NCBI GenBank assembly: GCA_964551375.1 | Contig: CAZKBG010000001.1 | Coordinates: forward strand, 660,001 to 692,000 | Length of the DNA: 32,000 bases | Direction of reading: 5' to 3' | Source: an uncultured archaeon | Lineage (GTDB): Archaea > Iainarchaeota > Iainarchaeia > Iainarchaeales > JAAZKV01 | Part shown: positions 1 through 32,000 of the stretch, one piece after another | Layout of the letters: every line of letters begins with the position of its first letter | Position numbering within the stretch: the first letter of the stretch is position 1 | Notes under the pieces: model-generated | Databases searched by the model: none | Told to the model about the DNA's origin: nothing | What the model saw: the letters and a program-made list of their open reading frames with translations, nothing else | Program-made: the position numbers and the translations under genes

Positions 1-7960: not shown

Positions 7961-8422
7961 ATGCAGATGGAAGGACAAGATTGGTTTTACACCCCCACGG
8001 TTAAACAACACTTCTTCAAACCCAAGCACGCTTGGATAGAAGAAAAAGATCCCAAAGGATACGACGCGCATGGAGTATACGGAAGCATGAAGTGCGGAGA
8101 CAAAATGGAAATGTGGATTAAAGTAAAAAAAGACAAAATCGTGGATTTAAAGTGGAAAACATTCGGATGCGCAAGCGCTATTGCATCAACCTCAATGCTC
8201 GCAACAATGGTTACTGAAAAAGGCGGAATGCCGATAAAAAAAGCCCTCAAACTGACTCCTATGGATATAGTGCATAGACTTGGCGGGCTACCCGCAATCA
8301 AAATACACTGCTCAATAATGGGGGACAAAGCGCTCCGCGCGGCGATATATGACTACAAAGTCAAAAACAAACGCGAAGATATTAAAGTCGACAAGCCAAT
8401 AGAAGACGAAGAGCACCACTAA
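7961..8422 (+). CDS. iscU: IscU/NifU N-terminal-type Fe-S cluster scaffold
   Basis: Three conserved Cys contexts are present: GSMKCGDKMEMWIKV, FGCASAIASTSM and IHCSIMGDKALRAAI. It lies immediately downstream of the desulfurase. Confidence 0.85.
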   Translation: MQMEGQDWFYTPTVKQHFFKPKHAWIEEKDPKGYDAHGVYGSMKCGDKMEMWIKVKKDKIVDLKWKTFGCASAIASTSMLATMVTEKGGMPIKKALKLTPMDIVHRLGGLPAIKIHCSIMGDKALRAAIYDYKVKNKREDIKVDKPIEDEEHH

Positions 8423-8540
8423 AAAATATTTAAACTTCAAAATAAAATGCGGCCCAAAAACTCATTGCTTTACGCGGGAAAAAAACCTTAAAATAAGCCA
8501 AAAAAACACTAATTTAAACCCCTTTAAACACTAATTAAGT

Positions 8541-8963
8541 ATGCCCTACACACCAAGAATACAGGCAATGAAAGCAGTCATAAAAAAGCAGGAAGCGGCG
8601 CGAGAACGGGAAGCTAAAATGCTTGCAATAAACCAAAGCTTGTACGGACATAATACAATACAAGCACAAAAACAGCAAATTAAGGCTGTAAAAGCAGAGC
8701 TTGATTTATTGTCAACAAAATGGAAACAAACAAAACTGTTCGAACTCCAAAAATCAGGAGAACTCAAATCTGAAAGACAGGCAAACCCAAACAGTCCAAA
8801 ACAAAAATATATTGAATCAATAATAAAACAGCACGAAGTAGAAAAAGAACGAATACATGAACATATGCGCCACCTTACAAAAACACTGAGACAGCTGAGA
8901 GGAGAAAAAAACGGCAATGGAAACGGGAATGGCAATGGCGGGGGAAACGGACACCCTAAATGA
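8541..8963 (+). CDS. Hypothetical K/Q/E-rich (probably coiled-coil) protein with a C-terminal Gly-Asn dipeptide repeat
   Basis: 140-aa ORF ending in GEKNGNGNGNGNGGGNGHPK. A TATA-like ATTTAAAC lies at 8512-8519 and ACTAATTA lies 3 nt before the ATG. Confidence 0.5.
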   Translation: MPYTPRIQAMKAVIKKQEAAREREAKMLAINQSLYGHNTIQAQKQQIKAVKAELDLLSTKWKQTKLFELQKSGELKSERQANPNSPKQKYIESIIKQHEVEKERIHEHMRHLTKTLRQLRGEKNGNGNGNGNGGGNGHPK

Positions 8964-8987
8964 AACTAAAAATTATTAAATTAAGGA

Positions 8988-9338
8988 ATGATACAAATGG
9001 AACTAGCACAATATATAATAGTAAACAACTCACTTGGAATGAACAAAGGAAAAATTGCGGCGCAGGCAAGCCACGCAAGCGTGTCAGTGCTTGACAAAGT
9101 CGAGGAATCAGTAATTAGCGAATGGAAAGAAAGCGGAATGAAAAAAATTGTCCTAAAAGCGCAAAACACTGAAGAGCTGCTTGCTCTTTTTGAAAAAGCA
9201 AAAAAAAGATTCCCGTGCGCTCTAATAACAGACGCTGGAAAAACTCAAATAGCCCCCGGAAGCAAAACAGCATTCGCATGCGGACCAATAGAAGAGGGGG
9301 AAGGACAGAAAATATTTGGAGAATTAAAGCTCCTTTAA
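8988..9338 (+). CDS. pth2: Peptidyl-tRNA hydrolase, archaeal/eukaryotic Pth2 type
   Basis: Has KGKIAAQASHASV, KKIVLKA and ITDAGKTQIAPGSKTAFACGP, at the typical length of about 115 aa. Confidence 0.85.
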   Translation: MIQMELAQYIIVNNSLGMNKGKIAAQASHASVSVLDKVEESVISEWKESGMKKIVLKAQNTEELLALFEKAKKRFPCALITDAGKTQIAPGSKTAFACGPIEEGEGQKIFGELKLL

Positions 9339-9411
9339 ACAAAAGTCAATTAAAAATACTCAACTAAAAAATAAAACAGCAAAACAGCTATAAAAAATTA
9401 AAAGAAAGTGA

Positions 9412-10194
9412 ATGAAAATGGTAAAAGGATTCATGCAGCACATATCAAGCCTTATTCGGCAGTCAAACCTTGTAATAGAAATAGTTGACGCAAGATACAT
9501 TGACAGAACCCGAAATTACGGACTTGAAAAAGCAGTGCTTGAACAGGGAAAACAGCTTTTAATTGTCATGAACAAAGCAGACCTTGTTGATGATAAAAAA
9601 ATTCTTGAAGCAAGAAAGGAAGAACTTGCAAAAGAAGGAAGAGGAAAAGTTTTGTTTGTTTCCGCGCTTGAAAAAGACGGAATGAATTTAATCCGAAGAG
9701 AAATAGGAATAGGAAGCCAGAAAAGAAACGAACCCATTACAATTGGAATTATAGGATACCCTAATGTCGGAAAAAGCACGCTGATTAACTCGCTCGCGGG
9801 AAAAGGAAGAGGAAGAGTGCCTACTTCAAGAAAAGCGGGACTCACAAGAGGAATAACAAGAGTAAAAATCACTGATGATATTTACCTAATTGACTCCCCT
9901 GGAATTATCCCGTTCGGAGACGAAGAATTTGACTTATTCTTAGTTGAGTCAAAAAACGCAAACCAGCTCAAGGAGCCGGAGACGGTTGCTGTGAAGCTGA
10001 TACAAACCCTTGGAAAAGAAAAAATAGGAAAATTCTACGGAATAAGCGATGAAATTATTTCTAAAAAAGATGAAGAAGAACTGCTTGAAGAAATTGCAAA
10101 AATTAAAAACATGCGCACAAAAGGCGGGGGCGGAGACGTTGGAAAAGCGGCCCGCGATGTGCTTGAAAGATACCAAAGACATGAAATAAGATAA
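9412..10194 (+). CDS. Circularly permuted GTPase of the YlqF/RbgA/YawG (ribosome biogenesis) family
   Basis: The G4 motif NKADL comes before G1 (GYPNVGKSTLINSL) and G3 (DSPGI). The N-terminal IVDARYIDRTRN is typical of the family. Confidence 0.8.
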   Translation: MKMVKGFMQHISSLIRQSNLVIEIVDARYIDRTRNYGLEKAVLEQGKQLLIVMNKADLVDDKKILEARKEELAKEGRGKVLFVSALEKDGMNLIRREIGIGSQKRNEPITIGIIGYPNVGKSTLINSLAGKGRGRVPTSRKAGLTRGITRVKITDDIYLIDSPGIIPFGDEEFDLFLVESKNANQLKEPETVAVKLIQTLGKEKIGKFYGISDEIISKKDEEELLEEIAKIKNMRTKGGGGDVGKAARDVLERYQRHEIR

Positions 10195-10238
10195 AAGCGC
10201 ATTTTGAAATTAAATTAATTTTTAGCGAGGATGAAAAA

Positions 10239-10985
10239 TTGGTTTACATAAGCAAAAAAAACAAATCAAGAGTCGCGTTTGTCGGCGGAATCGGAGTGTA
10301 CTCAAAACCAATGGTTGTTCTTGCAACCGCCGCTGACGCGAAGAAAAGAGCAACGCTTGGGGGAAAAGTCTGGAAAAGACTTCGCGGAACAATGAAGCCA
10401 ATACAGGCCCAAACACTAAGAACTGCTATTGAAAGATATCAGGGCCTTCTAAATCACGCAGGAATAAAAACAATCCAAACAAAAGTAGTAATCACCCCAG
10501 TAAAAGGAGGATATGCAGCAAACTTAATCCAGCCTTTCTTAAAACCCGAAGAACTGCTTGAACACAGGCTTAGAAGATGCAATTCAGAAGACGCAGTTGC
10601 ATATTTTAAAAAAGTCGACAAAATGATTGAAAAAATAAAAGCCCTTAACAAAACTCTTGAATACCACAAAAGCACTATACGAATAGGACTTGACTTAAAG
10701 CCCGAAAACTTTGCAGTACAGCATAAAGAAGTAAAACTGCTTGATATGTTCCCCATAATGATTACCGAAAAAGGAAGGGCAATACACGACCGGCTCGGAA
10801 TTGAGCCGATAAGCAGATTGAGGCGAACCACCGCAACCTTCTTTGGAAACACCTATATTGGAGAGGGGAAGTTTATTGAAAGACACACCACTCCTTCGGC
10901 AATGAAGGCAAGACTTGTGAGAAAATTTGCAGCAGTAAGACCAGAACTTAGAAAAGAATTTGAAGAAGTGGCATACAGAATATAA
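10239..10985 (+). CDS. Hypothetical protein with protein-kinase-like catalytic-loop motifs (minimal ePK-like fold candidate)
   Basis: GLDLKPENFAV is followed 17 residues later by LLDMFP, which matches the HRDLKPEN ... DFG spacing. About 150 aa precede it, the size of an N-lobe. The start is uncertain: TTG 10239 with GAGGA upstream, or ATG 10311. Confidence 0.5.
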   Translation: MVYISKKNKSRVAFVGGIGVYSKPMVVLATAADAKKRATLGGKVWKRLRGTMKPIQAQTLRTAIERYQGLLNHAGIKTIQTKVVITPVKGGYAANLIQPFLKPEELLEHRLRRCNSEDAVAYFKKVDKMIEKIKALNKTLEYHKSTIRIGLDLKPENFAVQHKEVKLLDMFPIMITEKGRAIHDRLGIEPISRLRRTTATFFGNTYIGEGKFIERHTTPSAMKARLVRKFAAVRPELRKEFEEVAYRI

Positions 10986-11008
10986 AATTTGATAGAAAAA
11001 GTAAAAAA

Positions 11009-11125
11009 CTAAAGATGCTTTAAGTGCTCAATTATCTGCTTTAGCGCAACCTTCTTTTTTATTGAGCTTTCCTTCTCTAGTCGAAGCTTAAGCTCGTGAA
11101 TTATATCATCATTTGTGAGTCTCAT
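11009..11125 (-). CDS. Possible small ORF (38 aa), hypothetical
   Basis: MRLTNDDIIHELKLRLEKESSIKKKVALKQIIEHLKHL, with ATG preceded by GGGAGGG at about 9-nt spacing. It lies downstream of and co-directional with the methyltransferase. It is below the ORF-track length cutoff. Confidence 0.25.
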   Translation of the reverse strand: MRLTNDDIIHELKLRLEKESSIKKKVALKQIIEHLKHL

Positions 11126-11178
11126 AAAAAAGACCCTCCCAGAAAGAGTTAAAAGATTTGCTGGAGTGCGATTTTTGC

Positions 11179-11976
11179 TCATTTCTCCGCAATTACCAAA
11201 ACTTCCTCGTCAAAAACAACGCCATTCTTTGAGCCTTTCATAAAGAGCGAAAGCGCCTGCGACTGAACATTTTGAGGAATAAGCCCAAAATCGCTAAGAG
11301 CAACAACTTCAAGCACGTCCCTGCCGTTTTTAGTAAACCCTGTTGAATCAAAAATACCTGAATAACTAATTTTCCAATTAAAAACGCTTGTCAAAAAACC
11401 ACTCTCTTCAAGATGAGAAATTACAGAATCAACTTCATTTCTTTTCTCGCTGCTTTCTGAGTCATTAACCTGCTTTATTTTTTTAAGAATAGAATCAGAA
11501 CTATTTGAAACAACAAATACTTTGCCCCCTTTGGAAAGAAGCGAAGAAATGCTTGAAATATACTTTTTATCCCTGAATGTATAAATGCTGTGAATCAAAA
11601 AAATCAAGTCAAACTTTTCCTGCGAAATAAAATCCTCAAACTTAGACGGGCGGAGCTTTATTTTTGACTTTTTGAAATCGCTTGAGAGAAGAAGCGCTCT
11701 TGCAAATGCCTTTGAAGGCTCAACAACTGTAGCTGAAACAATAAAACCCCTTTCTTTTAAAAGAGAAATAATTTTCTTCAGCCGAGCCGCATCCCCTCCG
11801 CCAATATCAAGAATATTCAACTGCTCTTTTTGAGGCAAAAAAGGAACAATCCTATCAAAAAGCTCTTTTACTAAATTATCATCTTTTCCGTAAAGGATTT
11901 CCTTAAAACGGGCATACTTTGCCGCGCCTACATCTGAAGAGAAAAAATCCAAATACTGCTGTTTAACATCCTGCAT
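11179..11976 (-). CDS. Class I SAM-dependent methyltransferase
   Basis: Motif I is ILDIGGGDAARL, followed by the acidic post-I residue region VVEPS and FDLIFLIHSIY. Confidence 0.75.
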   Translation of the reverse strand: MQDVKQQYLDFFSSDVGAAKYARFKEILYGKDDNLVKELFDRIVPFLPQKEQLNILDIGGGDAARLKKIISLLKERGFIVSATVVEPSKAFARALLLSSDFKKSKIKLRPSKFEDFISQEKFDLIFLIHSIYTFRDKKYISSISSLLSKGGKVFVVSNSSDSILKKIKQVNDSESSEKRNEVDSVISHLEESGFLTSVFNWKISYSGIFDSTGFTKNGRDVLEVVALSDFGLIPQNVQSQALSLFMKGSKNGVVFDEEVLVIAEK

Positions 11977-12022
11977 AAATTAACTAACTCCAAAAATATT
12001 AAAAAAATACTCCGCTGCAGGA

Positions 12023-12415
12023 TTAAGGTGAAGAGGAAAGAATATCAAGAGTTGTTGAGCCCTTTTTTGCTTCCGCAAGAGAAATCATAAAATTTTTTCC
12101 CGCATTATGAAAGTGCTCAAATTTAACAAAAAGCCACCCTTCCCTTGGAATTTTCCAAGCAATAAAAAATTCGGCTCCAGCAACCTTCGCCCAATTTACT
12201 TCATCATTCATTGTCACAACAGGAATTGCCAAATGCTCGCCCTTCCACGCTTTGCACTCAAAAGCAAGAATCCTCCCTGATTTAATCGCAACAACATCAG
12301 GACTGGGAAGAGGCGAAACTCCGGAACCCGCGACTCTAAGAACCGCAAAACCCCTGTCAAAAAGAACTTTAATCAACTCGCGTTCCGCGTTTGCGCCTTT
12401 ATTATAATGAGCCAT
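12023..12415 (-). CDS. hjc: Archaeal Holliday junction resolvase Hjc
   Basis: Has KGANAERELIKVLFDRGFAVLRVAGSG...PDVVAIK...ILAFECKAWKG (restriction-endonuclease-like E..D..ExK core), about 130 aa, with GGTGA 4 nt before the ATG. Confidence 0.85.
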   Translation of the reverse strand: MAHYNKGANAERELIKVLFDRGFAVLRVAGSGVSPLPSPDVVAIKSGRILAFECKAWKGEHLAIPVVTMNDEVNWAKVAGAEFFIAWKIPREGWLFVKFEHFHNAGKNFMISLAEAKKGSTTLDILSSSP

Positions 12416-12424
12416 TATTTCACC

Positions 12425-12607
12425 TTAAACGTAGCGTCCTCTGCCGGACTTATTATCCTTTTTTGACAAATCAATCATTGCATTATTCTTAGAATTTCTA
12501 TCTTTTGAAGTAATTTTCTTATCAGTTCCACATCTTTCCAAATTACGCGCATTGAGAAACTTTCTTCTAAGCTTTCTGGCTTCATTAAGCGAATTCTTTG
12601 TTTCCAT
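12425..12607 (-). CDS. Possible small basic hypothetical protein (60 aa)
   Basis: This is the ATG-initiated part (METKNSLNEARKLRRKF...) of the track ORF 12425..12679. A TATA-like TTTTAAGT lies about 24 nt upstream, and the stop is 7 nt before the Hjc start. Confidence 0.3.
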   Translation of the reverse strand: METKNSLNEARKLRRKFLNARNLERCGTDKKITSKDRNSKNNAMIDLSKKDNKSGRGRYV

Positions 12608-12644
12608 AAACAACACATATACATTTGAGTACTTAAAATCACCT

Positions 12645-12676
12645 AAAAAAAGAAAAGAAAGGGGAGGCAAGTCCCC
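12645..12676 (-). terminator. Terminator-like hairpin plus T-rich tract downstream of the 54-aa ORF
   Basis: Read on the minus strand: GGGGA-CTTGCC-TCCCC followed by TTTCTTTTCTTTTTTT. It begins 11 nt after the stop at 12688. Confidence 0.4.
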
Positions 12677-12687
12677 CAAACTTTTAA

Positions 12688-12852
12688 TTACTTTAAAGCT
12701 CTGCCAACCTTTCGAACAGAAGAAAGCTCTACGTCCTTATCCTGCAAAAGGTTAACCTTGGCATTGTAAGCCCACTTCTTGAGCTTCTTACCAATCGGAT
12801 GCCTTGAGCCATCGCCGGGGTTTGTGGTCCCCTCATAAGCAAACTTACTCAT
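12688..12852 (-). CDS. Small ORF (54 aa), hypothetical, not in the ORF track
   Basis: MSKFAYEGTTNPGDGSRHPIGKKLKKWAYNAKVNLLQDKDVELSSVRKVGRALK. A strong SD, GGAGTGAGGT, ends 7 nt before the ATG. It has its own TATA-like box upstream and its own hairpin plus T-tract downstream. Confidence 0.45.
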   Translation of the reverse strand: MSKFAYEGTTNPGDGSRHPIGKKLKKWAYNAKVNLLQDKDVELSSVRKVGRALK

Positions 12853-13021
12853 ACACACTACCTCACTCCTTTTAGGCTACAATTAGGTTTAAATTCCCTT
12901 CATTTAACTCAATTCTAGGACAAAAGACCTTAATGGTTAAGGTAATGCCCTAAAAAGGCATTTTTGAACAAAAAGCTCCTTTTGAAAAAGGAAGGCTTTT
13001 TTGGAAAGGTTTGTGTTTTGA

Positions 13022-13291
13022 GTGGAAACAATAATCAAAGCAAAAATCAGCACAGGAAAACAAGAATTTACCGTAGCAATGGACAAGGACAATGATTTTT
13101 TAGTTGTTAATGCTACAAAGAGACCTGAAAACAACAAAGTGAATACTGAAATAGTCAAAGAACTAACAAAAAAACTGAAAGCTGATGTAGAAATTGTTTC
13201 CGGATTTAAGAACAGAGAAAAAGTACTTAAAATCAGTCTTGGAAGAGAAGAACTTCTAAGAAAATTGGATACACAAGCTAATTCTAAATAA
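13022..13291 (+). CDS. DUF167/YggU-family (UPF0235) small protein
   Basis: ...VVNATKRPENNKVNTEIVKELTKKLKADVEIVSGFKNREKVLKI matches the P..GKAN..L...L...L.....V.I..G..SR.K...I pattern. GTG start. Confidence 0.6.
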   Translation: METIIKAKISTGKQEFTVAMDKDNDFLVVNATKRPENNKVNTEIVKELTKKLKADVEIVSGFKNREKVLKISLGREELLRKLDTQANSK

Positions 13292-13358
13292 CCAAGAAGG
13301 AAAAACAGACCAGAAGGTTTGTTGCTTTACAGAATTAAAAAATGGAGAAGTGAATAAT

Positions 13359-14786
13359 ATGGCAAAGACATACTTAAGCGCAGTAAAATACGAAGTGCTG
13401 GCTAATTATGAAGTACAAGGGGTTGTAGAAAAACCTGATATTGTGGGCGCAATATTTGGACAATGCGAAGGACTTTTAGGCGAAGACATGGACCTAAAAG
13501 AATTACAGCAAAGCGGTAAAATCGGAAGAATTGAAATTACTGTTAAAAAAGGAAAAGGAACAACAATGGGAGAAATAATTATCCCAAGCTCGCTTGACCA
13601 GGTAAAGACAAGCATTTTAGCAGCAACAATTGAAACTGTTGAAAAAGTTGGGCCGTTTGAAGCAAAAGTAAAAGTGCTGAAAATCGGAGACACAAGAAAA
13701 GAAAAAAGAGAAAGCATCACTGACAGAGCAAAAGAACTTCTAAAAACAATGCAGAAGTTTGAAGGCGCTGAAAGCAGCGAAATAGCTCAAAATATCAAAA
13801 CTGAAATACGAACAGAAAAAATCGTGAACTACAACGGACTGCAGGCAGGACCAGAAATTGATTCAAGCCCAGAAATCATTGTAGTGGAAGGAAGAGCTGA
13901 CGTATTAAAGCTTTTAAAATTCGGAATCAACAACGCAGTTGCAATGAACGGCGGAAATATAGACGCTCCTTTAATCGGACTATGCAAGCAAAAAGTAGTA
14001 ACACTACTAATTGACGGAGACAGAGGCGGAGAATTAAACGCTAAAAAACTTGCATCTCTGACAAAAGTAGACTTTGTTGCAAAAGCACCTGACGGAAAAG
14101 AAGTGGAGGAACTAGAGCAGAAAGAAATATTACAAGCTCTAAAGCGAAAAGTTCCATACGCTGAAGCATTCACAGGAAGAGAATCTGCACAAACTGAAGA
14201 CTCAAGGACCGGAGGATTCAGACCTGAGTTCAGACCAAGGCACGAAAGAAGCTTTGAAAGAAGAGACAACTTTAGAAACGACACTAGACCAATGAGAAAC
14301 GACAACAGAGGATTCGCGCCAAGAGGAAACTTTAGGCAGAGCTACCAAAGCAACGGATTCGCGCCAAGAAACGACAGAGGATTCCAAGGAAGAGACAACT
14401 TTAGAGGAAACTTCAATCCAAGCTTTGAAAGAAGAGGATTCCAAGGAAGAGACAACTTTTCAAACGGATTCGCGCCACAACCAGCAATGCAAAGACAAGA
14501 AGCAATCCCTGAAGCACTAAAAGCAATGCAGAAAGACTTTGAAAAACTGAAGGGAAAATCAAAGGCAAGACTGCTTGACGAGAAAAACAAAAAAATCAAG
14601 GATGTTGAAGTAAAAGACTTGCTTGAAACTCTTCAGAAGACAAAGAAAAAAGTAGGGACAATAATGTTTGATGGAATAATCACAAACAGACTTGTTGAAG
14701 CTGCTGAAGCTAAAGAAGTAGCGACAATAATCGGAGTAAAAAAAGGAAATGTGAATCCACAGAAAGTAAAAACGTACACAATGTAA
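13359..14786 (+). CDS. dnaG: Archaeal DnaG (Toprim-domain primase-like, exosome-associated) with an internal low-complexity insertion
   Basis: The N-terminus AKTYLSAVKYEVLANYEVQGVVEKPDIVGAIFGQCEGLLG is typical of archaeal DnaG. The Toprim motifs are IIVVEGRADVLKLLKFGINNAVAMNG and LIDGDRGG. ATG 13359 has GGAGAAGTGA upstream. Confidence 0.85.
   Translation: MAKTYLSAVKYEVLANYEVQGVVEKPDIVGAIFGQCEGLLGEDMDLKELQQSGKIGRIEITVKKGKGTTMGEIIIPSSLDQVKTSILAATIETVEKVGPFEAKVKVLKIGDTRKEKRESITDRAKELLKTMQKFEGAESSEIAQNIKTEIRTEKIVNYNGLQAGPEIDSSPEIIVVEGRADVLKLLKFGINNAVAMNGGNIDAPLIGLCKQKVVTLLIDGDRGGELNAKKLASLTKVDFVAKAPDGKEVEELEQKEILQALKRKVPYAEAFTGRESAQTEDSRTGGFRPEFRPRHERSFERRDNFRNDTRPMRNDNRGFAPRGNFRQSYQSNGFAPRNDRGFQGRDNFRGNFNPSFERRGFQGRDNFSNGFAPQPAMQRQEAIPEALKAMQKDFEKLKGKSKARLLDEKNKKIKDVEVKDLLETLQKTKKKVGTIMFDGIITNRLVEAAEAKEVATIIGVKKGNVNPQKVKTYTM
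14204..14483 (+). repeat. Imperfect tandem coding repeats (R/G/F/N-rich region inside DnaG)
   Basis: GGATTCGCGCCAAGA occurs at 14310 and 14355, with GGATTCGCGCCA again at 14466. AGAGGATTCCAAGGAAGAGACAACTTT occurs at 14376-14402 and 14433-14459. These encode RGFAPR / RGFQGRDNF units. Confidence 0.85.
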
Positions 14787-14810
14787 AATAAAAAAATTAA
14801 GAATTAAATA

Positions 14811-14845
14811 AGTGAAGGAAAAATTCCTTCACTTCTAAATTTTTT
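14811..14845 (+). terminator. Terminator-like hairpin plus T-run after dnaG (convergent intergenic region)
   Basis: AGTGAAGGA-AAAAT-TCCTTCACT is a 9-bp perfect stem, followed by TCTAAATTTTTT. A second hairpin, GCAAAAC-CTTT-GTTTTGC, lies at 14850-14867. Confidence 0.5.
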
Positions 14846-14911
14846 CATTGCAAAACCTTTGTTTTGCGATGCCTTGCAAAAATCATTAAATTTTCGCCAG
14901 GTTAAAAAAAT

Positions 14912-15364
14912 TTATTTTCTCTTTAGAGATCTAACTGCATGCTCAACTTCTTCAATCGGAATTACTATTGCTTTATTGAAAAGCAAGAATAGTGCCAACA
15001 TGAATAGTGCGGCCCACAAGAAGAACCAAGCTATAGGCTCAACTAATGCTGTCGCTATCTGACGCGTAGTCATATTCTTCTGCATAGCAGGAATCTGAGC
15101 GCCAGTTAACTCATATAATGAAGATTTACAATCACTATAGCGCATCTGCGCAAGCAACTGGTCAGTTGCGGAGAGGTTCTCTAACTCCTTCACACCCGAA
15201 AATTCAACACACTTGTTGAAATCGCGCACAGACTGCCATGAATCAAACATCACTGCAGCGGATTTTACTAGCATAAGCACCGTAATTATCCCAATGAAGA
15301 CACCAGCTATCTGAGCCCATTGAAAATCTCGCGAGCCAAGCTTTACTAAAATTGTTTTGCGCAA
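14912..15364 (-). CDS. Hypothetical membrane protein (two predicted TM segments)
   Basis: The hydrophobic stretches are WAQIAGVFIGIITVLMLV and IAWFFLWAALFMLALFLLF. The track start is non-ATG, so the true start is uncertain. Confidence 0.5.
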   Translation of the reverse strand: MRKTILVKLGSRDFQWAQIAGVFIGIITVLMLVKSAAVMFDSWQSVRDFNKCVEFSGVKELENLSATDQLLAQMRYSDCKSSLYELTGAQIPAMQKNMTTRQIATALVEPIAWFFLWAALFMLALFLLFNKAIVIPIEEVEHAVRSLKRK

Positions 15365-15427
15365 AACATCACCTATGAGTAGTAAGCGGAAAACTGCTAT
15401 ATAAACCTTTTTACCGCAAAATAAAGC

Positions 15428-15817
15428 ATGAACAAAACAATATTTGAAGAAGACACAACTGGCAAGGAATTTGATAAATTAAAACGCGTGTTTATGAAAA
15501 TATTCAAAGAAATACAAAAAAAAGAATTTATTTTTACAGAAGGGCTGCAAAAAAGAAAAAACTATTACATTGACATGAATTACAACGGAAAAGTAAAAAG
15601 CGTGATGATAATTGAAGATAAAAAAATTGAAGAATACAAAAACTGGTGGGCAAATAATAAAAACGCTGTGGGATTTAGCGTTCTGGCAACTAATTACGGC
15701 GAAGAAGAAGTAAGAATTGGATGCTTTGGGGCAAGCCACAACCTGCTACAAAAGACGCTTGCTAATTCCACGAAAAGAACGCTAAGCTATCGGCTTGCCA
15801 AAAGAAGCAGAAAGTAA
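15428..15817 (+). CDS. Hypothetical protein (129 aa)
   Basis: ATG-initiated ORF in an otherwise unoccupied interval. No motif recognised. Confidence 0.45.
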   Translation: MNKTIFEEDTTGKEFDKLKRVFMKIFKEIQKKEFIFTEGLQKRKNYYIDMNYNGKVKSVMIIEDKKIEEYKNWWANNKNAVGFSVLATNYGEEEVRIGCFGASHNLLQKTLANSTKRTLSYRLAKRSRK

Positions 15818-15860
15818 GAATGCTCCAAAAACTGCTGGAAAAAAGAAGAAAATAGTGCTT

Positions 15861-15868
15861 TTTTAAAC
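15861..15868 (+). promoter_or_regulatory. TATA-like box for tRNA-Val
   Basis: TTTTAAAC ends 33 nt upstream of the mature tRNA 5' end. Confidence 0.4.
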
Positions 15869-15901
15869 ATTACTCAAACTAACTTAACTACAGAAGAAGT
15901 T

Positions 15902-15974
15902 GGGCCGGTGGTCTAGCGGTTATGACATCACCCTTACAAGGTGAGAGTCGTCGGTTCGAATCCGACTCGGCCCA
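15902..15974 (+). tRNA. tRNA-Val (anticodon UAC)
   Basis: Cloverleaf folded by hand. The acceptor is GGGCCGG/TCGGCCC, the anticodon stem TCACC/GGTGA, the loop CTTACAA, and the T-arm GTCGG-TTCGAAT-CCGAC. No encoded CCA and no intron. Confidence 0.9.
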
Positions 15975-16047
15975 CTTGATTTTTTGAAAACAAAATAAAT
16001 CTATTTTAAAACAAGCCAAAGGCAAGCCGGAAGCAATCGAGTAAGAA

Positions 16048-16055
16048 TTATAAAT
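16048..16055 (+). promoter_or_regulatory. TATA-like box for the transglutaminase-like gene
   Basis: TTATAAAT ends 21 nt upstream of ATG 16077 and no SD is present, which suggests a leaderless mRNA. Confidence 0.4.
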
Positions 16056-16076
16056 CAATAAAACCTATTTCTAAAC

Positions 16077-17834
16077 ATGAATAGAGTTGCTATCCTATTA
16101 GTAATACTGTTATTTGCGCTTATTGCGCCTGTTTACTCAGCTGATGAAACAATATACCCTACAACCATAGGCAAACTCAACGCTGAAGTAAGTTTATTTG
16201 GGCAGGGAAAAATCACTGGACTAGCGCCGGGAGAGGAAGCAAAGCTTGAAACAATAACATTTCAGGAAAGCGAATTTCAAAAAGTAAAAATGCTAAAAGA
16301 AGAACTAATAATAAACGGCACAATAATCCGCCCAAAATATGTGCTTGATCAATTTGGAAACAAATACGCTGTATTTATCATAAACCAAAACGGGGATTTT
16401 AATTACGAACTAAGGGCAGACATAAACACAAGCGCATTTATTTTTGACATGGCTGATTATCCGCTCACAAGCGGAAACAACGCAATGCTTGAATACACTG
16501 AACAAACCGAAAAAATCGAAAGCTCCGCAACCGAAATCATGACGCTTGAAAAAAACAAAATTTACTCAAAAACATTCTTCTCTGTTTTGAACGAAACTGT
16601 GGACTGGGTAAATGACTATGTGGAATACGCAAAAGGAAATGATTTTAGATACTATTATCTCGAACAAAAATCGGCAGTGCAGACGCTCATAAGCAGAAAA
16701 GGAGTCTGCGACGAATTCACAAACCTTGCTGCATCAATTTTAAGATCAAAAAAAATACCAACAAGAGTTGCTATTGGAATAACATTTGATGGCAAAGACT
16801 GGGGAAACCACGCTTGGATGGAAGTGCACGACCAAAACATGAGCACGCGCGGAATATGGATTCCATCAGACGCAACATTTAGAGAAGCGGGATTTGTTGA
16901 CGCAACCCACATAAAAATGGGCTCATTTGACGATGTTTCAAACTCAAAAGCAAGATGCTACTATCCAATCAGCGCAACATGCAACCTTGACAACCAAAGC
17001 AGGCTTCCGCAGGTCACAATAAAAAGCAAAGAATACTTTTCAAGCGTAACGATGAGCGCAAAATCTGATAATATGAAAGCAAATAAGTGGAATGATGTTA
17101 ATGTAACTGTAAAAAATATCAGCAACGGAACAATAGCAGTCCCTGTGACAATAAAAGAAAACTATAACGAACTCATGATACAGGAAAAGAAAAAATCTGT
17201 TGTTTTAAAAGCAGGAGAAGAACAAGTAGTAACATTCAAAGTATTCCCAAAAATTGATTTACGAAACGATGAATATGCAAACGGAACACTAACATTCTCT
17301 TCGCTATCGGCACCTCTTGAAAAAGACATTGTAGTTTATCCAGGGAGTTACTCTGAAACAGACGGGGAAGTAATTGTTGAAGATGTAACCCCTATTGCGC
17401 ACGAAGGAACGCTAAAATTTGTGATAAAAATATCAAACTTTTACCAGGCCGACCAAGAAGCAAAGATATCCATAACCGCAAACGGCGTAAATGAACTTGC
17501 AAGCGAAATAATACCCGCAATGGGGACAAAAGTTATTACAAAAGAATTCGACCAGTACCAAATACAAGTTTACACAATCTCAATTGATGTTCCTGGAAAA
17601 ATATACACTCAAAAAGTTATTCCAATCAAAACCAAAATCATACTCCCTGACGACACTGAAAAACCGACTGTGATTGAAAAAATAGTCACCACAAGCGGAG
17701 ATGGAAACTCAGGAGTAATCGCTGACGAGGGCAGCAATCCGATACCATTCTTTGCAATGGTAATAATAGTAATGCTCCTTGCAGTTGCAATAGTGCTTGC
17801 AATATTATCATTCACCACAAGAAGATACGTATAA
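16077..17834 (+). CDS. Secreted, C-terminally membrane-anchored transglutaminase-like (Cys-His-Asp core) protein
   Basis: The N-terminal signal is MNRVAILLVILLFALIAPVYSA. The core is RKGVCDEFTNLAASILRSKKIPTRVAIG...GNHAWMEV...IPSDAT. The C-terminal TM is FFAMVIIVMLLAVAIVLAILSF, followed by TTRRYV. Confidence 0.8.
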   Translation: MNRVAILLVILLFALIAPVYSADETIYPTTIGKLNAEVSLFGQGKITGLAPGEEAKLETITFQESEFQKVKMLKEELIINGTIIRPKYVLDQFGNKYAVFIINQNGDFNYELRADINTSAFIFDMADYPLTSGNNAMLEYTEQTEKIESSATEIMTLEKNKIYSKTFFSVLNETVDWVNDYVEYAKGNDFRYYYLEQKSAVQTLISRKGVCDEFTNLAASILRSKKIPTRVAIGITFDGKDWGNHAWMEVHDQNMSTRGIWIPSDATFREAGFVDATHIKMGSFDDVSNSKARCYYPISATCNLDNQSRLPQVTIKSKEYFSSVTMSAKSDNMKANKWNDVNVTVKNISNGTIAVPVTIKENYNELMIQEKKKSVVLKAGEEQVVTFKVFPKIDLRNDEYANGTLTFSSLSAPLEKDIVVYPGSYSETDGEVIVEDVTPIAHEGTLKFVIKISNFYQADQEAKISITANGVNELASEIIPAMGTKVITKEFDQYQIQVYTISIDVPGKIYTQKVIPIKTKIILPDDTEKPTVIEKIVTTSGDGNSGVIADEGSNPIPFFAMVIIVMLLAVAIVLAILSFTTRRYV

Positions 17835-17865
17835 AACTAGTCCAAAACGAGCGCCTACTTAATTC

Positions 17866-17873
17866 TTTAAAAA
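17866..17873 (+). promoter_or_regulatory. TATA-like box for tRNA-Gly(GCC)
   Basis: TTTAAAAA ends 27 nt upstream of the tRNA 5' end. Confidence 0.45.
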
Positions 17874-17900
17874 GCCTTGCAAATCTTCTAATCAATACAA

Positions 17901-17972
17901 GCGATCGTTGTCTAGTGGTTATGATTCGTCCTTGCCAAGGACGGGGCCCGGGTTCAATTCCCGGCGGTCGCA
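17901..17972 (+). tRNA. tRNA-Gly (anticodon GCC)
   Basis: The acceptor is GCGATCG/CGGTCGC (one G-U pair), the anticodon stem CGTCC/GGACG, the loop TTGCCAA, and the T-loop region GGTTCAATTCC. Confidence 0.9.
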
Positions 17973-18099
17973 CTTATTTTTTTAAAACAAAAAGAACTCT
18001 TTTAGCAGGGGATAACTATCACAAGAAGGTTAAAAAAAGTTAATTAATAAAAGTCATTTGAAGAAATTAGTTTAGTTATCTTATTTTATTATTTTATTT

Positions 18100-19035
18100 T
18101 TATCTTCTTGATTTCTTCTTAACTTTCTTCTTTGCAAGAGGCCTTCTTACCACAACTGCCTTGTGGCTTCCTTTCATTGCCCTGTTTGCAAGGATGCGCC
18201 TTATCTGAGAGGATGCTTCTGCGTGAGAATGCAGTTGAGTAAAAGCTTCAGCAACCATATAGTGATATGCAATCAATGCAACCCCTAAACCAAATGCCGG
18301 AGAAACTGAAAATGCAAGGCTGAAAGCAACTGGGTTAATCAAAAAGAACTGAAGTATTACCGCCGCAAGCCCCCCAAGAGCAATTGTCACAAAAGCAAAT
18401 ATAATAAACGCCAAAAATAGCGAAATTATTATTGCATAAAGAGTTTCATTGAATTTATTGTGAGTCAATGCCCAGGATTCCTTAATTGATTCAACTATTC
18501 CTAGAGTGGCGCTCTTCTGGATAAAAACCGAAGTCGAGAAAAACAATCTCACTGCGTTATAGACTACTAAAATAAAATAAGCAGTTCCCAAAAGCCAGAG
18601 CAAATAGCCCAATAACTCAGTTTGAACCATTGAGAAATAATACAATAACAAAACAAACGCAATCAAAAGCAAAAGCTGGGCTTTTCTAAAAAATGCGTTA
18701 ATATTCCACACTAAAACGTAGAACATTTCAACAAAAACAAGGAAAATCAAGTCAAGAACTTTTCTTGCCCCAAAATCAAAGCCCTTGCTTGACTTCTTTT
18801 CAACAAGACAATTATTCATTAAAACTATTACGCCAAGAACAAGAGTCACATAAAGCAAATCGTACAAAACTATCGCAACTGGTCTTGTAACATTTGAGAA
18901 AATAAGCCCTTTTTCAAATGCCTGCGGAAGAATAACAATACAGGGAAGAGAAATCCAGAAGAATATGATAAACCAAATAACTTTATTTAAAGAAACCCAT
19001 GAATACGCAGAGCTTACTACTCTTGAAAAATCCAT
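18100..19035 (-). CDS. Polytopic integral membrane protein, hypothetical (about 7-8 TM segments, basic C-terminal tail)
   Basis: Hydrophobic segments about 20 aa long recur throughout. The C-terminus is RRPLAKKKVKKKSRR. No family motif recognised. Confidence 0.6.
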   Translation of the reverse strand: MDFSRVVSSAYSWVSLNKVIWFIIFFWISLPCIVILPQAFEKGLIFSNVTRPVAIVLYDLLYVTLVLGVIVLMNNCLVEKKSSKGFDFGARKVLDLIFLVFVEMFYVLVWNINAFFRKAQLLLLIAFVLLLYYFSMVQTELLGYLLWLLGTAYFILVVYNAVRLFFSTSVFIQKSATLGIVESIKESWALTHNKFNETLYAIIISLFLAFIIFAFVTIALGGLAAVILQFFLINPVAFSLAFSVSPAFGLGVALIAYHYMVAEAFTQLHSHAEASSQIRRILANRAMKGSHKAVVVRRPLAKKKVKKKSRR

Positions 19036-19078
19036 GCTAAGAGGATGTTTTTTCTATATAAAAAGATTGCTATTTTGA

Positions 19079-19708
19079 TTAAAACAACGCCTTGTCAACA
19101 AGCGGAAATATCTGCGAAAACACATCAGGAATGTTTTTGTTCGCGTCAATTACTGCAATATTCTCATTTGGAAGCAAAGTTGGGAGCTTTAAGAAGTATT
19201 CCCTAAGCGAAGAAATGAATTCAAGCTCTCTGAATTTATCGCTGTCCTTTCTTTTCTCGCTTTTTTCGGAATTAATTCTTCTAAAAGAGTTTTCTGGAGT
19301 CACATCAAGAATCAAGGCAAGGTCGGGAGCAAGAAAATTCATGTGCGCTGGAAAGACTTTATTAAAATCTGTGCCCTGAACTGTTTGATATGCGATGCTT
19401 GAGTACTTGTAGCGATCGCAAATCACCACAAAATTCTTCTCAAGCGAAGGCTTGATTATATTTTCAACATGCCACTCCCTGTCTTTAACAAATAATTCAA
19501 AAATTTCATCCCTAAAATCAGAAGAAGATTTTTGCTTCTTAAAATACTCCCTTAATTTCTGCCCGTATGGACCATTTGTCGGCTCATCAGTAACCAAAAT
19601 GTTGTCATACTTCTTGCTTTTCCCATAAATATGCTCAAAAGTTTTCTTTATCATCGTCCCTTTCCCGCACCCAGGCAAACCGTCAAATACAATAAAAGTC
19701 CCAGCCAT
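19079..19708 (-). CDS. Thymidylate kinase-like nucleoside monophosphate kinase (divergent paralog)
   Basis: The P-loop is FIVFDGLPGCGKGT, with TDEPTNGPYG and the DRYKYSSIAYQ (DRY..S..AYQ) signature. Confidence 0.7.
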   Translation of the reverse strand: MAGTFIVFDGLPGCGKGTMIKKTFEHIYGKSKKYDNILVTDEPTNGPYGQKLREYFKKQKSSSDFRDEIFELFVKDREWHVENIIKPSLEKNFVVICDRYKYSSIAYQTVQGTDFNKVFPAHMNFLAPDLALILDVTPENSFRRINSEKSEKRKDSDKFRELEFISSLREYFLKLPTLLPNENIAVIDANKNIPDVFSQIFPLVDKALF

Positions 19709-19712
19709 GATT

Positions 19713-20408
19713 TCACCTAAAAAATTTCTTTAAAGTTCTTCCCTCATTTAAACAAGCGCTGACTTCCTTCCAAACTTTCCCGCTAATTGCTTCAATTGGA
19801 AGCAGGTTTTTGCCGTCAGTGCAATCAACTCTAACCCATCCAAGCCTTTTAATATTTCGCTCATACTCATTACGCACAAGCTGTTGAAAATTCAAATCCT
19901 CTTCGTGCTGGTCGCGCTTCTTTCCGCGCTTATACCCTTCAGCTCGGTTTGCGTTATCCATAAACTTATGAGAAACCGCAATCGGGACGTCAAGAACAAT
20001 AACCAAATCAGGCTGGGGAAGACGGGAAGTCACAAGCCTTATCCACTCCCAAAGAGAATCCTTATTTTTCTTCTCAAGCGCAACCTGATAATTTAGCGTT
20101 GAGGAAAAAAATCTGCTTAATACAATATCCTTTCCTTCATCAAGAGCTTTTTCAATATGCAGCTTTGATTCGTAAAAATCAGTAATATACAAAAGCGCAA
20201 TAAATTCGGGAGAAAGAACATCCTTTGAGCCAAGCTCCCCCCTTAGATACGCGTCAACAACTTTCCCAAACTGATTGTCATGCTTTGGGAAATGCAAATG
20301 CTCAAGCTTTCTTCCCATGCTTTCCATTTTTTTGCAAACCAAATCAAGCTGGGTTTTCTTGCCAGTGCCGTCAGCGCCTTCAATTACAATTAACTTTCCC
20401 CTGCCCAT
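19713..20408 (-). CDS. tmk: Thymidylate kinase (dTMP kinase)
   Basis: The P-loop is LIVIEGADGTGKKTQ, with the LSRFFSSTLNYQ region and a lid-like basic segment EGYKRGKKRD. Its stop is 4 nt from the start of the next paralog. Confidence 0.75.
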   Translation of the reverse strand: MGRGKLIVIEGADGTGKKTQLDLVCKKMESMGRKLEHLHFPKHDNQFGKVVDAYLRGELGSKDVLSPEFIALLYITDFYESKLHIEKALDEGKDIVLSRFFSSTLNYQVALEKKNKDSLWEWIRLVTSRLPQPDLVIVLDVPIAVSHKFMDNANRAEGYKRGKKRDQHEEDLNFQQLVRNEYERNIKRLGWVRVDCTDGKNLLPIEAISGKVWKEVSACLNEGRTLKKFFR

Positions 20409-20575
20409 TACATTACTATACTTTCATTGAAGTATAAAACAATTACTAACCAGCACAACCATTTGGACAAAAAGAAACTACTCTTAAAAAACGCCCTAAA
20501 GGAACGTTTAAAAAAGCAACCAAAAGACAATCATTTAGGAGCTAATTCAAAGAAATAGCCAAAAGAATGACAAAT

Positions 20576-20646
20576 GCGTTCGTGATGTAACGGTAGCATA
20601 AAAGCCTTCCAAGCTTTTTGTTGGGGTTCAAATCCCCACGGACGCA
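20576..20646 (+). tRNA. tRNA-Gly (anticodon UCC)
   Basis: The acceptor is GCGTTCG/CGGACGC (one U-G pair), the anticodon stem AAAGC/GCTTT, the loop CTTCCAA, and the T-arm GGGG-TTCAAAT-CCCC. Confidence 0.85.
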
Positions 20647-20755
20647 CTCAATAATTTAACGATTAAACAAAAAAAGCTTCTTCTTTGAATACAAAACCAG
20701 TATCAATAATAATATAATAAAGGAAAGACACTACTTTGCTCTATTAAATCAAATA

Positions 20756-21088
20756 ATGGCGATAAAAATGGAAAAAGAAAAAAAACTCAAAGGAAGCCAA
20801 AAAATTGCGCTTGAAAGAATATATCGGCTTATTGAACTCGCTCGAAAAAATGAAAAATACTCCAAGAGATATGTCAGTATTGCAAAAGAAATCAGCAAAA
20901 AGATGAGAGTTCAGGTGCCAAAAGAGCTCAAAAAACAATACTGCAAAAAATGCTGTTCAATGAAAGTCAAAATTTCGACCAAAGAACCATTCCTGATTGT
21001 AAAATGCGAAGAATGCGGATTTGAAAAGAAATACGGGACAAAAAACAAGCCAAAAATAAAACCTACCCGCCCAGCGAAAGGCAAATAA
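20756..21088 (+). CDS. rnp4: RNase P protein component 4 (Rpp21/Rpr2 family)
   Basis: An N-terminal helical region (ALERIYRLIELARKN...YSKRYVSIAKEISKKMRV) is followed by a zinc ribbon, YCKKCCS...VKCEECG. Confidence 0.75.
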   Translation: MAIKMEKEKKLKGSQKIALERIYRLIELARKNEKYSKRYVSIAKEISKKMRVQVPKELKKQYCKKCCSMKVKISTKEPFLIVKCEECGFEKKYGTKNKPKIKPTRPAKGK

Positions 21089-21134
21089 ACACCATAAAAC
21101 AACAATATAACAACAAAACGAGGTGTTTATTCAA

Positions 21135-24100
21135 ATGAAAATAAAGGGACAGGGATCTATTGAAAATCTATTAATCATAAGCGCGGCGATTGTGGTTGTC
21201 GCAATAGTAATAGTAGCCGTTTATGGAATAATGACGCAAGGAAATGAAAGCGTAATAAGCGGAGAAGAAATAAACACCGGAACTACAGGAACTTTAAGAG
21301 AATTACAGGGAGTTGAAATACAAACAATTATTGTCCCTGACGGAACAAGCGCAACAATAGAAATAAAGCCAAGCGCGACTGATGATAAACTAAAAAACAT
21401 GTTCAAAGGAGCTCCAAACGGAACAGGCTTCACAGTAAACAACGGACCAAACAGCGGAAGCACATGCCAAAGAACAGCAACAGGATGGGTTGACGCCAAC
21501 GGAAACGGATGCAACACACCAATAACAAGCGGAACTTTACTAACAATCTCAAACTCAAGCGGAGGCGGAGGAACTTACACTGAAAGCATAAGAGGAGTGG
21601 GGACAACTGGAGGACAGGGACAAACTGTAACACAAACTATATCGCCAGGAACACCAACACCTATCACATTAACATTCACGCCAAACCAATTGATAACTGA
21701 TTTATTCACAAGCCTGCCGAGCGGAACAACAATTGCAATCGGAACTGACGGAACTATACTAACAAGAACTACAGATGGCTGGATTTTAACACTGCCAAAC
21801 GGAACAACAGTTACCGACACAAATGTAATAAATTCACTAATACCACTTTCAAACGGAACAGTACTCAATATTACAACACCAGCAGGATCAACAACAGTAA
21901 CACTAAGCATTGTGGAAGGAACACCACCAACAGTAGTACTGCCTACACCAATACAACTATCAACATGCGCTGATTTGCAGAATATACAAAACAATTTAGT
22001 GGGAAATTATGAACTTGCAAGCAACATTGACTGCTCAACACTAGAAGAATTCACACCAATAACAGATTTTAGAGGAACATTAAACGGAAAGGGACATAAA
22101 ATTTCAAACTTGTCCGTTTACTCAAGCAGCGGACAGCCGACTGGACTATTTTCCACAACAAACGGCGCAACAATAAAAAAATTATCAATAGAAGGCGCTG
22201 AAATAATCGGACTTCAATCAACAGGAATACTTGTTGGAAACATGGGCGGAGGGATAATTACTGAAGTTCACACACAAGGAAATGTGCAGGGAACAGATTA
22301 CGTTGGAGGAATAGTTGGAAGAACAATGGGTGGACAAATAACAAACTCCTACTCCACATCATCAACAGCAAATGAAGAAAGAATCCGCGCAACAGGAAAC
22401 TATGCGGGCGGAATAACAGGAAGCCTTGTTGGAGGAGGAAGCATAAATTCAGTATACTCTGAAGCAACAGTAGAAGCGCAAAATTACACAGGAGGAATTG
22501 TAGGAGAATTTATTGAAGCGCAAATGGCAAACGCATACTTCTCAGGCACAATAACCTCATCCCCTACATCAAAAATAGGCGGAGTAATCGGAAAAATGAA
22601 CAGCACATTTGGAGAATCAAACCTTTCATGGATGCTTTACCCTGACAACTGCGCAGGAGAAATATCATATAGAGAGCCAGGAAGCTGCGAGAAAAAATAC
22701 AACGAAGAAGACTTTATGGACCAAACATACGAGCCTATGGCATCATTCACTGGCGGATTTGGAACAGGCAAAGCATGGAGCATATGCCAATACGAAGACC
22801 AGCCGTGGCTGACATTTGAAAACAAAACATGCACTCCTCCGCAAATATATGCGGATGTAATCAACATCACTGGAGCCGGAACAATATACATACAACTTCA
22901 TGTGGCTCCAATAAACAATACACTAACAACGCTATTTGGAAGCATTGGAAACGGCGGACAAGTGAGAAAACTTGGAGACTCAACAGTGTTCACAAATAAC
23001 AGCGGGACATGGACAGCAAGCGGAGGAACAACAACCCCTGCACAATTAACTATAAACACAAATGATAAATTTGCGGTAACAAGCACTATGCCAAATATAT
23101 TCCAAGTAAATTCATACCAAACAACACCGCCATTTGTAACACAAATAACTGACACAACACCGCCGACAATAAAATCAATTAGTCTTCAAGGCTGCGGAGG
23201 AATAAAAGTTCCAAACACAGACACATACTCAAGATTTGACTACAATGTGCTAATAGAAACTACAGACACACAAACAGAAGTAGCAAGCTGCACAATAGAA
23301 AGCTATTTTAGAATACCGGGAACTATGACATGGCTTAAAGCAAACACAAAATCAATTGCAAATCCATTCATTATGCCTGATGTAAACTATATCCACGGAA
23401 ACCAAGTAATGACTTCTTCACCATACCCAACAAGCCTTGACACAAGATACACTGTAACATGCAAAGACATAATTGGAAACACAACAACAATGATTACAAC
23501 ACCAACAATGACATGCCCAATTCCTGCAGCGCCTCAACTAATATCATTGCCTGCGGGAAAAATAACAGCAGTAAAAATGAACGACACAGCTATTGACGAT
23601 CCAGCAAGCGCTTCGCCAATTCCGCCAAGGATTATCCAAATGTTTGGAACCCCATCAAACGGAACAACTGTTAGAAAAATGGGAAAAGCGGTAACTTACA
23701 CATGGAATAACGGATGGAGCGCAAGCAGCGGAAGCCACAATGATTTTAATGCAACAAACGGAGACACAATAATAATATCAACTCCGGCAGGAACGCCGAA
23801 TCAAATGGCAATATTTGCAAGGACAAGCCTGCCGTACGCAACAATTGTGAACGACACAACAGGACCGACTGTAACGAATGTACTCTCAAGCTGTTATCCA
23901 AAATCAGTGGCATTCATGGGGCCATACGCAAGAGACATAAACTTTGCAATAACTGCAAACGACACACAGCTCGAAACAAAGAACTGCTCACTTGTGATAA
24001 ACAAAACAGCACCTGCGCCGGCAATGACTTTCAATGCGACTACCGGAACAAATTATCTCCAGACAGGAAATTTTGTGCACACAATGACAATATCACAAAT

Positions 24101-24206
24101 GGCTGATTTAACAACACCAGTAACAGTAAACGGAACTATCACCTGCCAAGACTCACTTGGAAATATCGGCCCAATGAACACAATCGGGATATATAATTGT
24201 CCATAA
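21135..24206 (+). CDS. Giant class III signal peptide (type IV pilin-like) surface protein with a GLUG-type beta-helix insertion and repeated modules (1023 aa)
   Basis: The N-terminus is MKIKG|QGSIENLLIISAAIVVVAIVIVAVYGI (QxSxE motif plus hydrophobic helix). I prefer ATG 21135, with GAGGTG about 9 nt upstream, over GTG 21123. The protein is T/N/G-rich, and I counted more than 20 N-x-S/T sequons by eye. Confidence 0.8.
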   Translation: MKIKGQGSIENLLIISAAIVVVAIVIVAVYGIMTQGNESVISGEEINTGTTGTLRELQGVEIQTIIVPDGTSATIEIKPSATDDKLKNMFKGAPNGTGFTVNNGPNSGSTCQRTATGWVDANGNGCNTPITSGTLLTISNSSGGGGTYTESIRGVGTTGGQGQTVTQTISPGTPTPITLTFTPNQLITDLFTSLPSGTTIAIGTDGTILTRTTDGWILTLPNGTTVTDTNVINSLIPLSNGTVLNITTPAGSTTVTLSIVEGTPPTVVLPTPIQLSTCADLQNIQNNLVGNYELASNIDCSTLEEFTPITDFRGTLNGKGHKISNLSVYSSSGQPTGLFSTTNGATIKKLSIEGAEIIGLQSTGILVGNMGGGIITEVHTQGNVQGTDYVGGIVGRTMGGQITNSYSTSSTANEERIRATGNYAGGITGSLVGGGSINSVYSEATVEAQNYTGGIVGEFIEAQMANAYFSGTITSSPTSKIGGVIGKMNSTFGESNLSWMLYPDNCAGEISYREPGSCEKKYNEEDFMDQTYEPMASFTGGFGTGKAWSICQYEDQPWLTFENKTCTPPQIYADVINITGAGTIYIQLHVAPINNTLTTLFGSIGNGGQVRKLGDSTVFTNNSGTWTASGGTTTPAQLTINTNDKFAVTSTMPNIFQVNSYQTTPPFVTQITDTTPPTIKSISLQGCGGIKVPNTDTYSRFDYNVLIETTDTQTEVASCTIESYFRIPGTMTWLKANTKSIANPFIMPDVNYIHGNQVMTSSPYPTSLDTRYTVTCKDIIGNTTTMITTPTMTCPIPAAPQLISLPAGKITAVKMNDTAIDDPASASPIPPRIIQMFGTPSNGTTVRKMGKAVTYTWNNGWSASSGSHNDFNATNGDTIIISTPAGTPNQMAIFARTSLPYATIVNDTTGPTVTNVLSSCYPKSVAFMGPYARDINFAITANDTQLETKNCSLVINKTAPAPAMTFNATTGTNYLQTGNFVHTMTISQMADLTTPVTVNGTITCQDSLGNIGPMNTIGIYNCP
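21364..21536. repeat. Copy 1 of a 173-nt block identical to 24538..24710
   Basis: Base-by-base comparison: TAAAGCCAAGCGCGACTGATGATAAAC...CAATAACAAGCGGAACT is identical in both genes, while the flanks are clearly diverged. Confidence 0.9.
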
Positions 24207-24217
24207 ATTTAACAAAA

Positions 24218-24250
24218 GCAACAGGAGAAATCCTGTTGCCCTGTTTTTTT
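24218..24250 (+). terminator. Terminator-like hairpin plus T7 after the first pilin-like gene
   Basis: GCAACAGGA-GAAA-TCCTGTTGC is a 9-bp perfect stem, followed by CCTGTTTTTTT. Confidence 0.55.
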
Positions 24251-24272
24251 AAGAATTCACATTTAGGTTAGG

Positions 24273-24280
24273 TATAAATA
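24273..24280 (+). promoter_or_regulatory. TATA box of the second pilin-like gene
   Basis: GGTATAAATACC. The TATA ends 22 nt before ATG 24303, ACTAATTA lies at 24293-24300, and there is no SD, which suggests a leaderless mRNA. Confidence 0.5.
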
Positions 24281-24302
24281 CCAAAAAGCACAACTAATTA
24301 TC

Positions 24303-25787
24303 ATGCAAAACATAAAAAAAGCTCAAGGCTCGCTTGAAAACTTATTAATCATAAGCGCGGCAATCATAGTTGTAGCAGTTGTAATAATTGCAGTTTATGG
24401 AATAATGACGCAGGGAAATGAAAGCGTAATAAGCGGAGAAGATATTAAGACAGGAACTACTGGAACGCTAAGAGAAATGCAGGGAGTTGAAATACAAACA
24501 GTGGATGTTCCTGCAGACAGCCAGGTTACAATTACAGTAAAGCCAAGCGCGACTGATGATAAACTAAAAAACATGTTCAAAGGAGCTCCAAACGGAACAG
24601 GCTTCACAGTAAACAACGGACCAAACAGCGGAAGCACATGCCAAAGAACAGCAACAGGATGGGTTGACGCCAACGGAAACGGATGCAACACACCAATAAC
24701 AAGCGGAACTAATGTAACAATTTCAACAAGCGGAGGAAGCTCATATCATGAAGAAATAAGAGGAGTAGGAACAGGAGGAACAACAACAGGAACATTCTCG
24801 CAAGCAATTAGCCCAGGAACTCCAACTACTATTACAGCACCATTTAATTCAAACGCATATTTTACAGATGTATTTTCTGCAATGCCGATTGGAACAATAA
24901 TCACTGTGGGAACATCAAGACTGACAAGAACAGCAACAGGATGGGTTTTGACTTTACAGGACGGAACAATAATAACTGATCCTTACCAAATCAATCAATT
25001 AATCCCTGTTACAAGCGGAACTGTATTCATAATTACTTCACCTACTCAAACAACAATTACTTTAACAGAAGGAACTCCTCCAGCGCCAGTAACTGACTCA
25101 ATCGCACTTGCAGCAGGAGAAACAATTGCGCTGAAAATAAACGCAAACCTTGACAATAATACATTAAACGGATTATTTCCATCAATGGCAGCAAATTCAA
25201 CAGTAAGAAAAGTTGGAACAAACAGCACGTTCACTTACAACGGAACTGCTTGGAGCTCAAGCGGAGGAACAACACCCGCACAATTTAGCGCAAACCTAAA
25301 TGACACTTTAATAATAAAAAGCACTGGCGCATTCACAATAAACGCAAGAAGCTTCACTGCGCAGGCACCGCTTGTAACAAAAATAATTGACACAACTGGA
25401 CCGACAATCAACAGCATATATGCATACTGCCGACTAATAGGAAGTGGATACAGCGTCAGCAGAGCTGTTAGATTCACAATAAACGGAACGGATGATCAGC
25501 TTGAGTCAATATACTGCAGACTGGACATAACATACACCCGAACACTAAACCAAGGACCGACAACTGCAACAATTGACGACTACACATACCCACACACTTA
25601 TACTAGAACTGCGGACATGCAAAGAGACCACGTACTACACTCATGGACAAGCAGCTACAGCCCGGTTGTTTACAACGACATAAACTTTACATGCTTTGAC
25701 TCGCTCGGAAACGCAAGCGCAAAAGCAAATTTTAAAAACTTCCGGTGTGAACCAGAAAACATGCTCCCTGGACAGAGACTAAAATAA
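24303..25787 (+). CDS. Class III signal peptide (type IV pilin-like) surface protein, paralog of 21135..24206 (494 aa)
   Basis: The N-terminus is MQNIKKA|QGSLENLLIISAAIIVVAVVIIAVYGI. The first ~270 aa are collinear with the larger paralog, and the C-terminal DTTGPT...C...C.D.LGN...C.P module is shared. Confidence 0.8.
   Translation: MQNIKKAQGSLENLLIISAAIIVVAVVIIAVYGIMTQGNESVISGEDIKTGTTGTLREMQGVEIQTVDVPADSQVTITVKPSATDDKLKNMFKGAPNGTGFTVNNGPNSGSTCQRTATGWVDANGNGCNTPITSGTNVTISTSGGSSYHEEIRGVGTGGTTTGTFSQAISPGTPTTITAPFNSNAYFTDVFSAMPIGTIITVGTSRLTRTATGWVLTLQDGTIITDPYQINQLIPVTSGTVFIITSPTQTTITLTEGTPPAPVTDSIALAAGETIALKINANLDNNTLNGLFPSMAANSTVRKVGTNSTFTYNGTAWSSSGGTTPAQFSANLNDTLIIKSTGAFTINARSFTAQAPLVTKIIDTTGPTINSIYAYCRLIGSGYSVSRAVRFTINGTDDQLESIYCRLDITYTRTLNQGPTTATIDDYTYPHTYTRTADMQRDHVLHSWTSSYSPVVYNDINFTCFDSLGNASAKANFKNFRCEPENMLPGQRLK
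24538..24710. repeat. Copy 2 of the 173-nt block identical to 21364..21536
   Basis: See copy 1. It encodes KPSATDDKLKNMFKGAPNGTGFTVNNGPNSGSTCQRTATGWVDANGNGCNTPITSGT in both proteins. Confidence 0.9.
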
Positions 25788-25836
25788 GGTTTTTAATAAA
25801 CACAAAAAAAAACCTTCTTTAAACTACAAAGCAAAG

Positions 25837-25844
25837 TATAAATA
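25837..25844 (+). promoter_or_regulatory. TATA box of the third pilin-like gene
   Basis: AGTATAAATACT has the same GTATAAATAC core as at 24272. ACTAATTA lies at 25852-25859. The TATA ends 21 nt before ATG 25866 and 27 nt before ATG 25872. Confidence 0.5.
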
Positions 25845-25865
25845 CTTACAAACTAATTAATTTTC

Positions 25866-27164
25866 ATGCTTATGCAAAACAAAGGACAGGGTGTCCAAAG
25901 CGGACAAGCCCCAAATAGGGGACAGGGGGCAATTGAATACTTACTAATCATCGGCGCAGCGATACTTGTAATTGCTATTGTAATAATTGCAATAAGCGGA
26001 GCGCTTGGAACAGGAACTAATCAAAGCGCAGGCGCAAAAGGAAATCAAATGGGGGCGTTTGTAAACTTAAGACAAATGAACCTAACCCCCCAATTTTTCA
26101 GATTGCCTTCAGTGTCCCTTGGACCAGGACAGCAAATAATATTTAATTACACTGACCCAGCAACTGGGCAAACTACACAAACACCAATTACAAATCAAGC
26201 ACAACTAAACCAGGCATTAATGAATGGAGACTTAAACCTATACCTAACCCCGCCAGGGGTTTCAGCCACTCCTGGAATGAGCACAAGTTACATATTATCG
26301 ACTCCTCAAACAAATAAACCAAAAAATCTGCTGAAAATAATTGGTTGCATGAAAAATAGCCCTTATTCACAAACCCCTTCTGGAACAGCTGGATTTCTAA
26401 TCGGAGACGAAGCAGGAAGCAGAATACAAGACCAGGCAATAATGGCTGATTTAAATAACCGCCCAGTAAAACTTATTTCAATTACAGGATACGGCGGAAG
26501 CAATTACTCAAACGCAGTTGACAAGACATACAAATTACGACTTTCCCAACCATTCTACTATTATTCTATGCCAGGCTATTTTGTATACCTCGCAACTTTT
26601 GAAGGACTGACTGATAATTCAGGAAACCCGATAAATCAAACAGCAATAAACAGCATTTGCAATAGCAGCACAGGATATTCAGTAGGAAATGCCAACGTAA
26701 GATCAGAATTCAACGGGTGGTCATTTTACAACTATGATTATGATATTATATATGGAAACAATCCCGGACTTGCAGAAATAGCAATAGCATATAATGGAAC
26801 AAACACAACAATAATCGGGAGAGACAATAAAGGAAATCTGCTCACTGACACAGTAACAGCATATCTGCCATGCACTGAAACACAGTGGCTGCCGATTGCT
26901 GGATATACTGGAAACCAGCAAATATACAAAAGATGCTGCGATTATGCTAACTGCTGTTCAAGGACATCACTAGGAATATTAACAAGCACAAACTGCACAA
27001 TAGATACAGTAACCCACTGTCAGTCATTTACCTGCGAGCCAACAACATGCACTCTTGGAACAAGAAAAGTAACAAGTTACTATGACACAAATATATTCAC
27101 CTGCTTAAACCAACCAACCCAAATAGCAAACATGTATGTTGAAGCAATCATAAGCGCGCCATAA
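25866..27164 (+). CDS. Class III signal peptide (type IV pilin-like) surface protein with a Cys-rich C-terminal region (432 aa, or 430 from ATG 25872)
   Basis: ...NKGQGVQSGQAPNRG|QGAIEYLLIIGAAILVIAIVIIAISGA. The rest is unrelated to the two upstream paralogs. There are 10 Cys in the last ~100 aa. Confidence 0.8.
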   Translation: MLMQNKGQGVQSGQAPNRGQGAIEYLLIIGAAILVIAIVIIAISGALGTGTNQSAGAKGNQMGAFVNLRQMNLTPQFFRLPSVSLGPGQQIIFNYTDPATGQTTQTPITNQAQLNQALMNGDLNLYLTPPGVSATPGMSTSYILSTPQTNKPKNLLKIIGCMKNSPYSQTPSGTAGFLIGDEAGSRIQDQAIMADLNNRPVKLISITGYGGSNYSNAVDKTYKLRLSQPFYYYSMPGYFVYLATFEGLTDNSGNPINQTAINSICNSSTGYSVGNANVRSEFNGWSFYNYDYDIIYGNNPGLAEIAIAYNGTNTTIIGRDNKGNLLTDTVTAYLPCTETQWLPIAGYTGNQQIYKRCCDYANCCSRTSLGILTSTNCTIDTVTHCQSFTCEPTTCTLGTRKVTSYYDTNIFTCLNQPTQIANMYVEAIISAP

Positions 27165-27189
27165 ACAAATTTTAACCCCAAAATCAACC

Positions 27190-27197
27190 TTTATAAA
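27190..27197 (+). promoter_or_regulatory. TATA-like box upstream of the ribosomal protein operon
   Basis: TTTATAAA lies about 97 nt upstream of the eS19 ATG. The ATG itself has GGGTGA at 4-nt spacing, which implies a leader of about 70 nt. Confidence 0.35.
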
Positions 27198-27294
27198 CGT
27201 TACTGGGGGAGTGATACTTATTCTACTGGCTCCTAGAAAGCTTTTCGAAGCGGTTTTTGGTTGAGCAAGTTAACACTGAAAAGTGGGTGATTGA

Positions 27295-27879
27295 ATGGGA
27301 ATACATGACGTTCCGGCAGAGTACTTAATTGAGGAAACTGCGGGAAAACTAATAGGCGAAATACAAAAGCCTGAATGGACAGACTATGTAAAAACAGGAA
27401 TGCACGTTGAACGAGCTCCACAAAGAGAAGACTGGTTCTACATGAGAATGGCAAGCATTCTTTATAGAGCGTTCAAATGGGGAACTATTGGAACAGAAGC
27501 CCTAAGAACATATTACGGCGGAAGAAGAAACCGAGGCGTAAAGAAAGAGCACCATTACAAAGCAAGCGGAAAAGTAATCCGAACATGCGTGCAAGCGCTT
27601 GAAAAAGCAGGCTACTTAGAAAGAGCACAGCCAAGCGGAAGAAAAATTACTACAAAAGGATTCAGATTATTAAACGACACTGCTAAGGTTGCAGAGAAGA
27701 ACTGGAAAGAAGGAAAATACGAACACAAAGAAAAAGCAACAAAAGCATTCGATGAAAAGAAGAAGAAAGAAGTGCAAGACACACTAAGAAGACAGGATCA
27801 CGGCGGGCACAAAGCATCTGCTGAATCAAAAGACAAGAAACAGTCGCAGAAATCTCCAAAGAAAAAGGACGGTGAATAA
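27295..27879 (+). CDS. rps19e: Ribosomal protein eS19 (S19e) with a K-rich C-terminal extension
   Basis: DVPAEYLIEETAGKL...PEWTDYVKTGMHVERAPQREDWFYMRMASILYRAF...GRKITTKGFRLLN. Confidence 0.9.
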   Translation: MGIHDVPAEYLIEETAGKLIGEIQKPEWTDYVKTGMHVERAPQREDWFYMRMASILYRAFKWGTIGTEALRTYYGGRRNRGVKKEHHYKASGKVIRTCVQALEKAGYLERAQPSGRKITTKGFRLLNDTAKVAEKNWKEGKYEHKEKATKAFDEKKKKEVQDTLRRQDHGGHKASAESKDKKQSQKSPKKKDGE

Positions 27880-27881
27880 AT

Positions 27882-28145
27882 ATGGCTAGACACAAAAGCG
27901 AAGAATTCAAAGACTTCATGATAAGTGAAAGAAAGAAAATCGGGTCAGGCCTTACAAACGCACCAGTGTGGCTGATGCAAAAAGCCGGAAAGAGACTCTG
28001 GACGACAAAGCAGAAAAGAACATGGAAAAACATTGACATGAAGGACAAGTACTTCAAGGCAAAGCAGAAGCAGACAAGAAAAAGAAACAAGAGCGGAGAC
28101 CACAAGAAAAACTCAAAGCCCGTTCCTGAAAAGGTGGAGAAGTGA
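27882..28145 (+). CDS. rpl39e: Ribosomal protein eL39 (L39e) with N- and C-terminal extensions
   Basis: The core NAPVWLMQKAGKRLWTTKQKRTWKN aligns with the L39e pattern RVPAWVMLKT....HKRRHWRR. It sits between eS19 and eL31, as in other archaea. Confidence 0.8.
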   Translation: MARHKSEEFKDFMISERKKIGSGLTNAPVWLMQKAGKRLWTTKQKRTWKNIDMKDKYFKAKQKQTRKRNKSGDHKKNSKPVPEKVEK

Positions 28146-28149
28146 TGCA

Positions 28150-28578
28150 ATGGCTAAAGAATTCAAAGAAAAAACAATCACTGTAAATCTGCGCAAAGCA
28201 TTTGAGAAGCCCGACACAAAAAGGGCTATCTGCGCAAAAAACATGCTTATCGTAGCAGTGAAAAAAGAAACCAGACTCAAAGATGTAAGAATCAGCAACA
28301 AAGTAAACGAAGCATTCTGGGCAAGAGGAAGAGGAAACTGCCCAAGAAGAATCACAGTAAAAATCGCTGCTGAAAAAGGAATGGGAATGGTTCTACTGCC
28401 GGACGAAAAGTACGAAGCAAAGAAAGAAAAGAAAGCTGAAGGCAAAAAAGAAACTCCAAAACAGGCTGAAGCGGCTCCTAAAGAAGAAGCTAAAGCAAAA
28501 ACAACAGAAAAAACTGAAAACAAAGCAGAAGCAAAGAAAGAAACAAAGCCAAAAGCTAAGAAAGAAGAGAAGAAATAA
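28150..28578 (+). CDS. rpl31e: Ribosomal protein eL31 (L31e) with a K/E/A-rich C-terminal extension
   Basis: ITVNLRKAFEKPDTKRAICAKNMLIVAVKKETRLKDVRISNKVNEAFWARGRGNCPRRITVKI. Confidence 0.85.
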   Translation: MAKEFKEKTITVNLRKAFEKPDTKRAICAKNMLIVAVKKETRLKDVRISNKVNEAFWARGRGNCPRRITVKIAAEKGMGMVLLPDEKYEAKKEKKAEGKKETPKQAEAAPKEEAKAKTTEKTENKAEAKKETKPKAKKEEKK

Positions 28579-28594
28579 AAAAAATTAAACAGCG

Positions 28595-28636
28595 GCTGGG
28601 GAAATTAGCCCTAAAAAAGGCTAATAAAGCCCCAGC
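28595..28636 (+). other. Nested stem-loop between rpl31e and eif6 (terminator/attenuator or processing element candidate)
   Basis: GCTGGGG-AAA-TTAGCC-CTAAAAAA-GGCTAA-TAAAG-CCCCAGC (7-bp outer and 6-bp inner stems), followed by TCCTTATTTTT. Confidence 0.4.
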
Positions 28637-28660
28637 TCCTTATTTTTACGAAGTGATAAA

Positions 28661-29314
28661 ATGAATATTACAAGAATTAGAGCAATGGGATCAAACTATG
28701 TTGGATTATTTGCTGTATGCAACGACAGCGTGGCGCTTGTTCCATCACAAATAGAAAAAAGAGCAGAAGACGAAATCGCAAAAGTTCTTGATGTTAAAAC
28801 AATAAAAACAACAATCTACGGCAGCTCGCTACTTGCAGTATTCTCAAAGCTAAACAACAAACAATTATACGTTCCAAACTTTATCTCGCAAAGAGAACTT
28901 GAAGCAATTGAAAAAGAAATAAAAGTAAAAATAATTGACACTGAAAACGCGCTTGGAAACCTTGTGGAACTAAACGACACAGGAGCGGTTGTATCCATGC
29001 TCCTGCCAAAAAACGCTGTTGAAGAAATAAGAAAAAGCGGGCTAAAAATTACTCAAATGAATTTGGGAAGAGTGGATGTTGTAGGCTCCGCGCTTGTTGC
29101 TACAAACAGAGGATTTTTAGTAAACCCAAATATTTCGCTTGAAGAAGCACAAAAGATTGAAGCAACGCTTGGAGTAAAAGGCGGCTCATCAACCGCAAAC
29201 ACTGGAGACTCATTTGTAAGAAACTCAGTGCTTGCAAACAAAAAAGGAATAGTTCTTGGAGAAGGAACATCTCCTTACGAAATAAACAAAATAGAAGAAG
29301 CGCTTGAGCAATAA
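28661..29314 (+). CDS. eif6: Translation initiation factor 6 (aIF6/eIF6)
   Basis: MGSNYVGLFAVCNDSVALVP and repeated about-45-aa pseudo-symmetric segments. It has the typical ~220 aa length and the conserved position after L31e. Confidence 0.9.
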   Translation: MNITRIRAMGSNYVGLFAVCNDSVALVPSQIEKRAEDEIAKVLDVKTIKTTIYGSSLLAVFSKLNNKQLYVPNFISQRELEAIEKEIKVKIIDTENALGNLVELNDTGAVVSMLLPKNAVEEIRKSGLKITQMNLGRVDVVGSALVATNRGFLVNPNISLEEAQKIEATLGVKGGSSTANTGDSFVRNSVLANKKGIVLGEGTSPYEINKIEEALEQ

Positions 29315-29426
29315 ACTAACAATAAGCTGTCAAAACACGGCTAAAAGCCGTTAAAACAAGGCGATTTTAGCGCCAATTGGTTAAGTATTTATTTATTCCT
29401 AAGGGAAATATTTGAAGGTGAAAGAA

Positions 29427-29603
29427 ATGAAATATACAGCAACAGGCGAATACACAAAGTCAGGAACAACGGATAAGTTCACAAAAACAGTAGACGCTAA
29501 AGACGAAAAAATGGCAAAAGAAAAAATATACGCTGAACTGGGCAGCAAACAGGGAATTATAAGAAAAAACATCACCATAGGAGAGCTGAAGGTGAAAAAA
29601 TAA
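29427..29603 (+). CDS. rplX: Ribosomal protein LX (L18Ae/eL20 family)
   Basis: MKYTATGEYTKSG..DKFTKTVDAKDEKMAKEKIYAELGSKQGIIRKNITIGELK matches the LX pattern (F.K....e.A.E.vYs.iGSKh...R..I.I.E). ATG has AAGGTGA upstream. The position between eIF6 and prefoldin alpha is conserved. Confidence 0.7.
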   Translation: MKYTATGEYTKSGTTDKFTKTVDAKDEKMAKEKIYAELGSKQGIIRKNITIGELKVKK

Positions 29604-30070
29604 TGGCTGAAGACATGAAAACAACCAAAATGGAATTTAGCGAAGAAGAGCTTATACGAATGGCTCAAAATTATGAAAGAGCGCTTATGCAGAAGCAATC
29701 AATACTTGAAAGAGTAAGCACAATGCTCCTTGAAACAACAACCGCAAAAGAGACGCTTGAAGAGCTAAAAAAATCCAAAGGAAAAGTAGGGATGGCAATA
29801 GGCGCAACAATAATAATTGAAGTAGAACCTACAAACCTTAAAACATGCAAAAGAGGAATAAGCGAAAACGCGTACAAAGAAGAAAGCATTGAAGACACAA
29901 TACTCTGGCTTAAAGGAAAAGAAGACCAGCTGAAGATACAGGTTCAAAATATTCAAAAAGAAGCTGGAATGGCACAGGCAAGACTGCAGGAAGTAGTTGG
30001 AATAATTAAACAAATCGACAAAGAAAAAAGAAAAGCAATGACACAAAGACCTCCTTCAATCTCAAAGTAG
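29603..30070 (+). CDS. pfdA: Prefoldin alpha subunit
   Basis: Two coiled-coil arms flank a central beta-hairpin region (GMAIGATIIIEVEP...KRGISENAYKEE). The start overlaps the LX stop (TAATG). The gene order is conserved. Confidence 0.8.
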   Translation: MAEDMKTTKMEFSEEELIRMAQNYERALMQKQSILERVSTMLLETTTAKETLEELKKSKGKVGMAIGATIIIEVEPTNLKTCKRGISENAYKEESIEDTILWLKGKEDQLKIQVQNIQKEAGMAQARLQEVVGIIKQIDKEKRKAMTQRPPSISK

Positions 30071-30092
30071 AAACTAGCGAAGGGAAGAACGT

Positions 30093-31832
30093 ATGTTTGG
30101 ATTCTTAAAACAAAAAATTGCTGATTTTGGAAACAAACTAAAGGACACTGTTTCAAAAGAAGAAGAAAAACAGAAAAAAGACGCTCCAAAACAAGCTGAA
30201 GAGAAGAAAGAAGAAATTAAACAAAAGGAAAAAGAGAAAATCGAAGAAAAGAAAACTGATTCTTTAGAAAAGAAAGAAACAAGCGCGGCAGAAAAAAAGC
30301 CCCAAGCCAAAACTGAAGCTCAAAAAGAGCACGTTAAAAAAGCCGAGCACAAAAGCGAAGACAAAAAAGAAAAAGAGACTCATAAGAAAGAAAAGAAGAA
30401 AGGATTGCTTGGAATACTATTCGGCGGCAAAAAGAAGGAAAAAGAAGAGAAAAAGAAAAAAACAAAAGAAGAAGCAGTGAGCGAACTTGAAGGACGGATG
30501 TTTAAGGATATTGAAGCGGAACTCAAAGAAGAAGAGAAACAAACCGAACAAAAAGAAACAGCCACCCCATCAGAGATTGATCTTGGACTAACTGAAGAAG
30601 AAATAAGAATTACTAAAAAGACTGATGAAGTTGCAGAAGGACTTGAAGTTGAGAATGAAGAAGAGGAACAAAAAGAAGAACCTGCTGAAGAAAAGACTGC
30701 TGTTAAAGGAAATACTGAAAATTACGAAGAACTGGCCGAAGTTGAGGAAAAGCAAAAATTCACGCACGAAGAAGAAAAAAAAGTAAGACCAAGCATTGAA
30801 CTTGAAGATGGAAGAATACCTTCGGAAAAAGAAGATGAAGAAAAGAATGAAGAGGAGGAGATATTTGAGGACATTGAAGAACAGGAAGAAAGAAAAGAAA
30901 AATCAAGGGATATTAAAATCAAAACGCTTGAAGAAGACAAACGCGAACTTCACGCAAATGTGGGAGTTGGCGGAAAATTAAAAGGATTTATCTTCGGCGG
31001 AATTGAGCTCAGCGAAAAAGATGTAAATGACTTAATCTGGGAACTTGAACTAAGCCTAATTGAAAGCGATGTGGAACAGGACGCCGCAAGCGAAATAGCA
31101 AGCCAGATAAAGAAAAGACTTGTAGGAAAAAAAGTTTCTGCCAAAAATATTGATGACTTTTTAAAAGAACAAATCAAGGAAATACTCGCTGAAATGATGA
31201 AAACTGACAAAATTGATGTTCTTGCCATGGCTAAAAAGCACAAGCCATTCAAAATATTAATACTCGGGCCAAACGGCGCAGGAAAAACAACAAGCATCGC
31301 AAAACTAACTCATTACTTCCAAAAACACAAAATGAGCTGCATACTTGCCGCAGGAGACACATTTAGAGCCGGCGCAATTGACCAAATAGAAGAACACGCA
31401 AAGAAACTCAAAGTAAGATTAATAAAACAACAATACGGAGCAGACCCTGCTGCGGTTGCATTTGACGCCATAAAAGCGGCAGAAGCGGGAAAAATTGATG
31501 TTGTGATAATGGATTCAGCAGGAAGACAGGAAACAAACAAAAATCTGATGGAAGAACTAAGAAAACTTGAAAGAGTTGCAAAGCCTGATTTGAAAATCTA
31601 TGTTGGAGAAGCATATGTGGGGCAGGGACTATTAGAACAGGCTGAAGAATTTAAGGAAATGATTGGAATTGACGGATTTATTTTAACAAAAATCGATACT
31701 GATGCCAAAGGCGGAACAGCAATATCATTAGTATACAAAATGAAAAAGCCAATACTGTTTGTGGGAACAGGACAAGGCTATGATGACTTAGAAGAGTTTA
31801 CTCCTGAATTTATACTTGAGAGAATAATTTAA
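30093..31832 (+). CDS. ftsY: Signal recognition particle receptor FtsY with a long K/E-rich N-terminal region
   Basis: The NG domain has ILILGPNGAGKTTSIAKL, AAGDTFRAGAIDQ, DSAGRQ and LTKIDTDAKGG. It is preceded by about 290 aa of K/E-rich low-complexity sequence. Confidence 0.9.
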   Translation: MFGFLKQKIADFGNKLKDTVSKEEEKQKKDAPKQAEEKKEEIKQKEKEKIEEKKTDSLEKKETSAAEKKPQAKTEAQKEHVKKAEHKSEDKKEKETHKKEKKKGLLGILFGGKKKEKEEKKKKTKEEAVSELEGRMFKDIEAELKEEEKQTEQKETATPSEIDLGLTEEEIRITKKTDEVAEGLEVENEEEEQKEEPAEEKTAVKGNTENYEELAEVEEKQKFTHEEEKKVRPSIELEDGRIPSEKEDEEKNEEEEIFEDIEEQEERKEKSRDIKIKTLEEDKRELHANVGVGGKLKGFIFGGIELSEKDVNDLIWELELSLIESDVEQDAASEIASQIKKRLVGKKVSAKNIDDFLKEQIKEILAEMMKTDKIDVLAMAKKHKPFKILILGPNGAGKTTSIAKLTHYFQKHKMSCILAAGDTFRAGAIDQIEEHAKKLKVRLIKQQYGADPAAVAFDAIKAAEAGKIDVVIMDSAGRQETNKNLMEELRKLERVAKPDLKIYVGEAYVGQGLLEQAEEFKEMIGIDGFILTKIDTDAKGGTAISLVYKMKKPILFVGTGQGYDDLEEFTPEFILERII

Positions 31833-31850
31833 AAAAAACAAATAAAAAAA

Positions 31851-32000
31851 CTAAACTTTTAATCCTTTTAACGCAGCAATCCTTTCTTCAAGCGGAGGGT
31901 GGGTGCTAAAAAGACTCTGCATCCAAAGCTTCTGGCCCTTAAGAGGATTTGAAATGTACAAATGCGCAGTTGCTTTATTAGCAGCTTCAAGAGGCTCATT
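31851..32000 (-). CDS. htpX: Partial CDS (C-terminal 49 aa) of an HtpX-like M48 peptidase
   Basis: The minus-strand frame reads ...[59 protein letters not shown] is the characteristic HtpX/M48 C-terminal motif. The catalytic HExxH lies outside the window. Confidence 0.6.

What the first reader, a model, noticed from the sequence alone, without database searches (positions are those of the whole stretch)
21135..27164. Cluster of three very large class-III-signal (prepilin-type) surface proteins with no pilus assembly genes nearby
All three consecutive genes begin with a short charged leader, then Q-x-S/A-x-E, then a hydrophobic helix of about 20 aa:
- MKIKG|QGSIENLLIISAAIVVVAIV
- MQNIKKA|QGSLENLLIISAAIIVVAVV
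- ...NRG|QGAIEYLLIIGAAILVIAIV
This is the archaeal class III signal (Pfam Class_IIIsignal/DUF361, motif QXSXEXXXL). In that family Q is the +1 residue left after cleavage by an A24 prepilin peptidase of the EppA/PibD type. Characterised archaeal pilins are small, whereas these are 1023, 494 and 432 aa. They are T/N/G-rich and carry many N-x-S/T sequons, more than 20 by eye in the largest. Each gene has its own TATA box and hairpin. No A24 peptidase, PilB/FlaI-type ATPase or PilC/FlaJ-type platform gene lies in the 32 kb window. My inference is that these are pilus-displayed or pilus-tip adhesins of an uncharacterised kind, possibly for cell-cell or host attachment in a small-genome archaeon.
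Basis: partly seen in the sequence, partly recalled or inferred. Interest (0 to 1): 0.85.

Follow-up and report, generated by a model that had tools for sequence, protein, structure and literature searches.

The report
Cargo-bearing pilin-like surface proteins, archaeal
Three neighbouring genes of a small-genome archaeon encode large surface proteins that start with the same cleavable "pilin handle" as the short pilus subunits of a close relative, so they are probably adhesion domains displayed by a type IV pilus system whose peptidases and one ATPase lie just outside the window.

Summary
Three consecutive + strand genes (1023, 494 and 432 aa) each begin with a short basic leader, then Q at +1, E at +5 and a hydrophobic helix. 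All three are T/N/G-rich and sequon-rich, and each has an even number of cysteines.

"No assembly genes nearby" holds only inside the 32 kb window. The same 946-kb contig carries:
- an A24 peptidase 9.9 kb downstream;
- a FlaI/CpaF-type ATPase about 27 kb upstream;
- a locus 36-42 kb upstream with a second, archaeal-type A24 peptidase, two short Q+1/E+5 pilins and a four-gene pilin-like operon ending in a LamG protein.

A relative's copy of that locus also holds an ATPase, two platform genes and 94/107-aa pilins. The helix of the 94-aa pilin matches P3's at 23 of 25 residues.

P1 and P2 are paralogues built from an undescribed ~85-aa beta module. P1 adds a GLUG beta-helix with no protease motif. 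P3 is unrelated to them beyond the signal.

The gap between the Rpp21 and S19e genes holds 0-3 different class III genes in five related genomes.

Best reading: archaeal counterparts of bacterial "modular pilins". Display on a filament is inferred, not shown. This is a new variant of a known kind, of moderate interest.

The parts
20756..21088 (+). RNase P Rpp21/Rpr2 gene; conserved left border of the variable slot
   Evidence: PF04032, 31.8 bits. It sits directly upstream of the slot in L004, L005 and L006.
21135..24206 (+). P1, 1023 aa: class III signal, two beta modules, a GLUG beta-helix, then two copies of a unit made of one beta module plus one beta-sandwich
   Evidence: The ortholog in L003 is 65% identical, with dN/dS 0.34.
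21135..21224 (+). P1 leader MKIKG (aa 1-5) and mature N-terminal helix QGSIENLLIISAAIVVVAIVIVAVY (aa 6-30)
   Evidence: PF04021, 18.9 bits, below the gathering score. 72% identical to the family consensus helix.
21306..21914 (+). P1 beta modules 1 and 2 (aa 58-143 and 165-260), carrying the L..lF..aP.GT / t..GW / Gd.i.I..P motif
   Evidence: Module alignment A1. 69% identical to the same region of P2.
21942..22829 (+). P1 GLUG / Peptidase_M26_N-like beta-helix region (aa 270-565), with no HExxH motif
   Evidence: PF05342 27.6 bits (gathering score 27.7) and PF07581. N-terminal domain of IgA1 protease, PDB 6XJA/6XJB, E 3.5e-7. About 160 database hits cover only this 20% of P1. No HExxH.
22833..24203 (+). 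P1 C-terminal units A (aa 567-794) and B (aa 795-1023), each one beta module plus one Cys-paired beta-sandwich
   Evidence: Both align to P2 aa 258-482 at 30-32% identity. Cysteine spacing.
24218..24249 (+). Terminator-like hairpin GCAACAGGAGAAATCCTGTTGC followed by a T-run, after P1
24272..24281 (+). TATA-like GTATAAATAC, 30 nt before the P2 ATG
   Evidence: TATAAATA occurs only twice on the + strand of the window.
24303..25787 (+). P2, 494 aa: class III signal, three beta modules and a C-terminal beta-sandwich
   Evidence: AlphaFold model with pLDDT 70.5: helix 5-37, then all-beta. An exhaustive HMMER search finds only P1 as a strong relative. The L003 ortholog is 73% identical, dN/dS 0.21.
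21354..21552 (+). Gene-conversion tract shared with P2 (24528-24726): 95% nucleotide identity inside flanks of 82%
   Evidence: Module-1 identity between the two paralogues (84.5%) exceeds identity to their orthologs (75-77%).
25836..25845 (+). TATA-like GTATAAATAC, 29 nt before the P3 ATG
25866..27164 (+). P3, 432 aa: 19-aa leader, consensus helix QGAIEYLLIIGAAILVIAIVIIAIS, an unknown ectodomain and a Cys-rich C-terminus (11 of its 12 Cys lie in aa 265-413)
   Evidence: PF04021 25.4 bits, above the gathering score. One full-length homolog, P0122, 29% identity over 98% of P3. Its helix matches a relative's 94-aa pilin at 23 of 25 residues. The structure model failed.
27295..27879 (+). Ribosomal protein S19e gene; conserved right border of the variable slot
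   Evidence: PF01090. 68-92% identical in L003-L006.

Best explanation
P1, P2 and P3 are cargo-bearing, or modular, type IV pilin-like proteins of an Epd/Tad-like type IV filament system in a small-genome archaeon that is probably DPANN.

Proposed mechanism:
1. Each protein enters the membrane through its N-terminal hydrophobic helix.
2. One of the genome's two A24 aspartyl peptidases removes the basic leader after G/A, leaving Q at +1 and E at +5.
3. The freed helix is the same 'handle' carried by the short pilins of the system. It lets the filament ATPase and platform machinery extract the protein and place it in, or at the tip of, a pilus.
4. A polar linker then holds out a string of disulfide-bonded, probably glycosylated beta domains. 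P1 also holds out a GLUG beta-helix. These act as binding modules for a host cell or a surface.

The genes sit in a fast-changing slot between the Rpp21 and S19e genes, and each has its own promoter, so the displayed repertoire can change without touching the machinery.

Shown: the signal motifs, the domain make-up, the presence of the peptidases, one ATPase and small pilins in the same genome, the identity of the handle with a relative's short pilins, and the variability of the slot.

Inferred: cleavage, incorporation into a filament, position in the filament, glycosylation and ligand.
For: - Class III motifs are present in all three proteins. PF04021 scores 25.4, 20.1 and 18.9 bits, and the leaders end K/R-G/A before Q+1 and E+5. 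Methanococcus maripaludis pilins processed by EppA show the same features (PMC3875500).
- The same 946,135-bp contig carries the following:
  - Peptidase_A24, 269 aa, 50.7 bits, 9.9 kb downstream of P3.
  - A T2SSE ATPase, 129 bits, whose best PDB matches are archaeal GspE2 (3e-70), CpaF (4e-54) and FlaI (5e-49).
  - Peptidase_A24 with Arc_PepC and Arc_PepC_II, 370 aa, followed directly by 150-aa and 106-aa Q+1/E+5 pilins, then a four-gene pilin-like operon ending in a LamG protein.
- Relative L016, whose peptidase is 67% identical, has the same gene order. Upstream it adds T2SSE, two T2SSF genes and 94-aa and 107-aa class III pilins.
- P3's mature helix matches the 94-aa pilin at 23 of 25 residues.
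- The 25-aa mature N-terminus averages 84% pairwise identity across 49 otherwise unrelated proteins of 62-1296 aa, and E5 is invariant.
- The ectodomains look extracellular: all-beta P2 model, even Cys counts, and 4-5 times the sequon density of cytoplasmic neighbours.
- These are real genes under purifying selection: dN/dS 0.34 and 0.21 against L003.
- The concept is established for bacteria: modular pilins with vWA or ConA-like lectin modules, modelled at the pilus tip (PMC8179133).
Against: - There is no experimental evidence of cleavage, expression or filament association.
- P1 and P2 score below the PF04021 gathering score. Their helix differs from the consensus (68-72% identity; Y6 is N).
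- No T2SSF platform gene was seen in the roughly 61 kb of this genome that could be read. Its presence is inferred from synteny with L016.
- The ATPase near the window is only 44% identical to the ATPase in the L016 locus, so it may be a paralogue with another role.
- The P2 model shows no canonical pilin globular module packed on the helix; the helix and the linker have pLDDT below 55.
- Proteins of 430-1020 aa are sterically awkward inside a filament.
- The helix-identity figure is inflated, because the set was collected through N-terminal similarity.
Confidence: 0.6

Rival explanations
1. Membrane-anchored surface coat or adhesin proteins. The class III signal is cleaved, or not, and the hydrophobic helix simply remains in the membrane as an anchor. 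The proteins stand on the cell surface as stalks, or form short bindosome-like stubs, without entering a pilus.
For: - The genes are separate from the pilin and assembly loci and have their own promoters.
- Large size and many domains.
- No canonical pilin globular module appears in the P2 model.
- Sulfolobus class III sugar-binding proteins are likewise large and encoded away from the machinery (bioRxiv 10.64898/2026.04.22.720090).
Against: - A plain anchor would not need an invariant E5 or a near-invariant 25-aa helix shared with short pilins encoded inside a filament locus.
- The same genome uses ordinary Sec-type signals for other secreted proteins, so the class III signal looks specifically chosen.
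Confidence: 0.27
2. Secreted or surface enzymes. P1 would be an M26-type (IgA1-protease-like) metalloprotease or another hydrolase, exported by a type II secretion-like use of the pilin signal.
For: PF05342 Peptidase_M26_N and NCBIfam ZmpA/ZmpC hits on P1 aa 283-489. IgA1 protease PDB matches at E 3.5e-7.
Against: - The match covers only the non-catalytic N-terminal beta-helix.
- No HExxH motif occurs in P1, P2 or P3.
- No catalytic Pfam domain was found at E up to 1.
- NCBIfam scores of 26-29 bits lie far below the 3000-bit cut-offs.
- The hydrophobic helix stays on the mature protein, so release as a soluble enzyme is unlikely.
Confidence: 0.04
3. Recently acquired foreign (viral or mobile-element) receptor-binding genes inserted next to a tRNA and ribosomal cluster, unrelated to the host's pili.
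For: - The slot content differs between related genomes.
- GC is slightly higher (0.40-0.42 against 0.35-0.39).
- tRNA-Gly lies 180 nt upstream of the Rpp21 gene.
- The beta-sandwich strings weakly resemble phage tail proteins.
Against: - No integrase and no flanking repeats were found.
- The BFVD matches are not meaningful (TM below 0.2).
- The N-terminal handle is the lineage's own pilin helix.
- The cluster is shared with L003 at a divergence comparable to the slower-evolving flanking genes.
Confidence: 0.04

Closest known systems
Bacterial modular type IV pilins (Streptococcus sanguinis PilB with vWA and PilC with a ConA-like lectin; CofB/TcpB; more than 1200 proteins in 264 architectures; PMC8179133)
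   Same: A class III signal and hydrophobic N-terminal helix followed by grafted modules that are not pilin-specific and are predicted to bind ligands. Lectin-type (LamG / ConA-like) cargo occurs in this genome's paralogues P0125 and P0186. One bacterial database hit, P0077, combines an N_methyl pilin N-terminus with GLUG and LamG-like regions.
   Different: These proteins are archaeal. The handle is a Flp/Epd-like helix joined to the cargo by a polar linker, with no evidence of a canonical globular pilin module. They carry up to six tandem beta domains. They are encoded in a separate variable slot, not with the machinery.
Methanococcus maripaludis Epd pilins (DUF361/PF04021) with the dedicated peptidase EppA; 'system 1' archaeal type IV filaments
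   Same: The leader ends in G/A, with Q at +1 and E at +5. An A24 peptidase with Arc_PepC domains lies next to pilin genes. Two platform genes sit in the relative's locus, the stated hallmark of system 1, which is reported in some DPANN.
   Different: The characterised Epd pilins are 67-76 aa, and the 'much larger' ones are still small. P1-P3 are 432-1023 aa. P3 carries E-Y at +5/+6, the Flp-like feature that PMC3875500 says M. maripaludis pilins lack.
Class III signal proteins with LamG or other cargo in DPANN-type archaea (named by NCBI as 'class III signal peptide-containing protein' or 'LamG-like jellyroll fold domain-containing protein')
   Same: A nearly identical mature N-terminus, QGAIEYLLIIGAAILVVAIVIIAI. 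Some carry the same ~85-aa module directly after the helix. P0070, from 'Ca. ainarchaeum', combines a class III signal with GLUG repeats.
   Different: P1 and P2 have a variant helix, multiple copies of the module, and C-terminal units with no relatives below E 1e-6 among 1.84 billion representatives.
Sulfolobus bindosome-type class III signal substrate-binding proteins
   Same: Large functional proteins with class III signals, encoded away from the filament genes and thought to functionalise a type IV filament machinery.
   Different: No substrate-binding-protein domain and no neighbouring ABC transporter genes.
N-terminal beta-helix (GLUG) domain of Streptococcus pneumoniae IgA1 protease / ZmpA family
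   Same: P1 aa 283-495 aligns to it.
   Different: No catalytic M26 domain and no HExxH.

Membership tests
Pfam PF04021 Class_IIIsignal (DUF361) / archaeal prepilin-type signal | HMM score at or above the gathering score of 23.7 bits | tested here: inconclusive
   P3 scores 25.4 and passes. P2 scores 20.1 and P1 18.9, both below the cut-off but with E 6e-4 and 1.5e-3.
Pfam PF04021 Class_IIIsignal (DUF361) / archaeal prepilin-type signal | A short basic leader ending in G/A, then Q at +1, E at +5 and about 20 hydrophobic residues | tested here: met
   MKIKG|QGSIEN, MQNIKKA|QGSLEN and ...NRG|QGAIEY, each with a hydrophobic run of about 25 aa. The features match those listed in PMC3875500.
Pfam PF04021 Class_IIIsignal (DUF361) / archaeal prepilin-type signal | An A24 prepilin peptidase encoded in the same genome | tested here: met
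   Two are present: P0175 (269 aa, PF01478 50.7 bits) and P0187 (370 aa, PF01478 with Arc_PepC and Arc_PepC_II). Both lie on the 946,135-bp contig.
Pfam PF04021 Class_IIIsignal (DUF361) / archaeal prepilin-type signal | Actual cleavage before Q | not testable with these tools
   This needs N-terminal proteomics or a cleavage assay.
Type IV filament subunit (pilin in the strict sense) | Assembly ATPase and platform protein in the genome | tested here: inconclusive
   A T2SSE ATPase is present. No T2SSF gene was seen in the roughly 61 kb read. Relative L016 has T2SSE and two T2SSF genes directly upstream of the orthologous peptidase, but that stretch of this genome could not be fetched.
Type IV filament subunit (pilin in the strict sense) | Polymerisation into a filament | not testable with these tools
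   There is only indirect support: the helix is shared with short pilins of a filament locus.
Modular pilins in the sense of Raynaud et al. 2021 | A class III signal plus at least one extra domain not specific to pilus biology | tested here: met
   P1 carries GLUG / Peptidase_M26_N. P2 carries four beta domains after the helix. P3's ectodomain has no family assignment.
Modular pilins in the sense of Raynaud et al. 2021 | A canonical globular pilin module (the C-terminal half of helix alpha-1 packed on a beta-sheet) preceding the grafted module | tested here: inconclusive
   In the P2 model, helix 5-37 is followed by a low-confidence linker (aa 38-59, pLDDT below 50), then separate beta modules. 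The coordinates could not be inspected.
Flp/Tad-type pilins | G|XXXXEY processing motif | tested here: inconclusive
   P3 has G|QGAIEY. P1 and P2 have E-N instead of E-Y.
Flp/Tad-type pilins | A very small mature protein with no ectodomain | tested here: not met
   The mature proteins are about 413 to 1018 aa.
Bindosome-type class III signal substrate-binding proteins | A solute-binding-protein domain and linkage to an ABC transporter | tested here: not met
   No substrate-binding-protein family at E up to 1. No ABC transporter genes in the window.
Peptidase M26 (IgA1 protease / Zmp) | A catalytic domain with HExxH | tested here: not met
   No HExxH. Only the N-terminal region matches, at 27.6 bits against a gathering score of 27.7.

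The most novel reading that the evidence does not exclude
This DPANN-type lineage uses one nearly invariant Flp-like helix as a universal display handle. Onto it, it swaps a fast-evolving, combinatorial repertoire of binding domains: the new ~85-aa module, GLUG, LamG and Cys-rich domains. Part of this repertoire is stored in a dedicated variable slot inside the conserved Rpp21-S19e translation-gene cluster and is homogenised by gene conversion. If so, P1-P3 would be the host-specificity determinants of an episymbiont, in effect a pilus-mounted adhesin cassette system.
Probability: 0.3. Interest if true: 0.65.

Novelty: new variant of a known kind. Interest (0 to 1): 0.45.

Why it matters
How DPANN archaea recognise and hold on to their hosts is largely unknown, and pilin genes are often reported as missing from their genomes (for example PMC9563170).

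This locus shows that the pilin-type signal in such a lineage is attached mostly to large, variable ectodomains rather than to small pilins. It also supplies concrete candidates (P1-P3, with two candidate peptidases and one ATPase) for cleavage assays, host-binding assays and imaging.

Finally, it extends the bacterial modular-pilin idea to archaea, using a Flp/Epd-type handle and a previously undescribed beta module.

Tried and rejected
Searches that found nothing:
- The same alignment was too weakly conserved for a locus search.
- P3 has no relative among the GTDB species representatives; the source genome is not one of them.
- The exact-protein look-up of P1 found no contig.
- The A24 peptidase P0175 has no PDB match by sequence.
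- NCBIfam gave nothing for P2 or P3, and only far sub-threshold ZmpA/ZmpC hits for P1.
- Rfam found only three tRNAs in the window. The apparent non-coding gap at 12416-13021 holds conserved small ORFs, not an RNA.

Structure work:
- The P3 structure prediction failed (pLDDT 32, two-sequence alignment), so it was not used for fold search.
- Fold searches of the P2 model found only generic Ig, FnIII or GH2-type beta-sandwiches in PDB (best E 4e-3) and nothing meaningful in BFVD.

Limits of the genome walk:
- Walking beyond the 370-aa peptidase stopped at a contig end 29 nt upstream of the gene. The platform genes and the short QGAIEY pilins of this genome were therefore not reached.

Readings considered and rejected:
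- Protease: no HExxH motif.
- Substrate-binding protein: no such domain.
- Mobile-element cargo: no integrase or flanking repeats, and the handle is native to the lineage.
- Chance ORFs: the genes are conserved in L003 with dN/dS 0.2-0.34.

Full report
**1. What is in the sequence**

Three consecutive + strand ORFs lie at 21135-24206 (P1, 1023 aa), 24303-25787 (P2, 494 aa) and 25866-27164 (P3, 432 aa). Their N-termini are MKIKG|QGSIENLLIISAAIVVVAIV, MQNIKKA|QGSLENLLIISAAIIVVAVV and MLMQNKGQGVQSGQAPNRG|QGAIEYLLIIGAAILVIAIV. A six-frame scan for this motif finds only these three sites at the start of long ORFs in the window.

Pfam PF04021 (Class_IIIsignal) scores 25.4 bits for P3, above the gathering score of 23.7. 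P2 scores 20.1 and P1 18.9, both below it.

The proteins are T/N/G-rich. They carry 24, 11 and 9 N-x-S/T sequons, or 2.1-2.35 per 100 aa, against 0.50 in 23 other proteins of the window. Composition alone predicts 17.3, 8.1 and 6.6. Cysteine counts are 16, 6 and 12.

TATAAATA occurs only twice on the + strand of the window, 29-30 nt before the ATGs of P2 and P3. A clean hairpin with a T-run follows only P1.

The rest of the window is archaeal housekeeping: HerA/NurA, Hjc, NifS/NifU, PTH2, two thymidylate kinases, Rpp21, S19e, L31e, eIF6, prefoldin and FtsY. It contains no A24 peptidase, T2SSE or T2SSF gene.

**2. Anatomy of the proteins**

P1 and P2 are paralogues. Residues 4-268 of P1 are 69% identical to P2. 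The C-terminal unit of P2 (aa 258-482) aligns to two successive units of P1, at 567-794 and 788-1022, with 30-32% identity. P1 is thus the P2 architecture plus a central insert and an extra C-terminal unit.

The insert (aa ~270-565) is a GLUG / Peptidase_M26_N region. It aligns to the non-catalytic N-terminal beta-helix of pneumococcal IgA1 protease (PDB 6XJA/6XJB, E 3.5e-7). No HExxH motif is present.

A 199-nt tract is 95% identical between P1 and P2. In module 1 the two paralogues are more alike (84.5%) than each is to its ortholog in the closest relative (75-77%). This indicates local gene conversion.

P3 shares only the signal with P1 and P2.

**3. Relatives of the proteins**

In the 5.8-billion-protein index, P1 matches other proteins only through the GLUG region, about 20% coverage. 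An exhaustive HMMER search of 1.84 billion representatives with P2 returns only P1 as a strong hit. It also returns about a dozen marginal hits (E 3e-6 to 1e-3), nearly all of which begin with the same class III signal.

The six of those read in full share an ~85-aa module just after the helix, with motif L..lF..aP.GT, then t..GW, then Gd.i.I..P. By eye and in alignment A1 the module occurs four times in P1, three times in P2 and once in P0125. P0125 is a class III + LamG protein of the same genome, encoded next to the eIF-1A gene. No Pfam family covers the module.

P3 has one full-length homolog, P0122 (29% identity over 98% of P3). Its other hits all align through the N-terminus, and most of them go on to a LamG domain.

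The 25 residues after the cleavage site average 84% pairwise identity across 49 such proteins of 62-1296 aa. Q1, G2, E5, L7 and I10 are invariant. This figure is biased upward, because the set was collected through N-terminal similarity.

P0070, named 'Ca. ainarchaeum', joins a class III signal to GLUG repeats. A bacterial hit, P0077, joins an N_methyl pilin N-terminus to GLUG and LamG-like regions.

**4. Structure**

An AlphaFold model of P2, from a 10-row alignment, has mean pLDDT 70.5. It shows an N-terminal helix (5-37, low confidence), a disordered polar linker, three beta modules (pLDDT 75-94) and a C-terminal beta-sandwich.

Foldseek finds no specific match in PDB (best E 4e-3, generic Ig/FnIII/GH2 sandwiches) or in BFVD. 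The P3 model failed (pLDDT 32).

**5. The rest of the genome**

P1-P3 come from an NCBI contig of 946,135 bp. That contig could not be read directly. Short-read assemblies of the same organism could be chained to the window by overlaps with zero mismatches: 4111 nt, 7727 nt and 2865 nt. Every protein named below maps by exact sequence to the 946,135-bp contig.

Downstream of the cluster:
- A 269-aa Peptidase_A24 (PF01478, 50.7 bits) lies at window-equivalent 37030-37839. That is 5.0 kb past the window end and 9.9 kb after P3.
- It contains ATDAKTGYIYD and GGGD, which I read as the two catalytic-Asp motifs.
- The same gene is syntenic in two relatives.

Upstream of the cluster:
- A 509-aa T2SSE ATPase lies 6.2-7.7 kb before the window start. 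Its best solved relatives are archaeal GspE2 (3e-70), CpaF (4e-54) and FlaI (5e-49).
- At -14.7 to -17.0 kb lies a four-gene operon of pilin-like proteins, identified by their N-termini: MQKG|QLSID, MNKG|QVFSTD, MKKG|FIFSTE and MKG|FGG. The last is a 355-aa LamG protein.
- At -19.0 to -20.9 kb lies a 370-aa A24 peptidase with Arc_PepC and Arc_PepC_II domains. It is followed directly by 150-aa and 106-aa proteins with MQRG|QTVLEF and MNKKG|QTAFEAL.

No T2SSF platform gene lies in the ~61 kb that could be read.

**6. A complete filament locus in a relative**

A metagenome contig, L016, encodes a peptidase 67% identical to the 370-aa one. It has the same downstream gene order and extends further upstream. 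That upstream part holds:
- a T2SSE gene (562 aa);
- two T2SSF genes (374 and 308 aa);
- two short class III pilins (94 and 107 aa).

Two platform genes plus a dedicated peptidase is the stated signature of archaeal 'system 1' (Epd-type), which the same source reports in DPANN.

The 94-aa pilin begins MEQKA|QGAIEYLLIIGAAILVVAIVIIAIT. This is 23 of 25 residues identical to the mature N-terminus of P3.

The ATPase near the window is only 44% identical to the ATPase of the L016 locus. It may therefore be a second paralogue.

**7. A variable slot**

A search of GTDB representatives with S19e found four related genomes, with S19e 92, 78, 71 and 68% identical. Counting the window, five genomes can be compared. 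The Rpp21-S19e gap holds:

| Genome | Class III genes in the gap |
|---|---|
| Window | P1, P2, P3 |
| L003 | 3: orthologs of P1 (65%) and P2 (73%), and a strongly diverged, split P3-like gene (~34%) |
| L004 | 0 |
| L005 | 1: an unrelated 437-aa gene |
| L006 | 3: genes of 344, 284 and 88 aa |

Sources. The flanking genes stay collinear in all five. Against L003, dN/dS is 0.34 for P1 and 0.21 for P2, compared with 0.06-0.17 for five neighbouring housekeeping genes. These are real genes that evolve faster than their neighbours.

**8. Interpretation**

The most economical reading is that P1-P3 are cargo-bearing pilin-like proteins of an Epd/Tad-like type IV filament system. One of the two A24 peptidases would cut the leader after G/A. 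The remaining helix is shared with the short pilins and carries the invariant E5. It would serve as the handle by which the machinery places the protein in or on a filament. The beta-domain string, with the GLUG beta-helix in P1, would serve as a binding surface.

This parallels bacterial modular pilins, in which vWA or ConA-like lectin modules are grafted on a pilin and are modelled at the pilus tip (PMC8179133). It also parallels archaeal class III binding proteins and large adhesin-like proteins (PMC4858521; bioRxiv 10.64898/2026.04.22.720090).

Stand-alone pilin genes away from the machinery are normal in archaea.

The main rival is that the helix acts only as a membrane anchor for a surface coat, with no filament. 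The conserved handle argues against this, but nothing here excludes it.

Protease, substrate-binding and mobile-element readings each fail a defining test.

**9. Verdict**

The claim of isolation from assembly genes is an effect of the window edge, and large class III proteins are not a new kind.

The following appear not to have been described:
- the ~85-aa module;
- the P1/P2 architecture;
- a Flp-like handle joined to cargo of up to 1000 aa;
- the Rpp21-S19e variable slot.

I rate it a new variant of a known kind, interest 0.45.

Noticed in passing
window 25866-25922; also P0122, P0132, P0134, P0145 and L005:4601-4700: Many proteins of this family have a half-duplicated leader. A first K-[GA]-Q-[GA] site lies 9-20 aa upstream of the real G/A|QGAIEY site, for example P3 MLMQNKGQGVQSGQAPNRG|QGAIEY and L005 ..KNAGQGAEPFWKKASGKKA|QGAIEY. 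Whether this is a second cleavage site or a remnant is unknown.
   Followed up: no
window 21354-21552 and 24528-24726: A 199-nt tract is 95% identical between P1 and P2, inside flanks of 82% identity. In module 1 the paralogues are closer to each other than to their orthologs in L003, which suggests local gene conversion.
   Followed up: yes
L016:5040-16877 (JGI Ga0247841_10002981); window-equivalent about -21 to -14.7 kb in this genome (L012, L011): A TctA-family polytopic membrane protein (378 aa here) and a Prok-JAB protein sit inside the pilin locus in both genomes, between the peptidase/short pilins and the four-gene pilin-like operon. Their role in the system is unexplained.
   Followed up: partly
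L006:5056-5322: An 88-aa class III protein (PF04021, 27.1 bits) lies in the Rpp21-S19e slot of a relative. The slot can therefore also hold short, major-pilin-sized genes.
   Followed up: partly
L002:4845-6158 (same organism): A fourth large class III protein of this genome (P0125, 437 aa: consensus helix, one ~85-aa module and a LamG domain) is also embedded among translation genes, next to the eIF-1A and eIF-2 beta genes.
   Followed up: partly
window 19079-20408 (- strand): Two tandem, diverged thymidylate kinase paralogues (209 and 231 aa), conserved as a pair in L004-L006.
   Followed up: no
window 18100-19035 (- strand): A 311-aa polytopic membrane protein with a basic C-terminal tail has no Pfam or NCBIfam family. 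It is conserved at 43-47% identity in L004 and L005.
   Followed up: no
window 16077-17834, flanked by tRNA-Val (15902-15975) and tRNA-Gly (17901-17973): A 585-aa transglutaminase-like protein. The L004 homolog starts with what looks like a Sec-type signal, so it is probably another surface or secreted protein.
   Followed up: no
window 12416-13021: This stretch has no ORF of 100 aa or more, but it holds small ORFs on the - strand, one of which (56 aa) is conserved in L004. No Rfam match was found.
   Followed up: partly
L003:4627-5792: The P3-like gene of the closest relative is split into two ORFs (198 and 255 aa) and is only about 34% identical to P3, while the flanking genes are 70-92% identical. 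This could be a frameshift, a pseudogene or an assembly error.
   Followed up: no

What the first reader, a model, noticed from the sequence alone, without database searches (positions are those of the whole stretch)
21364..21536. 173-nt block 100 percent identical between two paralogs whose flanks are diverged (second copy at 24538-24710)
Base-by-base comparison shows 21364-21536 and 24538-24710 are identical. Immediately upstream the genes differ at many positions: ...caattattgtccctgacggaacaagcgcaacaatagaaa versus ...cagtggatgttcctgcagacagccaggttacaattacag. Immediately downstream they differ again (ttactaaca versus aatgtaaca). Synonymous sites inside the block are also identical, so protein-level constraint alone does not explain it. 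This suggests recent gene conversion between the paralogs. It could also be a recombination anchor that lets downstream variable modules be exchanged, giving cassette-like variation of a surface protein.
Basis: seen in the sequence. Interest (0 to 1): 0.6.

Follow-up and report, generated by a model that had tools for sequence, protein, structure and literature searches.

The report
Gene conversion between tandem archaeal pilin-like genes
Two neighbouring surface-protein genes of an uncultured small-genome archaeon share an exactly identical 173-base stretch, most likely because one copy was recently pasted over the other by ordinary homologous recombination; this is a clear but unremarkable case of gene conversion, not a programmed variation system.

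Summary
Window 21364-21536 and 24538-24710 are identical over exactly 173 nt, and mismatches bound the block on both sides. It lies in register and in frame in the N-terminal domains of two tandem paralogs, g1 (21135-24206) and g2 (24303-25787). Both look like class III signal peptide (archaeal type IV pilin-like) proteins.

The identity is far beyond chance. None of about 39 synonymous sites differ in the block, against dS 0.67 upstream and 1.04 downstream. The longest identical run in 20,000 permutations was 50-91 nt.

One congeneric genome (G004) holds the orthologous tandem pair. There the flanks group by orthology, and its two copies of the block are only 85% identical. Between the two species the block has dS of about 0.5. 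So nothing holds the DNA sequence constant, and the identity is a recent event in this lineage.

Upstream (21201-21338), the paralogs in both genomes are closer at synonymous sites than the orthologs are, so older conversions probably occurred there.

No RNA structure, Rfam family, reverse transcriptase or recombinase context was found. RadA and Hjc are present.

Read-level checks were not possible. The k=55 assembly could hide one or two SNPs but could not create the block.

This scan has already reported similar converted tandem pilin genes in other genomes. Verdict: an ordinary, well-supported gene conversion tract.

The parts
21364..21536 (+). Copy 1 of the 173-nt identical block. It covers codons for residues ~77-134 of g1 (counted from ATG 21135), beginning KPSATDDKLKN and ending NTPITSGT.
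   Evidence: Exact identity with 24538-24710. 0 of 38.7 synonymous sites differ.
24538..24710 (+). Copy 2 of the identical block, residues 79-136 of g2.
   Evidence: Same codon phase as copy 1.
21135..24206 (+). g1, a 1023-aa pilin-like surface protein. The ORF is open from GTG 21123, and ATG 21135 follows a GAGGTG motif. Layout: N-terminal class III-type signal and helix, the shared N-terminal domain, a Glug/M26_N-like insert, then two C-terminal modules.
24303..25787 (+). g2, a 494-aa paralog. It is collinear with g1 over its first ~265 residues and then carries one C-terminal module.
21339..21363 (+). Paralog-specific signature segment that forms the 5' boundary of the tract. Its counterpart in g2 is 24513-24537. 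It is very diverged between the paralogs but conserved between orthologs.
   Evidence: Over 21339-21365, dN is 0.97 for A1-A2 and 0.16 for A2-B2. Alignment.
21201..21338 (+). Upstream zone of older homogenisation (counterpart 24375-24512). It encodes the hydrophobic helix and the start of the mature protein.
   Evidence: Paralog dS is 0.45 (G000) and 0.46 (G004), against ortholog dS of 0.70 and 1.27. There are 13 paralog-type and 14 ortholog-type quartet sites. The B1/B2 concordant run at 21218-21245 has permutation p of about 0.006.
24207..24302 (+). g1-g2 intergenic region. It holds a terminator-like hairpin plus T-run, followed by a TATA-like box about 25 nt before the g2 ATG. g2 is therefore probably its own transcription unit and not a silent cassette.
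   Evidence: Read directly from the sequence. Expression is inferred, not shown.
25866..27164 (+). g3, a third class III signal peptide gene. It resembles g1 and g2 only in the signal/helix region (76-80% over 59 nt) and is not part of the converted tract.
   Evidence: PF04021, 25.4 bits, above the cut-off.

Best explanation
The 173-nt block is a recent tract of ectopic (inter-paralog) gene conversion. The two genes are tandem duplicates, 3174 nt apart on the same strand, and the duplication predates the split from the nearest sequenced congener. During recombinational repair or replication restart, a strand from one copy invaded the homologous N-terminal region of the other and was used as template, which overwrote 173 nt or slightly fewer. 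This is RadA-dependent homologous recombination; Hjc would resolve any junctions. The tract ended where homology collapses. At the 5' end that is a 9-codon paralog-specific segment. At the 3' end it is a diverged stretch with a 6-nt indel about 20 nt downstream. The same N-terminal region shows older, partly decayed homogenisation in both genomes, so the first ~140 codons evolve in concert while the rest of each gene diverges. Shown: the identity, its statistical excess, the orthology of the flanks, the lack of between-species nucleotide conservation in the block, and the presence of recombination genes. Inferred: the molecular pathway, the direction of transfer (undetermined), and any selective benefit, such as keeping both subunits compatible with one assembly machinery.
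For: The block is an exact, maximal 173-nt match in register and in frame. 0 of 38.7 synonymous sites differ, against dS 0.67 upstream and 1.04 downstream. No permutation out of 20,000 reached the observed run. The congener G004 has the syntenic tandem pair, with spacing 3150 against 3174 nt and the same downstream eIF6 and prefoldin genes. Downstream of the block, quartet sites favour orthology 37 to 8; inside the block all 18 informative sites group by genome. Block dS is 0 for A1-A2, 0.47-0.51 between species and 0.35 for B1-B2, so the DNA of the block evolves freely between lineages. RadA (323 bits) and Hjc (83.6 bits, inside this window at 12116-12388) are encoded. Other repeated surface-protein sequences in the same genome also carry exact blocks inside 78-91% identical repeats. 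Tract-limited conversion between tandem archaeal paralogs has a published precedent in mtrA-1/mtrA-2 (PMC4632066).
Against: Only one comparator genome carries the pair, so the lineage-specific inference rests on a four-sequence comparison. No reads could be examined. The assembly looks like a k=55 de Bruijn product, since contig ends overlap by exactly 55 nt. From my own knowledge of such assemblers, bubble removal can erase isolated SNPs between near-identical repeats, so true identity might be about 99% and not 100%. The donor and recipient cannot be assigned: at sites where B1 and B2 differ, the block matches B1 at 12, B2 at 9 and neither at 5.
Confidence: 0.88

Rival explanations
1. Assembly artefact: the two copies are really as diverged as their flanks, and the assembler or a polisher copied one sequence over the other.
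For: The genome is a short-read, metagenome-type assembly with k=55 signatures and 100-N scaffold gaps. Reads were not available. Bubble popping can homogenise near-identical repeats (my own knowledge of de Bruijn assemblers).
Against: Copies at about 80-85% identity, as in G004, share almost no 55-mers, so a de Bruijn graph cannot merge them. Only copies that are already about 97% or more identical can be collapsed, and such copies would still need conversion to explain them. The boundaries are in register and in frame. There is no N gap within 60 kb; the nearest is at C1:747229. The tandem order is reproduced in the independently assembled G004 contig.
Confidence: 0.05
2. Programmed recombination anchor: the identical direct repeat is maintained so that recombination between the copies swaps or deletes C-terminal modules, giving cassette-like or phase variation of a surface protein.
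For: The direct repeats are in frame, so a crossover would give an intact 492-aa chimera of the g1 N-terminus and g2 C-terminus and delete 3174 nt. The genes encode surface proteins, where variation is often useful.
Against: The block is not maintained in the congener: its copies are 85% identical with a longest exact run of 39 nt. Downstream modules group by orthology, with no sign of exchange. g2 has promoter-like and start signals, and g1 a GAGGTG motif and ATG. Neighbouring genes are housekeeping, with no recombinase, integrase or invertase. Any direct repeat allows occasional deletion without being a system.
Confidence: 0.04
3. The block is conserved at the nucleotide level because it holds a functional DNA or RNA element, such as an embedded small RNA, a regulatory site, or a DGR template/variable repeat pair.
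For: Identity extends to all synonymous sites.
Against: Between species the same block has dS 0.47-0.51 and 80-82% nucleotide identity. The RNA fold is no better than shuffled sequence, z = +1.03. No Rfam match falls in the block. No reverse transcriptase was found in the 93%-complete genome. Both copies are homologous coding sequence in the same register, unlike a TR/VR pair.
Confidence: 0.02

Closest known systems
Concerted evolution of the tandem archaeal paralogs mtrA-1/mtrA-2 by domain-limited gene conversion (Wang et al. 2015, PMC4632066; survey in Wang & Chen 2018, PMC6053082)
   Same: Both involve adjacent archaeal paralogs from an old duplication. Conversion homogenises only one shared domain while the other parts differ in architecture. 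Paralogs are closer within a genome than orthologs are between genomes in the converted part.
   Different: Here the genes are lineage-restricted surface proteins, found in 2 of 38 family genomes searched, and not core metabolic genes. The fresh tract is short (173 nt). Long-lasting recurrence is only hinted at by two genomes.
Gene-converted tandem pilin paralogs in bacteria, for example the cases this scan reported earlier in Patescibacteria/CPR and gut bacteria (notes e1-1330579, e1-1003076, e1-2062742, e1-5241611; unchecked here)
   Same: Neighbouring pilin-type genes share an exactly identical block in the assembly-proximal part and have diverged exposed parts.
   Different: This case is an archaeon with class III signal peptide proteins. 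The converted tract lies just after the N-terminal helix and covers only part of the first beta-rich domain.
Neisseria pilE/pilS antigenic variation (programmed, unidirectional gene conversion from silent cassettes; recalled from general knowledge)
   Same: Gene conversion acts on pilin genes, and conserved segments flank variable ones.
   Different: There are no silent, promoterless cassettes here. Conversion homogenises a conserved segment and does not diversify a variable one. No dedicated initiating element was found, and the identical block is not conserved in the relative.

Membership tests
Ectopic gene conversion / concerted evolution between paralogs | A tract whose identity, synonymous sites included, significantly exceeds that of the flanking homologous sequence | tested here: met
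   0 of 38.7 synonymous differences in the block against dS 0.67 and 1.04 in the flanks. Permutation p < 5e-5.
Ectopic gene conversion / concerted evolution between paralogs | Phylogenetic incongruence: flanks group by orthology, the tract groups by genome | tested here: met
   Downstream, 37 ortholog-type against 8 paralog-type sites. In the block, 0 against 18. Only one comparator genome (G004).
Ectopic gene conversion / concerted evolution between paralogs | The tract sequence is not itself invariant across lineages, so no nucleotide-level constraint | tested here: met
   80-82% identity and dS 0.47-0.51 between G000 and G004 in the block. B1-B2 are 85% identical.
Ectopic gene conversion / concerted evolution between paralogs | Homologous recombination machinery is present | tested here: met
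   RadA/Rad51 at 323 bits and Hjc at 83.6 bits.
Ectopic gene conversion / concerted evolution between paralogs | Identity confirmed at read level, so not an assembly product | not testable with these tools
Archaeal class III signal peptide (type IV pilin-like) proteins, Pfam PF04021 | N-terminal class III signal motif followed by a hydrophobic helix, scoring above the Pfam cut-off | tested here: inconclusive
   g1 scores 18.9 bits and g2 20.1 bits, below the 23.7 cut-off. g3 scores 25.4 bits, above it. A motif K-G-Q-G-S-(I/L)-E-N-L-L followed by ~20 hydrophobic residues is visible. The model predicts a helix at residues 8-37.
Archaeal class III signal peptide (type IV pilin-like) proteins, Pfam PF04021 | Cognate prepilin peptidase and assembly ATPase are encoded in the genome | tested here: met
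   Two Peptidase_A24 genes and at least 7 T2SSE-type ATPase matches. None is adjacent to g1-g3.
Diversity-generating retroelement (TR/VR pair) | A reverse transcriptase gene, and repeats that differ at adenines of the template | tested here: not met
   No RVT_1 match in the 93%-complete genome. The repeats are identical and both lie in homologous coding sequence.
Programmed pilin cassette variation (pilE/pilS type) | Silent partial cassettes that donate to one expressed locus | tested here: not met
   Both genes are complete ORFs with start codons. g2 has a TATA-like box after a terminator-like hairpin.

The most novel reading that the evidence does not exclude
Repeated homogenisation of the first ~140 codons may be favoured by selection because both large pilin-like proteins must fit the same filament or assembly machinery. 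A 9-codon paralog signature and the C-terminal adhesin-like modules would then be protected from conversion. In addition, the fresh in-frame 173-nt direct repeat might support reversible deletion or duplication in the population, switching between a 1023-aa plus 494-aa pair and a single 492-aa chimera.
Probability: 0.07. Interest if true: 0.45.

Novelty: new member of a known kind. Interest (0 to 1): 0.2.

Why it matters
This is a clean, datable example of inter-paralog gene conversion in an uncultured archaeon with a roughly 1.05-Mb genome. It suggests that homologous recombination acts in such reduced genomes and shapes their lineage-specific surface proteins. In practice, phylogenies or orthology calls built on the N-terminal ~140 codons of these genes would be misleading. 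The 173-nt repeat is also a place where assemblies and read mapping can go wrong. It does not reveal a new mechanism.

Tried and rejected
- **More relatives.** The search for homologous proteins returned only the G004 ortholog. The metagenome-contig scan found none. The genome-contig scan found only the G004 contig. A DNA search of 38 family genomes found only G004. The look-up of encoding contigs had no record.
- **Functional RNA.** There is no Rfam hit in the block, and the fold z-score is +1.03. Rejected.
- **DGR.** No reverse transcriptase in the genome. Rejected.
- **GC-biased conversion.** The block GC is 0.47 in all four copies, and substitutions show no AT-to-GC excess, 5 against 7. 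No signal.
- **Donor direction.** At sites where B1 and B2 differ, the block matches B1 at 12, B2 at 9 and neither at 5. Undetermined.
- **Fold of the N-terminal domain.** The AlphaFold2 model from 4 sequences has mean pLDDT 64. Foldseek against PDB gave no match at E <= 0.001. The domain stays unclassified. The block covers only part of the predicted first beta-rich region, so it is not a domain-sized module.
- **Taxon name.** No tool returned one beyond 'uncultured archaeon' for the congener's record. A DPANN-type affiliation is only an inference from genome size.

Full report
**1.

Window 21364-21536 and 24538-24710 are identical base for base. The match is maximal, because the bases on both sides differ. 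The offset is 3174 nt, a multiple of three, and both copies lie in the same codon phase. The whole 1.09-Mb assembly contains the block only at these two places. It is the third-longest exact repeat in the assembly and the longest on contig C1.

**2. What carries the block**

The block lies in two adjacent genes on the + strand.
- g1 runs 21135-24206. The ORF is open from GTG 21123, and ATG 21135 follows a GAGGTG motif. From the ATG it encodes 1023 aa.
- g2 runs 24303-25787 and encodes 494 aa.

Both proteins start with a short basic leader, a K-G-Q-G-S-x-E-N-L-L motif and about 20 hydrophobic residues. Pfam's Class_IIIsignal model matches both, but below its cut-off (18.9 and 20.1 bits against 23.7). 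The next gene, g3 (25866-27164), passes at 25.4 bits.

The genome encodes two A24 prepilin peptidases and at least seven T2SSE-type ATPases. I therefore read g1-g3 as archaeal type IV pilin-like surface proteins. Strict family membership for g1 and g2 remains formally inconclusive.

g1 and g2 are collinear over about 265 residues. g1 then carries a Glug/M26_N-like insert and two C-terminal modules, while g2 carries one.

The neighbouring genes are housekeeping genes: an RNase P Rpr2 subunit, a tRNA, two thymidylate kinases, eS19, eL31, eIF6, prefoldin and FtsY. No recombinase or mobile element is nearby.

After g1 there is a terminator-like hairpin with a T-run. A TATA-like box follows about 25 nt before the g2 ATG. 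g2 is therefore probably a separate, complete transcription unit and not a silent cassette. Expression itself was not shown.

**3. More than chance, and more than protein constraint**

| Region | dS (g1 vs g2) | dN (g1 vs g2) |
|---|---|---|
| Upstream, 21123-21338 | 0.67 | 0.12 |
| Block, 21364-21536 | 0 (0 of 38.7 synonymous sites) | 0 |
| Downstream, 21537-21950 | 1.04 | 0.43 |

These are Nei-Gojobori estimates.
- Shuffling the mismatch positions 20,000 times gave a longest identical run of 50 nt over the whole 798-column alignment.
- Using only the well-conserved N-terminal 429 columns, the longest permuted run was 91 nt. The observed run is 173 nt.
- Conditioning on sites polymorphic among four sequences (GENECONV-style), the observed run is 44 concordant sites, against a permuted maximum of 17.

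**4. The decisive comparison**

Among 61 related genomes, only G004 carries the pair. G004 belongs to the same genus, and its record is titled 'uncultured archaeon'. No further relatives turned up in the protein database, the metagenome contigs or the genome contigs.

G004 has the same tandem arrangement, with spacing 3150 nt. The same eIF6 and prefoldin genes lie downstream. I call the G000 genes A1 and A2, and the G004 genes B1 and B2.

Outside the block the genes group by orthology. The 9-codon segment just upstream of the block reads alike in A1 and B1, and alike in A2 and B2. Downstream of the block, 37 quartet sites support orthology and 8 support paralogy. The duplication is therefore older than the split between the two species.

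Inside the block the picture differs:

| Pair | Nucleotide identity | dS |
|---|---|---|
| A1-A2 | 100% | 0 |
| B1-B2 | 85% (longest exact run 39 nt) | 0.35 |
| A to B1 or B2 | 80-82% | 0.47-0.51 |

The DNA of the block therefore changes freely between lineages. Its perfect identity in this genome is a recent event in this lineage.

With no differences in 38.7 synonymous sites, the 95% upper bound is about 0.08 per site. That is roughly one sixth or less of the between-species value. This bound is my own calculation.

**5. Older conversions**

In 21201-21338 the paralogs of each genome are closer at synonymous sites (dS 0.45 and 0.46) than the orthologs are (0.70 and 1.27). Quartet sites there split 13 paralog-type to 14 ortholog-type. 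B1 and B2 have a concordant run at 21218-21245 with permutation p of about 0.006. In the block itself, B1-B2 dS (0.35) is also below the between-species values.

The first ~140 codons thus appear to evolve in concert in both lineages. Two parts keep their paralog identity: the 9-codon signature (21339-21365; dN 0.97 between paralogs against 0.16 for A2-B2) and everything downstream of 21536.

The fresh tract stops exactly at that signature on the 5' side. On the 3' side it stops about 20 nt before a 6-nt indel. That is where heteroduplex formation would be expected to fail, which is an inference.

**6. Mechanism**

The genome encodes RadA (323 bits) and the Holliday junction resolvase Hjc. Hjc lies in this window at 12116-12388 on the minus strand. 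The most likely mechanism is ordinary RadA-dependent ectopic recombination with non-reciprocal copying between the tandem copies.

The direction of transfer cannot be determined. At sites where B1 and B2 differ, the block matches B1 at 12, B2 at 9 and neither at 5. There is no sign of GC-biased conversion, since the block GC is 0.47 in all four copies.

**7. Rival explanations**

*Assembly artefact.* Contig ends overlap by exactly 55 nt, which fits a k=55 de Bruijn assembly. From my knowledge of such assemblers, bubble removal can erase isolated SNPs between near-identical repeats. True identity could therefore be about 99% and not 100%. Copies at 80-85% identity share essentially no 55-mers and cannot be merged, so an artefact cannot create the block. 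The nearest scaffold gap is 62 kb away. Reads could not be examined.

*Programmed recombination anchor or cassette system.* This is not supported. The identical block is absent from the congener. The downstream modules group by orthology. Both genes are complete. No dedicated recombinase was found. An in-frame crossover would give a 492-aa chimera, but that is true of any such repeat.

*Functional DNA or RNA element, or DGR.* This is rejected on four grounds: between-species dS of about 0.5 in the block, a fold z-score of +1.03, no Rfam match, and no reverse transcriptase in the genome.

**8. Comparison with known cases**

The closest published archaeal parallel is domain-limited conversion between the tandem mtrA-1 and mtrA-2 genes of methanogens (PMC4632066), set in the wider survey of prokaryotic concerted evolution (PMC6053082). 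This scan has already reported converted tandem pilin paralogs in several bacterial genomes (those notes were not checked here).

Within this genome, other repeated surface-protein sequences also carry exact blocks inside 78-91% identical repeats. The longest of these, on C2, adjoin a scaffold gap and may be partly assembly products.

**9. Verdict**

The gene-conversion reading is supported with confidence of about 0.88. The cassette or anchor reading is not supported. This is a new instance of a well-known process, of modest interest.

Noticed in passing
Genome G000, contigs C1, C4, C6, C2 (the window is C1:660001-692000): Contig ends overlap by exactly 55 nt in the order C1 -> C4 -> C6 -> C2 -> C1. 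This suggests a k=55 de Bruijn assembly whose four low-GC contigs (GC 0.37-0.38) close into a circle of about 1,053,800 bp. The 55-mers could also be graph repeats, so closure is not proven.
   Followed up: partly
Genome G000, contigs C3, C7, C10 (GC 0.57-0.59) and C5, C8, C9 (GC 0.45-0.50): Six short contigs have a GC content far above the 0.38 of the main contigs. They are probably mis-binned DNA from other organisms.
   Followed up: no
G000:C2:14650-17700 (locus L026, gene at L026:3091-6372): A 1093-aa protein with four Big_12 Ig-like domains holds the genome's two longest exact repeats (386 and 214 nt) inside repeats that are 91-93% identical. A 100-N scaffold gap at C2:15458-15557 and several exact 55-nt duplicates lie in the same region, so part of this may be an assembly product.
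   Followed up: partly
G000:C1:39557-41244 (locus L027, gene at L027:2027-7513): An 1828-aa ORF with no Pfam match has internal tandem repeats that are 78% identical and carry exact blocks of 89 and 71 nt. This may be further intragenic homogenisation.
   Followed up: no
window 24926-24947: A 22-nt exact match to positions 107-128 of the block, encoding R-T-A-T-G-W-V, lies in the second module of g2. g1 has T-R-T-T-D-G-W-I at the equivalent place. The motif recurs between modules, and the identical codons may reflect codon bias or a micro-conversion.
   Followed up: no
window 12023-12415 (-): A 130-aa ORF matches the Holliday junction resolvase Hjc (PF01870, 83.6 bits).
   Followed up: partly
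L024 4612-5792 (G004 contig C7): The G004 counterpart of g3 appears split into two overlapping ORFs of 203 and 255 aa. This could be a frameshift or an assembly error in that 62%-complete genome.
   Followed up: no
window 21135-25787, compared with 38 family genomes: The g1/g2 gene pair was found in only 2 of the 38 family genomes searched. Other genomes show only weak similarity, limited to the signal/helix region. These appear to be fast-evolving, lineage-restricted surface proteins.
   Followed up: partly

What the first reader, a model, noticed from the sequence alone, without database searches (positions are those of the whole stretch)
21955..22840. GLUG-type beta-helix domain inserted into a prepilin-type protein
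The segment is present in the 1023-aa protein and absent from the collinear 494-aa paralog. It starts LSTCADLQNIQNNLVGNYELASNIDCS...FTPITDFRGTLNGKGHKISNLSV. It continues with repeated G-G-(I/L)-(V/T)-G turns: STGILVGNMGGGIITEV, YVGGIVGRTMGGQITNSYS, YAGGITGSLVGGGSINSVYS, YTGGIVGEFIEAQMANAYFSG and KIGGVIGKMN. It ends GKAWSICQYEDQPWLTFEN. That is the layout of GLUG-motif (PF07581) domains known from bacterial IgA1-protease-type and adhesin-type surface proteins: an opening like L..I...L.G.Y.L..DID, then F.G.F.G.GH.I.NL, and a closing W.I.....P.L. I know of no described archaeal pilin-like protein fused to such a domain. The paralog comparison makes it look like a discrete insertion.
Basis: partly seen in the sequence, partly recalled or inferred. 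Interest (0 to 1): 0.6.

Follow-up and report, generated by a model that had tools for sequence, protein, structure and literature searches.

The report
GLUG beta-helix inside archaeal pilin-like adhesin
A 1023-residue surface protein of a tiny DPANN-type archaeon starts like a pilus subunit and carries a genuine GLUG beta-helix module between strings of Ig-like domains; it is probably an adhesin, and this "pilin plus GLUG" design is common in the lineage, not unique.

Summary
Gene A (window 21135-24206, +) and its neighbour B (24303-25787, +) share a class III (prepilin-type) signal, an N-terminal helix and a ~210-aa N module (about 70% identity). A alone has a 298-aa block (residues 269-566, window 21939-22832).

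That block is a true GLUG/Peptidase_M26_N domain. It has 902 homologues at E<=1e-3 and matches IgA1 proteases by sequence. Its AlphaFold model (pLDDT >90 over residues 1-223) hits 3N6Z and the IgA1-protease N-terminal beta-helix.

- A also has a second copy of the ~228-aa C-terminal module, so the GLUG block explains only about half of the size difference.
- Whether A gained the block or B lost it cannot be decided, because the A/B family has no outgroup.
- The nearest full-length relatives of the block are GLUG cassettes of pilin-like proteins in the same genus, not bacterial ones. This points to in-lineage domain shuffling.
- Class III signal plus GLUG is common here: six genes in this genome and at least 11 in relatives. 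This scan already reported the design on other DNA of this genome.

The likely function is adhesion, with the protein displayed through the pilin-type helix. That is inferred, not shown. I found no published description. Interest is moderate.

The parts
21135..24206 (+). Gene A: 1023-aa class III signal, multi-domain surface protein (includes the stop codon)
   Evidence: ORF and translation. An identical protein with this start is in the database (P0003). An ortholog at 65% identity exists in genome G004.
21135..21239 (+). Class III signal: leader MKIKG, then Q-G-S-I-E-N-L-L and a hydrophobic helix (residues 1-35)
   Evidence: PF04021 scores 18.9 bits, below its 23.7 cut-off. The motif is visible in the sequence. 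AlphaFold predicts a helix at residues 8-35. The helix is 71% identical over 28 aa to the short pilins at C1:637783 and C1:638126.
21240..21314 (+). Low-confidence linker (residues 36-60)
   Evidence: pLDDT is about 30 in the full-length model.
21315..21938 (+). N module shared with paralog B (residues 61-268); beta-rich, probably two beta-sandwich domains; 2 Cys
   Evidence: About 70% identical to B and 68% to the G004 ortholog. pLDDT is 74-92. The full model matches FN3/Ig arrays.
21364..21536 (+). 173-nt tract identical to 24538-24710 in gene B (gene conversion)
   Evidence: Exact run of 173 nt. The orthologs are only about 76% identical at the nucleotide level over the aligned codons 90-120 that lie inside the tract. 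Repeat D1.
21939..22832 (+). GLUG / Peptidase_M26_N-type beta-helix cassette (residues 269-566); 6 Cys; ends ...ENKTC; flanked by TPP linkers
22833..23516 (+). C module copy 1 (residues 567-794): a ~110-aa beta domain plus a ~115-aa four-Cys 'DTTxPT' domain
   Evidence: 32-35% identical to B's C module. The module HMMs hit only A and B in the genome.
23517..24203 (+). C module copy 2 (residues 795-1023)
   Evidence: 28-33% identical to B's C module and 25% to copy 1; its G004 ortholog is 63% identical.
24218..24250 (+). Hairpin followed by a T-run just after the stop codon of A (terminator-like)
   Evidence: 9-bp stem, then T-run; sequence seen.
24303..25787 (+). Gene B: 494-aa paralog without the GLUG block and with a single C module
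   Evidence: Only A and B reach E<1e-10 among 1.84 billion representative proteins.
25866..27164 (+). Gene C: third class III signal protein (432 aa), unrelated in its mature part
   Evidence: PF04021 scores 25.4 bits, above its cut-off. Helix class as.

Best explanation
Gene A encodes a secreted surface protein, probably glycosylated and disulfide-bonded, of a small-genome DPANN-type archaeon (Iainarchaeota-like). It is made with a class III (prepilin-type) signal. One of the genome's two A24 peptidases most likely cuts after the MKIKG leader. The remaining hydrophobic helix then either enters a type IV pilus-like fibre or anchors the protein in the membrane. The fibre would be built from short pilins with nearly the same helix. 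Outside the cell the protein is a string of modules: a flexible linker, two beta-sandwich domains, a complete GLUG beta-helix cassette, then two copies of a two-domain beta-sandwich module. The GLUG cassette lies exactly in a Pro/Thr-rich linker. Its closest full-length relatives are the C-terminal GLUG cassettes of other pilin-like proteins of the same genus. It was therefore most likely moved in by recombination between the lineage's own surface-protein genes, before this species split from G004. The beta-helix is a binding surface, so the protein acts as an adhesin. Shown: domain identity, fold, boundaries, paralog and ortholog relations, and presence of the processing and assembly genes. 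Inferred: cleavage, display on a pilus, adhesion, and the direction of the event.
For: GLUG identity: 902 homologues at E<=1e-3, IgA1 proteases by sequence at E 2e-7, and a near-threshold PF05342 score. Fold: pLDDT >90 over residues 1-223 of the block. Foldseek finds 3N6Z at E 3e-8 and TM 0.64, then 7UVK, 6XJB and 6XJA; other beta-helix proteins come only at E>0.02. The rest of the protein matches tandem FN3/Ig arrays. Boundaries fall in linkers...EGTPPTVVLPTPIQ[cassette ...ENKTC]TPPQIY in A against EGTPPAPVTDS in B, with low pLDDT on both sides. In-lineage origin: the IQ-TREE full-domain tree groups the block with cassettes from G000, G004 and G017 at SH-aLRT 96. The AU test on the first 235 aa does not reject this (p 0.785). 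Those partner proteins end exactly at ENKTC. Age: G004 has orthologs of A and B in the same order, with the block 65% identical. Machinery: 2 Peptidase_A24 genes, 7 T2SSE ATPases over the family cut-off and 10 T2SSF platform matches. A's helix is 71% identical to those of the short pilins in the C1:634-643 kb pilus locus. Extracellular features: 24 N-x-S/T sequons and an even number of Cys in every module. Published view of archaeal GLUG proteins: function unknown, possible role in adhesion (PMC9723798).
Against: No experimental data exist, and the tool for finding sequencing runs (for expression or habitat) was unavailable. The helix is followed by a 25-residue low-confidence linker instead of a packed pilin head, so a canonical pilin fold is not shown. 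No pilus assembly genes lie in the window. GLUG domains have no demonstrated ligand anywhere. In A the GLUG module is in the middle of the protein, not at the tip. A FastTree of the first 240 aa alone placed the block next to a gammaproteobacterial sequence (support 86), so the in-lineage origin rests largely on the C-terminal cap. The direction of the event (gain in A or loss in B) is unresolved.
Confidence: 0.6

Rival explanations
1. The difference arose by deletion. The ancestor had the A-type layout (N module, GLUG, C, C), and B lost the GLUG cassette together with one C module in a single deletion between two Pro-rich linkers.
For: One deletion is more parsimonious than an insertion plus a duplication. 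All three C-module lineages are equally distant at 25-32% identity, so B's C module could descend from either copy in A. No outgroup exists to polarise the change.
Against: B's C module is no closer to C1 or C2 than those two are to each other. The cassette has the same start and end as the free-standing C-terminal cassettes of other genes, which fits a mobile module being added.
Confidence: 0.3
2. The GLUG cassette of A was acquired directly from a bacterium by lateral transfer, as the first reader suggested testing.
For: Most GLUG proteins in the databases are bacterial. A FastTree of the first 240 aa put the block beside a gammaproteobacterial domain with support 86. GLUG is patchy in the order, found in 20 of 121 genomes searched.
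Against: The best single-domain score, and the only full-length matches that include the Cys-rich cap, are in-genus proteins (132 bits against at most 100 for others). IQ-TREE on the full domain groups them at SH-aLRT 96. In the AU test the tree with this group held together was actually better on the first 235 aa. There is no GC anomaly across the block. The block predates the G000/G004 split.
Confidence: 0.1
3. A is not a pilus subunit. The class III signal is used only for export and membrane anchoring, and the protein sits on the cell envelope, like the class III signal sugar-binding proteins of the Sulfolobus bindosome.
For: Class III signals on non-pilin surface proteins are established in archaea (PMC3047682, listed). 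A is very large. It has a flexible linker after the helix and no predicted packed pilin head. No assembly genes are adjacent.
Against: A's helix is 71% identical to those of the short pilins encoded in a complete pilus locus. The genome has at least 5 ATPase/platform sets and 33 class III candidates. Bacterial modular pilins of similar design are incorporated into pili (PMC8179133).
Confidence: 0.35
4. The GLUG block is part of an enzyme (an M26-type protease or a polysaccharide lyase/hydrolase beta-helix), not a binding module.
For: The best PDB relatives are IgA1 proteases. Weak Foldseek matches to pectate lyases exist.
Against: There is no HExxH motif anywhere in A and only 6 His in total. 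There is no Peptidase_M26_C hit. The match covers only the non-catalytic N-terminal domain of the proteases. Pectate lyase matches have E>0.02 and TM 0.2-0.3.
Confidence: 0.05

Closest known systems
GLUG / Peptidase_M26_N domain, as in the N-terminal beta-helix of streptococcal IgA1 proteases (PDB 6XJA, 6XJB, 7UVK) and BACOVA_03286 (PDB 3N6Z)
   Same: Homologous sequence with repeated G-G-[ILV]-x-G turns. It has the opening L..I...L.G.Y.L..DID motif and the closing W.I....P.L motif. It has the same fold by Foldseek.
   Different: There is no metalloprotease domain and no HExxH. The host protein is archaeal, has a class III signal, and embeds the domain between Ig-like modules. It has an extra Cys-rich ~75-aa cap shared only with in-genus proteins.
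Bacterial modular type IV pilins (Streptococcus sanguinis PilB with a vWA module, PilC with a lectin module; Raynaud et al. 2021, PMC8179133)
   Same: Both have an N-terminal prepilin-type signal and helix, followed through a linker by bulky functional modules thought to mediate adhesion.
   Different: That survey was bacterial, defined by IPR012902, and never mentions archaea. A has the archaeal Q-x-S-x-E type signal, no demonstrable pilin head, and seven extra domains, not one. Incorporation into a pilus is untested.
Other class III signal plus GLUG proteins of this genome and genus (for example C1:843029-844450 at 473 aa and C1:820398-822194 at 598 aa)
   Same: Same signal type and the same GLUG cassette. 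The 473-aa protein has the closest cassette: 38% identity over the full length including the cap.
   Different: Those proteins have a different helix class (QGTIEYLVII...) and a ~170-aa head, with the GLUG part at the C-terminus. In A the cassette is internal, within the unrelated A/B scaffold.
Archaeal GLUG-motif membrane proteins (15 in Methanimicrococcus blatticola; halomucin-like proteins of Haloquadratum)
   Same: They are archaeal surface proteins with GLUG motifs, proposed to act in adhesion (PMC9723798; PMC3119063).
   Different: No link to class III signals or pilins is made in the passages of those papers that mention GLUG.

Membership tests
GLUG domain (Pfam PF07581 / PF05342 Peptidase_M26_N) | Score at or above the Pfam gathering cut-off | tested here: not met
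   PF05342 scores 27.6 bits against 27.7, and PF07581 scores 18.7 against 20.5. The database's precomputed annotation does list PF05342 for the identical protein P0003.
GLUG domain (Pfam PF07581 / PF05342 Peptidase_M26_N) | Significant homology to recognised family members | tested here: met
   902 proteins at E<=1e-3, the best at 1e-68. Most of the 120 listed carry PF07581 and/or PF05342. IgA1 proteases match at E 2e-7.
GLUG domain (Pfam PF07581 / PF05342 Peptidase_M26_N) | Beta-helix fold like the solved family members | tested here: met
   AlphaFold pLDDT >90 for residues 1-223. Foldseek finds 3N6Z at E 3e-8, and 7UVK, 6XJB and 6XJA at probability 1.00 with rmsd 3.2-4.3. The last 77 residues are modelled poorly.
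M26 IgA1-specific metalloprotease | Catalytic Zn-metalloprotease domain with HExxH | tested here: not met
   There is no HExxH in A and no Peptidase_M26_C hit.
Archaeal type IV pilin-like proteins (class III signal substrates) | Short basic leader, G/A at -1, Q at +1, E at +5, then about 20 hydrophobic residues | tested here: met
   The pattern MKIKG|QGSIENLL plus a hydrophobic helix is seen directly. PF04021 is below its cut-off for A (18.9 against 23.7) and above it for neighbour C (25.4).
Archaeal type IV pilin-like proteins (class III signal substrates) | Cognate class III signal peptidase and assembly ATPase/platform genes in the genome | tested here: met
   2 Peptidase_A24 genes, 7 T2SSE over the cut-off and 10 T2SSF matches. 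None lies in the window. The nearest are at C1:697063 (about 5 kb past the window's end) and C1:652621 (about 7 kb before its start).
Archaeal type IV pilin-like proteins (class III signal substrates) | Pilin head packed against the C-terminal half of the N-terminal helix | tested here: inconclusive
   The model shows a helix at 8-35, then a linker at 36-60 with pLDDT about 30, before the first beta domain.
Archaeal type IV pilin-like proteins (class III signal substrates) | Cleavage by the peptidase and incorporation into a filament | not testable with these tools
   This needs proteomics or imaging of a culture or enrichment.
Modular type IV pilins sensu Raynaud et al. 2021 | N-terminal IPR012902-type (bacterial N-methylation) pilin motif plus an extra non-pilus domain | tested here: not met
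   A has the archaeal class III motif, not the bacterial one. The extra domains are present. A therefore works like a modular pilin but is not a member of the family as it was defined.

The most novel reading that the evidence does not exclude
The site between the RNase P subunit Rpr2 and ribosomal protein S19e may be a dedicated variable slot for pilus-displayed adhesins in this DPANN genus. Genes there would keep a common stem, comprising the helix and N module, which gene conversion homogenises (the 173-nt identical tract). Their outer modules, including whole GLUG cassettes, would be swapped in, duplicated or lost. This would give each species a different adhesin set, and possibly a different host or surface specificity.
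Probability: 0.2. Interest if true: 0.65.

Novelty: new variant of a known kind. Interest (0 to 1): 0.4.

Why it matters
DPANN archaea have tiny genomes and are thought to live attached to other cells, but how they attach is largely unknown. This gene is a clear, well-bounded example of surface proteins being built by shuffling ready-made modules onto a pilin-type anchor. Here the module is a GLUG beta-helix also used by bacterial surface proteins. It offers a defined cassette (residues 269-566) and a natural control without it (paralog B) for binding and structural studies. It extends the modular-pilin idea, so far described only for bacteria, to archaea. [quoted passage not shown] This genome has two prepilin peptidases, seven ATPases and about 33 candidate substrates.

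Tried and rejected
- **Related-loci search.** The search for related loci with the 21-row alignment failed because no stretch was conserved enough. It was repeated with four close rows. That scan depends on two peptide patterns, so it is not a census.
- **FastTree on the first 240 aa.** It placed the block next to a gammaproteobacterial domain. IQ-TREE on the full domain and the AU test did not uphold this.
- **Outgroup search for the A/B family.** Among 1.84 billion representatives only A and B reach E<1e-10, so gain versus loss stays open.
- **Shared repeat in the N and C modules.** I tested whether the N module contains the same ~100-aa repeat as the C modules. The HMM gives only i-E 0.004-0.3 in a five-sequence search, which is not significant.
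- **Protease or lyase reading.** Rejected: no HExxH, no M26_C hit, and only weak lyase matches.
- **Cluster look-up for names of top hits.** It gave few names. Gene context showed that P0005 is archaeal and P0004 bacterial.
- **Sequencing runs.** The look-up of sequencing runs, for expression and habitat, was not available.
- **Literature.** No paper in the held library links GLUG with pilins or class III signals.
Full report
**1. What is there**

The window is G000:C1:660001-692000. G000 is a 1.09-Mb genome in 10 contigs, 93% complete. It is archaeal: the window holds RNase P Rpr2, ribosomal proteins S19e and L31e, eIF6, prefoldin and FtsY. Named relatives of its GLUG proteins include a Candidatus Iainarchaeum MAG and "uncultured archaeon" MAGs. 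It is therefore a small-genome DPANN-type archaeon.

Three consecutive + strand genes lie between Rpr2 and S19e:
- A, 21135-24206, 1023 aa counted from the ATG.
- B, 24303-25787, 494 aa.
- C, 25866-27164, 432 aa.

All three start with a class III (prepilin-type) signal.

**2. Check of the observation**

All quoted peptides are in A. BLASTP of A against B shows an N-terminal part at 68% identity. It also shows a block in A with no counterpart in B, and then two successive stretches of A that each align with B's single C-terminal part at 30-32%.

In ATG numbering A reads as follows:
- leader and helix, residues 1-35
- linker, 36-60
- N module, 61-268
- unique block, 269-566 (window 21939-22832)
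- C module copy 1, 567-794
- C module copy 2, 795-1023

**3. Identity of the block**

- Pfam gives Peptidase_M26_N at 27.6 bits (cut-off 27.7) and Glug at 18.7 bits (cut-off 20.5). Both are just below the curated thresholds.
- A region-restricted search of 5.8 billion proteins found 902 proteins at E<=1e-3, the best at 1e-68. Most of the 120 listed hits carry PF07581 or PF05342, and those that bear a name are mostly called GLUG motif-containing proteins.
- Against PDB sequences the only real matches are IgA1 proteases, at E 2e-7 to 1e-6.
- An AlphaFold model built on 21 sequences has pLDDT above 90 for residues 1-223 of the block. It shows the regular short-strand pattern of a beta-helix. The last 77 residues are poorly modelled.
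- Foldseek finds 3N6Z (a putative IgA1 protease of Bacteroides ovatus) at E 3e-8 and TM 0.64. The IgA1 proteases 7UVK, 6XJB, 6XJA and 7JGJ follow. Pectate lyases and other beta-helices appear only at E>0.02 with TM 0.2-0.3.
- A has no HExxH and no M26 catalytic domain.

The block is a GLUG beta-helix, not a protease.

**4. The rest of the protein**

The full-length model has a mean pLDDT of 74.7. It shows a helix at residues 8-35, a low-confidence linker at 36-60, and beta-rich modules on both sides of the GLUG helix. Confidence dips at the module junctions. Apart from IgA1 proteases, its Foldseek matches are tandem FN3/Ig arrays such as gp130, contactins, titin and fibronectin.

A has 24 N-x-S/T sequons. 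Its Cys counts per module are even: 2, 6, 4 and 4. This fits an extracellular, disulfide-bonded, probably glycosylated protein.

The junctions are Pro/Thr linkers. A reads ...EGTPPTVVLPTPIQ, then the cassette ending ENKTC, then TPPQIY.... B reads ...EGTPPAPVTDS... at the same place.

**5. Paralogs, orthologs and age**

- Among 41 related genomes only G004, of the same genus, has orthologs. Its A' is 65% identical overall (GLUG 65%, C1 65%, C2 63%). Its B' is 74% identical in the N module and 71% in the C module. Gene order A-B-C-S19e is the same. The GLUG block and the second C module therefore predate the split of these two species.
- Among 1.84 billion representative proteins only A and B reach E<1e-10 with B as the query. 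The A/B scaffold is an orphan family, and there is no outgroup.
- The three C-module lineages (C1, C2 and B's) are equally distant at 25-32% identity. Insertion into A versus deletion from B therefore cannot be decided.
- The N modules are far more similar, and gene conversion explains part of this. A 173-nt tract (21364-21536 against 24538-24710) is identical between A and B. The orthologs differ by about 24% at the nucleotide level over the aligned codons 90-120, which lie inside that tract.

**6. Where the cassette came from**

G000 has at least 12 GLUG-bearing ORFs. The best single-domain match to A's block is the C-terminal cassette of a 473-aa class III protein at C1:843029-844450. It scores 132 bits at 38% identity and covers the block end to end, including the Cys-rich cap. 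That protein ends exactly at ENKTC. G004 and G017 have the same kind of protein.

- An IQ-TREE of 74 full-length domains groups A's block and its G004 ortholog with these three in-genus cassettes at SH-aLRT 96.
- A FastTree of the first 240 aa alone had put the block next to a gammaproteobacterial domain with support 86.
- In an AU test on the first 235 aa, the tree with the five in-genus rows held together was 24 log-likelihood units better than the freely searched tree (p 0.785).
- GC content does not change across the block.

The evidence favours shuffling of a cassette among the lineage's own genes over direct transfer from a bacterium. Where GLUG domains in this archaeal family ultimately came from remains open. 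In the order, GLUG was found in 20 of 121 genomes searched, and in 9 of 10 from the same family.

**7. How common the design is**

Six proteins in G000 combine a class III signal with GLUG. At least 11 of the GLUG ORFs fetched from relatives start with a class III signal. Two cases outside the family were also seen. One is a 1373-aa archaeal protein, P0005, with TBP, MCM and RFC as neighbours. The other is a protein cluster with Pilin_N plus Glug that its sources name "flagellin-like".

Earlier agents of this scan described the same theme on other DNA of this genome. I re-derived the points that I use here.

In the held literature, GLUG in archaea is mentioned only as a motif of unknown function, possibly adhesive (PMC9723798; PMC3119063). 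Modular pilins are described for bacteria only (PMC8179133). No paper links GLUG with pilins or class III signals.

**8. How it probably works**

The genome encodes two Peptidase_A24 enzymes, seven T2SSE-type ATPases and ten T2SSF platform matches. A regular-expression scan finds 33 class III candidates, which fall into helix classes. A, B and C, together with two other passenger-bearing proteins, share the QGAIEYLLIIG-type helix. So do the 61-aa and 95-aa pilins in the pilus locus at C1:634-643 kb, which are 71% identical to A over 28 aa. The other GLUG pilin-like proteins use a QGTIEYLVII-type helix.

I infer that A is processed and displayed through this helix. It sits either as a rare or tip subunit of that fibre or as a membrane-anchored protein, and the GLUG helix acts as a binding surface. 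Cleavage, location and ligand are all untested.

**9. Context**

Rpr2 and S19e are adjacent in five genomes of the genus, and adjacent or separated by a single ORF without a class III signal in several other families. In at least six other genomes of the genus, class III genes of 88-336 aa with the same helix type sit just upstream of S19e. In two of them Rpr2 is visible on the far side within the DNA fetched. G000 and G004 have A, B and C at this site. The site looks like a variable slot for pilin-like genes.

A is followed by a hairpin and a T-run. B and C each have a TATAAATA box and an ACTAATTA element upstream of the ATG, while A has a GAGGTG upstream.

**10. Verdict**

It is a new variant of known kinds: a GLUG domain, class III signal surface proteins and modular pilins. 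It is not a new kind of system, and it is one of many such proteins in this lineage. Interest is 0.4.

Noticed in passing
window 21364-21536 and 24538-24710: A 173-nt tract is identical between paralogs A and B although the flanks have diverged. The orthologs in G004 are only about 76% identical at the nucleotide level over the aligned codons 90-120 inside the tract. This indicates recent gene conversion in the shared N module.
   Followed up: yes
window 20756-27879; loci L139-L163: The Rpr2-S19e junction is a variable slot. The two genes are adjacent in five genomes of the genus, and adjacent or one ORF apart in several other families. At least six other genus members have class III signal genes of 88-336 aa just upstream of S19e, all with the QGA(I/L)EYLLIIG-type helix. 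G000 and G004 have A, B and C there.
   Followed up: partly
G000:C1:634434-643445 (17-26 kb before the window's start): A complete pilus locus: a T2SSE ATPase, two platform genes, short pilins of 61, 95 and 102 aa, a Peptidase_A24 gene and further class III ORFs. The two shortest pilins have the helix most similar to A's. The genome as a whole has 7 ATPases and about 33 class III candidates. A 2026 survey states that type IV filament systems are widespread in most archaeal phyla except Asgard and DPANN archaea.
   Followed up: partly
window 24207-24302 and 25788-25865; 21089-21134: Genes B and C each have a TATAAATA box and an ACTAATTA element close to the ATG. Gene A instead has a GAGGTG about 9 nt upstream, sits 47 nt after Rpr2, and is followed by a hairpin and a T-run at 24218-24250. 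A may be co-transcribed with Rpr2, while B and C may have their own promoters.
   Followed up: no
window 25866-27164: Gene C (432 aa) has two G-Q-G motifs in its leader; only the second is followed by the hydrophobic helix. Its mature part is unrelated to A and B. The G004 counterpart appears shorter or disrupted (a 203-aa frame).
   Followed up: no
G000:C1:767543-787686: An island of four giant GLUG-repeat proteins (1994, 1274, 1525 and 1543 aa) with Sec-type N-termini. It is bracketed by two 216-227-aa class III proteins.
   Followed up: no
window 19079-20408 (- strand): Two adjacent, diverged thymidylate kinase genes (209 and 231 aa).
   Followed up: no
window 16077-17834: A 585-aa protein with a transglutaminase-like core domain.
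   Followed up: no
G000 contigs C3, C7 and C10: Three short contigs have 57-59% GC against 38% for the main contigs. They may not belong to this genome (binning contamination).
   Followed up: no
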